A model generated the notes under the pieces. The model did no database searches. It was not told where the DNA came from and worked only from the letters and a program-made list of their open reading frames with translations. A DNA stretch of 64,000 bases from an archaeon (GTDB lineage: Archaea; Asgardarchaeota; Thorarchaeia; Thorarchaeales; Thorarchaeaceae). The stretch covers positions 156,535-220,534 of the forward strand of contig JAJRWI010000010.1 of NCBI GenBank assembly GCA_024276825.1, in the 5' to 3' direction. The first letter of the stretch is position 1. Each line of letters opens with the position of its first letter. Shown one piece after another: positions 1-64,000 of the stretch. The translations under genes were made by a program, and so were the position numbers.

Positions 1-120
1 TTGTAACTGCTTCCACGCTGTTTTCATGATGTCTGGGTTCTGTCATGGTTAAGGCTCAGAATGCGCCCCTTATAAAATTACTCATTGAGTAGTAAATACC
101 CATAATTGAGTATATCAGTA

Positions 121-588
121 TCAATAGCTATCAAGGATTTTTTGGATATGATCATGCAATCGTTCCTCGGGTGGCACAAACAACCTTCCGCGTTCTAGCA
201 TCCGCAACAAAAATCGTGTAGATTCGAGAAGATCAGGATTGATTCGCCATTCAGCCCATTCTATCCCCGAGTGAAGAGAGGTCCTGCTTAATACGAGCTT
301 GGAAGATATCAACTCATTAAGCCCATTTAGAATTGTCCCGATAGTTACCGCTCCTATTACTGGGCGTATCTCGCGTGCCACCCTCAGAAGTTCAGATGTG
401 CTCACCCAACCACCATTCTCGATAAGTAGTTTAAGGATCTTTGATCGGACTGGGTCGTTCTCAAGAACTCCTTTGAGGGGCGCAAGATTCGCCGGACGCG
501 AGGGGCGCTCATGTTCCCTTGGGCTCTCCCATGGCTCGAGAATCTTGTCAAATCGGATTTGTCGAAAGTCCATTGTGACATTCTCCAT
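121..588 (-). CDS. hypothetical winged-helix protein
   Basis: 155 aa; segment RSKILKLLIENGGWVSTSELLR...LNEL...LV resembles an ArsR/wHTH fold. Confidence 0.5.
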   Translation of the reverse strand: MENVTMDFRQIRFDKILEPWESPREHERPSRPANLAPLKGVLENDPVRSKILKLLIENGGWVSTSELLRVAREIRPVIGAVTIGTILNGLNELISSKLVLSRTSLHSGIEWAEWRINPDLLESTRFLLRMLERGRLFVPPEERLHDHIQKILDSY

Positions 589-682
589 GACCTTAGACAG
601 CGCAAGTTCATTTTAAACACAGTATTACATTGGTTGTGCGTCACAATTCACAACCCTTATCTTAGTTTACACACTAGAGAGA

Positions 683-1063
683 ATGATGACAACCCATAAC
701 CAGATTGAGAACTTATTCTCTCGAAGCTTTGAGAAACCATCAGACCTCTTATGTTGTGCATTTGGTCTGAAAAACAGTGAGATTGACACATATTTCTCAC
801 TACTATCAGGACCAAAGACTGTAGAGGAGATCAGGTCAGTTGTTGAATGCGATAGGAGTACAGTCCAGAGAGCACTGATGAAGCTACGAAACAAAGGTCT
901 TGTGGAAAGGGAGATTCGACATATCAAAAGAGGGGGCTACTACTATGTGTATAGAGCCCTATCTGCCGACGATGTACGAAGAATAATCCTTGACCTTCTT
1001 GAGAAGTGGTACCGCGAAACCAAAAAGTTATTGTTGGCCACATGGCCCGAGCAGCTTGAATAA
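683..1063 (+). CDS. TrmB-like HTH transcriptional regulator
   Basis: CAFGLKNSEIDTYFSLL..PKTVEEI...DRSTVQRALMKL..KGLVER...GGYYYVY is the typical archaeal short TrmB-type wHTH. Confidence 0.8.
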   Translation: MMTTHNQIENLFSRSFEKPSDLLCCAFGLKNSEIDTYFSLLSGPKTVEEIRSVVECDRSTVQRALMKLRNKGLVEREIRHIKRGGYYYVYRALSADDVRRIILDLLEKWYRETKKLLLATWPEQLE

Positions 1064-1093
1064 AACAGAAATCTTCAGGTTGGTAGATCAGCA

Positions 1094-1660
1094 ATGGACC
1101 TATTCCCACTACGAAAGAACACAGCAGCACTAGTGATACTAGCAATGTTAGCAGCACTTGGGATTCTCGTAAGATCATTCATTTCCATTCCCGTGGTACC
1201 AGGCCTTGTAGAACTGACTCCAGGATTCTTGTTCTCAATTCTTGGTGGCGTGATTGGAGGCGTGCCAGGGGGCGTGTTTGTCGGCGCCATCACGGGTCTT
1301 GGTGGAGCCCTGGCTGGAAATGAACCACCACTCTTACCAATGATTGGAAACATATTCCTTGGAGTCGGCGGGGGATATGCAATACATCTTGTCAAGGACC
1401 GCGACGGTTTCAAATATGCAACCATGGTAATTCTGGGGAGCGGCATAATAGGAGGATTCATTCCATCGGCCACAATATTCGCATCACTCACAGACTCATG
1501 GGAAGTGATTGTGGGTACCGCCGCAATCGATATGTTTCAGGGCTTCCTTTGGGGGTTCATAGCATTGATTTTGGAAAAGTGGGTGATCAGACCAGTTGTG
1601 GGTCATTACATTTATCGTCCCAGAGACGGTTCATTTGACGAACTGGAAGAAGGAAAATAG
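1094..1660 (+). CDS. ECF transporter S component
   Basis: 188 aa, about 6 TM; N-terminal LAMLAALG (AxxxA) and GVIGGVPGGVFVGAI pattern. Confidence 0.7.
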   Translation: MDLFPLRKNTAALVILAMLAALGILVRSFISIPVVPGLVELTPGFLFSILGGVIGGVPGGVFVGAITGLGGALAGNEPPLLPMIGNIFLGVGGGYAIHLVKDRDGFKYATMVILGSGIIGGFIPSATIFASLTDSWEVIVGTAAIDMFQGFLWGFIALILEKWVIRPVVGHYIYRPRDGSFDELEEGK

Positions 1661-1661
1661 A

Positions 1662-2312
1662 ATGGTAGACAAGAAAGTTGTAATTGACATCAAAAGAGAT
1701 CTCTTCGGGGCCAATGAGGAGGCCGCTTCAGAGAATGCTGAGATATTCAAAAAGCATGGTATAAAGTCAGTTGATATCATGGGCTCAGTAGGGACTGGAA
1801 AGACACACCTGATTGAGGCGTTGTGTGAGCGGCTCAAAGGCAAGTACAGGATTCTTATGCTTGCTGGAGACTTGGCCACCACAATTGATGCGGACAGGGT
1901 CGCCGCACATGGTGTTGACACCTTACAGATTAACACACAGACAGCATGCCATCTGGATGCCAGAATGATCAGGTACGCCTTGAATAATGTCGACCTCTCC
2001 AAGTATGATCTTGTCTTTATTGAGAATGTGGGAAATCTGATTTGTCCCGCAGGATACTCTCTCGGCGTTGATAAGAAGATAGTTGTTGTGAGTGTGACCG
2101 AAGGGCCATATATGATCAGAAAGCACCCATTAACAATTAAACGCGCAGATATGGTGGTCATCAATAAGATAGATCTTGCAGAGGCCCTAGAGTTTGATGT
2201 TGGTCATTTGATTGCTGATGTGAGAGAGGTGGATGCAAACATCCCTGTTGTTGCAGTCAGCTCAAAGACTGGCGAGGGACTTGATGGGTTGATCAATGTA
2301 TTAGATCTCTGA
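1662..2312 (+). CDS. hypB: hydrogenase nickel incorporation GTPase HypB
   Basis: Walker A GSVGTGKT, CHLDA, ENVGNLICPA, SVTEG, NKID; ATG at 1662 directly after the upstream stop. Confidence 0.92.
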   Translation: MVDKKVVIDIKRDLFGANEEAASENAEIFKKHGIKSVDIMGSVGTGKTHLIEALCERLKGKYRILMLAGDLATTIDADRVAAHGVDTLQINTQTACHLDARMIRYALNNVDLSKYDLVFIENVGNLICPAGYSLGVDKKIVVVSVTEGPYMIRKHPLTIKRADMVVINKIDLAEALEFDVGHLIADVREVDANIPVVAVSSKTGEGLDGLINVLDL

Positions 2313-2403
2313 ATATTAATCAATAACTGGACCATAATAGTCGTACTTTAGTTCAACAAAGCTATAAAATAGAGGAAGGGACATACTTGATTGAGAGATT
2401 GTA

Positions 2404-3456
2404 ATGAATAGGAAGACTGGGCTGATTATTGGAACCATTCTTGTCCTGGGCATTATAGTCGGTCTTAGAATGGTGAGCTTTGAGAATGTTGGAACCATAA
2501 CTGTTGGCGGACTTCAAAGAACATATCGAGTCTATGTTCCGGATTCACTTGATGAGAGCAGAGCTGCACCACTTATTATCGCGCTTCATGGTGGAGGAGG
2601 CTCTGGTAGGGGAATGATTGATCTAACACAGGGGGGCTTCAACACACTGGCTGATGAGAGCGGGTTCGTGGTTGTTTATCCAGATGCTGCTGAGAAAAAC
2701 TGGAATGATGGCAGAGGCATAGAGAGGTATCGCTCTCAGAGAGAGAATATTGATGATGTCGGGTTTATTTCCGCACTTATTGATAAGTTGGCGGACCAAT
2801 TGAACATTGACCTGAATCGTGTATATGTAATTGGGATGTCGAATGGAGCAATAATGAGTTTTCGTCTTGCATGCGAACTCTCAGACAAGATTGCTGCAAT
2901 CGCCCCCGTATGCGGCTCCATGCCAGAGAACTTCTCGGCAGTGTACACCGCTCAAAGGACAATGCCAGTCATGATGATCAATGGGATTGACGATCCTTTG
3001 GTTCCTTAGGAAGGTGGTAATATCACCTTTGGAGATTTGGATTTGGGGCGTGTCATATCAGTTCATAATGCAATTGACTATTGGGTACAGATCAATAACT
3101 GCTCAAGTGAACCGATAGTAACATGGGAGCCTGATAGAGATCCCAATGATGGCACACGAGTTTACAAAGAAATGTACTGCAATGGTACTAATGGAGCCGA
3201 AGTCGTCCTTTATGCAGTTGAGGGAGGGGGTCATACTTGGCCCAGCGGAAAGCAATACCTCCCTGAAAATGTAATTGGCAAGACATGTTATGATATTGAT
3301 GCGAACAAGTTGATATGGAGTTTCTTTAGTAGTTATTCGTTAGCCAGCACAGGTGAAACCAGACCATCCCAACCAAATTTGAGAGCTTTGACCTGTATGG
3401 ATTTCTCTCCCAGAGTCACTTTTGCGTGCATTGTTGTCTTTTCCGTAAAGAGTTGA
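2404..3456 (+). pseudogene. PHB depolymerase/LpqC-type alpha/beta esterase interrupted by one in-frame TAG (3007-3009)
   Basis: LHGGGG, GMSNG nucleophile elbow, DDPLVP*EGG, GGGHTWP; ORFs 2404-3009 and 3037-3456 are in the same frame. Confidence 0.8.
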
Positions 3457-3463
3457 ATCATGA

Positions 3464-4150
3464 TTAGTGACCAGCAGATTGAGTGAGTATCTTGACAAGA
3501 CGTTTCTTCACGCCTTCAATATGGCCTGCACCCAAAACTGCAACAATTGGCCCATCAACATCATTGAGAATTGAAAACAGCGCATTAGCAATATACTGGT
3601 CTCGCTGATGAATCAATGCATCATATATTGCAGGGAACTCTCGTTCAAACTCTTCAAGCATCGAGTCAACAGTTTTGCCATCTCTGAGGTTTGCTATGAA
3701 TCCCTGTGGCGAGTCCTGCAAGACTTCTGTGGCCTCGTCAAACATCCCCATAAATCGATATAATTCATCAAGGGGGACTCTCATGAGTGAGGCAGAGGTG
3801 TCTTGAATTGGTCGATCAATAAGGGCAATCTTCGCGCCAATGTCACGTCCAGCCTCTATGGCTGCCAACATTTCAGCACCTGCCTGAGAACCAGTCATAT
3901 CACCCAGTTGCTGTTCAAGCATCGCAATCTGAGTCATGAAATCAAGAGCGACATTACCACTGCTCTGTGGTGTTTCAACATGTGTGCCGTCTTGAGAGAC
4001 CAGTTGCTGGTAGCGCTCGTGGTCTAATTCAACTGCAACAACATCGGGTTTGATTTCCTGAATCTTCTGCTTTACCCGGTTTACACTTTCTTCATCAACA
4101 TGGATGACAGAAACAAAAACGACCCGGTCTAAATCATTTGAGTTCAACAT
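3464..4150 (-). CDS. TraB domain protein
   Basis: PDVVAVELD..RY, GAEM..A, LIDRPIQ, RDQY, VLGAGH. Confidence 0.88.
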   Translation of the reverse strand: MLNSNDLDRVVFVSVIHVDEESVNRVKQKIQEIKPDVVAVELDHERYQQLVSQDGTHVETPQSSGNVALDFMTQIAMLEQQLGDMTGSQAGAEMLAAIEAGRDIGAKIALIDRPIQDTSASLMRVPLDELYRFMGMFDEATEVLQDSPQGFIANLRDGKTVDSMLEEFEREFPAIYDALIHQRDQYIANALFSILNDVDGPIVAVLGAGHIEGVKKRLVKILTQSAGH

Positions 4151-4239
4151 GCTCAGTTAGACTTTGGGAGTTTCCAATTTTTGTCTTTCCATATGCATTG
4201 AGAGTTAATAGTAATACACAAAGAGTCAGGGAGGTTCTG

Positions 4240-4665
4240 TCATTTGACAAGAAGATGCTCATAGCCCAAGTCTTTCAGTACTTGGACATATACGGGATAA
4301 AGAGGCTTTATTTTTCCAATAAGACCAAGAACTTTTCTAATCGAGCCGTTCATCTTTATCTCGCCTTTTGCCATAGCGGTTGATGTCTTTAGCTTGCCTT
4401 GCCAAAACTTGTTTGTCACATCAGATTTGCTCCATACAGTAATGTCGGGCTCTGGTCCCAATCCATAGATTAGAACTCCTCGTTTGCCATCAGGCCCAGG
4501 ATTCTTGAGATCAATTGTTAGTTCCAAATCAGGCTGTTCGATAATGAATTTGGCTATAATTTCAGACTTGCAGAGCTTTTCGTAAACATCTTTCATAGCA
4601 ATGGCGCGAGACCAAAACGCATCAAAGACCTGTATCAATTGTTCTTTACTCTCGAAAAATACCAT
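4240..4665 (-). CDS. SCP2 sterol-carrier domain protein
   Basis: PDITV...FWQGKL..STAMAKGEIKMNG is the SCP2 signature. Confidence 0.85.
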   Translation of the reverse strand: MVFFESKEQLIQVFDAFWSRAIAMKDVYEKLCKSEIIAKFIIEQPDLELTIDLKNPGPDGKRGVLIYGLGPEPDITVWSKSDVTNKFWQGKLKTSTAMAKGEIKMNGSIRKVLGLIGKIKPLYPVYVQVLKDLGYEHLLVK

Positions 4666-4729
4666 TTACTTATCACCACAAGGTTGACTGAACGTTACAA
4701 TCTCAGGTAGGGTTGGTGATTCCCTCATT

Positions 4730-6310
4730 TCATTCATCACCTTGAGCGGTAATATAATGGCTTGAGTCAGACACACCATTAGGATCAAAGGCCGCCTTAA
4801 TTCTTCTTAGCCAACGAGGATAATTCATCGTTCTTTGACCAAAAATGTCATGGATCTTGTCACCAACAATGAAAAAAGGCATGCCAAGAGCCCTTTCAAG
4901 ATCAACCCTATTGCATTCATTCTGATATTCTGCATACCCCATACATGATTCTTTGTCTGCAGCATTATACACCGTGGGCACTTCTAAGTGGGCCATATGA
5001 TTTCCCTCATAGGTTGTGATCCAGATTCCCTCTCCACGATCATCACCAATGACACCCTTGTCAATGTACTTCTCTTTAACGGGCCGGTTTTCTTGAGCTA
5101 TCCGAACAGCTAAGGAGATGCAATCCATTCCTCCATGAGTGCTTTGAAAGCAATTAGAGAATCTAAACGCGTGCCCTCCAAGCATGTTTCGAATTGATTC
5201 TGCATAATGTGAGGGTCTTGGCGATATGTCCCCTGTTTCAATGAGGTCCTCCCCATCGTATTTCTCAATAATATGGCGGACCAGCTTATCACGATACTTG
5301 AACTCGCGCTCGGAGTGAGCAGCCACAAGTACAATGAAATACCGTTTTGCCTTTGCAAGAAGACCCGCGAAAATCACCTCTATTGCTTCCATCTTTGTGT
5401 CAGTGAATAGTGCTGCTAATCCCTCGGCGGATGAACTTGTTGCCATCATAACAGCATCTTGCCCAGTAAGTTCGTATAGTGCGTTTTCAAACTGTTCCCA
5501 TTCTTCAAAGTTCGGAACATATAATTTCCAAAATGGGGGCACTTTCCAGTCATAATGTGGGATGGTCCCACTGATTTCCCATTTCCAATCGGACGGAGCA
5601 GGGAAGGAATAGAGCTTTATTGCAGCCTTTGTAAAAACGCCAAGCCCACCATATGCCCCAAGCCAGCCCCGCATGATTCCACGCAGACTGAAGCCTGGAC
5701 CATCGCCAGAAAACCATTGCCCTGTCTGATCAAATGATCCAATTCGGAGAATATCGCCATTGGGAACCACCCACTCAGCTCCTAGTAGATTACGGTCACT
5801 ATGTCCTGTGTAGGGAGATGTAAATCCGGGCCCTGCGAAAGAGGTATGGCTTGCCAATGGAGAAGTCTGGGGTCCGGCCCCCTGTGCATGATGCATTAGT
5901 CCATATTTCAATAGTTCAGCCTGCAATTCTGCATTTGTGACATAGGGCTCTATTACAGCATACATGTTCTTGGCATTAATCTCAATAATTCGATTCATTC
6001 GGCGAAGGTCAATCAGGATTGATCTTGGTGATGAGATTCCAGCCCAAGCACCCATACCTGTGCTTATTGCTTTGAACTTCACATTATGCTCATTGCAAAT
6101 CCGTACGATTGCCTGTACTTCTTCGGTAGAAGCAGGAAGAACAACAGCTGCTGGTCGTTGACCGAACCGTGATGGCTCCTCCCCGCGCTGCGCACTCTCA
6201 ATCTCAAAGCCCCACTGGAAGGCATATGATTCAAGGATAGCGGGAGAACGTGTGATATTGCTATGGCCTACAATCGCCTCAAGGGCCCAGTATACATTGT
6301 CCTCAAGCAT
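4730..6310 (-). CDS. FAD-binding oxidoreductase (VAO/PCMH, GlcD-like)
   Basis: PAAVVLPASTEEVQAIV, IDLRRMNRI, GGLGVFTK, IKAAFDPNG. Confidence 0.88.
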   Translation of the reverse strand: MLEDNVYWALEAIVGHSNITRSPAILESYAFQWGFEIESAQRGEEPSRFGQRPAAVVLPASTEEVQAIVRICNEHNVKFKAISTGMGAWAGISSPRSILIDLRRMNRIIEINAKNMYAVIEPYVTNAELQAELLKYGLMHHAQGAGPQTSPLASHTSFAGPGFTSPYTGHSDRNLLGAEWVVPNGDILRIGSFDQTGQWFSGDGPGFSLRGIMRGWLGAYGGLGVFTKAAIKLYSFPAPSDWKWEISGTIPHYDWKVPPFWKLYVPNFEEWEQFENALYELTGQDAVMMATSSSAEGLAALFTDTKMEAIEVIFAGLLAKAKRYFIVLVAAHSEREFKYRDKLVRHIIEKYDGEDLIETGDISPRPSHYAESIRNMLGGHAFRFSNCFQSTHGGMDCISLAVRIAQENRPVKEKYIDKGVIGDDRGEGIWITTYEGNHMAHLEVPTVYNAADKESCMGYAEYQNECNRVDLERALGMPFFIVGDKIHDIFGQRTMNYPRWLRRIKAAFDPNGVSDSSHYITAQGDE

Positions 6311-7585
6311 CTATTCAACCCCCTCCAAGCTGTTCAATACAACCTCGGTCAAGTCCATGTATCGCATTTTCGACTCCCTAGATCTTATTGCATCCTGAAG
6401 GTTGGTGGAGCAAAATGGACATGTAGACACAAGTACGTCTGCGCCAGTGCTCTCGGCTTCAGCAACTCGTTCGCATGCGGCCCAGAGAGCAAATTCTGGA
6501 AATGCAGACTTCACACCACCGCCAGCACCGCAGCAATAGGCATATTCTCTAATTCGTTCCATCTCAACTAGCTTGACACCAGGAATCTTTTGTAGAATAT
6601 TTCTGGATGCGTCATATTCACCATCAGCACCCTGCCTTACAGGCTTTGGGGGGTCCCAGATGAAGACTTGTGATATCACCTCAATCTTCTCACCATCATA
6701 TGGCTTGTGGGGCTCTGACATTCGTCCCAGATGACAGGGATCATGATATGTCACGGAAACATGGAAGTCTTTGTTGAACTTGAGTTTACCATCATCAATG
6801 AGCTCATCTAAGACCTGCGAGATATGGAAGACCTCAAGGTCATGTTCAACATATCGAGGATATTCGGTCTTGAACATATTATAGCATCCAGCACAACTAG
6901 TGATGATTCGTTTGATTCCCTTTTTCTTGAAATCCGTGATGTTTTTCTTCATGATTTCAACTGCTCGGTCTAAGTCACCAACCCTATAGACCGGACTTCC
7001 GCAACACGTTTCATCGGTTCCCAGAACTCGAAAATTCACACCTGCAGCGCTTAAAACAAGAGCAGTTGCCCTTGCAATCTCCGGGCGTCTGTATGCTGTA
7101 GTGCACCCAACGAAATATACCGTGTTAGAATCAGGACTTGTATTAAGTTCAAGTCCATTAGACCAAATGGACCGATTATCAGTTGCTTCGCCATAGGGAT
7201 TGCCAACTCTGCTAACAAGTTCTATGTATTTCTGATGTTTTGGAAGAGGTCCAAGACCACATTCTACTGCTTTGACACGAAACTCATGTATCACTTCGTT
7301 TGGCTCAAGGTCATACACCCACTTGCATGATACTTCACAGCCCCCACAATTTGTACAGGCATAGAGAACATGCAACGCATCCGGGCCTAGTTCTATGCGT
7401 CCCTTGAGGTACGCATTAGCCAGAATCATACGACCGCCCCCAGAATAAGCATGAAAATTAAAGAACTCAATTGAGGGGCAGATATGAGAGAAGCGTTTAC
7501 TCCTAATTGCAATCTGAGGAATGAATTTGCATTTTGAGCATCGGACACAACTGTCCATCATTTCTTCCATTTCTTGTAGAGTCAT
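6311..7585 (-). CDS. Fe-S binding CCG-domain protein (GlcF/HdrD-like)
   Basis: CVRCSKC, CTNCGGCEVSC, CCG, YHDPCHLGR, CCGAGGG, CPFC. Confidence 0.9.
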   Translation of the reverse strand: MTLQEMEEMMDSCVRCSKCKFIPQIAIRSKRFSHICPSIEFFNFHAYSGGGRMILANAYLKGRIELGPDALHVLYACTNCGGCEVSCKWVYDLEPNEVIHEFRVKAVECGLGPLPKHQKYIELVSRVGNPYGEATDNRSIWSNGLELNTSPDSNTVYFVGCTTAYRRPEIARATALVLSAAGVNFRVLGTDETCCGSPVYRVGDLDRAVEIMKKNITDFKKKGIKRIITSCAGCYNMFKTEYPRYVEHDLEVFHISQVLDELIDDGKLKFNKDFHVSVTYHDPCHLGRMSEPHKPYDGEKIEVISQVFIWDPPKPVRQGADGEYDASRNILQKIPGVKLVEMERIREYAYCCGAGGGVKSAFPEFALWAACERVAEAESTGADVLVSTCPFCSTNLQDAIRSRESKMRYMDLTEVVLNSLEGVE

Positions 7586-9045
7586 TGATTCCCCCTCCCA
7601 AAACAGAGATATCCAGGATTCAGAATATTGTTGGGATCAAATATGCTCTTAACCTTGTAGTAGGACTCCACCATTGACTTTGATGCTTTTTCAAAGACCA
7701 TGTCTGATATTGCGCCGTAAGGCCGACTGAAGAATGCACCCAAGTCCAAGAGAAGTCTTGAGGCTGTTACTATGAAACGCTCTGTAGTTCTGACTTCTCT
7801 CTGATCTGAGGAATCATAGTAGATGTCAAATTCGCAGTGGGTATTAACACCCTGCACTATGGGCTGCAAATACACGCCTAGGTTATCAGTACTAGTTCCA
7901 TATTCACTTGCACATTTTTCGACTTTTGAAACATGAAACGGAGTCTGGTCCAATGTTGTAATGAAAAAGATCTTTTTGGATACCACAATCGACTGTGAAT
8001 TTCTGTCATTTTTGAGTGAAGAGTGTGTCAGAAGATGTTTCATTTTTTCGCCATGTATCTTGCCAAGAGCTGGTGCGAGTTCAATGCCATGCTTCTCTGC
8101 AAGTTCAAATGTTTCATCTCGCTTGTATTCGAACTCATCGAGAGGAATAGGACCAGTCCCAGACACGCCAGCAATCAGAATCCATTTTGGCAAGGAACTG
8201 CGAACTGTTTCACATCCATATGCATTTGACTCTACAATGTGTGACAGGTAAACATCATTCATGAGGAGGTGCTCATCTAAAAGCCGCCGACGAAGAATAC
8301 TGTATGAGAATTCAATCAGTGGATCGATTGTGTCGGAGCCTGCCATGTAAACTTCATGATATGTGGGAAGAGATTCACATTTGATAGTGCCCCAAGTGAC
8401 TATTCCAATTGTGCCTTGAGAGCCCTGAATCAGCCGATACGGATCAAACTGAGATGGGCCCATTGGGTTCTTCTGTGCCTGTCCAGATGACCATTGCTCC
8501 TCCAGAGAGCCAGGACCTGCCGCAGAACCTGTTCTGAACAAATCACCAGATCCAAAGACGACCTCTGTGCATAATAGCGGATCAGACGAGTCCCAATGAA
8601 ATCGTGGAATAGTGATAGGCACTCTATCCAAATATGCTGCAAGAACAGACTTTCCAGCACGCGGAAGAAGTGGCAAGAGGAGGCGCAGACCAGCAGATTC
8701 GAGCTTGGGAATAAGCAGTTCAAAAGTCACTCCGGGCTCTATCATAGCAACCCTGTTCTTCACATCAATGCGAAGAATGCGATTCATTTTGGAGAGATCC
8801 ATGATTATATACTCATGGCCTTTAATTCCTCGACTTGAGTGGTGAGGAAACCCTGAACTGATAGTATGAATTCGAAAGGACTTCTTGTTCGCAAGCTTGA
8901 TTATCTGCTGAATCTCATGCGATGAGGAGGGGTGTATGACACATGATGGCAATTCCATACCATGAGGAAATGTAAGATTGATTGTGCGAGAGAACGCATC
9001 ATCTCCCACAATTTCCTTGAGACGATTCAGAATGTCCGAGTTCAT
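7582..9045 (-). CDS. FAD-binding oxidoreductase (VAO/PCMH family), second subunit
   Basis: MDLSKMNRIL, EPGVT, GSQGTIGIVT, VKSIFDPNNILNPG. Confidence 0.88.
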   Translation of the reverse strand: MNSDILNRLKEIVGDDAFSRTINLTFPHGMELPSCVIHPSSSHEIQQIIKLANKKSFRIHTISSGFPHHSSRGIKGHEYIIMDLSKMNRILRIDVKNRVAMIEPGVTFELLIPKLESAGLRLLLPLLPRAGKSVLAAYLDRVPITIPRFHWDSSDPLLCTEVVFGSGDLFRTGSAAGPGSLEEQWSSGQAQKNPMGPSQFDPYRLIQGSQGTIGIVTWGTIKCESLPTYHEVYMAGSDTIDPLIEFSYSILRRRLLDEHLLMNDVYLSHIVESNAYGCETVRSSLPKWILIAGVSGTGPIPLDEFEYKRDETFELAEKHGIELAPALGKIHGEKMKHLLTHSSLKNDRNSQSIVVSKKIFFITTLDQTPFHVSKVEKCASEYGTSTDNLGVYLQPIVQGVNTHCEFDIYYDSSDQREVRTTERFIVTASRLLLDLGAFFSRPYGAISDMVFEKASKSMVESYYKVKSIFDPNNILNPGYLCFGRGNQ

Positions 9046-9591
9046 CTATTTTGCCTCTCTTTCTATTTCTTTTAGTTCATTACGAATGCAGGCCAGTTTT
9101 GCAAGCAAGATCTTCTTTCTATGAAGTAGAAGATTCTTTCTTAATGTCTGATCAGGAGTTTCTCTAATTGCCGAAATGATGGAGGATTCCGGGATTATGT
9201 CATCAATGCCTGACTCATAGAGGTGTTGAAGAAGAATTGTGATGAAAGTAGAAGGAAGCCGTTCAGCAGCAATTTTCATGAATCTATAGTTGAAAGTGAC
9301 ATAATCTCGAACTATCTCTTTCGAGTCCTGAACGAGAGCAATCCCTGAATCTGTCAATTCATAGAAGATGGTTCCTTCTACTTCTTTCCCCGTTATTAGC
9401 CCTCTTCGAACTAACGACTTCAATGCAGGATAGATTGTCCCTGTCTTTGGCATCCAGATCCCTTCAAAATCAGTATGGAGGTTGGAGAGAATCTCGTAGC
9501 CATATTTTGGCGATTCTAGCAACTGAATGAATATTAGAAGCTGAATGGGAGTTACTCTGCCGCCTGTGGGAAGAAAAGGCCTAATCTGCAA
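9046..9591 (-). CDS. PadR family transcriptional regulator
   Basis: PKYGYEI, GTIYPALKSL, YELTDSG; heads the oxidoreductase operon. Confidence 0.88.
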   Translation of the reverse strand: MQIRPFLPTGGRVTPIQLLIFIQLLESPKYGYEILSNLHTDFEGIWMPKTGTIYPALKSLVRRGLITGKEVEGTIFYELTDSGIALVQDSKEIVRDYVTFNYRFMKIAAERLPSTFITILLQHLYESGIDDIIPESSIISAIRETPDQTLRKNLLLHRKKILLAKLACIRNELKEIEREAK

Positions 9592-9754
9592 GTAAATACC
9601 TCTTGTAGTCCGTCATAGTAGAATTCTATATAGTAAGAGCCAACCAAGTATTAAGTCTGATGGGAAATGCAAGATTATAATGCAAAAAATTCTTGCTGTT
9701 GACTTGAAGAGATGAATTAGACACCGTTCATTGTAAATTGGACAAAGTTGGACA

Positions 9755-9898
9755 TTAGAGTCCTGTCCCTCCAGGAACGGCACTGGTCACGTGAATGATG
9801 TTTCTTGCCGCATTCACATCGGCATGGATATGATCGTCACATGCTGGACAATAGAAGTACTCTCCTCCCCTCTTCTCCACCTTCGAGTCAGGGTTCTC
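9755..9898 (-). pseudogene. tnpB: C-terminal remnant of TnpB (Zn ribbon half plus RuvC-III)
   Basis: A frame absent from the ORF track reads ENPDSKVEKRGGEYFYCPACDDHIHADVNAARNIIHVTSAVPGGTGL*; CPAC and ADVNAARNI are TnpB hallmarks. Confidence 0.88.
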
Positions 9899-10224
9899 AG
9901 TCCTGACCCCACATCTATGACTATTATTGACTGCGATTTGAACCTACGAATACACTCTGACACAAGACGTTGGACCTGTCGTTGCAGGTCCCCCGCGTTC
10001 CTCTGGCGATGGCTTGAGACCCTGGCATAGACCACACATCTTCTTTCAGCTGTTGATGGTGAAACTCCCCTTGTAATAGCAAGGAGTCTGTCCAGTTCGG
10101 AGGGGGTGATCCTTCTGTGGCCGCCTGGGGTGCGAAGGCAGTGTAGTCTTCCAGCAGCGTCCCATCTTCTGATGGTCTTGGGACACACACCCAGTCTGAT
10201 TGCTGCCTGCGATACCGAAAACAT
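9899..10224 (-). pseudogene. tnpA: IS607 serine recombinase TnpA, C-terminally truncated
   Basis: MerR-like HTH (AAIRLGVCPKTIRRWD...RTPGGHRR), YARVSS, DLQRQ, DVGSGL, then homology is lost. Confidence 0.9.
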
Positions 10225-10437
10225 GACATTTACTGAAATACTTCTCTAATAAGTGTCCAACTTTGTCTAAGTTCTACGCATCTACGCGCTACCCAATAAG
10301 ATTGAGAGAGTTTAGCAGTAAACGTTTACTGCTTGGCGGCATTCAGAAATTCAGAATTTGAGGGAATAATTCAAAGGACAACATTTTTCATATACAGGTG
10401 CGTTTACTTAATCAAACGGGAACAGGGAGCGTAAGAG

Positions 10438-10797
10438 TTGAAGTCCGAACTAGACATGGCTTTTGCAAAGCTGACAAATCCAAGAATGAGTGCAGGTCTT
10501 ATGATCCTGTATAGTCTATTGGAGCCACTCAAGAGCAAGCCCATCTCAGCAACTGAGGTGAAGAACCAGATAGAAAGAATTGCTGGCAAAGACAAGACAA
10601 TGTCCAAGCAATCGATAACAAATGCTGCGAGAAGACTTGAAGAGGTCAAAGTTGTAGACCGAGCAGAGGGATACTCGGTGAATTATGGATATCTGATTTC
10701 GCTTCTTCTACGGGCAGTAATTCGGCTCAATGAAACAGTCAAAGATCTTGAGGAGGAGGTTGCAAACCTCAAACTGGCTGCAAGGAAGACAGATTAG
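10438..10797 (+). CDS. hypothetical wHTH protein with C-terminal coiled coil
   Basis: ISATEV...SKQSITNAARRLEEVKVV followed by a heptad-like tail. Confidence 0.55.
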   Translation: MKSELDMAFAKLTNPRMSAGLMILYSLLEPLKSKPISATEVKNQIERIAGKDKTMSKQSITNAARRLEEVKVVDRAEGYSVNYGYLISLLLRAVIRLNETVKDLEEEVANLKLAARKTD

Positions 10798-11972
10798 ACA
10801 TTTTCTATTGTAGTGGAAACATCATCAAGATCATTAAGAAAGGCATTAAGCGCTCCCTCTGTCACATGAGGCATGACCACAACTCGAATTGTGGGGGGCA
10901 ATGGAGAGGTTGCCATCCGCCAACCCCGCAGCTCCATTTTTTCCACAACTTGCTCGATAGGGACGATTTTGCTCTCAATTCCAAGAATATTCAATACAGG
11001 ATTAATTGCAAGCTTCATGTAACGATTTTGTTCAATCCGGTTCTTTACAAACATCGTTCGCTTCATGCATTCGACTACTATCTTTCGATAACCGAAGCGG
11101 CCAAGGTGTTTCATTATTGCCCATGTGGCCAAAATAGGACCTGCTGGGCGAGTCCCCAGAATCGATGTCTGTGTGGATGCTGCGCCGCGAAGATAGTCAA
11201 TCTTTCGAGTTATTGCCCTCAGCATCTTCTTTGATCGAAACAAAATACTGCCAGCAGGAATGGGAGCAAGACCCATCTTATGTGGGTCAGCGCTGATTGA
11301 GCTGACGCCTTCGACCATAAAGTCAAATGGATATTTTCCAAGCCCAATCTCTCCAAGAAATGGAATCACAAATGCACCGAAGGCTGCATCTACATGAAGC
11401 GGAATCTTATGTTCTTCTGCAATCTTTCCAATCTTATCAATTGGGTCAATCTGCCCCAAGTATGTGGTCCCAGCAGTGGCAAATATGGCGATTGTGTTCT
11501 CAGTTATCACTTTTTCAATGGCTTTTGGAACTGCCTTAAACTCCTTGTCAACTCGCGTCTTTATGAGCTTAACACCAAGCAGCCAAGCAGCCTTGTCTAC
11601 TGAAGCGTGGACAGTCTTGGGGACGATGACTTCGGGAGCATCAATCTTTTTGTTTATCTCACGGGCGGCAAGCATTGCAAGAATGTTAGATTCCGTGCCG
11701 CCTGAGGTAGTGGTACCGTAAGGCTTCTTGAGGTTAAGCAGATCACCAATCATCTCGATGACTTCTTGTTCTACTTCTGCAGTTCCTCTGAATGTATGCA
11801 ACCTACCAGCGTTCTTCTCTAGAGTCTTAGCAAAGACATGGGCACCAAGCTCATGAGGAATTGTTGACATTGAGGCAATGGGATGTCCAGAAACATAAGT
11901 TGCGTCTTGAGCCAGCAGGGCATCAAGCTTTTTCAGAACATCTTCACGGGGTATTCCATTTTCTTCAAACAT
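10794..11972 (-). CDS. mfnA: PLP-dependent tyrosine/aspartate decarboxylase MfnA
   Basis: SGGTESN, HASVDKAA, LHVDAAFG, ISADPHKMG, GTRP. Confidence 0.88.
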   Translation of the reverse strand: MFEENGIPREDVLKKLDALLAQDATYVSGHPIASMSTIPHELGAHVFAKTLEKNAGRLHTFRGTAEVEQEVIEMIGDLLNLKKPYGTTTSGGTESNILAMLAAREINKKIDAPEVIVPKTVHASVDKAAWLLGVKLIKTRVDKEFKAVPKAIEKVITENTIAIFATAGTTYLGQIDPIDKIGKIAEEHKIPLHVDAAFGAFVIPFLGEIGLGKYPFDFMVEGVSSISADPHKMGLAPIPAGSILFRSKKMLRAITRKIDYLRGAASTQTSILGTRPAGPILATWAIMKHLGRFGYRKIVVECMKRTMFVKNRIEQNRYMKLAINPVLNILGIESKIVPIEQVVEKMELRGWRMATSPLPPTIRVVVMPHVTEGALNAFLNDLDDVSTTIENV

Positions 11973-12085
11973 GTTCTGGACTCCAATACGAGTTCTCAAA
12001 ATTCTGATGTATAATCGTTGCGATTAGGTCTTCGCTGTTAAGAAGTTTTATTATTGTTATTGACTCAAACAAAACGGGACCAATA

Positions 12086-12814
12086 GTGAATCTAAAGATC
12101 ATTGGAAACAAAATAGTTGCTTCTGCAGGAACTGCTGCTGTATATTTACCAGTAGCTGCAGGCATTCTGACACCGATGGTCTGGCTTCTTGCATCATGGT
12201 ATTTTTCATGGGACTTGTTAGGTTTTATTCTCCCATTCTCTCATAACATGAGTGGAATGCTTGTCATCGCATTTTCATTTCCAGAGAGCATATCTCAACC
12301 TCTTGTAATTGCACTCTCCGTCATGGATGTCCTCTTTTTCTTCATTGGCATCTCGTTGTTTTTGATCTCATTAGTAGAGATGATCAGGGCTAAAGTCAAG
12401 AAACGTGAGCTTGTGACAACAGGGCCTTATAGATATGTCAGGCACCCACAGCATCTTGGGATATCATTTATCTTTCTTGGGGTCTCATTCATCCATCTAT
12501 TGTTTCCATTTTCCTACAATGTCTACATCCGACCTGGCGACATTATTGCATGGTTGTTCACTACTTTCTTACTAATCACTGTTGCAGACATTGAGGAGGC
12601 GAAACTCACGAGAGAGTTCGGACAGGAGTATGAGGAATATCGTGCAAGAACTTCGTTCATGCTCCCAAGGATCAGACTGCCATTCAAAATGGAGTCGAAA
12701 CATTTGCAGCAGGGAAAACCTCTTCGATATATCATCTGGTTTATTGTTTTTTGGCTTTTAGCATCGGGAATACTATTCCTTTCAGTATTCACAACATTGT
12801 ATTGGACTAGGTGA
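12086..12814 (+). CDS. ICMT/PEMT-family membrane methyltransferase
   Basis: LVTTGPYRYVRHPQHLG, EEAKL..EFGQEYEEYR..T. Confidence 0.82.
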   Translation: MNLKIIGNKIVASAGTAAVYLPVAAGILTPMVWLLASWYFSWDLLGFILPFSHNMSGMLVIAFSFPESISQPLVIALSVMDVLFFFIGISLFLISLVEMIRAKVKKRELVTTGPYRYVRHPQHLGISFIFLGVSFIHLLFPFSYNVYIRPGDIIAWLFTTFLLITVADIEEAKLTREFGQEYEEYRARTSFMLPRIRLPFKMESKHLQQGKPLRYIIWFIVFWLLASGILFLSVFTTLYWTR

Positions 12815-12821
12815 GAGTATC

Positions 12822-13529
12822 ATGGAGAGATCAAGAGTCTTGACAAGTGTGCTGACAGCTCTGGCTTCATTTGCATTATACTTGCCAGTTATTGCAGGAA
12901 TCTTGACACCAATGGTCTGGTTGCTAGCCGCTTGGTATTTTGCGTGGGACTTGCTCTCAGTTATTTTGCCATATTCGAGTCTTATGAGTGGTCTGTGGTT
13001 GGTAAATCTCAATGGGACCACATTGATCATCATATGGCTTGTTGAGATAATAGTGATAATCACAGGAGCCATGATCTTTCTCGCTGCTTTACGTGAGATG
13101 GTCACCCACCGCTCAAAAGGAGGCGGCCTCATCACAACTGGGCCATATTCGTATATTAGGCATCCGCAGCATCTTGGGATTGCTCTATTCTTGCTGCCAT
13201 TCTCATTGTTTCAGATAACATCTTTGACTAGCTTTGCAGGTATTAGGCCCGGTGATATAGTGTCATGGTTGTTTGTTGTGTTCCTTCTGCTCATTTCAGC
13301 AGACTATGAAGAGTTTCGACTTCTAAGACTCTTTGATAATGAGTTTATTGCATATCGAGAGAGAACAGCATTCATCATTCCAAGAATCAGACTAGGATTT
13401 CCTATTGGAACGACGCACCTTTCTCAAGGAAGGCCACTACGATATATTCTCTTATTCTTGACCTTCTGGGTGCTCGCCTCACTCATAATGTTCGTGTTCT
13501 CTTTCGTCGAACTTCAATGGATTTTGTGA
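12822..13529 (+). CDS. ICMT/PEMT-family membrane methyltransferase (tandem paralog)
   Basis: LITTGPYSYIRHPQHLG; shares YLPV.AGILTPMVWLLA.WYF with the upstream gene. Confidence 0.82.
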   Translation: MERSRVLTSVLTALASFALYLPVIAGILTPMVWLLAAWYFAWDLLSVILPYSSLMSGLWLVNLNGTTLIIIWLVEIIVIITGAMIFLAALREMVTHRSKGGGLITTGPYSYIRHPQHLGIALFLLPFSLFQITSLTSFAGIRPGDIVSWLFVVFLLLISADYEEFRLLRLFDNEFIAYRERTAFIIPRIRLGFPIGTTHLSQGRPLRYILLFLTFWVLASLIMFVFSFVELQWIL

Positions 13530-13636
13530 GAAGAAATTCATATGGTGAAAGATTCATACTATGCAGAACTTTACTGTGTTCAATGAAAAAAGCTAATAAG
13601 CAATAAGATTTGACTTCCACAACGAACAACCCCTAT

Positions 13637-13711
13637 GGCCCGAGTGGGGTAGTGGCAACCTTGGAGACTGTGGATCTCTAGCGGCGGGTTCGATTCCCGC
13701 CTCGGGCCCCA
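13637..13711 (+). tRNA. tRNA-His(GTG) with encoded G-1 and CCA
   Basis: Acceptor GCCCGAG/CTCGGGC, anticodon arm GGAGA-CTGTGGA-TCTCT, T arm GCGGG-TTCGATT-CCCGC, C73 discriminator plus CCA. Confidence 0.95.
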
Positions 13712-13761
13712 CTTCTATCATCCAGCCGTTCTAAAGTCTAGAATAATATTATTTCTGAGTA

Positions 13762-15594
13762 ATGCAAGTATCGATAATGATGAGCAATGAATCATTCAAT
13801 AGAAATGGGACCACACTAAAAGAGTTGATTCTAAAGAGAGCAATCGTTGCTGCCATCGCTGCTATTGTGGTTATTGCATCAATCAGTATACTTGTTCCAA
13901 GCACGGTGACTCCGCAGATAATTATTGAGAAGGAGAATAATCCAAGCGGTCATGAGGGATTCAATCTGACTTCTAGTTTGAGCAACCACACATCATCTCA
14001 GACTATGTTGAATGACACACCATTTTTGAGCGATGAGTTTTGGACCATAAATGCATATAGCCTATCGTCTGATTGGTCAACATACCAAATCACGCAATTG
14101 GGAGATCATGCAGTCATTGCAATAGAAAATGGGGAGTGCGAATTTACTAGGGAGTTTAGTGTGAATGTAGCTGTCCAAAATACAATAAATCTCACATTAA
14201 AGGGCAAGGTGATCTCAGGCCAGGTCGAGATCTTTGTAAGATTTTATGTATGGTCGTGGTATACTCCTAATTATTATACAGGGAATTATCAATATATAAC
14301 GAAGATAGACGCGGGAGAGAGAATTGACTTCTCATTCTTTAGGGACATTAGCAATTTGAAGACATTATTATCACCAAGATGGATAGCAAGTATAAGCACG
14401 CAAATAGAAATAGTCGCTGAGGAGAGTTGCGTGGCTCAAATAGATTCTGCGATCATTGAAACTACTTCAGAAGAGCCACTAGCGACTTTGACCGTTGATA
14501 TGCAAAACACGGGAATGGAGAGTATATATGACATATCAGGCGTTTCCAATACTTACAACATTCCTGGAATTAACATAACAGACCTGGCCACATCAGAGTG
14601 GTCGGTCATAACACCTATGACTAAGGACTTGAAGGTGTATCTTCCCTCAGGAAACTTTTCTTGCACTGCGGGATTATTCAATTACTCTACCGAAGACACG
14701 CACTTTGAGTTTCTGCTATCTTTAGACTCAAGACTTGATTATCGACTTGTGATTAGAGTTGAAATGATTAGAATTGATTTCAGCATGACACCAGATCTGC
14801 CTCAGATTGGAGTTTCGATTAGATGGTCAGAGGAAGTATTGTATTGTTGGGATGGAGAGATCACACCACCTTATTCGATTAAAATCTTCATTCCCGCAAA
14901 GGCTGGCGAATTGATTGTTTCTATTGTATATCTTAGTAGAATTGATGGAAGGCTTAGTCTAGTAGGCACAAGAGTATCACTCAATGGCACATTAAATCTT
15001 AAAGTATCAGTAAAGGCACCATTCTTTTCATTCCTTGGAGGAGCTGCTACGGCGGGAGATATTGTTCTGATTGCTGTTGGAATTGCCTTGCTAATAATGA
15101 CACTTTCGAGTCTTAATGAGATCACCAGACCTTATGGGTGGGAGGTAGTAATTAAAGATCCAAAGTTCATTCCAATACTGATATTAGGCGCCAGCGCCCT
15201 GTTTCCATGGTTGGTGGAGTCGCATACTGGCAGTAATTTGGGATCACCACCACATGTATTAGTTTCATATTACTATGTGCCATTCTGTGTGAAACTAATA
15301 AAAACACAGAACAGTCTGCTATTTCCATTAATGTATCAATACCTGATAATAGACCTCATCTTCAAAATCATGGTGTTTTGGATACCACTACTCTACGGAT
15401 ATTCACGCATTGGGTTCAGTATGAAAAGCATTTGGAATGATTATCTTTATGCGATAGCAATACCATTCATTCTAGTTATTTTGACTCTATTTGATAATCA
15501 TGGTGGGCAGATTGGGCCAGGATTGGTGCTTGCGGCCATTGCACCTGCTGTGTATGTCGTTCAACGCAAACTATATCGCAAATTGAGAAGATAA
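13762..15594 (+). CDS. hypothetical membrane protein with large extracellular beta-rich region
   Basis: N-terminal TM, several N-x-S/T sequons, about 5 C-terminal TM; AT-rich. Confidence 0.6.
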   Translation: MQVSIMMSNESFNRNGTTLKELILKRAIVAAIAAIVVIASISILVPSTVTPQIIIEKENNPSGHEGFNLTSSLSNHTSSQTMLNDTPFLSDEFWTINAYSLSSDWSTYQITQLGDHAVIAIENGECEFTREFSVNVAVQNTINLTLKGKVISGQVEIFVRFYVWSWYTPNYYTGNYQYITKIDAGERIDFSFFRDISNLKTLLSPRWIASISTQIEIVAEESCVAQIDSAIIETTSEEPLATLTVDMQNTGMESIYDISGVSNTYNIPGINITDLATSEWSVITPMTKDLKVYLPSGNFSCTAGLFNYSTEDTHFEFLLSLDSRLDYRLVIRVEMIRIDFSMTPDLPQIGVSIRWSEEVLYCWDGEITPPYSIKIFIPAKAGELIVSIVYLSRIDGRLSLVGTRVSLNGTLNLKVSVKAPFFSFLGGAATAGDIVLIAVGIALLIMTLSSLNEITRPYGWEVVIKDPKFIPILILGASALFPWLVESHTGSNLGSPPHVLVSYYYVPFCVKLIKTQNSLLFPLMYQYLIIDLIFKIMVFWIPLLYGYSRIGFSMKSIWNDYLYAIAIPFILVILTLFDNHGGQIGPGLVLAAIAPAVYVVQRKLYRKLRR

Positions 15595-15601
15595 TTGGAT
15601 T

Positions 15602-16054
15602 GTGTTGGTAATGATGAAACGGAAGGATGATCTGCCAATTATTTTTAAGCTGGGTGAAACCACTTGGCGAGTCTTACTGGTTATCTTAAGTATTAGGGAA
15701 CCCATTGGTCCTAGGGAGTTGTCAAGGCGGCTGAATTTCAGTAGTCCCAGTGTTGGGCTATATCATTTAGAGAAGTTGAAAGAGGAGGACCTTGTTCACA
15801 AGACCAGAGATGGGGACTATATTATCAACACGAATGCGGACTTTGGGTTTTTGGAGAACTATCTGTTCTATGAACAGGGGGCGTTGCCAAGAATCACGAT
15901 GTATGCTACATTTGTCACATTCTTGATGCTGGCATATGGATTATTCATCCCCTTTGATTTTAGTGCTCATAATATCTTTGCGCTTGTTGTGGGATGGTCA
16001 GCGGCCACATTCTTCTGGAGAGAGTTCATTAGGTATTATCGGACATTGAAATGA
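15602..16054 (+). CDS. membrane-anchored wHTH regulator
   Basis: IGPRELSRRLNFSSPSVGLYHLEKL followed by two TM helices. Confidence 0.72.
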   Translation: MLVMMKRKDDLPIIFKLGETTWRVLLVILSIREPIGPRELSRRLNFSSPSVGLYHLEKLKEEDLVHKTRDGDYIINTNADFGFLENYLFYEQGALPRITMYATFVTFLMLAYGLFIPFDFSAHNIFALVVGWSAATFFWREFIRYYRTLK

Positions 16055-16121
16055 AGTAGAGGTCAGGTTCATAATTGATTTAAACAATGCAAGGATTATC
16101 TTCTTGATCATGACAGGAAAT

Positions 16122-16264
16122 ATGCATGCTGCATTGTTTTATGATATTGGTGATGTGAGATATGAGGTGACTAATGTTCCCGAGATTGGTGATGGAGAGA
16201 TATTGATCAAGGTTGGTACTGCACTTACATGTGGAACGGACGTTAAAACATACAGGAAGGGGCA
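16122..16264 (+). pseudogene. 5' fragment of a zinc-dependent alcohol dehydrogenase, cut by an IS607-derived element
   Basis: MHAALFYDIGDVRYE...GTALTCGTDVKTYRKGH matches the N-terminus of the intact gene at 20413-21475 and ends exactly at the element end (16265). Confidence 0.88.
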
Positions 16265-16473
16265 CCGTTCATTGTTAGTTGGACATTCTTGGACACTATT
16301 GTCCTGTCCTTCCAAGAACGGTACTGGAATATTTCTCGTGATTGTGTCCTCAATCGAGCTATTTAAGCTCCCACATTTTTCGAGTGGTATCGTCAAATAA
16401 ATATTTAAACAGTGTCCAACTTTTCTATGTGTGCAATTTATGCCACAAGAGGATGTCTTCAAGGGAGGAGGAC

Positions 16474-17754
16474 TCATGTGTTGGTCTTCAATAGTCCTTT
16501 GACTATTCCAATGAACTCCTCCGTTCCAATCTCTCTCTTTATCCTCTTGAGCCTTCTCAATTCTCTCCTGTACCTCTCCTCTTTTCTCTTGCTCATCTCT
16601 CTGTTGTATGCATCCCTAAACACTGTCTTGTCCCTCAACATCCTCCACACCACCACCATCAGTCTTCTGGCCAAGGCTATGGTCGCCACATGATGATTAC
16701 GCCTCATCTTGAGTCTCTTGTGATACTCCCTCAACTCCCATGGACCAATCTGAGCACACTTCTGCGCCACTAGATACATCACAGTCCTGACATGTCTGTT
16801 ACTAGTCTTCACTATTCCCCCTGCCTTACTCACAGGACCCGACTGATATGTCCTTGGGACCAACCCCAGATATGAACACATCTTCTCAGGACTGTCAAAT
16901 CGCCCCACCCCCCCAATCTCTGCCTTCACCACCGCAGCACTGGTCAGGGCCATACCAGGTATTGTGACCAACAACTCGATGTCCCTGTCACCATTCTCAT
17001 CCCTCATCTGTTCCACCAACCCAGCTATGGCAGCATCAAACATCCTCACCCGTTCCTCTAACACCTCCATGTTCCGCAACAGGTCCATGATGATCAACCT
17101 CTGGACCTCTGACACTGACCCGAAGACCCTCTTCTGCTCCCAGGTCAACCCGGTGTGGTCCCCCCTCAGAGCTCTGAGAAGTGCCAGACGCGCAGCCTTA
17201 CCAAAGGTGTCACAGAGTCCAAGGTCCACCAGTACCGTGTCAAGAACACTGTGACACCGGTTCTTTGTCCTGGCAAGGTCTCTCACCAGTCTGGCACGCA
17301 TCCTTGTGGCATCCCTCAGGTCCTTGATGACCCCCTTAGGAACATAGGAAGGTCTGACAAACCCGGCCCTCAGCAGAACTGCCAACCAGACACTGTCCCT
17401 CATGTCGGTCTTGTGCCCTGCCACATTCTTGACCTGTCTGGAGTTTGCCAGGACAATCTTGACCCCTGCCCTCTCAACAGCTGTGAACACTGCACACCAG
17501 TAGACTCCTGTGGACTCGACCACTGCCGTGGAGACCCCGATGTCTCTCATCCATCCGGTCAGTTGAATGAACCCCTTCCAGGAGTTGGAGAATGTCCTGT
17601 GTTCAACATGTTCTCCCATCACAAGACCCAGATCGGATGCCTGCCCTGGTAGATACTGTCTGTCGTGTTCATCAAGTTCCCCAATAGCAGCACAGACCAG
17701 AGTCTTCTTGCTCACATCGATTCCGCAATATTTTAGTGGTCTCATTACACTCAT
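16474..17754 (-). CDS. IS110 DEDD recombinase/transposase, apparently intact
   Basis: GIDVSK, VESTG, KTDMRDS (DEDD); TIPGM...AEIG...RF...GLVP..YQSG (catalytic Ser), VALARR-like IALARR; start likely MSVMRP after GAGGG. Confidence 0.95.
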   Translation of the reverse strand: MSVMRPLKYCGIDVSKKTLVCAAIGELDEHDRQYLPGQASDLGLVMGEHVEHRTFSNSWKGFIQLTGWMRDIGVSTAVVESTGVYWCAVFTAVERAGVKIVLANSRQVKNVAGHKTDMRDSVWLAVLLRAGFVRPSYVPKGVIKDLRDATRMRARLVRDLARTKNRCHSVLDTVLVDLGLCDTFGKAARLALLRALRGDHTGLTWEQKRVFGSVSEVQRLIIMDLLRNMEVLEERVRMFDAAIAGLVEQMRDENGDRDIELLVTIPGMALTSAAVVKAEIGGVGRFDSPEKMCSYLGLVPRTYQSGPVSKAGGIVKTSNRHVRTVMYLVAQKCAQIGPWELREYHKRLKMRRNHHVATIALARRLMVVVWRMLRDKTVFRDAYNREMSKRKEERYRRELRRLKRIKREIGTEEFIGIVKGLLKTNT

Positions 17755-17774
17755 AACAACGACCCTCAGTTCTT

Positions 17775-17915
17775 CTGGGACTGTGGACGACCGGGAGTGA
17801 CAATTTTCAATACGTGCTCGTGGCACAAGGAGATCACTTCGTCTGGTCGTCCAGGGTCATTTTGTCCACCGTCATCCCGGTGACACTGTTGGGCCCGACC
17901 CATCTAGTCCCTGTG
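17775..17915 (-). ncRNA. putative IS110 bridge RNA (target-binding and donor-binding loops)
   Basis: Non-coding leader; outer stem GGGACT/AGTCCC encloses two stem-internal loop-hairpin modules (GGGTC/GACCC and GGACGACC/GGTCGTCC) whose loop strands match the target and the donor junction. Confidence 0.75.
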
Positions 17916-17976
17916 CGGAGAGTTCTCATTGCACACTCATATCTTTTGTCTAGGTTCTACGCATCTACGCGCAACC

Positions 17977-18223
17977 CATACTCCACCACTTTTACAGCCG
18001 GCACATTCTCCGTAATAGTCCGAACCGCTGTGTTCACAGCACTGTCATGATGCATCACAACCACCACATCCGAGACCACCGGTGTGGAAAACGGCATGAC
18101 CCACAACGGTGACAGCACGGCAACCACAAGCAGGGCACACTTGATTTTCAAAAGGAAAAGGTTACGATGACGACCGACTGACAAAACTTCTTTCATGCAC
18201 TCGATAGTCATTATTTTCTCCAT
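17977..18223 (-). pseudogene. 5' fragment of a paralog of 19058-20095, cut by the IS607-derived element
   Basis: LSPLWVMP...VVVMHHDSAVNTAVRTI...PAVKVVEYG aligns to the intact paralog and stops at the TAT-GGG junction. Confidence 0.85.
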
Positions 18224-18609
18224 CTCTTCCCCTAAAGATTGCCAACTCTGAATAATAAGGGGAGCAAATGTAAATAAAATTTCTGAAGAATTTAACTCTG
18301 AGAAAAAGGCGAGTCTGTGTACACAATAAAAAAGGGAGACGAGAAGACCCTATTATGAAAAGAGAGAGGAGAGTTTCTCGGATGTTCCGATCTAGTTCCA
18401 TTCAAGCACTTGTATATTCCACTAACTAACCCCATCTCGCTCATGAGAGTTCCCTCCTTTGACTACTTGGCTCATAAAATGTATATGAAATTTCCAGAAA
18501 TTTTCTCATTTTGAGTGTGAAAGGACCCAAGAAAACATTGTTACACGCCAGAGCTAATTCGTAAAGGAACAATCACCAAGATGACAGCCATTGATGCGAT
18601 CGTGAACTG

Positions 18610-19023
18610 CTAGTTCAGATGAAAGTAAGGCCAAGCCTCAAGATAAGTGCAGCTAGTAGCTATCAAGGTAAGTAATACAAAGATGATAACGATAAGCCAA
18701 GGTGGCATAGAAACCCGTGGGGAGAAAGCAATCAGAATTGTGACAATTATCATAATGACTTCTAATAGAACAAACTGTGCAATGCTGATTCGTAGAGATC
18801 TCTGTCGTATTTTTGCAATAGCCAGATAGAGAAGTCCATCTTCGGTAGTAGAGATCCAATTTGCACGAACAAGTGATCTAATAGAGCGTTCACTCAGAGT
18901 ACTCTGTTCAACAAGCGTGGAAAGCGGAACAGCTGAATCGGGGCTTGTAGCTCCGAGATTCACCAAGTGCCTTAATGCGGGGTTCCTCACCCGACGATTG
19001 AAGAAGAGTCCTGCACTGCTCAC
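18610..19023 (-). CDS. small membrane protein (wHTH-like N-terminus plus 2 TM), candidate partner/immunity protein
   Basis: GTG at 19023 after a GGTGA RBS; two C-terminal TM helices; directly downstream of 19058-20095. Confidence 0.5.
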   Translation of the reverse strand: MSSAGLFFNRRVRNPALRHLVNLGATSPDSAVPLSTLVEQSTLSERSIRSLVRANWISTTEDGLLYLAIAKIRQRSLRISIAQFVLLEVIMIIVTILIAFSPRVSMPPWLIVIIFVLLTLIATSCTYLEAWPYFHLN

Positions 19024-19057
19024 AAGTATCACCAGTTCATCCGAAGAATGTAGTTGC

Positions 19058-20095
19058 CTAATCATCAGGATCGGTGAGATCGCTCAGTATCCCAAGTAGC
19101 AACACTGCAACTGTAAGTGCTAGCGCAATATTAGAAATCAAAGTTACCCATGGTGTAGATGCACAAATCCCTAATACACCTACTTTCCACAGATCGTACC
19201 ATGCTACCGAGACAATGATATAGTATATGAGAGTAGGAACTAGTGGAACCAATGATGCTATGAATGCAAGTAGGGAAACTCCCCCGTATAACCAGCCGAT
19301 ACACATCACAACGATATTCAAAAGAATAGCAAAATATCCTACAGCCAACATTGCTCCTATATCTCTCACGGTCTCCTTTTCCAATGCCCAGCCCATTCCA
19401 TAACCTGCAAGTAGCGAAACTACAAGGAAAGTGACACCTACACATGCCCAGAATAGCTCGTTTGGACCGAGCTGCCCAACGATATATCCGAGGAGCATTG
19501 GAGGTTTATCTTCCCCACCAAGTAGAGCAACCACCTGTTCATACATCATTGTAAGAACATTCTCGCTGGGTGCAAGCAGGTACGTAACGAATAGACCACC
19601 CAATGTCGCATCTACAACGCCAGTAAATCCAATAACCAATCGATCATCAACATATTGATTAATCTCAGCTGAGTTGCATGCCAGCACGATATCCTTTCCC
19701 GGAGTCATCTCTATTCTGCTACTGAATGCCTTCCACGAGAGCACATGTGACTGAGCAAGAATACTGTCCTCTGAGCCATGGGACACCCACACCACTCTGC
19801 CGACCACCCGGTGCAGGGTCAGCGCATACTCCAGAGACCCATAGTCCACCACTCGCACAGCAGGATCATTCGCCACGATCGTCCTGACCGCAGTGCTCAC
19901 TACACTATCATGATGCATGACCACAACAGTATCTGCAACGACAGGGCTTGACAGTGGTATGACCCAGAGAGGTGACAACATCACGATCATCAGCAGGGCT
20001 GTTTCAAGTCTCAAAAGATTGCAATGCCGACCGACCGACGGACCTAGTCTCACTCGTGCACGCACTGCACAATCAACTATCCCTCCTTCACTCAT
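19058..20095 (-). CDS. exported protein with caspase/CHAT-like His-Cys domain and hydrophobic multi-helix C-terminus
   Basis: Signal/TM, VVWVSHGS ... DIVLACNS ... VIGFTGVVD, then about 140 aa of 4-5 hydrophobic helices. Confidence 0.55.
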   Translation of the reverse strand: MSEGGIVDCAVRARVRLGPSVGRHCNLLRLETALLMIVMLSPLWVIPLSSPVVADTVVVMHHDSVVSTAVRTIVANDPAVRVVDYGSLEYALTLHRVVGRVVWVSHGSEDSILAQSHVLSWKAFSSRIEMTPGKDIVLACNSAEINQYVDDRLVIGFTGVVDATLGGLFVTYLLAPSENVLTMMYEQVVALLGGEDKPPMLLGYIVGQLGPNELFWACVGVTFLVVSLLAGYGMGWALEKETVRDIGAMLAVGYFAILLNIVVMCIGWLYGGVSLLAFIASLVPLVPTLIYYIIVSVAWYDLWKVGVLGICASTPWVTLISNIALALTVAVLLLGILSDLTDPDD

Positions 20096-20189
20096 AAGAG
20101 TTTCTTCTTCAATTTTTTTTTTTAATTATCAAAGGCGTATAAACGTTACTGTTCTTTGAATCCGTCTTAGCTTGATTGATCAATTGATT

Positions 20190-20341
20190 GGCTGCGCGGC
20201 CACTTGACCTAAACACAAAAGTTGACAATCTCTAACGTGAAACTTGGAGAACACAAAATGAAACCGCCGTTTTATCGTGTAATATGCCCAGTACCGTTTC
20301 CTAGAAGTACGGGACTCTGATGTCCAACTTACAATGAACGG
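20190..20341 (+). mobile_element. degenerate IS607-derived MITE-like element (about 152 bp)
   Basis: Clear right end CCAGTACCGTTTCC...GGACTCTGATGTCCAACTTACAATGAACGG; eroded left end TGGCTGCGCG...ACAAAAGTTGACA. Confidence 0.7.
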
Positions 20342-20412
20342 TATCATCTCTCTAGCATCACAGCTCTGAAATGAGGAGCCATGTTCACAATTGATTTAAA
20401 CCAAGCAGTGAT

Positions 20413-21475
20413 TGTGTCCTTGGTCTTGGTCATGGTAAAGAGAATGCATGCTGCAATGTTCCATGATGTTGGAGATGTCAGATACGAAGAAACCGATGTT
20501 CCAGACATAGGTCCCGGCGAGTTGCTGATTAAAATAGGCACTGCATTGACATGCGGTACTGATGTGAAGACCTACAAGAGGGGCCATCCGCTACTATTGC
20601 GGCACACGCCTGCCCTTTTTGGACACGAGTACGCTGGGACTATTGAGAAAGTTGGTGAGGGTGTGAAAGGTTTCCAACTGGGCATGAGAGTTGTAGCGAC
20701 AAATTCAGCCCCTTGTGGCAAATGTTTCTTTTGTAAGAGGGAAAGACCCAACTTGTGTTCCCAATTGAAATCCACGTTTGTCAATGGAGCATTTGCCGAG
20801 TATATTAGGGTGCCAAGACCAGTCGTTGAATGGAACACACATCAGATTCCTGATAACCTATCATTTAGAGATGCTGCATTGACAGAGCCTTTAGCATGTG
20901 TTATACATGGCATTGAGGAGGCAAACATCAGGCTTGGTGATACAGTCGTTGTGATTGGTGCAGGACCCATTGGTCAAATGATGATAATGTTAGCGAAGAA
21001 GGCAGGGGCATCAACTGTTATTGTTTCAGACCTTGCAAAGCTGCGTCGGGACATGGCCAAGCGATCTGGTGCAGATGTAGTGATTGATCCCTTGGTCGAG
21101 AACCCCGTACAACGGGTCAAGGAAGAAACCTCCAGCTATGGTGCAGATGTAGTGATTGAGGCGGTTGGTCTTCCTGTCACGTGGGAACAGGCAGTAGATA
21201 TGACCAGAGATGCAGGTACGACTGTGCTCTTTGGTGGTGCTGCATCAGGCACCAGATTTCAGATTGATACCGTCAGGTTTCATTATGGGCAACTCACAAT
21301 TAAGGGAGTGTTTCATCTCACTCCGAAACATGTTGAGCAGGCATTGAAACTCATCATTGCAGGCGACATCAATCCTGACAACCTGATAACTCATGAGATG
21401 CCTCTTGAGAGGGTGGTCGATGCTTTGGAAATGATGAGTAAGGGTGAGAGTATGAAAGTCGCTATCATCCCATAG
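20413..21475 (+). CDS. zinc-dependent alcohol/sugar dehydrogenase (MDR family)
   Basis: CGTD, GHE, CGKCFFC...C, EPLAC, GAGPIG; start chosen near MVKRMH is uncertain. Confidence 0.9.
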
Positions 21476-21479
21476 AGTA

Positions 21480-21920
21480 TTGAGAGAAGTGAGGGGATTG
21501 ATAAGGAGTAGCAAGAGGCTCAGAGATAATGAGATTGCGCTTATTGAGATGCTTACTAGTATGGATAGAAACTATCAGAATCTTGTGATTATTGTTGAGG
21601 GAAAGAGAGATGAGAGGGTTTTAAGAGACCTCGGAGTGAGTGCCCGCATAATTAGGACACAGAGGGGCAGTAATCGATTGAGCCTGATTGAGGAGATACT
21701 TGAAGCAACTAGTCAGGTGAGCCAGATATTAATCCTGACTGACTTTGATAAAGAGGGAGCTGAACTTGCCAAATTCCTGGAGAGAGAACTTGATCATCAT
21801 AAAGTCATAGTACTAAAACGTCTTCGACTTGAGATAAGGAAGAAAATGGGAAATTGGCGATGCATTGAAGAGCTTGTTGCACTTTTCAAGCGTAAAGACT
21901 CACCTGAACCTGTCAGATGA
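21480..21920 (+). CDS. small Toprim-domain protein
   Basis: IIVEGKRD, ILTDFDKEG. Confidence 0.88.
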   Translation: MREVRGLIRSSKRLRDNEIALIEMLTSMDRNYQNLVIIVEGKRDERVLRDLGVSARIIRTQRGSNRLSLIEEILEATSQVSQILILTDFDKEGAELAKFLERELDHHKVIVLKRLRLEIRKKMGNWRCIEELVALFKRKDSPEPVR

Positions 21921-21925
21921 TATCA

Positions 21926-22939
21926 TCACACAGTGCTTCCGCAGTTGGGACAAATGAACTTGCCCTTAGGAATCTCGTGCCCGCAGACTCTACAAGTTCG
22001 GACCTTCTGAACTCTCATTGTTTCAGCCATGTCATCCTTGTGAGGCTCTAGAATGAAACGCCCATCTTCGAAGCTGATTCTGAACTGTGTTGGGTTGCCT
22101 GCCATCTCAAGCAGGTCGGTGGGCATTGGGAGTCTGTAATTATTGTCGAGGCGAATGATTCGGGTTTCGCCAAGGGTGTCAAGATCGATACCTGCCTGAT
22201 GAAATCCTGATATGATGCCATCTCTGATCTCAATGGTTATGTCAGCCTTTGATGCGACCTGCTGGCTGTGTGTGACTATAAAGAATGATGTACCTAGAGT
22301 TTCATTGAGTTCTTGAAACAGATCAAGGATTCTCTCGGCGGTTTCGGGGTCGAGGTCTCCTGTGGGTTCGTCACACAAGACTACACCCTTGCCCTCGGTA
22401 TCAATCAGGTTCACAAGCGCGCTTGCTATTGCCACCCTGGAACGCTCACCGCCACTGAGTGTTGTGGCTTTGCTTCGCATTCTCTCTTCAAGGCCAACGA
22501 GCCTTATGAGTCTGTCAACGCGATCCTGACGTACTTTCTTGGGAACTCCTGCAATTCGGGCTGCAAGCTCAACATTTTGCCATGCATTCAGATGTGGCAG
22601 AAGATTATTGACTTGAAAGACAAATCCAATGAAGTTTCTTCGAGCCTCTGTGAGTACTCGCTCACTCAGTTTTGTGATATCAGTACGCAGGTTTGCCCAG
22701 TAGACTTTGCCAACTGTTGCTTTGGTAATTCCTCCAATGATATTAGTAAGAGTTGTCTTTCCAGAACCGCTGGGACCAACAACACACATTATCTTGCCCT
22801 CAAGAATCTGCAAAGACACGCCACTCAGTGCCACAGTTTCAATATCATGTGTCTTGTATATCTTGTAGACATCTTCAACGCTGATGACTATATCGTCGGG
22901 GTAATCACCATACAGGTCTAGTTCTTCAGTAGTCACCAT
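21926..22939 (-). CDS. LolD/MacB-type ABC ATPase with C-terminal AbrB-like and zinc-ribbon extension
   Basis: GPSGSGKT, LSGGE, LCDEPTG, VTH; tail RLDNNYRLPMP... then CRVC..CPNCG. Confidence 0.85.
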   Translation of the reverse strand: MVTTEELDLYGDYPDDIVISVEDVYKIYKTHDIETVALSGVSLQILEGKIMCVVGPSGSGKTTLTNIIGGITKATVGKVYWANLRTDITKLSERVLTEARRNFIGFVFQVNNLLPHLNAWQNVELAARIAGVPKKVRQDRVDRLIRLVGLEERMRSKATTLSGGERSRVAIASALVNLIDTEGKGVVLCDEPTGDLDPETAERILDLFQELNETLGTSFFIVTHSQQVASKADITIEIRDGIISGFHQAGIDLDTLGETRIIRLDNNYRLPMPTDLLEMAGNPTQFRISFEDGRFILEPHKDDMAETMRVQKVRTCRVCGHEIPKGKFICPNCGSTV

Positions 22940-23052
22940 TGGAGGCACAATTTGGAGTTTTCTGGCAGAACTTGATAAGGTTATTGGGAAAGGCAACTTT
23001 TCAGGCCAAAAATGACATTAATCAGGATAATTGATTAGAGTCAGGTGTAATA

Positions 23053-23910
23053 ATGAAGATAATCGAGGTGGGCTCGAGAGGCCTGATCTTCGAGTTCGAA
23101 GACCCATACTTGATCAATGTCTATGTAATTATGTGTGAGAATAGAGTCTATATTTGTGACACTTTCTGCGGGCCCGCTTCAATGAGTAAAATCATCGAAC
23201 GCGTTCGTGAAAATGGCTACAAAGACCAACAGATCAGGGTCTTCAACTCACACCATCATTATGACCATATCTGGGGAAACTGTGCCTTTCAGGAGACAAA
23301 AATATTCAGTCATCACAAGTGCAGGGATTTGATTGAAGAAAGGGGGCAGGGAGACCTTGTGGAGTTTAATGAACATAAGAAGGGGGATGTTCGAATTGTC
23401 ATGCCATCAATGACATTCTCTGAGGAGATCATCTTTCATGATGACTGTGTCAAGTTCTTTTATTCACCGGGCCATACTGTTGATTCTGCATCCTGCATGG
23501 ATATGCAAGACAGAGTTCTCTTTGTTGCAGACAATGTGGAAGCCCCAGTTCCGTACCTGTACAATGCAGACTTCGGGACTTATTTGAAAACATTAGAACG
23601 ATACAATGAAACAGACTGGGACTATATGCTGTCTAGCCATGATCACCTGATGCATGATGACGTGCTCTTGCGGCAGAACATGAAATATCTAAATGATCTG
23701 CTACGATGGGATGTTTCAATCAATGAGTTCTCTGAACGGGCCATTGCAACACATGTCATGAATCTTATAGAGATTGCTAGCGAACTCAACATTGAGTCAG
23801 ACTCGATAATTAAGCATCATTATGCGAGAGTTCTGGAGTTTGTAAGAGCTGATGAGATGAGGGCAGTTCCTGACCAACTTGTTGCCAAGTTGAGCCAGTT
23901 GTTGAACTGA
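23053..23910 (+). CDS. metallo-beta-lactamase-fold hydrolase
   Basis: SHHHYDHIWG, PGHT, ADN, SSH. Confidence 0.85.
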   Translation: MKIIEVGSRGLIFEFEDPYLINVYVIMCENRVYICDTFCGPASMSKIIERVRENGYKDQQIRVFNSHHHYDHIWGNCAFQETKIFSHHKCRDLIEERGQGDLVEFNEHKKGDVRIVMPSMTFSEEIIFHDDCVKFFYSPGHTVDSASCMDMQDRVLFVADNVEAPVPYLYNADFGTYLKTLERYNETDWDYMLSSHDHLMHDDVLLRQNMKYLNDLLRWDVSINEFSERAIATHVMNLIEIASELNIESDSIIKHHYARVLEFVRADEMRAVPDQLVAKLSQLLN

Positions 23911-23914
23911 GGTC

Positions 23915-26821
23915 TTAGAGATTTCTCAACGCAGTCGCAGGGTTGATTGAACCAGCCCTCACAGCAGGCAAATAACAACTTGCAATCATCACAATGCCCT
24001 CAAGGATGATGAGAATGAACATCGTGGTGAGAGGCATGTAGAACACTTCTGTCAGCACGGGTGAGAATGGTGAGATTCCAAAGGTGAGAATGCTCATAGA
24101 GTATCCAAAGGCTACACCGAGAAGCAAACTTATCCCAATGGCCGCCACGACAATTCCTGCAAACTCGCCAAATACCATGGATATCACTTGTTTCTTCGTA
24201 CCGCCAATTGCCCTGAAGATTGCATACTCTGTCTGCCGTTCAAGAACTGCAGAACCCAGAAACAGAGCCAGAGCCAATAGACCCATCACGGTGCACATGA
24301 CAAAGGAGATGATTGTGAGTCCCTGAATACCGGAGAGAAATAGATGAATGGCATAAGACTGTGTTGCAAGATCAAATGTGTCAGCAGTGTAAACTGTTAC
24401 GCTTCGTTGTGTTTCAAGAGACTCTATCACTGGATTGAGATCAACAAATGACACAGTCTTTACTAGAAATAGATCGGCGGTTTCAATCTGGGTCACACTC
24501 ATGAGAAAGTCAAGGTTGACCAATGCAAAACCACTAAGGCCTGCCTGAAATCCGAACTGAGATGCAAATGATGCTCCTGCAATGTCTTTTGTTGAGGCGA
24601 CTCCAAAACCAGGGGCGCTTTTCATGACTCCAACAATCTCAAAGGTTCCCAGGCGAGACCCATTTGCTGTCCCGTAATAGACATTGATCTGCTCGCCAAT
24701 TGAAATATTCCAGAGTGTGGAGAAATAATCGCTGATAAGAATACCATTGCTCTTGTTTTGAAGAGCAGTCAATACCTGTTCAGGTGTACCACTCACAAAA
24801 GACTCGGGTCTGAAATCACCAATGTCTAAATAACTTGACGGGTCAACCCCTTCCAGAAAGAAAGACTCCGACCCCACTTGAGCCCAGGTTTCAATCACGG
24901 GGGTGGCCTTGAGTATTCCAGGATACTTCAGAAGGGTCTTGTTGAAGTCAAGAGGCCGGGCATCACATTCTATTCTCATATCTGCACCAATAGCATAGCG
25001 AAGTTCATTGTTGAGTGTGGCCTCATAACTTGATGTCTGAATCAACATCATTGTTGTGGTTGTGAGTGTCAGTGTCAATATCACAAGCAGAGGAATAAAC
25101 TGCCCCTTCCTCTTCTTAAGACTCTGGCTCAGATAAAGGCTCTTTTCGCCAATGATGAAGTTCGTGCCTCTTGAGAGACGAGAAGTGACACGACGCATTA
25201 CGCGTGAACCAAGATATGAAGCGATAAACAATATCAAGGTTGCAATTAGTATCTCAATTATTGCAAAGAATCCCAAGGGAAGGATGACTTTGGGCAATAT
25301 GAGAAGGAAGCTCAGGATAATGGCCAGTCCCACAACATATCCAATGACTCCTGTTTCCTCGGCACCAGAGTCTTGATATGCAGTCATCGGTTGACCGACC
25401 TCTGACACATCAATTTGCCTAGCAACATGGAGAAGATAGGCTGCTGGGAGATACATTGCTATCGCTGCAGCAATGACTATTGACAGAGGAGGAATTGACA
25501 AATGGGCCAAATACTGGAGATAGTCATTAATGTTGAACAAGAATATGCCCCTAGTGGCACCGATCATTGGTGCCATTATCAATGCCAAAAACAGGCCCAC
25601 AATGAAGCCAAGAAGTCCAAGTATTAGCGATTCCCACATGAATGTGGCAAATATTTGATTGAAAGATGCTCCCTTTGACCTGAGTGATGAGATTTCCCCC
25701 TTTCTTCTAAGAACCGATGTTTCAGACGTAAAGACTGTCAGCATAAGGCTCATTATTAGAACAGGAAACACAATGATTGTTAGAATCTGACTGTTCAGAT
25801 ATGTCTGAACACTGGCTTCGAGGCTCCAGATGTCTTCAACTCCTTGAATTATGAACTTGGGATACTGCTCCTCCATCTGCGCTTTGAACGCCAACAGGTT
25901 CTGTCCAATGTATCGAGAGCCAGCATCAATCAATGCATCTTTTGAGGCTCGAATGAATACTGCTGAATTGAAGTAGCCCCGAGTTCTGATCTCCGCCACA
26001 TTCTCAGAACCCATATCATCCACAAGAAGCATTACAGAGTCCTCAATGCCGAGAACAGGGGTGGGATAATCAAAGGGGTCCCAGTTCTTCCTTGACATGG
26101 ATGGAAAGCCCTGACCAATCTTGCTCCTAAGATCATTGATCTGATAGATTCCTGCAATTGTTAGGTTTTTCAGGCGGGTTGCTTTTGTTGAACTGGGAGT
26201 TCCTTCAACAGTAGACCGTGGTTTATGCATCAGAACATCCAGATCAATGACTGAGCCCACATTCAAGACAACATGATGTACCTCTTGGGTAGATTCAATA
26301 AAACTTCTTGAAACGAGAACTTGGCCTGTTTTTAGGGAGAAGTTGCCCTCATATGTGAACTCATGAGACCAGTTCCCAAGGATAGTGGGGGTGACGAATA
26401 TAACGCGTCCATCCTTTATTCCCTTTGCATAGTTCAAATCATTGATGTCATACTGTGTCCAATTATCTATTTCATTGCCCATCAGTATCCCGACGGTTGA
26501 CGTGACCTCATCCAGATATTCAACAAATGGGTGTTCATTGATTGTTGTGAGTAGATTATCATATTCTGCTTGGGTATATAGAGCATCTGGCTTGGGAATC
26601 AGGGACATTTGATACAAAGAGTCTGTGAAGTACTGATCAATAACCAATTCGCTACCTGTATTGGACCAGACAAAGACTGTTGTGGGCAATGCAACACTTA
26701 TTGCCAGTACAAGCATTATTCCAAGATTTCGCGTGGGATAGTTCTTTATCGATGTTAATGCATAGGCCAATGCCCACCAAGGGTTGCCCTTGAGTATCTT
26801 TGCGTCTTTCTTGGTCATCAT
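23915..26821 (-). CDS. FtsX/MacB-like ABC permease (duplicated domain)
   Basis: RRKGEISSLRSKGAS, ERQTEYAIFRAIG, PAVRAGSINPATALR. Confidence 0.9.
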   Translation of the reverse strand: MMTKKDAKILKGNPWWALAYALTSIKNYPTRNLGIMLVLAISVALPTTVFVWSNTGSELVIDQYFTDSLYQMSLIPKPDALYTQAEYDNLLTTINEHPFVEYLDEVTSTVGILMGNEIDNWTQYDINDLNYAKGIKDGRVIFVTPTILGNWSHEFTYEGNFSLKTGQVLVSRSFIESTQEVHHVVLNVGSVIDLDVLMHKPRSTVEGTPSSTKATRLKNLTIAGIYQINDLRSKIGQGFPSMSRKNWDPFDYPTPVLGIEDSVMLLVDDMGSENVAEIRTRGYFNSAVFIRASKDALIDAGSRYIGQNLLAFKAQMEEQYPKFIIQGVEDIWSLEASVQTYLNSQILTIIVFPVLIMSLMLTVFTSETSVLRRKGEISSLRSKGASFNQIFATFMWESLILGLLGFIVGLFLALIMAPMIGATRGIFLFNINDYLQYLAHLSIPPLSIVIAAAIAMYLPAAYLLHVARQIDVSEVGQPMTAYQDSGAEETGVIGYVVGLAIILSFLLILPKVILPLGFFAIIEILIATLILFIASYLGSRVMRRVTSRLSRGTNFIIGEKSLYLSQSLKKRKGQFIPLLVILTLTLTTTTMMLIQTSSYEATLNNELRYAIGADMRIECDARPLDFNKTLLKYPGILKATPVIETWAQVGSESFFLEGVDPSSYLDIGDFRPESFVSGTPEQVLTALQNKSNGILISDYFSTLWNISIGEQINVYYGTANGSRLGTFEIVGVMKSAPGFGVASTKDIAGASFASQFGFQAGLSGFALVNLDFLMSVTQIETADLFLVKTVSFVDLNPVIESLETQRSVTVYTADTFDLATQSYAIHLFLSGIQGLTIISFVMCTVMGLLALALFLGSAVLERQTEYAIFRAIGGTKKQVISMVFGEFAGIVVAAIGISLLLGVAFGYSMSILTFGISPFSPVLTEVFYMPLTTMFILIILEGIVMIASCYLPAVRAGSINPATALRNL

Positions 26822-26828
26822 TATTACC

Positions 26829-29735
26829 TCACAGATTTCTCAGGACTATCGCAGGATCGGTCTTTGATGCTGTTCTTGCTGGGAAATAAGTCCCGAGTAT
26901 CATGGCAAACACTTCAATCAGCAGAATTGTTGTGAGAAATCCAATTGGAAAGGATATTGCGGCTGGGAGTGTTCTTGCAAATGGACTCATCGAGAAAATA
27001 ACCACACTCATTAAGAACCCAAACAGGGTTCCAAGGACTAGGCTTAGAGTGAGTGATGCAAATACAATGCCTGAGAATTCAGACATCACGAGTCTGACTA
27101 ATTGCTTCTTTGAACTGCCAACGGCCCTGAGGATTGCATAGTCGCGTTTTCTTTCAGCAACAATCGAACCCAAGAATAGTGTCAGAGCAAACATGCTAAG
27201 AATAAGAGACATTGCAAAGCCTATAGAGAAGAGCCCTTCGACCGTGCTTAGAAAGAGCGCGGTCCCAAATGAGAATCCGCTTAGATTAAATGATTCAGGA
27301 GTCACTGCGGACACCCCAGGGATGTCGCGAAGTGCTCTGAGAATAAGTTCGTGATCGGTCACGCACACAAGGTCTGCAAAGAACAATCTAGCAGTGGTTA
27401 TGTCAGTCTGGGCGGAAATAAAGTCCAAGTTTGCAATTGCAAACCCCGAGTATTTGGCCTGGAATCCAAAGGCAGGACCAAGCATTGAGGGAGGAATATC
27501 ATCAGCAGATGCATAGCCGAAGCCAGGTGCACTGTACACTAGGCCAACAATCTCAAAGGACACTACAACCGAAGAGAAGCGACCACCAACAACAAGATTG
27601 AGTGTATCGCCCACAGTTTTATTCAAGCGTGCTGCATGGGTCGCACTGATGAGAATGCCGTTCTCAACAGAGTCGAGTCTTGAGAGAACAAATGATGAGT
27701 CTTCGCCATAGAAGCTTGTCGTGTCAAAATTGCCAATTAATGAGTATTCTATCACATCAGTAGCAACAAGAGTCAGTCGTTCAGTACCGACTTGAGCCCA
27801 AGTCTGTATAGCTGGTACAGCTCTGTTAATTCCAGGATAGCTCTCTAGTGTATCATTAAATGAGAATGGTTTGGGTTGCCCACCCACGCGAAGATCAGCC
27901 CCGATTGCATATCGAATCTCTTTGTTAAGGTCAGCCTGATAGCTTTGAGCCTGAACCGTGAAAGCAATAGTAGAGGAAAGGGTCAGAGACAGCACCACCA
28001 TTAGTGGAACGATTCGCCCCTTACGCATCCTGAGATTTCCAGCGGCAATTAGGTTCTTCTCACCAAGAATGAATGACAGCCGACTTGTGAGTTTAGAGAA
28101 CCCAACTCTCACAACACGTGAGCCATTATAAGCAAAGAAGAACCAAGAGGCAGTCCCAAAGACTAGTTCGAATATCATCAGAATGGGGTCACTTGGCAAG
28201 AAAATAACAGCGCCCAGAACCATCGAGAAGAGAACAAGGCTAGCACCAATTGTGAATCCATACGCTTGACCACCCATGGTCACAGGATCCGAGGTTTCCA
28301 TGAGTGTAGAGCCAATCTCGGTTCTGGCCGCACGCCGCGCAGAGTTGAGAATGAAGAGGAGGGGGGGCATAATACAGAGCAAAATGCTTGCAACAATGGT
28401 TGATGGTTTCAACACTGTATTCTCGAGATAGAATGAGTAGGTTTCCCAATTGAAGATCATGAATGACTCCGCTGAGGGTATGAGTGCGGCAAACATTATG
28501 CTAAGGAACAGGCCCAGAATCAGACTAATAACTGCCATGAACAGGGACTCTGAGAAGAATATCGCATATATCTGAGTCGAACTTGCGCCCTTCGACCTCA
28601 GAGCGCTTACTTCGGTCTTTCTTGCAGCCATGAATGTGTCAGCTGCAAATACTGATAGGAATAATGCAAGAATGAAAATTGGCAAGTTTAACAGGGCAAG
28701 GGGCATGGTCGAAACATATGTGTCGATAAGACTCTGCAAATAGAGTATTTCATTCAGCCCATCAACTGTCACATCATATTTCTCTTCTATTCGGGCTTTC
28801 AATGTGAGAAGGTTGTCAGATATTTTATCAACACCCAGACTGATCAGGGCAGATGATGAAGCACGTATAAATGAACGTGCGCCAAAAAAGCCCACTTGAG
28901 GCAGCTGTGAGAGATCAAGACCCTTGGACAGGACCATGACACTGTCCCTGATGCCCAAAACAGGAGTGTCAAAATTCACGAAGTCATAGTTTGAACGAAG
29001 TCTTGAGGGGAATGCCGACTCAATGAGCGAGCTGTATTCAGCCAGATCATAGATACCAACAACCCTCAATGAGTTCAGACTGTGGCGGCCCATATTTCCA
29101 ATCTGTCCAGTGACGCTGGTTGGACGGCGCATTAATAACTCAATGTCAATGGTTGAGTTTATTGTCACAGTAAGCCCAAAGACTTCATGATAGAGTTCAA
29201 CAAATTGGGATGACACGAGAACCTGTCCTGTTTCAAGTTGAAATGAACCAGTGACCTCAAACTCGGGCTGAATGACTTTGAGAAACTCATTATTCACAAA
29301 TACTACTTCGCAGTCCTTTAGTCCGTCAGTATAAATGGGCTCATCAAGACCGTATATAGTCTCATCAGGGAGGCTTGTGCCTGCAACAAGCCCAACAGTT
29401 GAGTTTACCCGATAGACACTTTCAATGAACTCAACATCAGCGGCATAGTTATGGGCCAAGTCCACTTGAGAAGTCCCACCAGGCGGATTCATTATTAACA
29501 TCTGAAAGGCATTAGTTTCAAAATAGCCATCTACACTGACCTGAACTCCAGTGTCAGCCCAGATGAAGACTGAAGAAATCAAAGCCACACCAAGGCTGAG
29601 GGTGAGTGCCAGACTCAGAGCTCTGAAGGGGTATGACTTCATAGAACTCAAAGAGTATGAAAAGGCATAGAGCTTGTTACCCTTTGTGAACTCCTTCACA
29701 GGACGCCCCCGTTTGCCCAAGCGCTCACCCCTCAA
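26829..29735 (-). CDS. FtsX/MacB-like ABC permease (paralog)
   Basis: RKTEVSALRSKGAS, ERKRDYAILRAVG, PARTASKTDPAIVLR. Confidence 0.9.
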   Translation of the reverse strand: MRGERLGKRGRPVKEFTKGNKLYAFSYSLSSMKSYPFRALSLALTLSLGVALISSVFIWADTGVQVSVDGYFETNAFQMLIMNPPGGTSQVDLAHNYAADVEFIESVYRVNSTVGLVAGTSLPDETIYGLDEPIYTDGLKDCEVVFVNNEFLKVIQPEFEVTGSFQLETGQVLVSSQFVELYHEVFGLTVTINSTIDIELLMRRPTSVTGQIGNMGRHSLNSLRVVGIYDLAEYSSLIESAFPSRLRSNYDFVNFDTPVLGIRDSVMVLSKGLDLSQLPQVGFFGARSFIRASSSALISLGVDKISDNLLTLKARIEEKYDVTVDGLNEILYLQSLIDTYVSTMPLALLNLPIFILALFLSVFAADTFMAARKTEVSALRSKGASSTQIYAIFFSESLFMAVISLILGLFLSIMFAALIPSAESFMIFNWETYSFYLENTVLKPSTIVASILLCIMPPLLFILNSARRAARTEIGSTLMETSDPVTMGGQAYGFTIGASLVLFSMVLGAVIFLPSDPILMIFELVFGTASWFFFAYNGSRVVRVGFSKLTSRLSFILGEKNLIAAGNLRMRKGRIVPLMVVLSLTLSSTIAFTVQAQSYQADLNKEIRYAIGADLRVGGQPKPFSFNDTLESYPGINRAVPAIQTWAQVGTERLTLVATDVIEYSLIGNFDTTSFYGEDSSFVLSRLDSVENGILISATHAARLNKTVGDTLNLVVGGRFSSVVVSFEIVGLVYSAPGFGYASADDIPPSMLGPAFGFQAKYSGFAIANLDFISAQTDITTARLFFADLVCVTDHELILRALRDIPGVSAVTPESFNLSGFSFGTALFLSTVEGLFSIGFAMSLILSMFALTLFLGSIVAERKRDYAILRAVGSSKKQLVRLVMSEFSGIVFASLTLSLVLGTLFGFLMSVVIFSMSPFARTLPAAISFPIGFLTTILLIEVFAMILGTYFPARTASKTDPAIVLRNL

Positions 29736-30561
29736 TGGAGAGATTATCGTCCTGAGATTCTCGAGTCACATCAACACCGCTAGGTTTGAAGAATGCACTT
29801 ACAAGCTCTTCCACCAGTACACCGTCGCGTAGTAAAAGAATCCTGTCGGCCATCCTTGCCACTTCAGGATCATGTGTGACGACAAGGACAGCTCTGTTCT
29901 CCTTCTTTGCAAGATCCTTCATCAGGGCAATGATCTCGCCACCAGTCTTGTGATCGAGGTCTCCTGTCGGCTCATCACATAGGAGTACTGCAGGGTCGTT
30001 TGCCAGAGCTCGTGCCAAAGCCACTCGCGAACGCATTCCACCTGAGAGTTCATGAGGCATATGGTGAGCGCGATGGTCAACACCCACTGCTTCAAGTAAC
30101 CTCATGGCACGCTTATATCGTTCTTCGGCTCGCACCTCATCAAGGAGCATTGGTACCTGTACATTCTCAAGAGCTGTGAAGATTGGAAGCAGATGCTGAT
30201 CTTGAAATAGAACACCAATCTTATGACGCCTCATCTCAGAGAGCTCATCATCATCAAGTTTGGTGATCTCCACACCATCAACAAATATTGTTCCACTAGT
30301 TGGTTTGTCAAGACCTCCAATCAGGTTCAGCAGGGTGGTCTTGCCACTTCCAGAAGCGCCCACAATTGCGACAAAGTCGCCCTTACGTACAGTGAGGTTT
30401 GTACCTCTAAGGACTTTGATCACTCGTAAGCCATCCTGAAACTCACGGTGCACATCAATACATTGGACTGCAATATCATTTTCACTGTTCAAGGCGCTTT
30501 CTCCAATACATCGGCTCCAAAGTCTAATTAAAAAGGTTAACACTTTCAGCAAATAACGCAC
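29725..30561 (-). CDS. LolD/MacB-type ABC ATPase
   Basis: GASGSGKT, LSGG, LCDEPTGDLD, VTHD; true start probably about 20 codons inside the ORF. Confidence 0.9.
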   Translation of the reverse strand: MRYLLKVLTFLIRLWSRCIGESALNSENDIAVQCIDVHREFQDGLRVIKVLRGTNLTVRKGDFVAIVGASGSGKTTLLNLIGGLDKPTSGTIFVDGVEITKLDDDELSEMRRHKIGVLFQDQHLLPIFTALENVQVPMLLDEVRAEERYKRAMRLLEAVGVDHRAHHMPHELSGGMRSRVALARALANDPAVLLCDEPTGDLDHKTGGEIIALMKDLAKKENRAVLVVTHDPEVARMADRILLLRDGVLVEELVSAFFKPSGVDVTRESQDDNLSIEG

Positions 30562-30570
30562 TGTTTCAAT

Positions 30571-31080
30571 ATGGTGAGCATAATGAGTATATCGAGAGTG
30601 TTTGCAGTCGCAGGATATTCAAAGACTGGAAAGACAACCTTGCTTGAGAGAATAACACCACATCTAAAGGACAAGGGATATTCAGTTGCCATTATCAAGA
30701 GCACACAGGAAGATGTCGAGCCGCCAGAAGGGACAGACACAAGAAGGCATTGGGACAGTGGTGCCGACCCCGTGATTCTTTATGGACCGCAGACTACAGT
30801 GATCAGACACAAGAAGAGAATTGTCTTTGAACAACTTATAGCAAGCATTAAGGCAGACTTTATACTTGTGGAGGGGTTGAAGCATGGTAGTGTTCCGCGA
30901 GTGTTCTGCGTGGGCAATAGCAAGTCAAGACCCAAAGACATCCCTAATGGGGTCTTAGCAATTATCACATGGGATGATGTAAGCTGGGCTGATGACATAG
31001 ATATAGAGGTCATTACATCCAGTAGATTGGAGAGGATTATCGAACTGATTGAGAGTCGTGCTATGACCATCGGGGCTTAA
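30571..31080 (+). CDS. mobB: molybdopterin-guanine dinucleotide biosynthesis protein MobB
   Basis: GYSKTGKTTL, GTDT.RH..SGA, DFILVEG.K. Confidence 0.85.
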   Translation: MVSIMSISRVFAVAGYSKTGKTTLLERITPHLKDKGYSVAIIKSTQEDVEPPEGTDTRRHWDSGADPVILYGPQTTVIRHKKRIVFEQLIASIKADFILVEGLKHGSVPRVFCVGNSKSRPKDIPNGVLAIITWDDVSWADDIDIEVITSSRLERIIELIESRAMTIGA

Positions 31081-31130
31081 ATCTATGATTATCAAGTGAA
31101 AAATTACTGCTTGCAAGACAAAGTATAACA

Positions 31131-33164
31131 ATGAATCTAACTCGGTTTTTCCCCATGAGAAAGGGTCGCAATTACAAATTTTGTTCATTACTAATAATCA
31201 TGTGGCTAGTGTTCATTCCAATTCAATATACTGTAGACCCTTTGATTCCAGACAAACATGCATCTCTCAATGACCACTCACGAACAGTTGCAGACACCTT
31301 CTCAGTAGAGACCATGTGGGATAACATCTTTGCCAGCGTGAGTAAGGCAAATATCATCAACATAGTACAGACCTTATCAGAGGACTACCCGCAGAGAGTA
31401 TGGTATCCCTTGGATAAAGCACCTTCAGCCCCATTGGAAGGCGCATGGGAGTATGTTAATGATACTATCTCATCATTCACATCAGGGGACCTTCATTTCA
31501 ATCTGATGACAGAACAACTCAATCTGGTGGCAATCAAGAATGGCACTGATCACAGTAGAGCGCCCATAATCATTGCAGGCACAATATCATCGAAATATTC
31601 ACCAGGTGCTAATGCATATGCAGTTTCTGCCGCTGCGGTTCTAGAAGTTGCAAGAATAATGCATTCAATGAGTCTAACAAATGATGTATATTATGTGCTG
31701 GTGAACACTATCACGTCTGGTGGCTATTCAAGCCCCGACCGTGGGAACATTGGTATAGAAGTACTATTAAAAAATTTGGAAACCCAAGGTCGTGAGCCAG
31801 CTATTCTCATATGGTTCTCAAGACTTCTCTACCATTCAACTGATGTTAATGGTGACAAGATCCTTGCAAGTGCTGGATATGTTGATACTACTTATGACAA
31901 GCCAGAGTTCTTGACTGACCTTGTCAAGATGGCATCCTCATTATCAGGATCATCCATGACACTGACAACGGGAATACCCGGAATTCAATGGTTGCGCTCG
32001 GGATGTTATGAGGCGTGGGACAGAGATATCTCAGGAGTATGTCTGAGCCAATACTACTATTATGATGGAAGCAGTAGTTCTGAGGATGATAGCTGGGACA
32101 ACTGGAGATGGGACTATGATCTGCCTGTCGAGGCGGTTGGAGTTGCAGCATCGCTAGTGGCATATCTTGGTAGCCTTGGAAAGGGGGCATCTCCAGAATT
32201 CTTCAAGTCTGGAACAGTCGAACCTGGTAGTCCCTTTAGAATGGACATGCCACTCACAGGCAATTCATTTGTGAATGTTTCAGTCACATGGAGCAGTAAT
32301 GATACAATTTATGCACGAATTGAGAACCCTTACAATATTACTGTGTATTCAAGAACAGAGGATGATGGGGAGATCAATCTAGATTATTTGATCGCTCGTC
32401 CCGGGAGGTTTCATGTAATAATTGAAACCCTTGGTAACACATCGGTGGCAGTATCATTGTCTTATACCCACTGGCAGGATTTTGATGGCGACACATTGAA
32501 TGACTATAGTGAGTTCATCTATGGAACCAATGCACTATCTCCAGACACGGATATGGACCTTCTAAATGACCCTGATGAGATTACTCACGGAACAGAACCA
32601 ACCAATGCAGATACTGACAATGATGGTGCACTTGATGGAATTGAAGTGATTTTTGGGGCCAACCCACTCATTATGGATACTGACAATGACACGCTCCTCG
32701 ATGGTTTCGAGATTGATTATGGACTTGATCCCACAAGCTCGGACAGCGATTCGGACAACATCAACGACGCTGAAGAGATCTCCTTGGGGCTCAACCCATT
32801 GAGCAATGACACTGATCAGGATGGACTTGAAGACTGGGCAGAGCTAATGGCGGGAACAAATGCTACCAATCCAGATACGGATGGAGACGGATTAAGTGAC
32901 CTCTTTGAGGTCTTGAATGGGCTCAATCCATTGTTGGTCGACACTGATAATGATACTCTATCTGATCTGTATGAGGTTGAAAATGGGCTCTTGCCATTTG
33001 ATCCTGACAGCGACCATGATTCAATTCCAGATTCCGAGGACTGGGCCCCCAAAGAGCATTGGATATCCATAATGCCGACAGTTTTACTGGGTACAGTTTC
33101 AGCGGGACTGGTCATATGGCTACTGATGAAAAGGCGAGAATATTATAGAGGGGGATTGCAGTGA
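31131..33164 (+). CDS. type I membrane protein: degenerate M28 peptidase-like domain, beta domain, TSP3-like Ca-binding repeats
   Basis: SPGANA..SAAAVLEVARI; about 10 D-x-D-x-D-x-L-x-D-x-x-E repeats; C-terminal TM plus KRR. Confidence 0.75.
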   Translation: MNLTRFFPMRKGRNYKFCSLLIIMWLVFIPIQYTVDPLIPDKHASLNDHSRTVADTFSVETMWDNIFASVSKANIINIVQTLSEDYPQRVWYPLDKAPSAPLEGAWEYVNDTISSFTSGDLHFNLMTEQLNLVAIKNGTDHSRAPIIIAGTISSKYSPGANAYAVSAAAVLEVARIMHSMSLTNDVYYVLVNTITSGGYSSPDRGNIGIEVLLKNLETQGREPAILIWFSRLLYHSTDVNGDKILASAGYVDTTYDKPEFLTDLVKMASSLSGSSMTLTTGIPGIQWLRSGCYEAWDRDISGVCLSQYYYYDGSSSSEDDSWDNWRWDYDLPVEAVGVAASLVAYLGSLGKGASPEFFKSGTVEPGSPFRMDMPLTGNSFVNVSVTWSSNDTIYARIENPYNITVYSRTEDDGEINLDYLIARPGRFHVIIETLGNTSVAVSLSYTHWQDFDGDTLNDYSEFIYGTNALSPDTDMDLLNDPDEITHGTEPTNADTDNDGALDGIEVIFGANPLIMDTDNDTLLDGFEIDYGLDPTSSDSDSDNINDAEEISLGLNPLSNDTDQDGLEDWAELMAGTNATNPDTDGDGLSDLFEVLNGLNPLLVDTDNDTLSDLYEVENGLLPFDPDSDHDSIPDSEDWAPKEHWISIMPTVLLGTVSAGLVIWLLMKRREYYRGGLQ

Positions 33165-35170
33165 AAGGCATTGGAGAGTTGACACGTAGTATTTTTGGAA
33201 TGACAATAATAGTGGTTATTCTCTTTGGAATGATCCCAATTCAGAAAACGGTTGATGGGGAAGTGGTTCAACTGGTGTTGGACAGGCCCACTCATTTTCT
33301 CTCTGATGATTCACAGATGAATGTGACAGAACTGTGGGACAAAGCTTGGAATGCTGTGTCCAAAAACAATGTTGTGAGTTATACCAAAATACTGTCCACT
33401 AATTATGCAAATAGAACATGGAGTCTTGAGTTCATGAATGCATCCTCAGCACTACTGGGAGCATGGACATGGGCAAATACCACTCTGAAACACTCAACTA
33501 ATGAGGAGATTGTATTTCATCCAGTCACTGCGTTTCAGCATCTCTTAGCAATTAAGAGGGGAGTAGTCGTAGGACCAAGGCCTGTTCTTGTGATATCGGG
33601 GACCATTGACAGTGGCTATTCGCCGGGAGCAAATGATGCTGCCGTATCAACAGCAGCGGTTCTGGAGATGGCCAGAGTCCTGAACAATTATACATTCACA
33701 TTCGATATCTATTTTCTTCTACTTAATGGAAGGCATAGTGACCCTGAGATAAACTATGGGGCCCGAGCATTCATAGAATGGCTAGATGAGAACAATATCA
33801 ACACATTCATGACACTTGACTTTGACAGACTTCTATATCATAGATCAGATGTTGTCTATGGGACAATGGTCAGCTTAAGGACAAACACTGAACTTGGTTC
33901 ATATCAAAGGACCGAGTGGTTCGTTGATCTCATCAAACGTGCCTCACTCACAGAGAGCTCTGGTAATATTCAGCAGCTTCATGGGCTGGAGGTGATTCGA
34001 AGGACCTATGCTTATGAGATGTGGAGAGCGGGGAGGCCAGCAGTACACATCTCACAGGGATTCTATGTGGATTCTCATAGCAACTCCGAAGATGATACTT
34101 GGGACAATTCAGACTGGAACTTTGACAAGGCAACAAGTGCAATTGCTGCTACTGCATGTGCAGTTGTCTATGTAGGAGCGTTAGGAGATGGAAGTCCTGC
34201 ATCGTTTTACGCGAGTAGGACACTTCAGCCCACCAACAGTTCATCATTCGGGTTCATTCTAACGTTGACAGGTTATGTCAATACATCAATAACTTGGAAC
34301 GGAAACACCACCCTTCAGGCTCAGATGTATGACATGGACACCTCAGAAATTGTATATCAGAGAACCGAGGATGATGGGTTAATCACCATGAAGTATCTGG
34401 CCAAGAAAGTCGGTTCATATGGAGTGGTTGTCACTAATGTTGGATCAAACACGACATGGGTCAAAATGAACACTACAATAATCAATGACTGCGATGGCGA
34501 CACCCTGACAGATCATTTCGAACTGACTCATGGCACAAACATATACCTTGTCGATTCAGACCTTGATGGTTTGAGTGATGATCTGGAGTTTAAGATAGGA
34601 AGTGATCCGAACAATGGAGACTCCGATAATGACGGGGCCTTGGACCTTGATGAGTATACATGGGGAGCAAGCCTGACTTCAAATGACACCGATTCTGATG
34701 GCATCTTAGATGGATATGAGGCGTCAATTGGAACGGACCCAACTGACCCCGACACTGATTCTGATGGCATTAATGATTACGATGAGGTCTTTGTATACAA
34801 TACAAATCCACTAAGTAGCGACACCGACCTAGATGGTCTTGAGGATGCATTTGAGATTGAGTCAGGGCTGAACCCACTATCACCCGACACTGATAATGAC
34901 AGTCTTAGTGACCTGTTTGAGGTGCTCAACCAGCTTAACCCGCTATCAAGCGATACTGATGGGGATGGCTGGTCAGATGCATATGAGGTGGAGTTCTGCA
35001 TGTCCCCCACCAGTCCAGATACAGATAATGATGGCATCCCAGATGGCATTGATTGGGACCCACAAGAACATTGGGTTTCAATGGTGGCCCCCATAGTATT
35101 GATCACCATAATCATGCTGATGGTGATATTCAGTGCAATGAAATACGACCTCTACCGTAAGACCAAATAG
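33161..35170 (+). CDS. paralogous M28-like/TSP3-repeat type I membrane protein
   Basis: SPGANDAAVSTAAVLEMARVL; about 10 DTDxDGxxDxxE repeats; C-terminal TM. Confidence 0.75.
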   Translation: MKGIGELTRSIFGMTIIVVILFGMIPIQKTVDGEVVQLVLDRPTHFLSDDSQMNVTELWDKAWNAVSKNNVVSYTKILSTNYANRTWSLEFMNASSALLGAWTWANTTLKHSTNEEIVFHPVTAFQHLLAIKRGVVVGPRPVLVISGTIDSGYSPGANDAAVSTAAVLEMARVLNNYTFTFDIYFLLLNGRHSDPEINYGARAFIEWLDENNINTFMTLDFDRLLYHRSDVVYGTMVSLRTNTELGSYQRTEWFVDLIKRASLTESSGNIQQLHGLEVIRRTYAYEMWRAGRPAVHISQGFYVDSHSNSEDDTWDNSDWNFDKATSAIAATACAVVYVGALGDGSPASFYASRTLQPTNSSSFGFILTLTGYVNTSITWNGNTTLQAQMYDMDTSEIVYQRTEDDGLITMKYLAKKVGSYGVVVTNVGSNTTWVKMNTTIINDCDGDTLTDHFELTHGTNIYLVDSDLDGLSDDLEFKIGSDPNNGDSDNDGALDLDEYTWGASLTSNDTDSDGILDGYEASIGTDPTDPDTDSDGINDYDEVFVYNTNPLSSDTDLDGLEDAFEIESGLNPLSPDTDNDSLSDLFEVLNQLNPLSSDTDGDGWSDAYEVEFCMSPTSPDTDNDGIPDGIDWDPQEHWVSMVAPIVLITIIMLMVIFSAMKYDLYRKTK

Positions 35171-35214
35171 CATCAGAATTGAGTTAGAGTGAATATCACT
35201 GAGCAAGTCTTTAT

Positions 35215-36060
35215 GTGATTGAGATGAGAAGAATAGCTGTGAGAGACTTCAGTCTTGAAACCACAATGAACTGCGGTCAGACATTTTGCTGGATTAGAGA
35301 TGGAGAGGGCTATGTCAATCCTGATGTTGATGGTGCAATCTATGTAGAACAGAAAGGAAACGCCCTCTATTACGAAACCTCAAATAATAACATAGACCTC
35401 AGGCAATTGTTGGGACTTGAAGACCCAATACGAACAATTCAACAAGAGGTGAATAAGGACACCTTCATGAGTGAGTGTATGAAGTTCGCGGATGGTCTAC
35501 GAGTTGTTAGAGACCCATTTTTTGGGTGTCTAGTTTCATTCCTGTGCTCAGTGAGGAATAGTATCCCCAACATCAAGCGACTCACCCAACGAATCAGGGA
35601 GAGATTTGGCCCCAGAATCAGACTGGGAGGTAAGACATATTTTGGGATGCCAAGTCCAAAGACTCTAGCAGAAACGAGGCCACAAGACCTTAAAGAATTG
35701 GGACTTGCATGGCGTAGCGAGTTTGTTATCAAATCAGCCAAGGCAATTGCATCTGAAGAGATTGATGAGAACGAATTAAGGAAGATGAGCTATGAAGAAG
35801 CACATGATGCATTGAAGTTCTTGTATGGGGTTGGAAACAAAGTAGCCGATTGTGTCTGTCTATTCTCTCTGGGATTTTTGGAAGCATTTCCAATAGATAT
35901 CTGGATTGAGAGAGTGATTAAGAAGCATTATAGCATATTTACACAAACAGGCAATTCATACAGGAATAAGTCAAGGGCTGCCCGCGAGTACTTTGGTAGA
36001 TACGCAGGCTATGCTCAAGAATACCTCTATTACTACACAAGGACTAGGAAGATAATCTGA
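35215..36060 (+). CDS. ogg: 8-oxoguanine DNA glycosylase (OGG1-type HhH-GPD)
   Basis: T.NCGQTF.W, HhH LYGVGNKVADCVCLF, AFPIDIW, GRYAGYAQEYLY. Confidence 0.88.
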   Translation: MIEMRRIAVRDFSLETTMNCGQTFCWIRDGEGYVNPDVDGAIYVEQKGNALYYETSNNNIDLRQLLGLEDPIRTIQQEVNKDTFMSECMKFADGLRVVRDPFFGCLVSFLCSVRNSIPNIKRLTQRIRERFGPRIRLGGKTYFGMPSPKTLAETRPQDLKELGLAWRSEFVIKSAKAIASEEIDENELRKMSYEEAHDALKFLYGVGNKVADCVCLFSLGFLEAFPIDIWIERVIKKHYSIFTQTGNSYRNKSRAAREYFGRYAGYAQEYLYYYTRTRKII

Positions 36061-36067
36061 CAGTTTG

Positions 36068-37234
36068 CTATCTAACTCTTAGACGTTGGCGTTTCTTCCG
36101 TTTGGCGGCATACCATGAGTGATTCATGATGTTGTGCTCAATCTCCCATTTGCGCGTTTCATAGAAGCTCAATGGATGCATGACATATTCACACAGCGGA
36201 TCAAAGACCTCGCCCTGATACACGGGGCATAGCAGGTTTCTCTGCATCCATGTGCAAGATGGTGCTTCATAGTCCTTTGTTGCAATATGCTCGATTTGAT
36301 ACTTTGCAATCTTTCCGCCCTTCACACCATAATCGGAGGAGTGACTGAATACTGCCAGCACTTGGTCCTCATTCATTCCAATCTTTAGGAGAAATGCTGC
36401 AAGTGCGAAGTTTGCGGAATGGGCAAGACTCTTCCCACTTCGTTTCTCATCATGAAGTTGAGCGATGCAGGGTGGCAAGGCTGTCGAATACTCTGCGGAG
36501 AACTCAACAGGACTTGTCTGTCTGATGCTCTCATGAAGTTCTGACTCTATTCGCTGTACTGCCTCTGCAAGGCGTTCGGGCAGCTCAGGGACATCAAATG
36601 ATGAGTCTATTATCAGCTGTTTGAACTTTCCAGAGGCCAGCCTTGTGAGTTCAGAACGAGTGACATAGACGAGGCCCGACTCAACATATCTGTTGATCAA
36701 TTTCCATTCAGAACTACGAAAACTGGGAGCAACATCCAGATAATTCGTAAACAGTATCCTAAAGTCAAAGCGTTGCAGATATTCAGGGAGGTTCACTCTC
36801 TGCGTTGGTCCCCCCATGAATTGAATGTTCCAGTTGAAACTCTGCTCACAGAGGTTCATGAGAAACTCGTTGCTCTCTTCACCGAGATGTCTGTTGACAG
36901 CCTTTGATTCGGCCTCTGCCTGATATTCTCTGAGTCGGATGGCTGCCTTTCCGGGCAGCTGACCACATATCTTCTCAACTATCAGTCTGGCAGTGGGATA
37001 GACTAATACATCCTTTTCATCACCAGTATCAGGCAATCTTATTGATGATCGTTCCAGAGCCGCAATGACTCTTGCTTCAGCCTCATTCACAACAAACTCG
37101 TTCATGTCATCTGAGAGTATCTCCAGTAGGGCAGGAATATCTCGAGCCAAGCGACTTGAGGCCTCACGTGCCTCAACCGAGAAGGGATATTTGAGAAGCT
37201 GAACTCTTGACACCACGATGGCCGCATCCAACAT
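36068..37234 (-). CDS. priL: DNA primase large subunit
   Basis: KYPF, WKLINRYVESGLVY, LPPCI, YQIEHI, PSC..M...LCP...C..HPL.FY (Fe-S cysteines). Confidence 0.9.
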   Translation of the reverse strand: MLDAAIVVSRVQLLKYPFSVEAREASSRLARDIPALLEILSDDMNEFVVNEAEARVIAALERSSIRLPDTGDEKDVLVYPTARLIVEKICGQLPGKAAIRLREYQAEAESKAVNRHLGEESNEFLMNLCEQSFNWNIQFMGGPTQRVNLPEYLQRFDFRILFTNYLDVAPSFRSSEWKLINRYVESGLVYVTRSELTRLASGKFKQLIIDSSFDVPELPERLAEAVQRIESELHESIRQTSPVEFSAEYSTALPPCIAQLHDEKRSGKSLAHSANFALAAFLLKIGMNEDQVLAVFSHSSDYGVKGGKIAKYQIEHIATKDYEAPSCTWMQRNLLCPVYQGEVFDPLCEYVMHPLSFYETRKWEIEHNIMNHSWYAAKRKKRQRLRVR

Positions 37235-37273
37235 CCAGTCTTACGAGATCATGATATTAATGCAACGCAAGAG

Positions 37274-38152
37274 TCAGAATGTGGGCCGCATGTCATCAAC
37301 ATCTCTCTCATAGAATCGCTTTCCGCAGGCCTTGCATTCAAATATCTGAACACCTTGTGAGAGTGCCCATTCATTCAACACTCTTACAACTCTAGTGCTA
37401 CCACATTTTGGGCATTCAAGTGAGACCTTTTCAATCCATGGGGTTGATTTCTCACTTCTTCTCGCTTTTGAAGTGCCAAGAATGTCAAGTGGATCTTCAG
37501 GCTTAACACCCACAATCAGGGCGCGCGTGCTGTCAATCATGGTAGAACGAACTCTTGTAAAGCCGCTGCGCCTTAACGCAGTTTCAATATCCGATCGCGA
37601 GTTCTTGCACATATGGGGATATCGCCTGCGTGCAGACTCCTCACTCATTCCTGATGCGGTCATCAGTCTGATGAAGGCATCCTCATCGCCAGAAACAAAA
37701 TCATAGATGGCATATATTCCATTTTCGCGGATGACCTTAAAGACCTGAGCTGAATGCGATAGCATGTCAGCAACCTCGTGAAGCACGAAACCCGAGAAGG
37801 CAAGATCAATTGAGTTGCGTTTCAAAGGAAGTGATTCCTTATCAAAATCAATATGCTTCAGTTCAAACGCGCCGGATCCAACTCGTTCGGCTAGAAACGT
37901 TGATGCAACCTGAAGCATCTCCCTGCTGGCATCTATTCCGTAAATTATCTTGGGACTGAACTTATGTGCTGCATCAACCAAGAATAGTCCAGGCCCACAT
38001 CCAAAATCCGCTATTGACTCGCGAGAGTTCTCACCCACAAGTCTGATGAATGAGTCCCAAAACGATGAGTCGTAGCGCTTTTTGTACAAATCAATTAAAT
38101 GCTGTATCCGTTCTGGGTCAGTCCAGTCAGCTTTTGCAAAGCGGTGTGCCAT
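37274..38152 (-). CDS. class I SAM methyltransferase with C-terminal zinc ribbon
   Basis: ADFGCGPG, GIDAS, VLHEV; tail CPKCGS...CKACG. Confidence 0.82.
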   Translation of the reverse strand: MAHRFAKADWTDPERIQHLIDLYKKRYDSSFWDSFIRLVGENSRESIADFGCGPGLFLVDAAHKFSPKIIYGIDASREMLQVASTFLAERVGSGAFELKHIDFDKESLPLKRNSIDLAFSGFVLHEVADMLSHSAQVFKVIRENGIYAIYDFVSGDEDAFIRLMTASGMSEESARRRYPHMCKNSRSDIETALRRSGFTRVRSTMIDSTRALIVGVKPEDPLDILGTSKARRSEKSTPWIEKVSLECPKCGSTRVVRVLNEWALSQGVQIFECKACGKRFYERDVDDMRPTF

Positions 38153-38177
38153 TTGACAATCATCCCAGAGGTGGAGA

Positions 38178-38714
38178 CTATTTTCCTCCCAATAGGAGGT
38201 CAGCACGAATCAGCATATTTAGCAGTTCAGTGAAACTCTGTCGTTGGATCTCAGGGTCACTGTATAGCCGCTTCAGCTCGGTCCTTCGATCTTCCAAGGA
38301 GAGGTTTTTCTCATTCATGATCTTGTACGCCGCGTTGGGACGTTCAACCCATCTACAAAGTTCAAGAAGTTCAGAACTTAGGAACAGAACAACAGGGGTC
38401 TTGCGTTTACCGTTGACTCGATAGTTCTTATGAAGACCCGCATTCGTGTCACTATCAATGATACGTAACTCAACATTCGGTGACAGGGATGCCATTCTTG
38501 CAAGGATAGGAACAATGCCCGCTGTGTCATTACATCTGTCTGTTCCAATCACCAATATCTTCACTTGATTTTGGATGCTACGGATAGATTCTTCCTCAGA
38601 CTCATTCAACATCAAGTCGTTGAACCGCGCCTTCATAAGTTCGATGTTCTCACGAGCGGTTTCAAGGAACTCATCAAACCCAACGGCGCTATCCCAAGCT
38701 GTAACCTCTGACAT
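38178..38714 (-). CDS. thioredoxin-family protein (single-Cys variant)
   Basis: GTDRCNDT..VP.L, NGKRKTP, WVERP. Confidence 0.75.
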   Translation of the reverse strand: MSEVTAWDSAVGFDEFLETARENIELMKARFNDLMLNESEEESIRSIQNQVKILVIGTDRCNDTAGIVPILARMASLSPNVELRIIDSDTNAGLHKNYRVNGKRKTPVVLFLSSELLELCRWVERPNAAYKIMNEKNLSLEDRRTELKRLYSDPEIQRQSFTELLNMLIRADLLLGGK

Positions 38715-38854
38715 TATCATCACTTCGAACTTAAAGAACTCGTTTAGAAACATGTTGTATATAATTTGTAAAAATAAAAGGATTGCTTGCAAGGCATTCA
38801 GATTACTTTCGGCAATCTGTTCAGCTTTTATATTAAATCCCTGTATATTATGTC

Positions 38855-39178
38855 ATGATCTCATATTGTGGCATTAACTGCAATGAGTGCCCTGCTTATC
38901 GGGCGTATGTCAATGACGATGAAGAACTCCGCATTGAAACTGCCAAGAGATGGAACTCTCCAGATTATCCTGTTGACCCAGATGATGTGTTCTGCACAGG
39001 ATGCAGGTCAAACAAGGAGCCGCATTTCAAATGGTGCGGTGATTGCCCCATCCGCGCGTGTGGAAGTGAGCGCTCTGTTGAAACCTGTGCACACTGCGAC
39101 CAGTTCCCATGCGATAGGGTTGAGGCTGCAGGCAAGGAGAATCTGGACAGACTTATGGAGATCAAGAAGTCATTATAA
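38855..39178 (+). CDS. DUF3795 Cys-rich protein
   Basis: YCGINCNECP, CTGC, C.IRAC, CAHC.QFPC. Confidence 0.85.
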   Translation: MISYCGINCNECPAYRAYVNDDEELRIETAKRWNSPDYPVDPDDVFCTGCRSNKEPHFKWCGDCPIRACGSERSVETCAHCDQFPCDRVEAAGKENLDRLMEIKKSL

Positions 39179-39195
39179 TTGTAAGGTGCAAGTCA

Positions 39196-40335
39196 ATGAG
39201 GCGTTCAGGTGTTGCCGATCTAAAGCTCCACCCTGGCAGAGCGCCCCATTGGTTGGTCAAACGAATGATGCCTATGGCCAGCGCAATCTGTGAGTTTATA
39301 GTGATGGAGTATGACACCACTGAACTCCTCAAACGACTTGCCGATCCGGTCTGGTTTCAAGCATTGTCCAATGTGCTTGGATATGACTGGGACAGCTCGG
39401 GTTCCACCACAGTCACCTGTGGTGTCCTAAAGTCAGTATTGAACTTTGAAAAGCACAACATGGTGGCAGTAGGGGGGAAAGGACTGGCCTCCAGAAAGGT
39501 CCCAGATCAGTTGAGGGCGTTAGAGGATTTTGGGCTTGATGGCACGAGATTAGGGAGTGTCAGCAGAATGGTCGCTAAGGTCGATAATGCAGCCATTCAG
39601 GACAATTACAGCCTCTATCAGCACGTGTTCTTTGTTGACGAGAGCGAACATTGGACGGTTGTTCAACAGGGAATGGACTCCAAGGCTGGTGATGCGAGGA
39701 GATACCATTGGACATCATTTGAGTTTAAGAACTTCATCGAGGAGCCACATTCAGGAATGATCTCTGGAGTTGTGAGAGACTCGGCCCTTGATCTGACAGC
39801 AAGTATTTCAGAGGAATGTCGGAAGACCACTCTTGATATTGTTTCAGAAGAGCCAAGAAGAGTCAGACGATATTTTGAGGACATCAAAGCATATGGACAG
39901 AATACGCTGATTCAGTGGCTGGACGAGTTTGCACCAATACAGATTCCTTCATACAAGGTGATTCCAAATCGAATGAACTGGCGCGCTGTGAGAACGGCTT
40001 ATGAAATTCAACCAAACAACTATGAACAACTGCTTGCAATAGAGGGAATCGGTCCTGCAACTCTACGAGGACTCTCTCTTGTGGCAGACCTGATCTTTGG
40101 CTCCGAGCCCTCATGGTCGGATCCTGTACGAATGACCTTCGCCTTTGGAGGGAAGGATGGCGTGCCTTTTCCAGTTCCAAGAAAGGAATACGATGAGGCA
40201 ATAGCCTTCATGGAAATCGCTCTTAATGATGCAAAACTTGGAAGAAGGGACAGAGTAGTTGGGTTGAAACGTCTGCGAAGATTTGCCCCACCAATTCTTG
40301 TCCAGAAGGACGAAGTAGAGTGTCAAGCGAGTTGA
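39196..40335 (+). CDS. DUF763 protein
   Basis: GVADLKLH.G.AP.WL, DWDSSGSTT, GGKG, VVQQGM, RRYHW, FAFGGKDGVPFPV. Confidence 0.9.
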   Translation: MRRSGVADLKLHPGRAPHWLVKRMMPMASAICEFIVMEYDTTELLKRLADPVWFQALSNVLGYDWDSSGSTTVTCGVLKSVLNFEKHNMVAVGGKGLASRKVPDQLRALEDFGLDGTRLGSVSRMVAKVDNAAIQDNYSLYQHVFFVDESEHWTVVQQGMDSKAGDARRYHWTSFEFKNFIEEPHSGMISGVVRDSALDLTASISEECRKTTLDIVSEEPRRVRRYFEDIKAYGQNTLIQWLDEFAPIQIPSYKVIPNRMNWRAVRTAYEIQPNNYEQLLAIEGIGPATLRGLSLVADLIFGSEPSWSDPVRMTFAFGGKDGVPFPVPRKEYDEAIAFMEIALNDAKLGRRDRVVGLKRLRRFAPPILVQKDEVECQAS

Positions 40336-40393
40336 TGCACCGTTTAATGAGGTGACCGAATGACCAATATGCAGATTGGCATTATTGTAATTT

Positions 40394-41197
40394 ATGTTTG
40401 AAATCGACAAGTTCAACGACAGAGTCAGGGGCCTTAAGACAGCCACAGAATATGAGGGTAAAGCGATCATGTGGACATATGCGTATCTTATCGACAATGT
40501 ACTGTTTGATGCTGGCTGTGTAAACGGAATGAGTGAGTTGAATGAATATACTATGAAGAAGGGAGTTGAAAGAGTCTATATCACACACACTCATGAGGAT
40601 CATGTTGGAGCGTGTTCAGTACTCTCAAAATATGCAACGATATTTGCCAAGCCACAGCATATACCGTCCTTGAAGAGTCCACCTCAATACAGCGAGTTCT
40701 TTGTTTGGATCTGGGGGCAACCTGACCCCGTTGATAAAATCACCACAATGGACGATGAATTTGATGTTGGAGACCTATTGTTCAGGGTGATCGACCTTCC
40801 TGGGCATTGCCATGACACAATGGTCGGGTTCTATGAGGAAGACAAGAGATGGTTCTTCTCTGCAGATGGCGTTCCAGTGCCATCGAGAAAAAAGATTGCC
40901 ATGCAAGATGAGAATGTGGTTCAGGTGCTTGAAACTCTGAAGATGATCAGAGATATGGACATTGATGTCTTGTTTGACAGTCACCGAGGCCCAATTAAAG
41001 AGCCAGCCGAACATATTCAGAAGCGGATTGATTGGTTGACTGAGATTCAAATCAATGCCAAAGAACTGCATTCTCAAGGTCTATCAATTGAGGAGATTCA
41101 AGAGAAACTTGGTCTCAAAGTGCCATGGTATCTCAATGCCACTGATGAGAGATTTGGCGTGTTTTATTTGATCAAATCATTGCTCCTTGACAGCTAG
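40394..41197 (+). CDS. metallo-beta-lactamase-fold hydrolase
   Basis: THTHEDHVG, PGH, SAD, DSH. Confidence 0.85.
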   Translation: MFEIDKFNDRVRGLKTATEYEGKAIMWTYAYLIDNVLFDAGCVNGMSELNEYTMKKGVERVYITHTHEDHVGACSVLSKYATIFAKPQHIPSLKSPPQYSEFFVWIWGQPDPVDKITTMDDEFDVGDLLFRVIDLPGHCHDTMVGFYEEDKRWFFSADGVPVPSRKKIAMQDENVVQVLETLKMIRDMDIDVLFDSHRGPIKEPAEHIQKRIDWLTEIQINAKELHSQGLSIEEIQEKLGLKVPWYLNATDERFGVFYLIKSLLLDS

Positions 41198-42102
41198 ATT
41201 TGAGTTTGTTGCCAATCAGGTGGCATATCTTTCTCAGCGTGCCTTTCACGAGATGACTTTGCTAAGCCTGTGACATCAGTGCGACCAACAGCCCTGAGTC
41301 TGACCAGAGCATGGGGATAAGGATCTAGGAACTCTTCTTCAACACCACGTCTGATTGATGGATGAATATTAGATAATCGAGAGTATATCTCAAGTTTCTC
41401 TTCTTCCGTTGTGAATCTGGGATCAACCACAACCGCCACATGAAATGAAACCCCTGCATCCCACAGTCGCTCAGCCGCAATAAATGGGAGGTCAAGGAAT
41501 TTTTCCGAGCATCCAGTCTTCTCCACAAACGGCGCTGGCAATCCCCCACGTATAGAGAGCCGAACATGGCCCACAGTGTTATCATGAGGGTCTCGTGAGG
41601 CGTAGGTGGCAATCCTCTTTGCAACATCAGATTCGGTTCCAATGACTACGCCATTTGTTTCAATTACAAACAGGTCAAATGCCTTCAAGTCTTGATGGAC
41701 AAGATCAAGCACCTGATACAAGTGCTCTGGACATAAGGTCGGTTCAGCACCGCTGATTCGGGCCCTTCTAAGGCTCTGCTTTTGCATTATTGCACGTAGT
41801 TGTAAATAGACTTGTTCTGGCGAGTAAAACTCACCATATAGCTCTGGCCAGTCGCGACTCCAATCAACCCAACAGAAAACACATCTGAAATTGCAGCCAA
41901 CAGAGTAAGCAGTTGCGATTCCACCATAGACTCCAACTGCATAGAACTTTGTATATTTGCGATAGGGAGTGCCATCAACTTTCTTGCATACAATACCTCT
42001 TGTATACTGAGTCAGTTCTACTGGGTCCATAGGGAATGGGAGATCATACGAGCCATCAGGTCTTTTCCTTGCAAACCTAACTGGGATTTCAGAGTTTGGC
42101 AT
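41194..42102 (-). CDS. radical SAM protein
   Basis: YGGIATA..VGCNFRCVFCW, RISGAEP, IETNG. Confidence 0.88.
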   Translation of the reverse strand: MPNSEIPVRFARKRPDGSYDLPFPMDPVELTQYTRGIVCKKVDGTPYRKYTKFYAVGVYGGIATAYSVGCNFRCVFCWVDWSRDWPELYGEFYSPEQVYLQLRAIMQKQSLRRARISGAEPTLCPEHLYQVLDLVHQDLKAFDLFVIETNGVVIGTESDVAKRIATYASRDPHDNTVGHVRLSIRGGLPAPFVEKTGCSEKFLDLPFIAAERLWDAGVSFHVAVVVDPRFTTEEEKLEIYSRLSNIHPSIRRGVEEEFLDPYPHALVRLRAVGRTDVTGLAKSSRERHAEKDMPPDWQQTQI

Positions 42103-42291
42103 AGAATTCTTATGATGCAGAAACGTTTGATACTTTTGGTCGAAGTTTCAAGGCAGTCTAGGTCATAGCCTGGCCATTTTATTTGAGTTTCACCACATCA
42201 TCAATTAAAGCAATTGTCTTATCAATCAGTCCATTTAAGGTGTACTGGAGGGATACAATATCTATATAGTATTGTACTCAATGAGTACAAT

Positions 42292-43569
42292 ATGGAAACT
42301 CATACCCTGCAAAGGATAATGGAAGAATGGACCGAAATAATACCTAAAATGGACATAATTCCCAGACTGCAAGCGCCCGAGTTAACAACCAGAAAGGCGA
42401 ATGCAATATTTGGTTTGCGAAGATCAGGTAAGACATATCTGAGTTTTCAAATGGCACAAGAATTGAGGAATGTGGCATATATCAATCTGGAAGACGAGAG
42501 GGTCCCGAAACAAACTGAAATACTGACCTCTCTGATTCCAGCGGCCTCATCACTTTTGGAGGGCAAGAAGTTCTGGATAATTGTAGATGAGATTCAGTCA
42601 ATACCGCAGTGGGAAAGATGGGTAAACAGGGTTGTAGAGAGTAAAGAGGTCAACCTGATTATCACGGGTTCAACTCAAAGACTGAGTAGGACAGGGCTTC
42701 CAAAAGCAGTTCAGGGCAGGGTTAGAAGCTTTAGACTGTTCCCCTTGAGTTTTATAGAGTTCTTGAGATTCAACGAGTTCACACTCTCGAAGACACAGGT
42801 AGGGACTGGAAAGATTCTTGCTATGTTTGAGGAGTACATGAAATTTGGGGGCATGCCCAGCATTGTTCTTGAAAGATCAAATAATGAGAAGCTTCAGGAA
42901 GCAAGAGACCTGTTTGATGTGATTATTCTTCGAAACATAATAGAACAGTTCAATGTGAAAAATCCAAGAGTGATAAAGGACATGATAGCAATCGCTGCAA
43001 ATTCAAAACTTGTGAGCATAAGTCAGATGTATAAGAATCTATGCGGAATTGGTCATAGAGTTGGAAAGAGCACGGTTGCAGAATATCTTTCATATCCCGA
43101 ATCAGTGTTCTTTTACGAGCAGGTCAAAATATATGGGAAGAGTGTGAAGAGTGAGATTCAATACCCAAGAAAGATGTACCTTGCGGACAACATATTCTAC
43201 AAGATCTTATCAACTAGACTAAATAATTCCTGGCTCCTTGAGAGCCTAGTCTTTTGGGAACTGAGGAGAAAGTTCCCTAATCTTGAAGTGAGATACTGGA
43301 GATCTAAAGATGGACTGGAAGTCGATTTTGTCTTGTTGAAAAGAAATAGAATACATAGTCTAATTCAGGTCGCTCATAGCATAGAGGATGAGAGTACGCT
43401 AATGCGGGAAAAGAAGGCACTTGTAAAGGCCTCTCGTGAAACTGGTTGCAATAGGCTGCAGATTCTCACATGGAATGAGGAGCAAGATATCGAGCATGAA
43501 GGCAAAAGAATTGGGATTAGATCAGTATGGAGATGGATGCTCAGTGAGTTGATGGGCGTCAAAGAATAA
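42292..43569 (+). CDS. AAA+ ATPase (AAA_14/DUF4143) with C-terminal PD-(D/E)xK-like domain
   Basis: GLRRSGKT, DEIQ, ITGS, GGMP, K.YLAD, EVDFV..IQV. Confidence 0.88.
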   Translation: METHTLQRIMEEWTEIIPKMDIIPRLQAPELTTRKANAIFGLRRSGKTYLSFQMAQELRNVAYINLEDERVPKQTEILTSLIPAASSLLEGKKFWIIVDEIQSIPQWERWVNRVVESKEVNLIITGSTQRLSRTGLPKAVQGRVRSFRLFPLSFIEFLRFNEFTLSKTQVGTGKILAMFEEYMKFGGMPSIVLERSNNEKLQEARDLFDVIILRNIIEQFNVKNPRVIKDMIAIAANSKLVSISQMYKNLCGIGHRVGKSTVAEYLSYPESVFFYEQVKIYGKSVKSEIQYPRKMYLADNIFYKILSTRLNNSWLLESLVFWELRRKFPNLEVRYWRSKDGLEVDFVLLKRNRIHSLIQVAHSIEDESTLMREKKALVKASRETGCNRLQILTWNEEQDIEHEGKRIGIRSVWRWMLSELMGVKE

Positions 43570-43631
43570 TGAATGACAGGTTCAGAGTGTCTGGGGTGAC
43601 ACAATGAGTGCCATGGCCCACGGTGATATAG

Positions 43632-43660
43632 CGATATGCACAGCCAAACATAACAGTTAT
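43632..43660 (+). promoter_or_regulatory. operator-like motif upstream of tupA
   Basis: CGATATGCA-N5-AAACATAACAGTTAT, repeated at 46519-46547. Confidence 0.65.
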
Positions 43661-43702
43661 GTAGGGGAACATTTTGGCAGTATCTGGAGATGATTGTTCG
43701 CC

Positions 43703-44791
43703 ATGAAAAAAGAGAGAAAGGTACTACTCGGTGTGATTGCGATCGTCAGCATTGTGCTTGCATCAGGGATCACACTCTATCTATTACAGACACATGGAAG
43801 GCAGCAGTTGACAATCTCTACGACCACTAGTCTATATGACACTGGGCTTCTGGATACATTGAAGGAAGAATATGAGAACTCTCATCCAGAGGTCACTCTG
43901 GCATTCATATCGGCTGGAACTGGTATTGCAATAACTCATGCAATGAATGGTGATGCTGATCTAATTCTTGTTCATTCACCCTCGCAAGAGTACGACTTCA
44001 TGAATGCAAGCTATGGTGTCAATAGAAAGATATTCGCTTACAATTTTTTCATAATAGTGGGCCCTACGGAAGATCCAGCTGGAATTGAGGGTCTTGGGCC
44101 CATTGCAGCGCTCCAAAGAGTCTGCGAATATGGGAGAAACCAGAGTGGTCAGGTGTGGGTGTCACGGGATGACAACTCAGGCACGAACACCAAGGAGAAA
44201 GGTCTATGGAGCGAGGCGGGCTATGACTATGATGTGATCAAGAATGAGGCGTGGTTCGTGTCATCAGGGTCTGGGATGGGAACCACATTAAACATGGCCA
44301 ATGAGCTTCAGTTGTATACTCTGTCCGATATTGGCACTTTTCTAAAATATAGTGCAGAAGGATTAATCGAACTTGAGGGTCTTGTTCAGGCAGGAGAGAG
44401 CTTGCTAAACGTATACAGTGCCATTGCAGTGAACAGTACAAAGGTTCAGGGAGTCAAGTTCGATCTTGCCATGGAGTTCATTCAATGGATAGTTAATGAG
44501 GAGGCTCAGAGTATCATTGAGAATTATGGTGTCGAGGATCTTGGATCTCACTTGTTTTATGCAGCTGCTCAAATAGTAGAAACCAGCTCACCACCCGATA
44601 TCTATGGATGGATTAGGAACTATGCATTCTTTAAGTCACAGGGGCAGTTCTATGAGTGCCCACCAGAGTGGAGAGTTGGAAACTATGACCTATATTCATA
44701 CGAGGCATTATTAGCGACTAATCTCCAATTTAGGCATAGCGCCACATTGTTTCCCAGCACTTCAAGCATACAACATCTGAAGAGAGTGTGA
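43703..44791 (+). CDS. tupA: tungstate ABC transporter substrate-binding protein
   Basis: STTTSLYDTGLL, GTGIA, GDADLILVH, SRDDNSGT, Y.LSDIGT. Confidence 0.92.
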   Translation: MKKERKVLLGVIAIVSIVLASGITLYLLQTHGRQQLTISTTTSLYDTGLLDTLKEEYENSHPEVTLAFISAGTGIAITHAMNGDADLILVHSPSQEYDFMNASYGVNRKIFAYNFFIIVGPTEDPAGIEGLGPIAALQRVCEYGRNQSGQVWVSRDDNSGTNTKEKGLWSEAGYDYDVIKNEAWFVSSGSGMGTTLNMANELQLYTLSDIGTFLKYSAEGLIELEGLVQAGESLLNVYSAIAVNSTKVQGVKFDLAMEFIQWIVNEEAQSIIENYGVEDLGSHLFYAAAQIVETSSPPDIYGWIRNYAFFKSQGQFYECPPEWRVGNYDLYSYEALLATNLQFRHSATLFPSTSSIQHLKRV

Positions 44792-44797
44792 GAAGTA

Positions 44798-45460
44798 TTG
44801 TCATTGATTGGTGATTTAGTAGAGATCACATTGAGAAGCCTGTTTGTTTCAGGGATGGCTGCAGCTCTTGCTACAGCCATTGGATTGCCCATAGGTATGT
44901 TCATGGGATTGAAGAAGTTCCGGGCACAGCATGTATTAAAGGGGATATTTAATGGTCTGATGGCAATGCCCACTGTGGCCCTCGGTCTGGTGCTCTATTT
45001 GGTGTTTTCAAGATCGGGACCACTAGGCATCTTTGAGTTGCTTTACACTCCTTGGGCAATGGTCATAGGACAGTCGATTCTCATTCTACCAATTGTCATC
45101 AGTCTGACAACAGAAACCATTGAACATGTAGATCCCAAGATCAGGGAGCTGGCACTGACTCTCGGCGCAGACGAGAAGGCGGCAGGAGCTGCTGTACTTC
45201 GAGAGTCATTCGGAGGGATCTTGCTTGCGGTTTCAGCAGGGTTCAGTCGTGCAATCTCGGAGCTGGGCGTTGCTCTGATGCTTGGGGGAAACATAATTGG
45301 AATCACAAGGGTCTTGACAACTGCAATTGCTCTTGAAACCACAAGGGGAGAGATTGCACTTGGACTCGGTCTGGCGACAGTATTACTCTCACTCATGTTA
45401 ATAATCAACATGACACTGCGAGTGGCAGAGAAAAGGGTCAGGTGGTGGCTGTGGGAATAG
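44798..45460 (+). CDS. tupB: tungstate ABC transporter permease
   Basis: MPTVALGL, SRSGPLG, FSRAISELG..LMLGGNI...TRVLTTAI. Confidence 0.92.
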   Translation: MSLIGDLVEITLRSLFVSGMAAALATAIGLPIGMFMGLKKFRAQHVLKGIFNGLMAMPTVALGLVLYLVFSRSGPLGIFELLYTPWAMVIGQSILILPIVISLTTETIEHVDPKIRELALTLGADEKAAGAAVLRESFGGILLAVSAGFSRAISELGVALMLGGNIIGITRVLTTAIALETTRGEIALGLGLATVLLSLMLIINMTLRVAEKRVRWWLWE

Positions 45461-46515
45461 TCCAGATGAAAGATGTGCATGTGCATTTTGATGAGATTCA
45501 TGCACTGCGAGGTATCACCCTTGATGTGAGAGAGGGGGAGTTTCTCTCTCTCATGGGGCCCAATGGATCGGGAAAGACCACAACTCTCAGAGTGTTTGCA
45601 GGACTGTTGGCACCAACAGAAGGCGAGTTACTGTTCAAAGACACAACAATCACTGATGAGAACAGGAGTGTTTTGAGAGAGAATTCGACTGTTGTGTTTC
45701 AGACACCGATTCATTTTGGTACATCAGTATTCAAAAATGTCGCGTATGGTCTTCGAATTAGAGGTATCAGTGAGAGAGAGATTGAGAGAGTTGTTAAGGA
45801 GTCCCTAGCATTGGTCAGAATGGAGCATGCTGCAGAGAGACCCGCACGAGATCTCTCTGGAGGGGAACAGAGGCGTGTTGCTTTAGCAAGGGCCATAGCA
45901 CTCGATACCGACATACTGCTGCTGGACGAACCCACTGCGGATCTTGATAAGGAGAGCAAAGTCATTGTTGAGAAGGTATTGAGAAACATCAACAAAGACA
46001 GAGGAACAACGGTGATTCTGAGCACTCATGATGTATTCAGGGCCAAAAGGCTTGCAGACAGAATAGCATCGATTGATGCAGGTGAAATAAGAAGTATAGG
46101 ACCGGCAGATAGTGTATTTAGACTTGAGCTTGAAACCCTTGTTGATGAGACCGAACTCAGGAATGTGTTTAAAGGCCATGGAGTTATTGTTGATGAGGAT
46201 GGTGGAATACTACAGGTCACGCTTGAAAACGGAGTTGTAATCGAGGCTGTTGGAGAGAACACTGGTGAGGTCACTATAACAATCTCTCCAGATGACATTC
46301 TTGTGTCCAAGGAGAGAGTTCAATCAAGCGCAAGAAACTGTCTTAATGGGAGGGTGGTTTCGATTGAACAGGACAAGAACACCAGAGTGCTGCATGTAGA
46401 TGCTGGAGTTCCCATCAATGTGAACATTACACAGGCATCACTAGATAGACTTGGAATCAGGGAGAATGATCAAGTGTTTCTCACATTCAAGGCCTCCTCA
46501 GTCCTAGTATATTGA
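45442..46515 (+). CDS. tupC: tungstate ABC transporter ATPase with TOBE domain
   Basis: GPNGSGKT, LSGGE, LDEPT; SSARN.L.G.V...FKAS TOBE tail. Confidence 0.9.
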   Translation: MVAVGIVQMKDVHVHFDEIHALRGITLDVREGEFLSLMGPNGSGKTTTLRVFAGLLAPTEGELLFKDTTITDENRSVLRENSTVVFQTPIHFGTSVFKNVAYGLRIRGISEREIERVVKESLALVRMEHAAERPARDLSGGEQRRVALARAIALDTDILLLDEPTADLDKESKVIVEKVLRNINKDRGTTVILSTHDVFRAKRLADRIASIDAGEIRSIGPADSVFRLELETLVDETELRNVFKGHGVIVDEDGGILQVTLENGVVIEAVGENTGEVTITISPDDILVSKERVQSSARNCLNGRVVSIEQDKNTRVLHVDAGVPINVNITQASLDRLGIRENDQVFLTFKASSVLVY

Positions 46516-46518
46516 TTT

Positions 46519-46547
46519 CGATATGCATGTCAAAACATAACAGTTAT
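46519..46547 (+). promoter_or_regulatory. operator-like motif upstream of moaA
   Basis: Same 29-bp motif as upstream of tupA, 24 fixed positions identical. Confidence 0.65.
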
Positions 46548-46574
46548 TTCTGATTTGTGAGCAAGATTATAAGT

Positions 46575-47552
46575 ATGTCCGACTCCAAGCTCGACTCTGT
46601 TGACGAGGGAACAACGACCAGAGAGATTCATCCATTGATAGACAGGTTTGGACGTTCTGTGAACAATCTCAGAATTGCCCTCACACAGCGTTGTGATCAC
46701 AACTGCTTCTTCTGTCATAAAGAAGGCGAGTTTGAGATGGGCTCTGAGTTGAGTATTGATGAGATTGAAGCCATTGTCAGTCAGGCTGTGAGGTTTGGGA
46801 TAACAAGTGTCAAGCTGACTGGCGGTGAACCCCTGATACGCAAGGACATCATTGAGATAGTGGAGAGGTTAGCACCCCTTATCGATGACCTCTCCATCAC
46901 TACAAATGGGACTATGCTTGAAGGATTAGCAACGAGTCTTAAGGAGAGCGGACTTAATAGAGTCAATGTGAGTCTGCACACTCTACGCCCTGAGATTCAT
47001 AAGGCCCTCACTGGAGTCGATGATATCGAGAGGATTAAGCAGGGCATAATCACGGCTATTAAGGTGGGTCTGTCCCCAGTAAAAATTAACATGACTGTCA
47101 TCCGCGGATACAATGACAACGAGATTGATGACATGATTGAGTACTGCGGAGAGATAGGCGCCCATCTTCAACTTATCGAATTGCAAGAAATGCCAGAACT
47201 TGAAGGCTTCTCCTACAAGGATCTGTGGGCAGACATGAAGCAGATAGAGATGAATCTTAAGGCAAGAGCGTTCAAGGTTGAACGAAGAAACCTTCATTGG
47301 AGGAAACGTTATTCACTCATCTCAAGGAATGGACCTGTAGTAGTAGAAGTTGTCAGATCAATGCATAATCCTGAGTTTTGTCAACACTGTACACGACTCA
47401 GGATAACATCCAAGGGACAGATCAAACCATGTCTCTTGCGGTCCGACAACCTTGTGGACGCAAGACCATTCATAGAATCTGAGAGAAATCTGATAGAGGC
47501 CATTGAGAGAGCAGTACGGTTGAGAGAGCCATACTGGCAGGAGGAAGATTAG
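46575..47552 (+). CDS. moaA: GTP 3',8-cyclase
   Basis: DRFGR...LRI.LT..CDHNCFFCH.EG, TGGEP, FCQHCTRLRIT..G..KPCL. Confidence 0.95.
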   Translation: MSDSKLDSVDEGTTTREIHPLIDRFGRSVNNLRIALTQRCDHNCFFCHKEGEFEMGSELSIDEIEAIVSQAVRFGITSVKLTGGEPLIRKDIIEIVERLAPLIDDLSITTNGTMLEGLATSLKESGLNRVNVSLHTLRPEIHKALTGVDDIERIKQGIITAIKVGLSPVKINMTVIRGYNDNEIDDMIEYCGEIGAHLQLIELQEMPELEGFSYKDLWADMKQIEMNLKARAFKVERRNLHWRKRYSLISRNGPVVVEVVRSMHNPEFCQHCTRLRITSKGQIKPCLLRSDNLVDARPFIESERNLIEAIERAVRLREPYWQEED

Positions 47553-47554
47553 TC

Positions 47555-48433
47555 TTGATCGGAATAACCGAAAAGGACTTTTCAATTGACGATGTTATTA
47601 GAAAGACCCGAAGACCCGAGATGGGAGCCATTGTCACCTTCCTAGGTACTGTTAGAAACCATAGTAGAGGAAAGCAGGTCAAGAGGCTTGAGTTTGAGTC
47701 CTATGAGGGACTGGATGTTAAGAAGCTGCAGGATATTCGCAAAGAGGCTATAGAGAGATTTGGAGTGCTTGATGTTTCAATCGTTCATAGGGTTGGAGTG
47801 CTAGAGATCGGCGAGAACATTGTGATAATAGCAGTAGGTGCCGCACATCGCGATGAGGCCTTCAGAGCCTGTAGGTTCTGTATTGAACGTCTGAAAGAGA
47901 TTGTACCGATTTGGAAGAAGGAGTACACTGATGAGGGCGACTACTGGGTTGCAGAACAACACGAATATCACACCACTGCAAGTCCAGATCATGTGAGAAT
48001 GGTAAACATAACTGAGAAACCATTCAGTGTCAGAACTGCACAAGCCGTAGGAGATGTTGTCCTAAAATCTGAAACAGTAGAACTTGTCAGAACAGGCAAG
48101 ACAAAGAAGGGTAATGTAATTGCGGTATCTGAAACAGCAGGCATTATTGCTGCAAAGAAAACATCTGAGATCATCCCACTATGCCATCAGATCCCACTGT
48201 CATCTGTCAGTATAGCATTTGATTTTCTTGAGGACAGAATAAGGGCAAAATGCGAAGTGGCTGCCACATATGCCACAGGTGTAGAGATGGAGGCACTGGT
48301 GGGAGTCACTACTGCCCTGTTATCAGTGTGGGACATGGTCAAGTATCTTGAGAAGGATGAACATGGACAATATCCCACCTCACGAATTGAGGGCATCAGA
48401 GTTATGAGAAAGGAGAAGGTGCCTTTAGAATGA
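47555..48433 (+). CDS. moaE-moaC: MoaE-MoaC fusion protein
   Basis: N-half GAIVTFLGTVR, HRVG, AHR..AF, LK..VPIWKKE (MoaE); C-half MVNITEK, AAKKTSEIIPLCH, TGVEMEAL, WDMVK (MoaC). Confidence 0.92.
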   Translation: MIGITEKDFSIDDVIRKTRRPEMGAIVTFLGTVRNHSRGKQVKRLEFESYEGLDVKKLQDIRKEAIERFGVLDVSIVHRVGVLEIGENIVIIAVGAAHRDEAFRACRFCIERLKEIVPIWKKEYTDEGDYWVAEQHEYHTTASPDHVRMVNITEKPFSVRTAQAVGDVVLKSETVELVRTGKTKKGNVIAVSETAGIIAAKKTSEIIPLCHQIPLSSVSIAFDFLEDRIRAKCEVAATYATGVEMEALVGVTTALLSVWDMVKYLEKDEHGQYPTSRIEGIRVMRKEKVPLE

Positions 48434-48930
48434 GCCATGAACATAGACGTGATCAGAAGGTACAGACCGGATTTGCAGTCCTAGTAGTGAGTGACACAAG
48501 AACAGAACAGACTGACAAGTCCGGCAAGATTGCAATGGAGATGCTTAAGGCTGAGGGACATAGCATCATTGCTTATGACATTGTCAGAAACAGGGATGAT
48601 GAAATAAGGAATGCAATTAACAAATATCTCGCAGACAGTAAGATTAGAGTCATCATCACGAGTGGCGGTACAGGGCCTGGAGTGCGAGACCGTACAGTAG
48701 AAGTCTTGGAGAACATGTTTGACAGGCGATTTGATGGCTTTGGTGAACACTTCAGAAGGATCAGCTATGAAGAGATAGGGCTTCCTGCAATCTATAGTAG
48801 GTCTATAGCAGGAATAATTGGAAATACTATTGCCTACTGTCTTCCAGGCTCAAAGAATGCCATGAGAACAGCTCTAGAAAAGGTCATTCTCCCCAGCATT
48901 GGACATCTCTTATGGGAGGTCGACAGATGA
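48430..48930 (+). CDS. moaB: MoaB/MogA molybdopterin adenylyltransferase
   Basis: VSDTR..DKSG, TSGGTG...RD.T.E, GFGE.FR, SR, LPGS. Confidence 0.9.
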   Translation: MSHEHRRDQKVQTGFAVLVVSDTRTEQTDKSGKIAMEMLKAEGHSIIAYDIVRNRDDEIRNAINKYLADSKIRVIITSGGTGPGVRDRTVEVLENMFDRRFDGFGEHFRRISYEEIGLPAIYSRSIAGIIGNTIAYCLPGSKNAMRTALEKVILPSIGHLLWEVDR

Positions 48931-50141
48931 GTAAGATGGAACCATTCAAGCTCCTCGTTTCACAAGAGGATGCTGAAAAGATAATCAGGTCCAAATGCAG
49001 ACCAATTGAACGCACCGAGACCATCGACCTAGAGAGTGCGGTGGGTAGAGTTCTAGCACAGGATGTTATTGCTGACAGATCAGTCCCACCATTTGATAGG
49101 TCCGCAATGGATGGCTTTGCAGTCATTGCAGAAGACACTTTTGGGGCAGACGAGAGGGAGGTGTTTCTAGAGGTTGATGGAGTCATACATGCAGGAGAGG
49201 TTTCTGAGGTTGAGGTGATAAAAGGCCATTGCCTCCAGATTGCAACAGGATCCCCCATGCCAAAAGGTGCGGACGCTGTGGTCATGGTTGAGTTCACCGA
49301 ACAGCATGGAAACAGCATTCTAATCACCAAGCCTGTGTATCCAGGAGCTAATATTTCAAGAAAAGGGGAGGACATTAGGGAGGGAGATGTCGTTCTCAGG
49401 AAAGGTACATTCATGACGCCTGCTAAGGTGGGCACCATTGCCGCTCTTGGGATGATAGGCGTGGAGGTGTTTGCAAGACCAAGAGTCACTGTAATCCCAA
49501 CAGGAAAAGAGATTGTGCCGCCAGGGCAATCGCTCTTGCCGGGCCAGATCTATGATGTGAACTCTTATACATTATGTGCAATTCTACAGACCAATGGCGC
49601 AGATGTAAAGAGGCACCCTGTTGTCACTGATGATCTTGACAGCCTCAGAGCCGCCCTTGAAGGAGCACTAGATTCAGACTTGATTGTTCTCTCTGGAGGA
49701 AGTTCTGTTGGTGAGAAGGACTTGCTTGCTGGATTGGTGTCTGAGCTTGGCGAAATGCTGTTCCATGGAGTTCAGATAAAACCTGGAAAGCCCACATTAT
49801 TCGGTGTCATTGGGAAAACCCCTTTGTTCGGAATGCCAGGGTATCCCACATCGTGTCTCAGTAATGCCTACATATTTCTAGTGCCGACTATAAGAAGAAT
49901 GGCAAGGCTTCCAGAAACCCCATTGAGGACTGTTCAAGCAAAGATTGGAAAACGAATAGTATCAGCATCAGGCAGGAAACAGTTCCTCACTGTGAAGCTT
50001 GAGGAAGGAATTGCACAACCAGTATACAAGCACTCTGGAGCAATAACAAGTATGGCTAATGCAGATGGATATATCATCCTTCCAACAAATCTTGATGTGA
50101 TTGAAGAAGGAGAGATTGTTGAAGTCACTCTGTTTGAGTGA
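48927..50141 (+). CDS. moeA: molybdopterin molybdotransferase
   Basis: GRVLA.D, PPFDRSAMDGFA, IATG..MP.GADAVVMVE, SGGSSVG, KPGKP, PGYP. Confidence 0.95.
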   Translation: MSKMEPFKLLVSQEDAEKIIRSKCRPIERTETIDLESAVGRVLAQDVIADRSVPPFDRSAMDGFAVIAEDTFGADEREVFLEVDGVIHAGEVSEVEVIKGHCLQIATGSPMPKGADAVVMVEFTEQHGNSILITKPVYPGANISRKGEDIREGDVVLRKGTFMTPAKVGTIAALGMIGVEVFARPRVTVIPTGKEIVPPGQSLLPGQIYDVNSYTLCAILQTNGADVKRHPVVTDDLDSLRAALEGALDSDLIVLSGGSSVGEKDLLAGLVSELGEMLFHGVQIKPGKPTLFGVIGKTPLFGMPGYPTSCLSNAYIFLVPTIRRMARLPETPLRTVQAKIGKRIVSASGRKQFLTVKLEEGIAQPVYKHSGAITSMANADGYIILPTNLDVIEEGEIVEVTLFE

Positions 50142-50206
50142 GTCGTTTATGATATTAACTAATCAATGAACACGCACTCAATGATTTAATCAATCGGACT
50201 GGTGAT

Positions 50207-50452
50207 CTATCTCTTGTGTTCTTTCTCGTAGGTTTCCCAGCTCTCGGCTGCAGAGGTGGCCCCTCGTGAGCGCATCTCAGTGAGCACAAACTCGCGGATC
50301 TCTGAGGTTGTCAAAGAGCTCTCTGCTCTTGATTCCAACGAGCTTGCAATCTCTCTGGCAATCTCATAGGGACAGCCAGATTTGACAGCACTAACCACGA
50401 TCTTCTCGGGTATGAAGGGTTCTGTTGACCCACTTCTTTTTTTAACTTCCAA
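50207..50452 (-). CDS. stand-alone ATP-cone domain protein
   Basis: VKKRSG..EPF..EKI, T.EIREFV; TTG after GGAGG. Confidence 0.8.
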   Translation of the reverse strand: MEVKKRSGSTEPFIPEKIVVSAVKSGCPYEIAREIASSLESRAESSLTTSEIREFVLTEMRSRGATSAAESWETYEKEHKR

Positions 50453-50566
50453 ATACAATAGCCTCCAGAGTATGGGAGCTAACACACATCTCCATTCTGA
50501 ATATGTATTAAGCTCAAATAAACTATTGGTATAGCAGACATCTGAAATTATTGGGGCCACTCCTTG

Positions 50567-51778
50567 CTATTTTCGCCCCTTCTTCTTTCTACGGATCTCA
50601 AAGCGGTCATTGAAAGAACGTGTGGCCTTCTCACGTTCACGTTGAGCACGTGCCGCTTTTTTCTGGCGCGAACAGTTAATGCGTGCTGCCCGGGCAAGTT
50701 CGGCAGCCCGAGTAGAGTTTACAGTATCGTCCCGTTTCTTATACAATTTCCGTGCTCGCTCCCATGCCTCGTGGGCACTGCAATAATCCTTCAGCTTCGC
50801 ATATGTTGTTGCCTTGGCATCGAATATTGTGGGGTCATTTTTTACTATGGAAGTCAGGCGTTCCCAGATGTCGGCAGCCTCGGTCCACTCCTCAAGCTCC
50901 ATCAGAACAAGACCCAGATTGTGCAACGCCCTGACGTAATCATGCTTTCTCTTTATTGCAGCTCTGAATAGTCTTGCGGCCTCCTTGAGATGTCCATCCT
51001 TATATTCAACAAGACCCATTGTGAATGGGATTGATGGATTGGATGGGTCAAGTTCACGGGCTCGTTTTAGGGCTTTTCTTGCAGACTTGAACCGTTCAGC
51101 GCGAACATGGACATCTGCAAGGACTCTCCATGTACTGACATCATCAGGTGAGATTTTTGTTGCTCGCTCAGCAGACCTTGTTGCCTCCTTGAATCGTTCC
51201 AGCATTGAGTAGGCAATCGCTTGATGCATCAAGGCGGGAACAATGTCATCCTTAATGTCGAGTGCATGTTTATAGTGTCCAAGCGCATCCTTAAACCTGC
51301 CCTCTTCAAGAGAGATGTCACCTAGACGCACCCATATCTGCCAGATATCAGCTTTAATCTTCACAATCTTTAGCAGTGTTTCCTCTTCTTCACGAGTTCT
51401 TCCTAGAAGCCGTAATGCGCGTGCCTTATCAATTAACACCTCAGGGTTATCAGGACTCAACTGAAGTGCAATATCAAGTGACCTTAAGGCTTCTTGAGCC
51501 TTGTCAGGACCAAGAGCCATCAATATGCGACCGCGATTCAGGTGGGCCTGAATGGACTGCGGATCTAGCTGGACTGCACGATCAAGGCTTCGCAGAGCTT
51601 CTCCAAATTCGCCCTTGTTAGCCATGATAACACCATGCATATTCCAGGCCATGGCATCCCTTGGGTTAGACTTGAGATGCTCTTCCAGTAAGTGTAGGGT
51701 ATTCTCATTAAATTCCATGGAACTCATTACTTTGAAGAGCGCGATCAAACAAAAACATTGACATGACTTATGGAACAC
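50567..51778 (-). CDS. tetratricopeptide repeat protein
   Basis: About 9 TPR units (AWNMHG, AHLNRG, IWVRLG, TWRVLA, ALHNLG); basic tail. Confidence 0.88.
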   Translation of the reverse strand: MFHKSCQCFCLIALFKVMSSMEFNENTLHLLEEHLKSNPRDAMAWNMHGVIMANKGEFGEALRSLDRAVQLDPQSIQAHLNRGRILMALGPDKAQEALRSLDIALQLSPDNPEVLIDKARALRLLGRTREEEETLLKIVKIKADIWQIWVRLGDISLEEGRFKDALGHYKHALDIKDDIVPALMHQAIAYSMLERFKEATRSAERATKISPDDVSTWRVLADVHVRAERFKSARKALKRARELDPSNPSIPFTMGLVEYKDGHLKEAARLFRAAIKRKHDYVRALHNLGLVLMELEEWTEAADIWERLTSIVKNDPTIFDAKATTYAKLKDYCSAHEAWERARKLYKKRDDTVNSTRAAELARAARINCSRQKKAARAQREREKATRSFNDRFEIRRKKKGRK

Positions 51779-51869
51779 TCATGATAGTGAAACTTATGTG
51801 GAACGTAGAATATGCAAAACTGGTGTCTGCATCAGAGGTAGGCATGTTTACTTGAGTGATTGATGAGAT

Positions 51870-52145
51870 ATGGTGACATATTCTGGATCTGGAGAGAGTA
51901 TAAGCGACCCCATTATAGTAGGGGATGTTGCAGGACATATGGATGCAATTAGGGCTGAGTATGCATATATCGAGAAGAAATATGGAACCAGAGGAGTCAA
52001 CTGGGTGTTACAGCAACAGACATTGCTGACCCCAGAGGGAATGACTGGTAGAAAGATTGATGCATTAACTATTGAGTTATTAACAGGTAAGGTAATCACC
52101 ATCTTCTTTGATATAACAAAGTTCTGGGGAATGGAACTGTTCTGA
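51870..52145 (+). CDS. small conserved hypothetical protein
   Basis: GSGES..DPI...AEY.YI...Q.L...D.L.I...FFDIT pattern. Confidence 0.55.
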   Translation: MVTYSGSGESISDPIIVGDVAGHMDAIRAEYAYIEKKYGTRGVNWVLQQQTLLTPEGMTGRKIDALTIELLTGKVITIFFDITKFWGMELF

Positions 52146-52157
52146 GAGAGGTGTAAT

Positions 52158-52898
52158 ATGGGGATCGGAAGGCAATGCATTGCATCTCTCTTGCTAGTAA
52201 TTATGATATTGGCTCCGATTTGTTGCACAGCGCAATCAAATCATGCATTGAGATGGGGAGTCAATGTTGACGATGAGTTTGAATATGTGCTGGAAAGAAA
52301 GCAAATTGATGCCAGTATGGAACCATACCTTGATGAGTATGCACCATTCATAACCAGAGTTGATCAGGGACAATCCATTATTGCGCGCGTAGTCGGGTTG
52401 GAGAGCATTCCTGACCATATTGATAATGCAACACAAATGCCGCAGAGCAATTGCACATTGATTCGAGCCAACGATTCCACCGTGATTATGGAGGATATGC
52501 CAATCATAGTGATTCCAGTGGGGGACTGGAACTTCACAACTGAGATCATGAACTTCACAGATTCAGAAGATATGACCTTTATTGATACTGAAACGGAGTG
52601 GGGAAGAGTTGTATCGTCGGAATTCTATATGGGAGTCTTCAAGATATCATTCTACTGGGAGATGCGATATCTCAAGGCCAATGGCACATTGACAGTCTTT
52701 ACAATGAGTGTGCAGGTGAGTGGCACAACATGGATCGATGTTCTAATCATACAAACGGGTCAGCAAAGTCATGACAACAGATTCCGTAGCATCATGATTT
52801 CCTTTGCATTGCAGTCCATTGCATTGGTCATAGTCATTTTCGGGACAACTGTGATATACCAGAGAATGGTTAGATCAAGACTCAGAAAGATTGAGTGA
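52158..52898 (+). CDS. exported protein with C-terminal membrane anchor
   Basis: Signal peptide, NHALRWGV, PVGDW, Y.K.NG.L, C-terminal TM. Confidence 0.65.
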   Translation: MGIGRQCIASLLLVIMILAPICCTAQSNHALRWGVNVDDEFEYVLERKQIDASMEPYLDEYAPFITRVDQGQSIIARVVGLESIPDHIDNATQMPQSNCTLIRANDSTVIMEDMPIIVIPVGDWNFTTEIMNFTDSEDMTFIDTETEWGRVVSSEFYMGVFKISFYWEMRYLKANGTLTVFTMSVQVSGTTWIDVLIIQTGQQSHDNRFRSIMISFALQSIALVIVIFGTTVIYQRMVRSRLRKIE

Positions 52899-52946
52899 TG
52901 TTCTTGTTCCAGTAAATATAAACGCGTCTGATGATGTGAGTAGTCG

Positions 52947-53696
52947 TTGAAAATGAGATCATTTACAGCTGCAGTTATGGCCCTAGTCTTATTGTCAATT
53001 CCAATATCTCCCTCTTTTGCCCAGCAGAATCACGTCCTCCAATGGGGTGTTGAACCTAACGAGACCTTCACTTATGTTCTGCAGAGAAAAGTCATGATGG
53101 GGGTTAATGATGAGGACATTCGGACCACTTTGCCATTTGTGATCGGTCTTGATGTTGGACAGAAGGCGACTATGCGGGTAACAAGTCTTGAGGAAGTCCC
53201 CGAAACAATTTCAGGTCCAGTTGAGGTCCCAAAGGCATACTGCAGTCTAGTTCGAGAGAATGACTCGTTTGCACTGATTGAGAATTATACTATGTTTGTG
53301 CTTCCAGTTGGGGACTGGGATTTTCTCACAGAGATGGAGAGTAATAGCTCACATTTCCCACACACCTTCATCAACACGGATGAGGAGTGGGGATTCATCA
53401 TCCAGTACGCTGTGACTAGCGAGCAGACTGTTGTGGTCTATCAAGAGATAAGGTACGAGAAGGAGAATGGCACGCTATCTTACTTGAGATTCAGGGCAGA
53501 CTCTGATGGACAGACTTTTCTTGACATTGTGTTTGTTCACTGGTACCCTGGAGTGCCTACAATCCTTGGTGAGGAGTTCCCATTGTCGACTGTCCTTACT
53601 ATCGGTGTTGCACTGGCTCTGGGTGCATTGGTGGCAATATTGGTTTACATTCGTGTGAAGTCCAAAAAGCCACTGGTTCAAATCTTGGGAGAGTAG
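52947..53696 (+). CDS. tandem paralog of 52158-52898
   Basis: NHVLQWGV, LPVGDW, YEKENGTL, C-terminal TM. Confidence 0.65.
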   Translation: MKMRSFTAAVMALVLLSIPISPSFAQQNHVLQWGVEPNETFTYVLQRKVMMGVNDEDIRTTLPFVIGLDVGQKATMRVTSLEEVPETISGPVEVPKAYCSLVRENDSFALIENYTMFVLPVGDWDFLTEMESNSSHFPHTFINTDEEWGFIIQYAVTSEQTVVVYQEIRYEKENGTLSYLRFRADSDGQTFLDIVFVHWYPGVPTILGEEFPLSTVLTIGVALALGALVAILVYIRVKSKKPLVQILGE

Positions 53697-53700
53697 GAAT

Positions 53701-54033
53701 ATGGACAAAAAAGAGGTCAAACTTGTCACCATGGATGACGATAGGATCGAGGTTTCTCTCGGTGAGACTTTTGCCATTGGCTTTCACAGACATGGCTCAG
53801 TTGGTGAGGATGCTGAGTTTGAAATTGCTGATGTAAACATAGTCGAGTTCGTGAGAGAAGAAGCCGAATATCTACATCCGGAACGGTTAGGTAGCGGAAT
53901 CACTGGGGGCGATGCTGAACGTTGCAAGTGGTTGTTCTTAGCTAAGCAGAAAGGGCAGACGGACATTATAGTCAGAGAGTTGTTTAGATTTGAAGTTGAG
54001 AGAGAAGTGTCAATATCTGTAATTGTAGAATAA
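53701..54033 (+). CDS. chagasin/I42-like Ig-fold protein
   Basis: IEVSLGETF.I...G...GG....W.F.A...G...I pattern; the NPTTGY loop is not conserved. Confidence 0.5.
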   Translation: MDKKEVKLVTMDDDRIEVSLGETFAIGFHRHGSVGEDAEFEIADVNIVEFVREEAEYLHPERLGSGITGGDAERCKWLFLAKQKGQTDIIVRELFRFEVEREVSISVIVE

Positions 54034-54095
54034 ATGGGATTTAACTCAGAGATCTATCACTGTGAGGGTATCATGATATGTTGATACTACCATCA

Positions 54096-54866
54096 CTAAA
54101 CAGTCACAAATCTCTCTTTCATGCCAAAGATAAATGTATATCCAAGAACTGATTCGAACTCACCATTCATGGCCAAGGCCTTCTTGAGCTTGATGAGACC
54201 TTTGTTAAATTCAGATTCGTCAATAAGATGCAACACTGAAAATCCCTTCCTTGAAACAGTTTCCAAAAATTCATGGTCAATATTGATCTTGAATACTGTA
54301 ATCTCAGATTGAACTTGACTAAAGCCAGCTTTCTTCAGCATTTTTTCAATAGCGACTATGGTTGGATAGCGTGCTTTTTCAATTTCAACTGTTGCAGGGA
54401 AAAAAATGGAGGTTGTGCGCTCTTCGATTTGTCTGTGTGATTGGGTCACAATGCAAACACGCCCTCCGGGCCTAGTCACCCTGAAAGAGTCTTTAATGGC
54501 TTGAGATGCATCTTGGAGATGGTGTATCACCTCAATCATCAAGACCAAGTCAAAAGAGGAGTCTGCAAATGGGAGATATTCTGCCAGAGCCTGAGCAAAC
54601 TCAATCTCATCACTCCTGCTCTTTGCTAAGGCCTTAGATATCATCCCCCATGAAACATCAACACCGATCATAGTAGCATCTGACTTCTGTTTAAGGAGGA
54701 GTGTATGATTCCCAGTCCCACAACCTATGTCTAGAATAGACGTTTCTGAAGATATATCCAAAGTTCTAGTAATGAACTCTATGATTTCCAAGCTCCCAGT
54801 GCGAAATTCATTATATATCGAGCTAAGGGAATCATAGTCCATTGGCATATCAGGCTGTTTATGCAT
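54096..54866 (-). CDS. class I SAM methyltransferase
   Basis: LDIGCGTG, AEYLPFADSSFD, VIHH, RPGG. Confidence 0.9.
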   Translation of the reverse strand: MHKQPDMPMDYDSLSSIYNEFRTGSLEIIEFITRTLDISSETSILDIGCGTGNHTLLLKQKSDATMIGVDVSWGMISKALAKSRSDEIEFAQALAEYLPFADSSFDLVLMIEVIHHLQDASQAIKDSFRVTRPGGRVCIVTQSHRQIEERTTSIFFPATVEIEKARYPTIVAIEKMLKKAGFSQVQSEITVFKINIDHEFLETVSRKGFSVLHLIDESEFNKGLIKLKKALAMNGEFESVLGYTFIFGMKERFVTV

Positions 54867-54959
54867 TTATCTCACACATCAATGATTGCCTTTCCCTTGA
54901 CTGATTCTTGCTATTTAGAGGTAGCCTTTAGCACTTGTTGTTCGGCCAAGAATGTAGAT

Positions 54960-55147
54960 GGTTGCATGTAGATGCGCAGATCTTGGACAGAGTTGGACAC
55001 CGATCAAAAGAATATTTGAGAGATCTATTGTGAAATTGTGAGAGGCTCAAATAGCATCGTGCGAAACTATGGTCCGAAATGTGCCCACTGCCGTTCGTGG
55101 GTGGACAGGACTATTATGTCCTAGATTGTCCAATTTACAATGAACGA
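54960..55147 (+). mobile_element. IS607-derived MITE-like element (188 bp)
   Basis: GGTTGCATGTAGATGCGCAGATCTTGGACAGAGTTGGACAC ... CCACTGCCGTTC..GGACAGGACT..TGTCCAATTTACAATGAACG; same length as the 16265 copy minus its IS110. Confidence 0.85.
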
Positions 55148-55696
55148 TTCCGAGTGCATAGTTGAGCAGCCCAAAGCTAATCAGCGGCTAGATAAATATA
55201 GCACTCAGCATCCAAAAGGTCATGATGATATTGTTGACCATAAAGCCTAAAGAAACATGATTGTCTGAATCAACATAGCTAGAGGTTATAATCGATTCTC
55301 GGACCCCCACATTTTCTTTCACTGTCTTGATTATCTCATAACTAATCACCAGTATTGAGTCGTAATAGCTAATTCCACAACCTAATAGATTTGTCGAAGC
55401 AAAATGGTCAATCAGAGAGAATCCGAACACGAACCAATTATAGGAAGAATGAACTCACAGAACCTCTAGTTAGCCATTTCCATGAGGACAACCATGATCA
55501 TTACCACAAGTGCCGCATACTTCTCAATCTTTTTTGTGTTCTTGTTATCTTGATGCCTAGGAATTGCTGCTCCCACAGAGCCCGGATATATCCCAATGAT
55601 CTTGATCTCATATTTTGAAATTAGCATGACTTGAATCTGATAATTCACTTCAAGAACTTCATATTTCCAGGCACAGAGGCTAGTATTTTGGAACAC
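55148..55696 (-). pseudogene. probable decayed membrane-protein gene abutting the MITE
   Basis: Hydrophobic ORF pieces in different frames; the frame continues past TAG (SAIFI*PLISFGLL) up to the MITE end. Confidence 0.35.
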
Positions 55697-55768
55697 GTGT
55701 TCTATGAATATCCTTACAAGAATTGCATTATTGTAAAAATTGCAAAGTTATATTTGGAGGTTTGAGCA

Positions 55769-56530
55769 ATGAATTGGGCAGTGGTGACTGAGATGGTTCT
55801 AATAGAAACCCGGAGTCTATGCAAGACCTACCAAATGGGAAAGGTCGTAGTACACGCGCTTAGGGATGTCAGTTTTCAAGTCGAGCAGAGCGAGTTTGTG
55901 GTCATACTGGGGCCGTCAGGATCTGGAAAGACCACGCTTCTGAACCTGATAGGTGGAATGGACATACCCACTAGTGGAAAGATAATCTTCGGGGGAAATG
56001 AGATGACCACAAAGACCGAGGAACTGGTAGAACATAGAAGAAACAATATTGGATTCATATTTCAGTTCTTGAACCTTTTGCCCACATTGACTGCAGTGGA
56101 AAACGTCGAGCTCGCACTAGAGCTGACTGGTGCTCTCACAGAGGATGGAAAACGTGACTTTAGTAAGAAGGCAATACATCAGAGGGCCCTTGAGCTAATG
56201 GAGAGAGTGGGGCTGGGCGATAGGGTCAACCATTTCCCTGCAGAGTTGAGTGGAGGAGAGCAACAGAGGGTTTCCATTGCACGGGCTCTGGCAAAGGATC
56301 CGCCATTGATAGTGGGTGATGAACCCACAGGATCTTTAGACTTTAAAACAGGAGTTGAAGTACTCAAGGAGCTATTGCGGCTCAGGAAGGAAGAGGGCAG
56401 AAGTGTCCTGCTTGTGACACATAATCGTGAGATTGCAAAGATTGCAGACACTGTGATAGAACTCAGTGATGGCAGAGTCCGTGAGATCAAAGAGGGTGAG
56501 AGGAGAACGCCAGATGAGTTGAGGTGGTAA
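55769..56530 (+). CDS. LolD/MacB-type ABC ATPase
   Basis: GPSGSGKT, LSGGEQQRV, DEPTG, VTH. Confidence 0.92.
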   Translation: MNWAVVTEMVLIETRSLCKTYQMGKVVVHALRDVSFQVEQSEFVVILGPSGSGKTTLLNLIGGMDIPTSGKIIFGGNEMTTKTEELVEHRRNNIGFIFQFLNLLPTLTAVENVELALELTGALTEDGKRDFSKKAIHQRALELMERVGLGDRVNHFPAELSGGEQQRVSIARALAKDPPLIVGDEPTGSLDFKTGVEVLKELLRLRKEEGRSVLLVTHNREIAKIADTVIELSDGRVREIKEGERRTPDELRW

Positions 56531-56532
56531 TT

Positions 56533-59076
56533 ATGCCACGGAGGAGCCTCTACAAGTCAGTGTGGCGGGACATATCAACCCATAAGATGCAGTTCCTTGG
56601 CATAACGATCATGATAGCTCTTGGGGCAGGGGCTCTTGGGACTTTCATTCCAAGTTACTACAATCTGTCCCGGACATATGACACAACCTATGAGAATCTG
56701 GGACTTGCAGATTTCAGAGTCACCACAGTTCTTCAGACAGAGAAGATTCCAGTGGACAAAGTGGATGAAATAATGCAGGACCTGATGACAGAGTATCCAA
56801 TCGCATCCTACGAGTATAGAGTTGTGTACGAGATGACAGCCCTTGAGAATACGACAGAGGGGATCAATCTCATTGCAATAAGAGCAATTGGTCTGAATGT
56901 GACAGGTGGAAGACATCCAACTGTCAATGATCTTGCATTGTTTAATGGTAGATGGTTTGTTGACTCGGACAGATGGAATGACTCGGAGTCATTTAATGAG
57001 TATGTGGCTCTTGCTGATACCAAACTTGCAACCTTTCATAATCTCACACCGAATTCAAGAATTAATGTGTTAGTAGAGGGAGATGTAAACAAGACCACTG
57101 AGGTCAGGCTTATTGGAGATGTGGGCACTGCTGAGTATCTCTGGTTGGCGGCATCATGGCAAGACCTCATGCCATCCTCAAGACGTTTTGGTCTGCTGTT
57201 CATGCCAATGTCTAGTATGCAGCATATGCTGAGTTGGAGCAATAATGAGGTGAATGATGTCTGCGTCTTGATGGAACCGGGTACACCAATCAGTATGCGA
57301 GATCAACTAATGAATGAGATGGAGAAGAGATTCGCATCAGCAGGCATCAGCATCATGCCAGCCATTCCAAGAGAGGATGAGCCATCCTATGCGGGGCTGC
57401 AGCTCGATCTTGAGGGTTTTGTCGAAATGGTTGTGGTATTTCCTGCATTCATTCTTATGATAGCGATTTTCAGCACATATGTCACAATGTCAAGGCTTGT
57501 TGCGGCACAGCGGCAGGAGGTTGGTATTACAATGGCACTAGGGTATTCAAGAAAGGACATCTACAAGAAATACCTGTCTTATGGGCTGATAGTTGGAGCT
57601 GTAGGTGGAATTATTGGAGTAATCATAGGAGAAATATTCACTCGATGGTTCATCAACGTCTATCTCGGGATGCTAGTTGTCCCATTCAGATATTACGGCT
57701 TTTATCCTGACATCATTGCACTCAATCTTGTGGTATCTCTCACTATTTGCTTACTAGGGTGCTATATTCCAGCCAGATCCTCCGCAAAGCTTATTCCTGC
57801 AGTGGCCATGCGTGATGATCCAGCAAGTGTTGTCATGGGACGTGTTACGCTGGTCGAGAGGGCTATCAAAAGGATCACTGGTTATGAGCCAAGAGTTCGC
57901 ACAAAAATCATCCTGCGGAATCTATTCAGAAACAGACGAAGAACAATATCCACAATAATTGGGCTCATGCTGAGCTTTGTGCTGATATGTTCCACGGCAG
58001 GAATGGATGACTCATTTGGCGCAACAATGAACGCAATAACAGTGAGAGAAGGGTGGAACCTTCAGGTGCAATATATTGACTTCAAAATGGGGAATGCTGT
58101 CAATGAGGACATCAATATCATCAATTCATGGCCCGAAGTCGACCTTGCATACCGTGGCATAACATTCTCAACAGTGTTGACTTCCAACTACACTGATTCG
58201 GAGATAATATTGCAGATACGTGTTCAGGACCCTGAGAATGCCATTCATGACTTCCAGTTCGGATCCACAGGTGGAGAGTTCAACGACACAGGCATTGTGA
58301 TAACAAAAGGCACTGCAAAGCAGTTGAGAGTTGGGCTGGGGGAGAAGATCATAATAATGCATCCAAGGTTCAACATCACTTCTTTAATACCTCTGAGATA
58401 TTCATTTCAAATGGTAAACTCAAGTGTGGTAGTGACTGGAATCAGCCAGGAAACCACCTCTCTTGTCTGCTGGATGAGCTATGCAATGGCTGAACAGCTA
58501 ATTGGTCAGGGGGGACTAGAAGCCAACACAATATACATCAAGCTTAAGGACCCAAGCGTGGATTCAATCAACGCAGTCAAACAGAAGGTGTATCTTCATA
58601 TTAAGAGCGTCAGAAGTGCCCTCTCGCCAGCTGACATATCAAGGGACATGGGGGAGTACATGGAAACACTCAGATTGTTTCTATTAGTGCTGATAGGCTT
58701 CTCAGTGGCACTAGCAGGCTCAATCGTTCTCACAACATCAATAATCAATGTACTCGAGCGGCGCAGAGAAGTGGCGACAATTCTGACACTGGGATCATCT
58801 CACAGGAGAGTTGAGATTAGTTTCTTTGCAGAAAACATTGTGATACTTGTGACCGCAATCATCTTAGGAATCCCAATGAGCTTTGAGTCACTCACAGAGA
58901 TGGCGGCATCATTTAGTAATGACTTTCTGGAGTTTGTGGTGGCGATAGGGCCCACAACAATTTGGATATCCATTGCGATCATCTTTGTCGCCACAGTGTT
59001 GGTCCAATGGTTCTTTGTCAGAGGGTTCAGGAGAATGGATCTTGCTCAAGAAACAAAGCGGAGGACTGTCGGATAG
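56533..59076 (+). CDS. FtsX/MacB-like ABC permease
   Basis: QRQEVG..MALGYS, RNLFRNRRRT, ERRREVAT..TLG. Confidence 0.9.
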   Translation: MPRRSLYKSVWRDISTHKMQFLGITIMIALGAGALGTFIPSYYNLSRTYDTTYENLGLADFRVTTVLQTEKIPVDKVDEIMQDLMTEYPIASYEYRVVYEMTALENTTEGINLIAIRAIGLNVTGGRHPTVNDLALFNGRWFVDSDRWNDSESFNEYVALADTKLATFHNLTPNSRINVLVEGDVNKTTEVRLIGDVGTAEYLWLAASWQDLMPSSRRFGLLFMPMSSMQHMLSWSNNEVNDVCVLMEPGTPISMRDQLMNEMEKRFASAGISIMPAIPREDEPSYAGLQLDLEGFVEMVVVFPAFILMIAIFSTYVTMSRLVAAQRQEVGITMALGYSRKDIYKKYLSYGLIVGAVGGIIGVIIGEIFTRWFINVYLGMLVVPFRYYGFYPDIIALNLVVSLTICLLGCYIPARSSAKLIPAVAMRDDPASVVMGRVTLVERAIKRITGYEPRVRTKIILRNLFRNRRRTISTIIGLMLSFVLICSTAGMDDSFGATMNAITVREGWNLQVQYIDFKMGNAVNEDINIINSWPEVDLAYRGITFSTVLTSNYTDSEIILQIRVQDPENAIHDFQFGSTGGEFNDTGIVITKGTAKQLRVGLGEKIIIMHPRFNITSLIPLRYSFQMVNSSVVVTGISQETTSLVCWMSYAMAEQLIGQGGLEANTIYIKLKDPSVDSINAVKQKVYLHIKSVRSALSPADISRDMGEYMETLRLFLLVLIGFSVALAGSIVLTTSIINVLERRREVATILTLGSSHRRVEISFFAENIVILVTAIILGIPMSFESLTEMAASFSNDFLEFVVAIGPTTIWISIAIIFVATVLVQWFFVRGFRRMDLAQETKRRTVG

Positions 59077-59087
59077 GAGGAACCATC

Positions 59088-61013
59088 ATGCGTCTGTCAA
59101 TACGATTCATTTTACTCTGGCTTTCAATCTCGGGTCTCATGATTGCCACGCCACTTCTCAGCAAGGGTGCATTGACTGTCTACCACGAAACGGTAGAACA
59201 GGTCTCACCCACATGGACTCAGCCTAACCCCTATCAGGCAGGTCAGTGGTTTGAATATTGGACGAACAGCAGTGGAGGGGCTGGCGATTATTTATTATTC
59301 AAGATAACGCAAGACACCAATGCAACATGGTGGTCCGTGGAGATTTGGAACAAAACTGATGGAACACTGAACCAGACCGCTCATGTAAAGAAGATATCAG
59401 GAGAGGGCGGACATGAGTATGTGTATGGAGTAGAGGACTATGCGGTGTACTCAATCTTTGGCACCAGTCATCCAACTCAGTGGGACCGCTGGTTCAATCT
59501 CACAGGAGTGTCCATTGGTTCGTTGATTGGCCCCATTGAGAGTGTAGAGGGTGACAATATCACTCTCACTGTGAATGCAACCGAGTACATCACAACGCCA
59601 GCAGGGACATTTGAGTGCTGGCGTGCCAATCAGAGTGCAACACTACTTGGACTAGAGTTTCGATTCAACTACTGGATTGATAAGGAATCCAACATCACAG
59701 TCCAAGCGACGACAGAGATCCCATCATTCAGCACAATCATGATAGACAGACTGATGAGTGCATCTTGGCTGACTCCACCAAACATAACTGAGGTCAGTGC
59801 GGACCCGTTAAGGTTCAGTGCAATAATCACCTGGCACACGGATGAGCTATCGGACTCGGTAGTGAATTATGGTATTAGTATTGGCAACATAAACATGACG
59901 TTTTCTAATGCAAGCCTAGTGACAGATCATGTTGTCAAGCTCACAGGGCTAAAGCCCCTTACCACTTACTATTTTGAAGTGAGCTCAAGTGACGAGTGGG
60001 GAAATCAAGTCAATAACAACAATAGTGGACATTTCTACAACTTTACCACATTTTCAGCGGAGGCTCCAGAGATCAGTTCAATTGGAGTAGTAGCATTAAG
60101 CAACATCTCAGCAACAATTGTGTTTGACACAGACAAGGAGACCAATGCTACAGTCTGGTATTCACAGTCAGACATATTCACTCAATATGTGATCGATGTG
60201 GGTTTTAGTACTCATCATGAGGTCGAGATTCTTGGGCTAGAAGAGAACACGGAATACAAGTATTTCATAACAGTCTGCGATGCCATTGGGAACAATGCCA
60301 ATAGTACAGTCAGGAGCTTCATGACTCTTGATCTGACTGCACCCAGAGTCATTTCTCTCAACTACACAATTGTAGCGGATCAACTCACTGTGCAGATTGA
60401 AACCGATGAAACCTTCAGGTGTGAACTGTATATCAGTGGAGTAGAAGAGTACCTATACCTTGCAGACAATGAGAGTGCATTCCTTACAATACACGAACTT
60501 CATGCAACAGGTCTCCCCTCATTTACACAGATCTACTTTCAAATCAACGTTATTGATCAGTCTGGAAATTCAAGAATCGTCAAGAACGGCAGTGAGATGT
60601 ATTCAGTATTGATACCAGACTATCTCATCCCAGAAGTGAGTCATCCTGACGATATCTTTGTCAGTGAGGGTGACCCATTACCTGACATAATATGGATAAT
60701 TAGTGATCAGACACCACTGTTCTATGAGATTAAAATTGATGGCATTAGCCAAGGAACAGAGAGCTGGACGGACATTCAATCCACGGTTGTCATCAATCTT
60801 GAGGGTCTAGATCTCTCAGTTGGAGTGCACACAATTGAGATTGCCCTGAGAGACCAATATGGTAATGTTGCAAGTGATGTTGTCATAGTTACCATCAGAT
60901 CCCATGTAGACCAATCGCAAGAGGTGATGGCTCAGAATATCATCACCGCATTGGTAATCATATTACTAGCAGTAGCCCTCATTATTGAGATTCTCAAAAG
61001 ACGAAGGAGTTGA
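59088..61013 (+). CDS. surface protein with fibronectin-III-like repeats and C-terminal anchor
   Basis: Signal peptide; ITWHTDE..DSVVNYG, H.VKLTGL.P.TTYYF repeated three times; C-terminal TM plus KRRR. Confidence 0.78.
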   Translation: MRLSIRFILLWLSISGLMIATPLLSKGALTVYHETVEQVSPTWTQPNPYQAGQWFEYWTNSSGGAGDYLLFKITQDTNATWWSVEIWNKTDGTLNQTAHVKKISGEGGHEYVYGVEDYAVYSIFGTSHPTQWDRWFNLTGVSIGSLIGPIESVEGDNITLTVNATEYITTPAGTFECWRANQSATLLGLEFRFNYWIDKESNITVQATTEIPSFSTIMIDRLMSASWLTPPNITEVSADPLRFSAIITWHTDELSDSVVNYGISIGNINMTFSNASLVTDHVVKLTGLKPLTTYYFEVSSSDEWGNQVNNNNSGHFYNFTTFSAEAPEISSIGVVALSNISATIVFDTDKETNATVWYSQSDIFTQYVIDVGFSTHHEVEILGLEENTEYKYFITVCDAIGNNANSTVRSFMTLDLTAPRVISLNYTIVADQLTVQIETDETFRCELYISGVEEYLYLADNESAFLTIHELHATGLPSFTQIYFQINVIDQSGNSRIVKNGSEMYSVLIPDYLIPEVSHPDDIFVSEGDPLPDIIWIISDQTPLFYEIKIDGISQGTESWTDIQSTVVINLEGLDLSVGVHTIEIALRDQYGNVASDVVIVTIRSHVDQSQEVMAQNIITALVIILLAVALIIEILKRRRS

Positions 61014-61049
61014 TAGCAAGTAACAGAGTGTCTATGGTGGGGATATGAC

Positions 61050-61616
61050 TTGAATGATAAAGCCACAAATGAGGAGGAATGCCTGAAACAGATCGAGATG
61101 CGACTTGTAGAACGGTTTGAGCATATATCCGAGTCATTCGGCATAAGAGGATTAAAGGCAAGACTGCTGAGTGTCCTCTTCACTTCAGCTGGTGAACCGC
61201 GCTCGTTGACCGAACTCACCATCCTGTCCCATTTCTCCAAAGCGCAGGTCTCTAGGGCAATGAGAGAACTCATCCTTGAAATGCCTATGATTGAGGTTGT
61301 CAAAAAACCACAAGACCGAGAGAGGTACTATGTGATTCGCATTGATATCATGGACTTCATCACAGGGTTCATTTCTAAGACGATTTATGAGGAGGCAGAT
61401 CCCACAATCAAAGCCACTGGTGAGACCATCACAGAACTCAACCAGCTGATAAAGACTGTCAAAGACAAGCGTGTGAAAAGAAAAGCAGAGAGGCTTCTTT
61501 CCAGAGTCATAGAGGTCAACAGACAATACAAAAAGTATCTATGGATCTCTAAGAAACTTCTTTCCTATTTGGGCGAACTGAACATGCAATGGCAAAATGA
61601 ACATCTTGAGAATTAG
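61050..61616 (+). CDS. GbsR/MarR family regulator
   Basis: FG....ARL..VL....PRSL.EL....SKAQVSRAMREL...RERYY. Confidence 0.8.
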   Translation: MNDKATNEEECLKQIEMRLVERFEHISESFGIRGLKARLLSVLFTSAGEPRSLTELTILSHFSKAQVSRAMRELILEMPMIEVVKKPQDRERYYVIRIDIMDFITGFISKTIYEEADPTIKATGETITELNQLIKTVKDKRVKRKAERLLSRVIEVNRQYKKYLWISKKLLSYLGELNMQWQNEHLEN

Positions 61617-61631
61617 TGAATAGCAAGGTCA

Positions 61632-61664
61632 TAAAAACAAAAAGAGGAGAGAGGATCCCTCTCC
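61632..61664 (-). terminator. hairpin plus U-tract terminator
   Basis: Minus strand GGAGAG-GGATCCT-CTCTCC followed by TCTTTTTGTTTTT, just after the stop of the anchor remnant. Confidence 0.5.
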
Positions 61665-61665
61665 A

Positions 61666-61803
61666 TCACTTTCCACGTTTAGACTTGGCAACGACAATAA
61701 TTACCACTACAACTGCGGATACTATTCCAATCTGCATCAGTAATTCTAGGGAGAGAGTGGGTATTTCACTGCCAGTCCCGCCCGGAGTTGTTGCGGTTGT
61801 GTA
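61666..61803 (-). pseudogene. orphan 3' end of a surface-protein gene (Thr-rich linker plus TM anchor)
   Basis: YTTATTPGGTGSEIPTLSLELLMQIGIVSAVVVVIIVVAKSKRGK*, with no upstream start codon in frame. Confidence 0.65.
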
Positions 61804-61842
61804 ATAGAAGTTAATTGTTTCTACAATAGAAGTTAGTTGTTT
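61803..61842. repeat. 18-bp tandem direct repeat
   Basis: AATAGAAGTTAATTGTTT-CTAC-AATAGAAGTTAGTTGTTT. Confidence 0.8.
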
Positions 61843-61867
61843 ATGGGAATATCTAGTTCAGGTCGTG

Positions 61868-62074
61868 CTACTTCCAGAACTTCACATGAAAACATCTTCC
61901 ACATGATTTGCACCGAATCTCCAATTCAGTAGTCATCTTGACAAAAACGGCATCACAAAAATGAACATCAAAACGTGACCAATTTCTAATTGGGGGACTT
62001 ATCATATGTTCCGTGCCACATGCTGGACAAAGAATAACCAGTACATTTGGAGAGACAATTCCATGCAGTCCCAT
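61868..62074 (-). CDS. small zinc-ribbon protein
   Basis: CPACG ... CKSCG; GAGG RBS upstream. Confidence 0.55.
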   Translation of the reverse strand: MGLHGIVSPNVLVILCPACGTEHMISPPIRNWSRFDVHFCDAVFVKMTTELEIRCKSCGRCFHVKFWK

Positions 62075-62231
62075 ATCAGTCCAACCTCTTATTAATTGTA
62101 AAAAGGGGATATGTCTAATTAATTTTCTTATTCATTTGTAAATAATGGTACTGAAGTATCTTTGACAATATCTATAAGTGACCCATCCACCTCGCCACCT
62201 TAGTGGCTCAACAACCAGAGCTCAACAGAGG

Positions 62232-63479
62232 ATGTTCATCATGCACTTTGAAGAATCAGATGAAGAGAGAATGTTCAGAGAGGCTGTTCGTGAGTTCGCG
62301 CAGAGGTATGTCGCACCAGCCTGGCAGGACTATGACAAGAACCATGAGATCCCACGGAGTCTCATCAAGAAGATGGCTGAGATGCAACTCTGGGCACCCA
62401 CGGTCTCCGAGGAGTACGGCGGTGCTGGTATCTCCATGACCATGGCCTGTATTGCTGCAGAGGAACTGGCTAGGGCCGATCTGTCCATCGCTCTGCCCGT
62501 CATGTACCTCGTTGAGGCCTCATGGGCTTTGATCTTTGATATGTACGGCACTCATGAAGCCAAGAGTGAGATCCTTCCAAAGGTCTGTAGCGGTGACCTG
62601 TTCTTTGGAATCGCAACTACCGAGCCCACCGGCGGTTCAGATCTCGTCAATTCAACCAAGACCACCATCAAGCCCACCGACAATGGATATGTCATAAACG
62701 GTGAGAAGGTCTACATCAGCGGTGTCGCAGAGTCCGAAAAGTATGGCGGCGTCTACTGGACACTCGCCAAGTCCGACCCCAAGGGCGATCACAAGGCATT
62801 CAACGCCTTCATTCTCCCACTTAACATGGGCAACGGCCTGACTCCCGGCATCACTACCACACTCTTCGAGGACATGGGCAGAATGGGCGTTTCTACCGGC
62901 GGCTTCAACATTGAGAATGTCGAGATCCCCAAACATTACCTCATCGGTGAAGAGGGGCGTGGGTTCTATATGGCTATGGAAGGCTTCTCAGCAGCCAGAT
63001 GTATCATCGCAGCCACCTGTTTGGGAGCAGCGGAGGGAGCGTTTGATATCGGCGTGGATTACGTGAAACAGAGGAAGCAGTTTGGTCGTCCGTTGGCCGC
63101 CTTTGAGGGAATCATGTTCGAGGGAGTTGACTCATGGATGGCTCTGCAGGCGGACAAGTTGCTGACTTACAAGGCTGCTTGGATGTGGGACCAACACTAC
63201 ATCCACAAGAACCCCAACATCTCTAAATTAGACATCGCACAGGCGACTGCCGCTGCCAAGTACAAGGCCCCACATGACGCCCTTGACATCATCACCCGAG
63301 CGATGACTTGGCACGGTGCCTTCGGCTACACCAAGGAGTGTCCCCTTGAAGCATCATACCGCGGTGTCAGATCCTACACCGTCGGTGCTGAGGGTGGTGC
63401 GCATATCCAGAAATTGGTCATTGGAAGAGAGATATTTGGCAAGGAATGCCTGCCCTACAGACAAGATAAACAACTCTAG
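62232..63479 (+). CDS. acyl-CoA dehydrogenase
   Basis: EEYGGAG, EELAR, TEP.GGSD, INGEK.YIS, RKQFGRPL, HGAFGY, GAEG. Confidence 0.93.
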   Translation: MFIMHFEESDEERMFREAVREFAQRYVAPAWQDYDKNHEIPRSLIKKMAEMQLWAPTVSEEYGGAGISMTMACIAAEELARADLSIALPVMYLVEASWALIFDMYGTHEAKSEILPKVCSGDLFFGIATTEPTGGSDLVNSTKTTIKPTDNGYVINGEKVYISGVAESEKYGGVYWTLAKSDPKGDHKAFNAFILPLNMGNGLTPGITTTLFEDMGRMGVSTGGFNIENVEIPKHYLIGEEGRGFYMAMEGFSAARCIIAATCLGAAEGAFDIGVDYVKQRKQFGRPLAAFEGIMFEGVDSWMALQADKLLTYKAAWMWDQHYIHKNPNISKLDIAQATAAAKYKAPHDALDIITRAMTWHGAFGYTKECPLEASYRGVRSYTVGAEGGAHIQKLVIGREIFGKECLPYRQDKQL

Positions 63480-63491
63480 AGTTTTTGAAAT

Positions 63492-63514
63492 ATGAGAGGA
63501 CTCGATCCTCTCAT
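63492..63514 (+). terminator. hairpin downstream of the acyl-CoA dehydrogenase
   Basis: ATGAGAGGA-CTCGA-TCCTCTCAT followed by a T-rich tract. Confidence 0.45.
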
Positions 63515-64000
63515 TCCATTTCTTTAATGCCCAAGAGCGTTAGTGGTTATTTATCAGACTTTAATTCTGCAAGTGTTGCATCAATTAATTCGACTAATGG
63601 CTTGAGATTAGAAAGTTCATTTTCTAATTCAGTTATGAAATCAGGGATATTCAGGCTATATTCTTGTTCTAATAATTCAAAAGGAATACATCGGATAATT
63701 TCCAAGTAGTTATTATCCAAGTCAAGATGCGTAGTTTGAAACTCTTTGAGGGTAATAGGTACCCGTTGATCATCCTTGTAGAGAAATGAACTATAGTCAG
63801 GCAAATCGCCAAGTATTATGCTTGTTATTGATATTTGTCTAAGAATTCTAGATGAGCTTCAGCCTCCATTAGTCGCTTAGGAAAATCACTTCTTGATATA
63901 AGAGTAGGATACTCGAATTTCAACAAATCATGTAGTTGCTGCTTTGATGTTATGAGTTTATCACGAACTCTTGGATATTGCATACATATTTTCGGACCAA

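Follow-up and report, generated by a model that had tools for sequence, protein, structure and literature searches.

Recombination guided by a bridge RNA has been shown experimentally for IS621 (PMC11208160, PMC11208158), in which a long non-coding left end precedes the gene for a recombinase with DEDD and Tnp domains and encodes a two-loop RNA, the first loop binding the target and the second the element ends. For ISPpu10, a stem-loop in the target is described to add specificity (10.64898/2026.03.19.712850). In the IS607 family, TnpA of IS1535 nucleates on helically phased direct repeats located 20-60 bp from the left terminus (PMC6188088).

Here, we analyzed a window of 64,000 nucleotides from an archaeon of the Thorarchaeaceae (contig JAJRWI010000010.1, positions 156,535 to 220,534), in which an IS110-family element interrupts the left end of an IS607-derived miniature element. 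The locus has the same type of recombinase as IS621, its gene likewise preceded by a long non-coding left end, and the two-loop RNA predicted within this left end would divide target and element ends between its loops in the same way. The insertion is best explained by an intact IS110 whose bridge RNA targets a motif of IS607-type ends, a reading to which we assign a probability of roughly 0.88.

The IS110 element and its miniature host

The following features were located on the window:

16425 to 17947, minus strand: IS110-family insertion sequence, delimited by the rejoined flanks, which form an IS607-type end, by a second copy on contig C36 and by an empty sibling of the host on contig C73
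16429 to 16437, no strand: right-end arm of the subterminal inverted repeat, GTGTGCAAT on the plus strand, read directly
17928 to 17936, no strand: left-end arm of the subterminal inverted repeat, ATTGCACAC on the plus strand, read directly
16474 to 17757, minus strand: intact gene for the IS110 transposase or bridge recombinase, 427 aa with DEDD and Tnp domains (Pfam, NCBIfam, IS621 alignment)
16265 to 16424, minus strand: right-end and inner part of the host miniature element, reaching as far as its TGTCCAA repeat (16413-16419; positions 1-161 of the nhmmer family profile)
17948 to 17977, minus strand: outer 30 bp of the IS607 left end of the host miniature element (profile positions 159-191; 94% identical to 10262-10295)
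9724 to 10294, minus strand: internally deleted IS607 relative with an uninserted left end, linking the miniature family to IS607

Direct reading of the sequence finds CTTTT at both junctions (16420-16424 and 17943-17947), and the boundaries of the IS110 are ambiguous inside this common C-TTTT. Between the two lies a body of 1518 bp, starting with CTATG and ending with CATAT on the plus strand. The subterminal inverted repeat is a perfect 9 bp, the left end comprises 190 non-coding nucleotides and the right end 49 nt from the stop codon to the end of the element. The first-pass annotation had described the shared CTTTT and the 9-bp repeats, both of which are present as stated, and had proposed that removal of 16425-17947 gives back an IS607 left end nearly identical to 10252-10294. 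This was confirmed by the rejoined flanks, which differ from that end at just two bases and by an additional T. About 35 bp separate the insertion from the left terminus of the IS607 end, and a pair of helically phased TTGGACA repeats flanks it. The insertion is site-specific in that the host element is cleanly restored and no target duplication beyond the short common core is left behind, in agreement with the empty C73 sibling. An AT-rich stretch in the right end of the window copy is not conserved among its relatives. The first bases of the left end (UAUGAGUGUGCAAUGAG, 17925-17942, minus strand) are nearly repeated around the transposase start codon (UAUGAGUGU-AAUGAG, 17742-17760), and relatives retain UAUGAxUG at both places.

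Judged by its domains, the product of 16474-17757 belongs to the IS110 family, with an N-terminal DEDD/RuvC-like domain and a C-terminal Tnp domain carrying the putative catalytic serine. The 427-aa frame matches PF01548 (E=3.6e-24) and PF02371 (E=1.4e-19) in Pfam and reaches 235.7 bits, with a cut-off of 140, for the NCBIfam model NF033542 ("IS110 family RNA-guided transposase"). Its C-terminal domain, the sole one to align significantly to the IS621 chain 8wt6_A (E about 1e-10), places YQSG opposite the YESG of IS621 at the position of the catalytic serine, and the motifs GIDVSK, ESTG and HKTDxRD are invariant in the five orthologues compared.

Once the IS110 is removed, the split host element at 16265-17977 measures about 189 bp. 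An nhmmer profile built from the rejoined element yielded 62 matches in the assembly (2.94 Mb in 82 contigs, 98.3% complete), about 45 of them near full length (about 189 bp). On the plus strand, members begin with CCGTTCATTGT (CCGTTC) and end with GCGCAACCC (CAACCC), so that GG stands at both termini on the IS607 strand, and there is no terminal inverted repeat. The TGTCCAA/TTGGACA repeat, which the earlier annotation had placed at both ends of the family, is indeed found there in the profile matches, arranged as TTGGACA-nnn-TTGGACA with a period of 10 bp and mutually inverted between the ends. In the interrupted copy, the outer 30 bp at 17948-17977 hold GTCTAGG, a degenerate version of the repeat, as well as the CCC terminus, which reads GG on the IS607 strand. 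GG termini, the lack of terminal inverted repeats and phased subterminal direct repeats are likewise described for IS607 ends (PMC6188088), and TnpA is predicted to bind the repeats here as well.

The interrupted miniature copy itself has no coding capacity, and the relation to IS607 is seen in the longer relative, which retains the N-terminus of an IS607 TnpA at 9814-10224 (a MerR-type HTH and the start of the resolvase domain) as well as a TnpB zinc-ribbon tail at 9797-9919 (29.3 bits, above the cut-off). The best NCBIfam match of this TnpA is the IS607 transposase NF033518, and its 80.6 bits fall under the cut-off of 110 because the protein is truncated. As no intact IS607 TnpA above the family cut-off was found in the 98.3%-complete assembly, the miniature family is non-autonomous here. 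Going by the IS1535 model, an insertion between two putative TnpA-binding repeats should disable the affected IS607 end, and it is plausible from this position that the IS110 would immobilize its host element; with no intact IS607 TnpA found in the assembly, the question of immobilization is moot at this locus.

Beside the interrupted miniature, about 200 bp at 16064-16264 are 71-78% identical to 20380-20586, the 5' part of a zinc alcohol dehydrogenase gene (20381-21475), and look like a gene-fragment duplicate next to a mobile-element copy. Elsewhere in the window, repeated 66-69-bp units in a long gene (32904-35054) encode aspartate-rich GAYACNGAY...GAYGG motifs resembling calcium-binding type-3 repeats.

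A predicted bridge RNA and its guides

Within the left end, the following RNA features were assigned:

17777 to 17911, minus strand: bridge RNA, a closing stem GGGACU/AGUCCC around two stem-loops that both contain an internal loop (consensus from RNAalifold on 16 orthologues)
17854 to 17901, minus strand: target-binding loop (loop 1), from guide-versus-flank tables and permutation tests
17785 to 17852, minus strand: donor-binding loop (loop 2), from comparison of the loop strands with the element ends in 16 orthologues

In the alignment of 16 left ends, 95.9% of the cells of the consensus fold are paired and 15 of its 34 pairs are compensatory, whereas none of 500 shuffles reached these fold values and controls with slid partners gave at most four compensatory pairs. 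Since four invariant pairs are G-U, the transposase strand is the one from which the RNA is read. Support for the structure comes from the alignment, the leader folded as a single sequence giving z = -1.1, and a permissive Rfam scan of 9500-21000 returned no bridge-RNA family and tRNA only. Taken as sequence evidence, these results identify the IS110 left end as coding for a bridge RNA with two loops, as the term is used in PMC11208160.

The 5' strand of loop 1, GGCCCAACAG (17886-17895), is complementary to the right flank GTTGG, while its 3' strand, GUGGACAAAA (17860-17869), corresponds in sense to the left flank together with the A-run, GACAAAA. For each of the two strands, the summed match between cognate guides and flanks exceeds all of 20000 permutations. 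The best agreement of the 3' strand is seen in the relatives L005 (11/11) and L004 (10/11) and that of the 5' strand in L110 (10/11), L004 (10/11) and L006 (9/10); the flanks of L120 and L122 display the same guide-flank pattern. The two loop 1 strands of the window element match at 8/11 and 7/11 positions, with seven contiguous bases on the left and five on the right, which is within the range reported for IS621. Its 5' guide is the weakest of the group, with five contiguous pairs (CCAAC/GTTGG) and none across the A-run.

This short pairing would also suit a site choice made mainly by protein-DNA or DNA-structure recognition, for instance of a bent or TnpA-bound IS607 end, to which the RNA matches would be secondary, and the target stem-loop that adds specificity in ISPpu10 (10.64898/2026.03.19.712850) offers a precedent. 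Both loop strands, however, covary with the flanks, including the non-IS607 targets of L004, L005, L006 and L122, and a TnpA scoring above the cut-off that could occupy the ends is missing from this genome, for which reasons we regard such recognition as an unlikely main determinant and favor targeting of the motif by the bridge RNA.

Loop 2 relates to the element itself. Its 3' strand, UAUUGAAAAU (17803-17812), agrees with the right end TAGAAAA provided that two U are looped out, the same accommodation of nine RNA bases on seven DNA bases, with two U unpaired, as in the donor loop 3' strand of the IS621 RDG. Its 5' strand, AAGUGAUCUCCU (17828-17839), is antisense to the first left-end bases and follows their variation in the orthologues.

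Under bridge-RNA targeting, the 3' strand of loop 1 would pair with the bottom strand at the left flank and the A-run, and both loop 1 strands together would read the tandem TTGGACA-nnn-TTGGACA of IS607-type ends, while loop 2 would recognize the right end TAGAAAA of the IS110 and the opening bases of its left end. By analogy to IS621, the recombinase-RNA complex would then recombine the excised circle with the TTGGACA-nnn-TTGGACA motif. Crossing-over would fall inside the A-run of the circle junction, which would account for the common CTTTT at both junctions and for the lack of a true target duplication. From the IS621 system we infer that the RNA is expressed, that a circular intermediate forms, which exact dinucleotide would be exchanged and that the element may be active at present.

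The first-pass annotation had furthermore singled out enrichment in a variant with four T as support for targeting, and the empty sites do not bear out such a variant. An empty 4-T site, GACAAAAGTTGG, was not found in the genome; empty miniature copies read CAAC-T[TC]T-GTC and the C73 sibling reads CCAAC-TTT-GTC. Judging from these copies, the pre-insertion site had three T and the extra T belongs to the IS110. The relatives share one left junction (GAC-AAAAG, followed by ATATGAG), whereas the five bases past the right end read AA followed by AAG, AAC, GAG, GAC, AAT or ATC. As these triplets fit the 3-nt spacer between both repeats in the empty copies, the IS110 contributes 1524 bp relative to a 3-T empty site rather than 1523. 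The circle junction should consequently read CATAG-AAAAAG-ATATG by prediction, with the crossover presumably inside its A-run (AA or AG; TT or CT on the plus strand of the window).

Repeated insertion into IS607-type ends

Two copies of the IS110 were detected in the whole genome, the intact one in the window and a remnant of 327 bp at C36:16101-16427, which consists of the left end and the first 53 codons and is 94.5% identical to the window IS110. Its outer junction lies at the same base and in the same orientation, in another miniature copy. If a second insertion were random, the odds of it hitting the same base in the same orientation in any of about 45 copies would be about 1e-5. At C36:16427/16428, the miniature sequence GTGTCCAAC is joined straight to codon 53 of the IS110 (AAGACCC...), a deletion at a short microhomology (CAAC/CAC-AAG) having taken out about 1.2 kb of the IS110 along with its right end. 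On contig C13 (about 2317-2465), a further miniature copy ends ...GGTGTCCAAC-TTTT-CTAT (CCAAC-TTTT-CTAT), followed by unrelated DNA, its terminal 30 bp being absent. As the extra T and CTAT are the first bases of the IS110 right end, we read this as a right-end stub, and the copy is probably a third insertion that was later truncated by deletion.

The identical junction of both copies in this genome would also be expected if one ancestral insertion had been followed by copying of the composite as a unit by IS607 TnpA, in which case the association would not reflect targeting; a TnpA supplied in trans could in principle mobilize such a composite, and riding on the host element had been considered in the first-pass annotation. 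The host parts of the two copies, however, are just about 77% identical and fall in different subfamilies, compared to 94.5% identity of the IS110 parts, and the C36 host is nearly the same as its empty sibling at C73:46613-46801 (153/154 and 33/33 positions identical, 99.4%). These values and the empty sibling therefore indicate independent insertions and not one copied composite. Added to this are the missing TnpA over the family cut-off in the assembly and the relatives described below that occupy the opposite IS607 end and in part the opposite strand of the motif. No sign of a composite of miniature and IS110 being copied was seen in this genome, so that riding finds no support here and we consider it very improbable, favoring repeated targeting of the site by the bridge RNA.

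For relatives in other genomes, we searched 87 genomes of the same order, which gave orthologues at 50-76% identity in 11 of them, as well as a large protein collection, which contributed one group at about 70% and one at about 57% identity on metagenome contigs, whose DNA was fetched. JGI metagenome contigs held no close relative of the window protein and gave matches at 29-33% identity only. About ten relatives in other Thorarchaeota assemblies are inserted between the same tandem repeats at either IS607 end. The relative with 76% identity (L008) occupies the same left-end site, 35 nt from the GGGTTG terminus, at a non-orthologous locus and in a different IS607 subfamily. Four relatives at about 70% identity (L105, L110, L112, L113) lie between two TTGGACA-like repeats of the other IS607 end (CCGTTCATTGT...), and two more (L111, L120) have the TTGGACA motif on their right side, with a left flank too short to show the end. 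A further six (L003, L016, L114, L115, L117, L119) combine the guide GUGUCCAAAA with a flank TGTCC-AAAA, the same motif seen from its other strand, and another two (L009, L014) are found elsewhere in the same kind of IS607 end. The clade is not restricted to such ends, as L004 lies in single-copy DNA. L006 (G015:C581, 52% identity) sits at the edge of a different repeat of about 65 nt, which is not an IS607 end; this repeat, at the left flank of L006 (locus 2944-3063), has at least six copies in that genome.

The flank tabulation across the genome and related assemblies, by which the first-pass annotation had proposed to check its idea, thus revealed the expected enrichment in IS607 ends and failed to do so for the 4-T variant. 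That the IS110 is aimed at the ends of a multicopy IS607 miniature family, as had been suggested there, is borne out by the same-site copy on C36 and by the relatives in the same kind of ends. With the motif at both ends of about 50 defunct elements, the miniatures offer many neutral landing sites.

Given the 62 profile matches, one might ask if an IS110 with no relevant site preference simply landed in a numerous miniature element. The miniatures, however, cover just about 0.4% of the genome, and chance would have to explain in addition why the second copy occupies precisely the same base in the same orientation in another host copy, why relatives inserted about ten times independently into this motif and why the cognate guide matches exceed every permutation, which renders coincidence extremely improbable compared to an RNA-targeted motif.

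Multi-copy bacterial relatives (Methylomarinum, Longimicrobiales and others), which were included as a control for the guide order, share no common target in their flanks, and some of their copies are nested. The Methylomarinum sp. chromosome OZ255706.1 (L043-L056, L068, L080) contains more than ten copies of an IS110-family element with 99.5% identity and with flanks unrelated on both sides, which is unexpected for a family with an RNA-set site specificity.

Comparison with IS110 and IS1111 systems

If the bridge RNA works as proposed, the locus would be a natural archaeal case in which a bridge RNA is programmed to target the repeat array bound by the transposase of a different transposon family. 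Guide and target covary in more than 15 orthologues, offering a ready natural reprogramming series. For annotation, the insertions account for assembly breaks of these elements at IS607 miniature repeats.

Compared to IS621, the protein is longer (427 aa versus 326 aa) and the host is archaeal, the inverted repeat is subterminal with 9 bp instead of 2-3 bp, and the predicted crossover core is an A-run (AA or AG) rather than CT. Both systems have in common a short core at both junctions without target duplication. The order of the guides differs: taking the rules for IS621, ISEc21 and IS1111 from the papers alone, the strand pairing with the top strand comes first in each loop here, an arrangement that loop 1 shows in all orthologues, whereas the bottom-strand guide is located 5' in IS621, and ISEc21 is likewise opposite to our element. 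The geometry of the solved complex is therefore not simply transferable.

In this respect, the element resembles the seekRNAs of the IS1111 group (PMC11187229), in which the complement of the top strand also comes first and the match to the bottom strand second, and subterminal inverted repeats (about 7-17 bp in IS1111) are common to both. The RNA-coding region, on the other hand, lies downstream of the transposase in IS1111 and upstream here, as in IS110 elements of the IS621/ISEc21 type. In sequence terms, the layout observed is thus a hybrid, IS110-like in its upstream RNA and IS1111-like in its guide order and 9-bp subterminal repeats. Should reference sets confirm it, the combination of a swapped guide order and an upstream RNA would bear on the relation between the IS110 and IS1111 layouts and on the freedom of loop geometry.

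We suggest only tentatively, and with some doubt, that the Thorarchaeota harbor a distinct hybrid IS110 lineage which is a specialized parasite of IS607-type elements. If so, the target loop of this lineage would have switched repeatedly between registers, strands and ends of the TnpA-binding array, splitting of the repeat array would disable the occupied IS607 ends, and the lineage could be the intermediate between the IS110 and IS1111 subgroups postulated by Durrant et al.

Regarding the target, the same arrangement of a transposon in a transposon end is known from a bacterial IS110-family element fixed on the 38-bp terminal repeat of a DDE transposon, whereas the target here consists of the phased subterminal repeats of a serine-recombinase IS607 element, present on miniatures in an Asgard archaeon. 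IS621, ISPpu10 and ISPa11 target REP sequences and likewise use multicopy, mostly neutral landing sites (Tobes and Pareja 2006, cited in PMC11208160); unlike IS607 ends, REP sequences are not ends of mobile elements with their own transposase-binding sites. The mechanism is already known from these systems, while the target class and the host lineage are new.

Follow-up and report, generated by a model that had tools for sequence, protein, structure and literature searches.

A very probable bridge RNA in the left end of an archaeal IS110-family element, with a target loop fitting the ends of IS607-family elements

An IS110-family element lies in the window (the whole stretch of 64,000 nucleotides that was analysed), and the question raised by this locus is whether the structured leader ahead of its recombinase gene is a bridge RNA and, if so, what its two loops read. 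A first-pass annotation, made from the letters alone, had proposed such an RNA with one loop matching an IS607 end motif and the other the element's own circle junction. The analysis described here argues strongly for this reading: positions 17774-17914 of the minus strand very probably encode the bridge RNA of an archaeal IS110-family element, with loop 1 aimed at the ends of IS607-family elements. Three lines of evidence speak for a bridge RNA, i.e. both IS110 Pfam domains in the recombinase, matches of the protein to IS621 and ISCro4, and a conserved, covarying fold of the leader. The element was delimited as follows.

16421 to 17947, minus strand: IS110-family element, including an AAAA core copy at each junction (from uninterrupted paralogous host repeats)
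17928 to 17936, unstranded: left subterminal inverted repeat, ATTGCACAC on the plus strand (pairs with 16429-16437)
16429 to 16437, unstranded: right subterminal inverted repeat (pairs with 17928-17936)
16474 to 17754, minus strand: recombinase gene, 426 aa, open, catalytic residues apparently intact (from Pfam, homologs and solved structures)

The junctions were set by comparison with paralogous host repeats lacking the insertion. Searching the same genome with the element and its flanks returned a second, partial copy and many short flank matches; at several places both flanks were contiguous and represented empty sites. Paralogous copies of the host repeat without interruption confirmed the empty site that had been reconstructed in the first-pass annotation. 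The element proper (GATATGAG...CATAGAAAA) comprises 1523 bp (~1.5 kb), with a left end of 190 nt and a right end of 50 nt. Read in element orientation, the left junction passes from ..TAGACAAAA into GATATGAG.. and the right junction from ..CACATAGAAAA into GTTGGACAC.. The string AAAA(G) was found at each of the two junctions and a single time in the reconstructed empty site, so that the same core is present twice and the crossover may lie anywhere within AAAA(G); relative L034 assigns the G that follows AAAA to the left end. Target duplication on insertion was absent when the occupied and the reconstructed sites were compared. The subterminal inverted repeats are 9 nt long and 100% complementary, or 12/13 when one indel is admitted (TATG(A)GTGTGCAAT), and relatives carry repeats of 7-13 bp of the CTATGAGTGCAAT type. 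The best SSU rRNA model on the genome was archaeal (733 bits), in agreement with the archaeal host named earlier, which is probably a member of the Asgard phylum.

The recombinase was assigned by its Pfam matches (DEDD_Tnp_IS110, 3e-24; Transposase_20, 1.2e-19). Residues D13, E80, D117 and D120 and the serine S305 of GLxPxxxQSG were invariant in six homologs. Matches in the structure database were IS621 (8wt6, E 1e-10) and ISCro4 (E 1e-8), the similarity to IS621 being significant over the C-terminal domain only. A single-protein search of the genome contigs found no relatives; alignment-based scans retrieved relatives that were mostly bacterial, with 25-36% identity. A plasmid tblastn for named IS1111 members gave only unnamed "IS110 family" or ISEc45 matches. 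One relative, L016 (76% at the amino acid level), is a pseudogene with stop codons.

The sequence into which the element has been inserted consists of two parts of one repeat, and a longer element sharing the ends of this repeat was found elsewhere in the window.

17944 to 17977, minus strand: left 34 nt of the host MITE (GGGTTGCGCGTAGATGCGTAGA...GACAAAA), left target half-site (at least four other copies align to the junction)
16265 to 16420, minus strand: rest of the host MITE (GTTGGACAC...ACAATGAACGG), right half-site, TnpB-tail/right-end segment (from other MITE copies)
10295 to 9728, minus strand: decayed IS607-type parent element (HTH/resolvase ORF, TnpB remnant and both ends)

The interrupted repeat is ~190 bp long and is present in at least 43 copies in the genome. 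It sits between unrelated genes and therefore behaves as a MITE; positions 16265-16420 align to other copies from the junction onward. Both ends of the MITE are shared with the decayed element at 10295-9728, in which an ORF with a MerR-HTH/resolvase N-terminus is fused to a C-terminal TnpB remnant. The domain matches of this ORF were HTH_17/MerR (3e-10), Resolvase N-terminus (0.0012, weak) and, for the TnpB remnant, the TNB domain (31.2 bits, above the Pfam cut-off). The combination of MerR-HTH/resolvase and TnpB is the architecture of IS607, a family in which the ends have no terminal inverted repeats, so the term "IS607 end motif" had been chosen correctly and, judged from its ends, the host repeat is derived from an IS607-family element. 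The target motif, TGTCCAAC-TTT(T)GTC, occurs at both IS607-family ends in inverted orientation, and the target sequence containing both half-sites reads GGTGGACAAAAGTTGG / GGTGGACAAAAGTTGGAC. The genome offers about 10 near-exact copies of the motif, with no more than one mismatch. Short matches to this A-rich site were common in controls. The proposal that the element is programmed against the repeat of another transposon is thus borne out by the abundance of the MITE and by its IS607-type parent.

A second IS110 copy on contig C36 (L027:1312-1632) is truncated, has 94% identity and occupies the same position in another MITE. Only the left end and ~130 nt of coding sequence are left of it, and at its right junction, where a TTG microhomology is found, it continues into the right part of the MITE. 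Sequence changes in loop 2 and hairpin 2 of its bridge RNA leave the pairing intact (GUGU/ACAU). On contig C13 (L009, 2451-2465), a MITE without its first ~31 nt is broken exactly at the IS110 insertion point, and in front of the break stands ATAGAAAAG, which corresponds to the final 9 nt of the IS110 right end. This break may be the footprint of an IS110-mediated deletion. A third IS110 copy at the C13 site was ruled out, as there is no recombinase gene nearby. Three MITEs hit at one position indicate repeated use of the site, not necessarily recent activity.

The leader itself was then described by its core.

17774 to 17914, minus strand: bridge RNA core with outer stem, target-binding module and putative donor-binding module (from covariance model R1 at 138 bits, MFE, consensus fold and covariation)

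The helices given in the first-pass annotation were all located on the minus strand. The outer stem is formed by GGGACU (17911-17906) with AGUCCC (17782-17777). Module 1 reads GGGUC-GGGCCCAACAGU-GUCA-CCGGGA-UGAC-GGUGGACAAAAU-GACCC (17901-17854), and module 2 reads GGACGACC-..AUCU..-GUGC-CACGA-GCAC-GUAUUGAAAAU..-GGUCGUCC (17852-17785). The MFE fold of 17774-17914 corresponds to the outer stem plus two modules, each made of a stem, an internal loop and a hairpin, with all five helices intact; its z-score was -1.93, and 6 of 200 shuffles were equally stable. Folding of 17755-17945 (191 nt), the range suggested earlier, did not show loop 1 and gave a z-score of -0.89.

Nine further leaders from kin genomes (49-76% protein identity) were used for a consensus fold of 10 homologous leaders, and the same five helices were obtained. 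Across 22 archaeal and bacterial sequences, in an alignment that was fitted to the model, 94.9% of the cells were paired, compared with 64.5% in shuffles and at most 43% in a slid-partner control; compensatory changes were present in 24 of the 26 pairs. Covariance model R1 was built on the homologous leaders and then used on distant relatives. The R1 fold was found adjacent to archaeal and bacterial recombinases with no more than 26-36% identity. It is located upstream of the gene in most of them and downstream in four relatives (L233:1349-1482, L042:2053-2197, L200:1671-1800 and L172:1698-1842; 17-35 bits), hence the RNA has moved between element ends within one clade. A search of 15000-20000 against Rfam at a permissive threshold (E of at most 10) returned no relevant family.

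The strands of the first internal loop were compared with the flanks of the element.

17885 to 17896, minus strand: loop 1, 5' strand, GGGCCCAACAGU (in relatives the reverse complement of core plus right flank, 6-10 nt)
17859 to 17870, minus strand: loop 1, 3' strand, GGUGGACAAAAU (same sense as left flank plus core, TAGACAAAA)

Having the same sense as the left flank and core, the 3' strand would pair with the bottom strand. In every relative with defined junctions, the loop-1 3' strand repeats the left flank up to the core, with matches to the own flank over 7-12 nt, and the 5' strand is the reverse complement of core and right flank. In the window copy, the 3' strand agrees with its own site over 7 nt, or over 9 nt if a G:T wobble is counted (guide UGGACAAAA, site TAGACAAAA); the wobble had been noted correctly before. 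The same strand fits the MITE variant CTTGGACAAAAT on contig C33 in 10 of 10 positions. The 5' strand of the window copy matches its own site over 5 nt only (CCAAC) and ends in CAACAGU, without UU, whereas the strands of relatives end in UU(UU), complementary to an AA core.

The assignment of guides to sites was evaluated by permutation. For the loop-1 3' strand and the left flank, the mean was 8.2 for cognate and 4.6 for non-cognate pairs, a difference reached in 0 of 20,000 permutations; for the reverse complement of the 5' strand and the right flank, the values were 7.1 and 3.6 (1 of 20,000). When each lineage was represented by a single member, the true assignment of guides to sites came out as the unique best of 120. 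The loop strands follow different flanks in five lineages; examples, each as guide / site, are GUUAAAAAAAGU / GTTAAAAAAAGT (L035), GGUGUCCAAAAU / GGTGTCCAAAAG (L024), GACUCUCUCUUU / AAAGAGAGAGAT (L014) and GAGCUAGUUUU / AAAACTAGCCC (L015). Comparison of homologous leaders, the check put forward in the first-pass annotation, thus yielded both a conserved two-loop fold and covariation of the loop strands with the insertion site of each relative, and the claim that loop 1 carries target guides held. The overlap between the two guide strands is AA in most relatives and AC in L036, which suggests a dinucleotide core, most likely AA.

Another candidate for the right-hand guide was rejected, namely the 9-nt complementarity between bridge RNA positions 17882-17890 (AACAGUGUC) and flank positions 16408-16416. 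This segment overlaps the conserved stem of hairpin 1, and its match is specific to the MITE copy of the window. The C36 remnant, which has the same guide and a different flank, also argues against it. The complementarity of AACAGUGUC is perfect, concerns DNA 8-16 nt beyond the right junction, and was judged to be due to chance.

The second internal loop was treated in the same way.

17827 to 17844, minus strand: loop 2, 5' strand with AUCU (complementary to AGAT, core/left-end start of the circle junction)
17793 to 17813, minus strand: loop 2, 3' strand, GUAUUGAAAAUUG... (same sense as the right-end tip CAUAGAAAA)

The circle-junction string CATAGAAAAGATATG given earlier follows directly from the two element ends, and the predicted circle junction, i.e. 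the donor, is CATAGAAAAGATATGAG. All relatives have the motif GUAUxGAAA(A/C) in loop 2, and the right-end tip CATAGAAA(A/C) is conserved throughout as well. GAAAC replaces the usual form in loop 2 of L036 and L043, and a right-end tip with GAAAC was seen in L036. A block of 3-4 nt in the loop-2 5' strand varies together with the first bases of the left end in four lineages (AUCU/AGAT, AGAC/GTCT, GCA/TGC and A(A/C)C/GGTT). The matches of the donor loop are short, 4-6 nt plus mismatches. Its permutation test was not significant because the donor ends are nearly invariant, which limits covariation to 3-4 positions, and because the matches are so short. That loop 2 reads the element's own circle junction is plausible from these correspondences.

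The guides of the window copy had been described as reading the target in the opposite orientation to IS621, and this was verified against a real IS621 copy of E. coli, which has AUCGGGCCU in the 5' strand and a left flank ending in ..ATCAGGCCT. The same IS621 guide convention is given by Durrant et al. (2024, PMC11208160). In both loops of the window copy the roles of the strands are swapped relative to IS621. When IS621-type guide polarity was imposed on the relatives, the cognate and non-cognate values were 3.4 vs 3.5 and 2.9 vs 3.45, i.e. there was no signal. Distant archaeal and bacterial relatives share the upstream position and the polarity of the RNA, with a match of 7-10 nt between the 3' strand and the upstream flank at constant distance. 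As far as these relatives go, guide polarity and upstream RNA are accordingly a trait of the clade and not peculiar to the window copy. According to Siddiquee et al. (PMC11187229), the seekRNAs of IS1111-type elements carry the complement of the top strand first, and those of the IS110 type have the opposite order; IS1111 elements have longer subterminal repeats and a non-coding region that is usually, not always, downstream. A 2026 preprint lists 86 bridge-RNA covariance models, many of which deviate from IS621 (10.64898/2026.10.21.760802).

The element was compared with the characterised systems on this basis. It shares with IS621 and ISCro4 (PMC11208160; PDB 8wt6, 9t56) a DEDD recombinase with the same two Pfam domains, an RNA encoded upstream of the gene in a long left end, two internal loops (a target loop followed by a putative donor loop), two guide strands per loop with 3' ends meeting at a shared core, insertion without target duplication, and a repeated element as natural target. 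It differs from IS621 in that the strand with the sense of the left flank is the 3' one and not the 5' one; in the length of the recombinase (426 vs 326 aa); in subterminal inverted repeats of 9-13 bp instead of 2-3 bp, so that it falls outside the IS110 group as defined by repeats that are absent or 2-3 bp long; in the A-rich core (AA vs CT); and in its archaeal host. The long left end and short right end (190 vs 50 nt) are as in the IS110 group (IS621/ISEc21), but the polarity test showed that the guide order is not. Similarity to the IS1111 type (ISEc11, ISPa11, ISKpn4; PMC11187229) is found in the order of guides, the segment complementary to the top strand lying 5' of that complementary to the bottom strand, in subterminal inverted repeats within the range of 7-17 bp, and in targets that are ends of other mobile elements, as with IS4321 and IS5075 and the Tn21 inverted repeats. 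The RNA of the IS1111 type is usually encoded downstream of the gene, here it is upstream, a position for which few exceptions are noted in PMC11187229, and the IS1111 recombinases have 330-350 aa instead of 426. ISEc21 (PMC11187229) likewise has an RNA encoded upstream that guides insertion into another IS family, and its relatives have been retargeted naturally; unlike the window element, it has the IS621-like guide order, and its target is coding sequence (a conserved part of IS3-family transposase genes) and not an end repeat. By sequence, the layout is a mosaic of IS1111-type guide order and repeats, an upstream RNA and a 426-aa recombinase.

A mechanism was derived by homology with IS621, ISEc21 and the IS1111-type systems. 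The RNA would be transcribed with, or just ahead of, the recombinase mRNA and would be bound by the DEDD recombinase. Its first internal loop would read the target, which is the TGTCCAAC-TTT(T)GTC motif that IS607-family elements and their MITEs carry at their ends. The second loop would read the abutted ends of the element itself, its 3' strand matching CAUAGAAAA of the right end and its 5' strand being the complement of AGAU at the left-end start. Recombination would take place at an A-rich core, most likely AA, and the circle would be inserted without target duplication.

Three other explanations were weighed against this reading. The RNA could be a bridge RNA by descent in a copy that is decaying and immobile, so that the agreement with its site would be left over from the past and no longer a working programme. 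One full copy and one truncated remnant (94% identity) are present in the genome, the loop-1 5' strand has lost the complement of the core (UU) and pairs over 5 nt only, and the close relative L016 is a pseudogene. On the other hand, the recombinase ORF is open with all catalytic residues, the five helices are all intact, the 3' guide fits a MITE consensus variant in 10 of 10 positions, and the ~10 near-exact target motifs are still at hand in the genome; decay of this kind is considered unlikely. Alternatively, the functional RNA might come from the opposite strand (plus strand of the window), antisense to the recombinase. The helices are strand-symmetric, and pair types leave the strand undecided (19 G:U vs 12 A:C cells); the first-pass annotation had itself taken the transcribed strand as an assumption. 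An antisense RNA would, however, place the 5' ends of the guides at the core, where IS621 has 3' ends. The characterised systems have their RNA on the strand of the recombinase (PMC11208160, PMC11187229), and the RNA lies directly between junction and start codon. The sense strand is favoured because both guide 3' ends then meet at the core, as in IS621, and because the characterised systems are sense; transcription from the other strand appears very improbable.

The leader might also be an ordinary structured 5' untranslated region, such as a translational regulator, its similarity to the flanks being chance in A-rich sequence. The wider single-sequence fold, no more stable than shuffles (z = -0.89), and the frequency of short matches to the A-rich site in controls are compatible with this. 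Chance similarity is contradicted by loop strands that follow different flanks in five lineages and by the polarity-swapped control, which had no signal; an untranslated region is contradicted by a fold that is kept down to 26-33% protein identity and is sometimes downstream of the gene. This explanation is close to refuted and has the smallest probability of all those considered.

For the bridge RNA reading, some wider interpretations can be formulated. Elements with left-end RNA, IS1111-type polarity and long repeats may constitute a distinct architectural class in archaea and bacteria, and this class could be a transitional state between the IS110 and IS1111 layouts. Within the Asgard phylum, one branch would then be specialised in parasitising IS607/TnpB end motifs, with one RNA-guided transposon homing on a second one, and an archaeal TATA-like promoter is presumably formed at the junction AAAAGATAT. 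Taken jointly, these four statements are put forward as a tentative view, about which doubt outweighs confidence.

The locus is a clean computational example of bridge-RNA guidance in archaea in which target, putative donor and core region can be read. Natural retargeting can be read as well, with five different programmed sites among the relatives. The order of the guides and the position of the RNA emerge as separable traits, which bears on the evolution of the IS110 and IS1111 layouts and concerns pipelines for guide calling built on the IS621 polarity. A 426-aa recombinase of a probable Asgard-phylum archaeon, with target guides of 9-12 nt, is a candidate orthologue for tool builders. The locus represents no new kind of system: the mechanism was described in 2024, and the guide order is published for IS1111-type seekRNAs (PMC11187229) and common to a wide clade including bacteria. 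The interest is mainly for specialists.

Some minor observations were made around the element. The junction AAAAGATATGAG (17936-17947), conserved in relatives as (A)AAAG/xTATGAG, precedes the outer stem by ~30 nt, a spacing that would suit an archaeal TATA-like promoter. Such a putative promoter would exist in the integrated and in the circular form, unlike the bacterial case. Further away, at 13638-15594, a tRNA gene (13638-13708, plus strand) is followed directly by a 610-aa ORF without Pfam match, and this by a 150-aa ORF with weak winged-helix matches; the region may be the edge of an integrated element.
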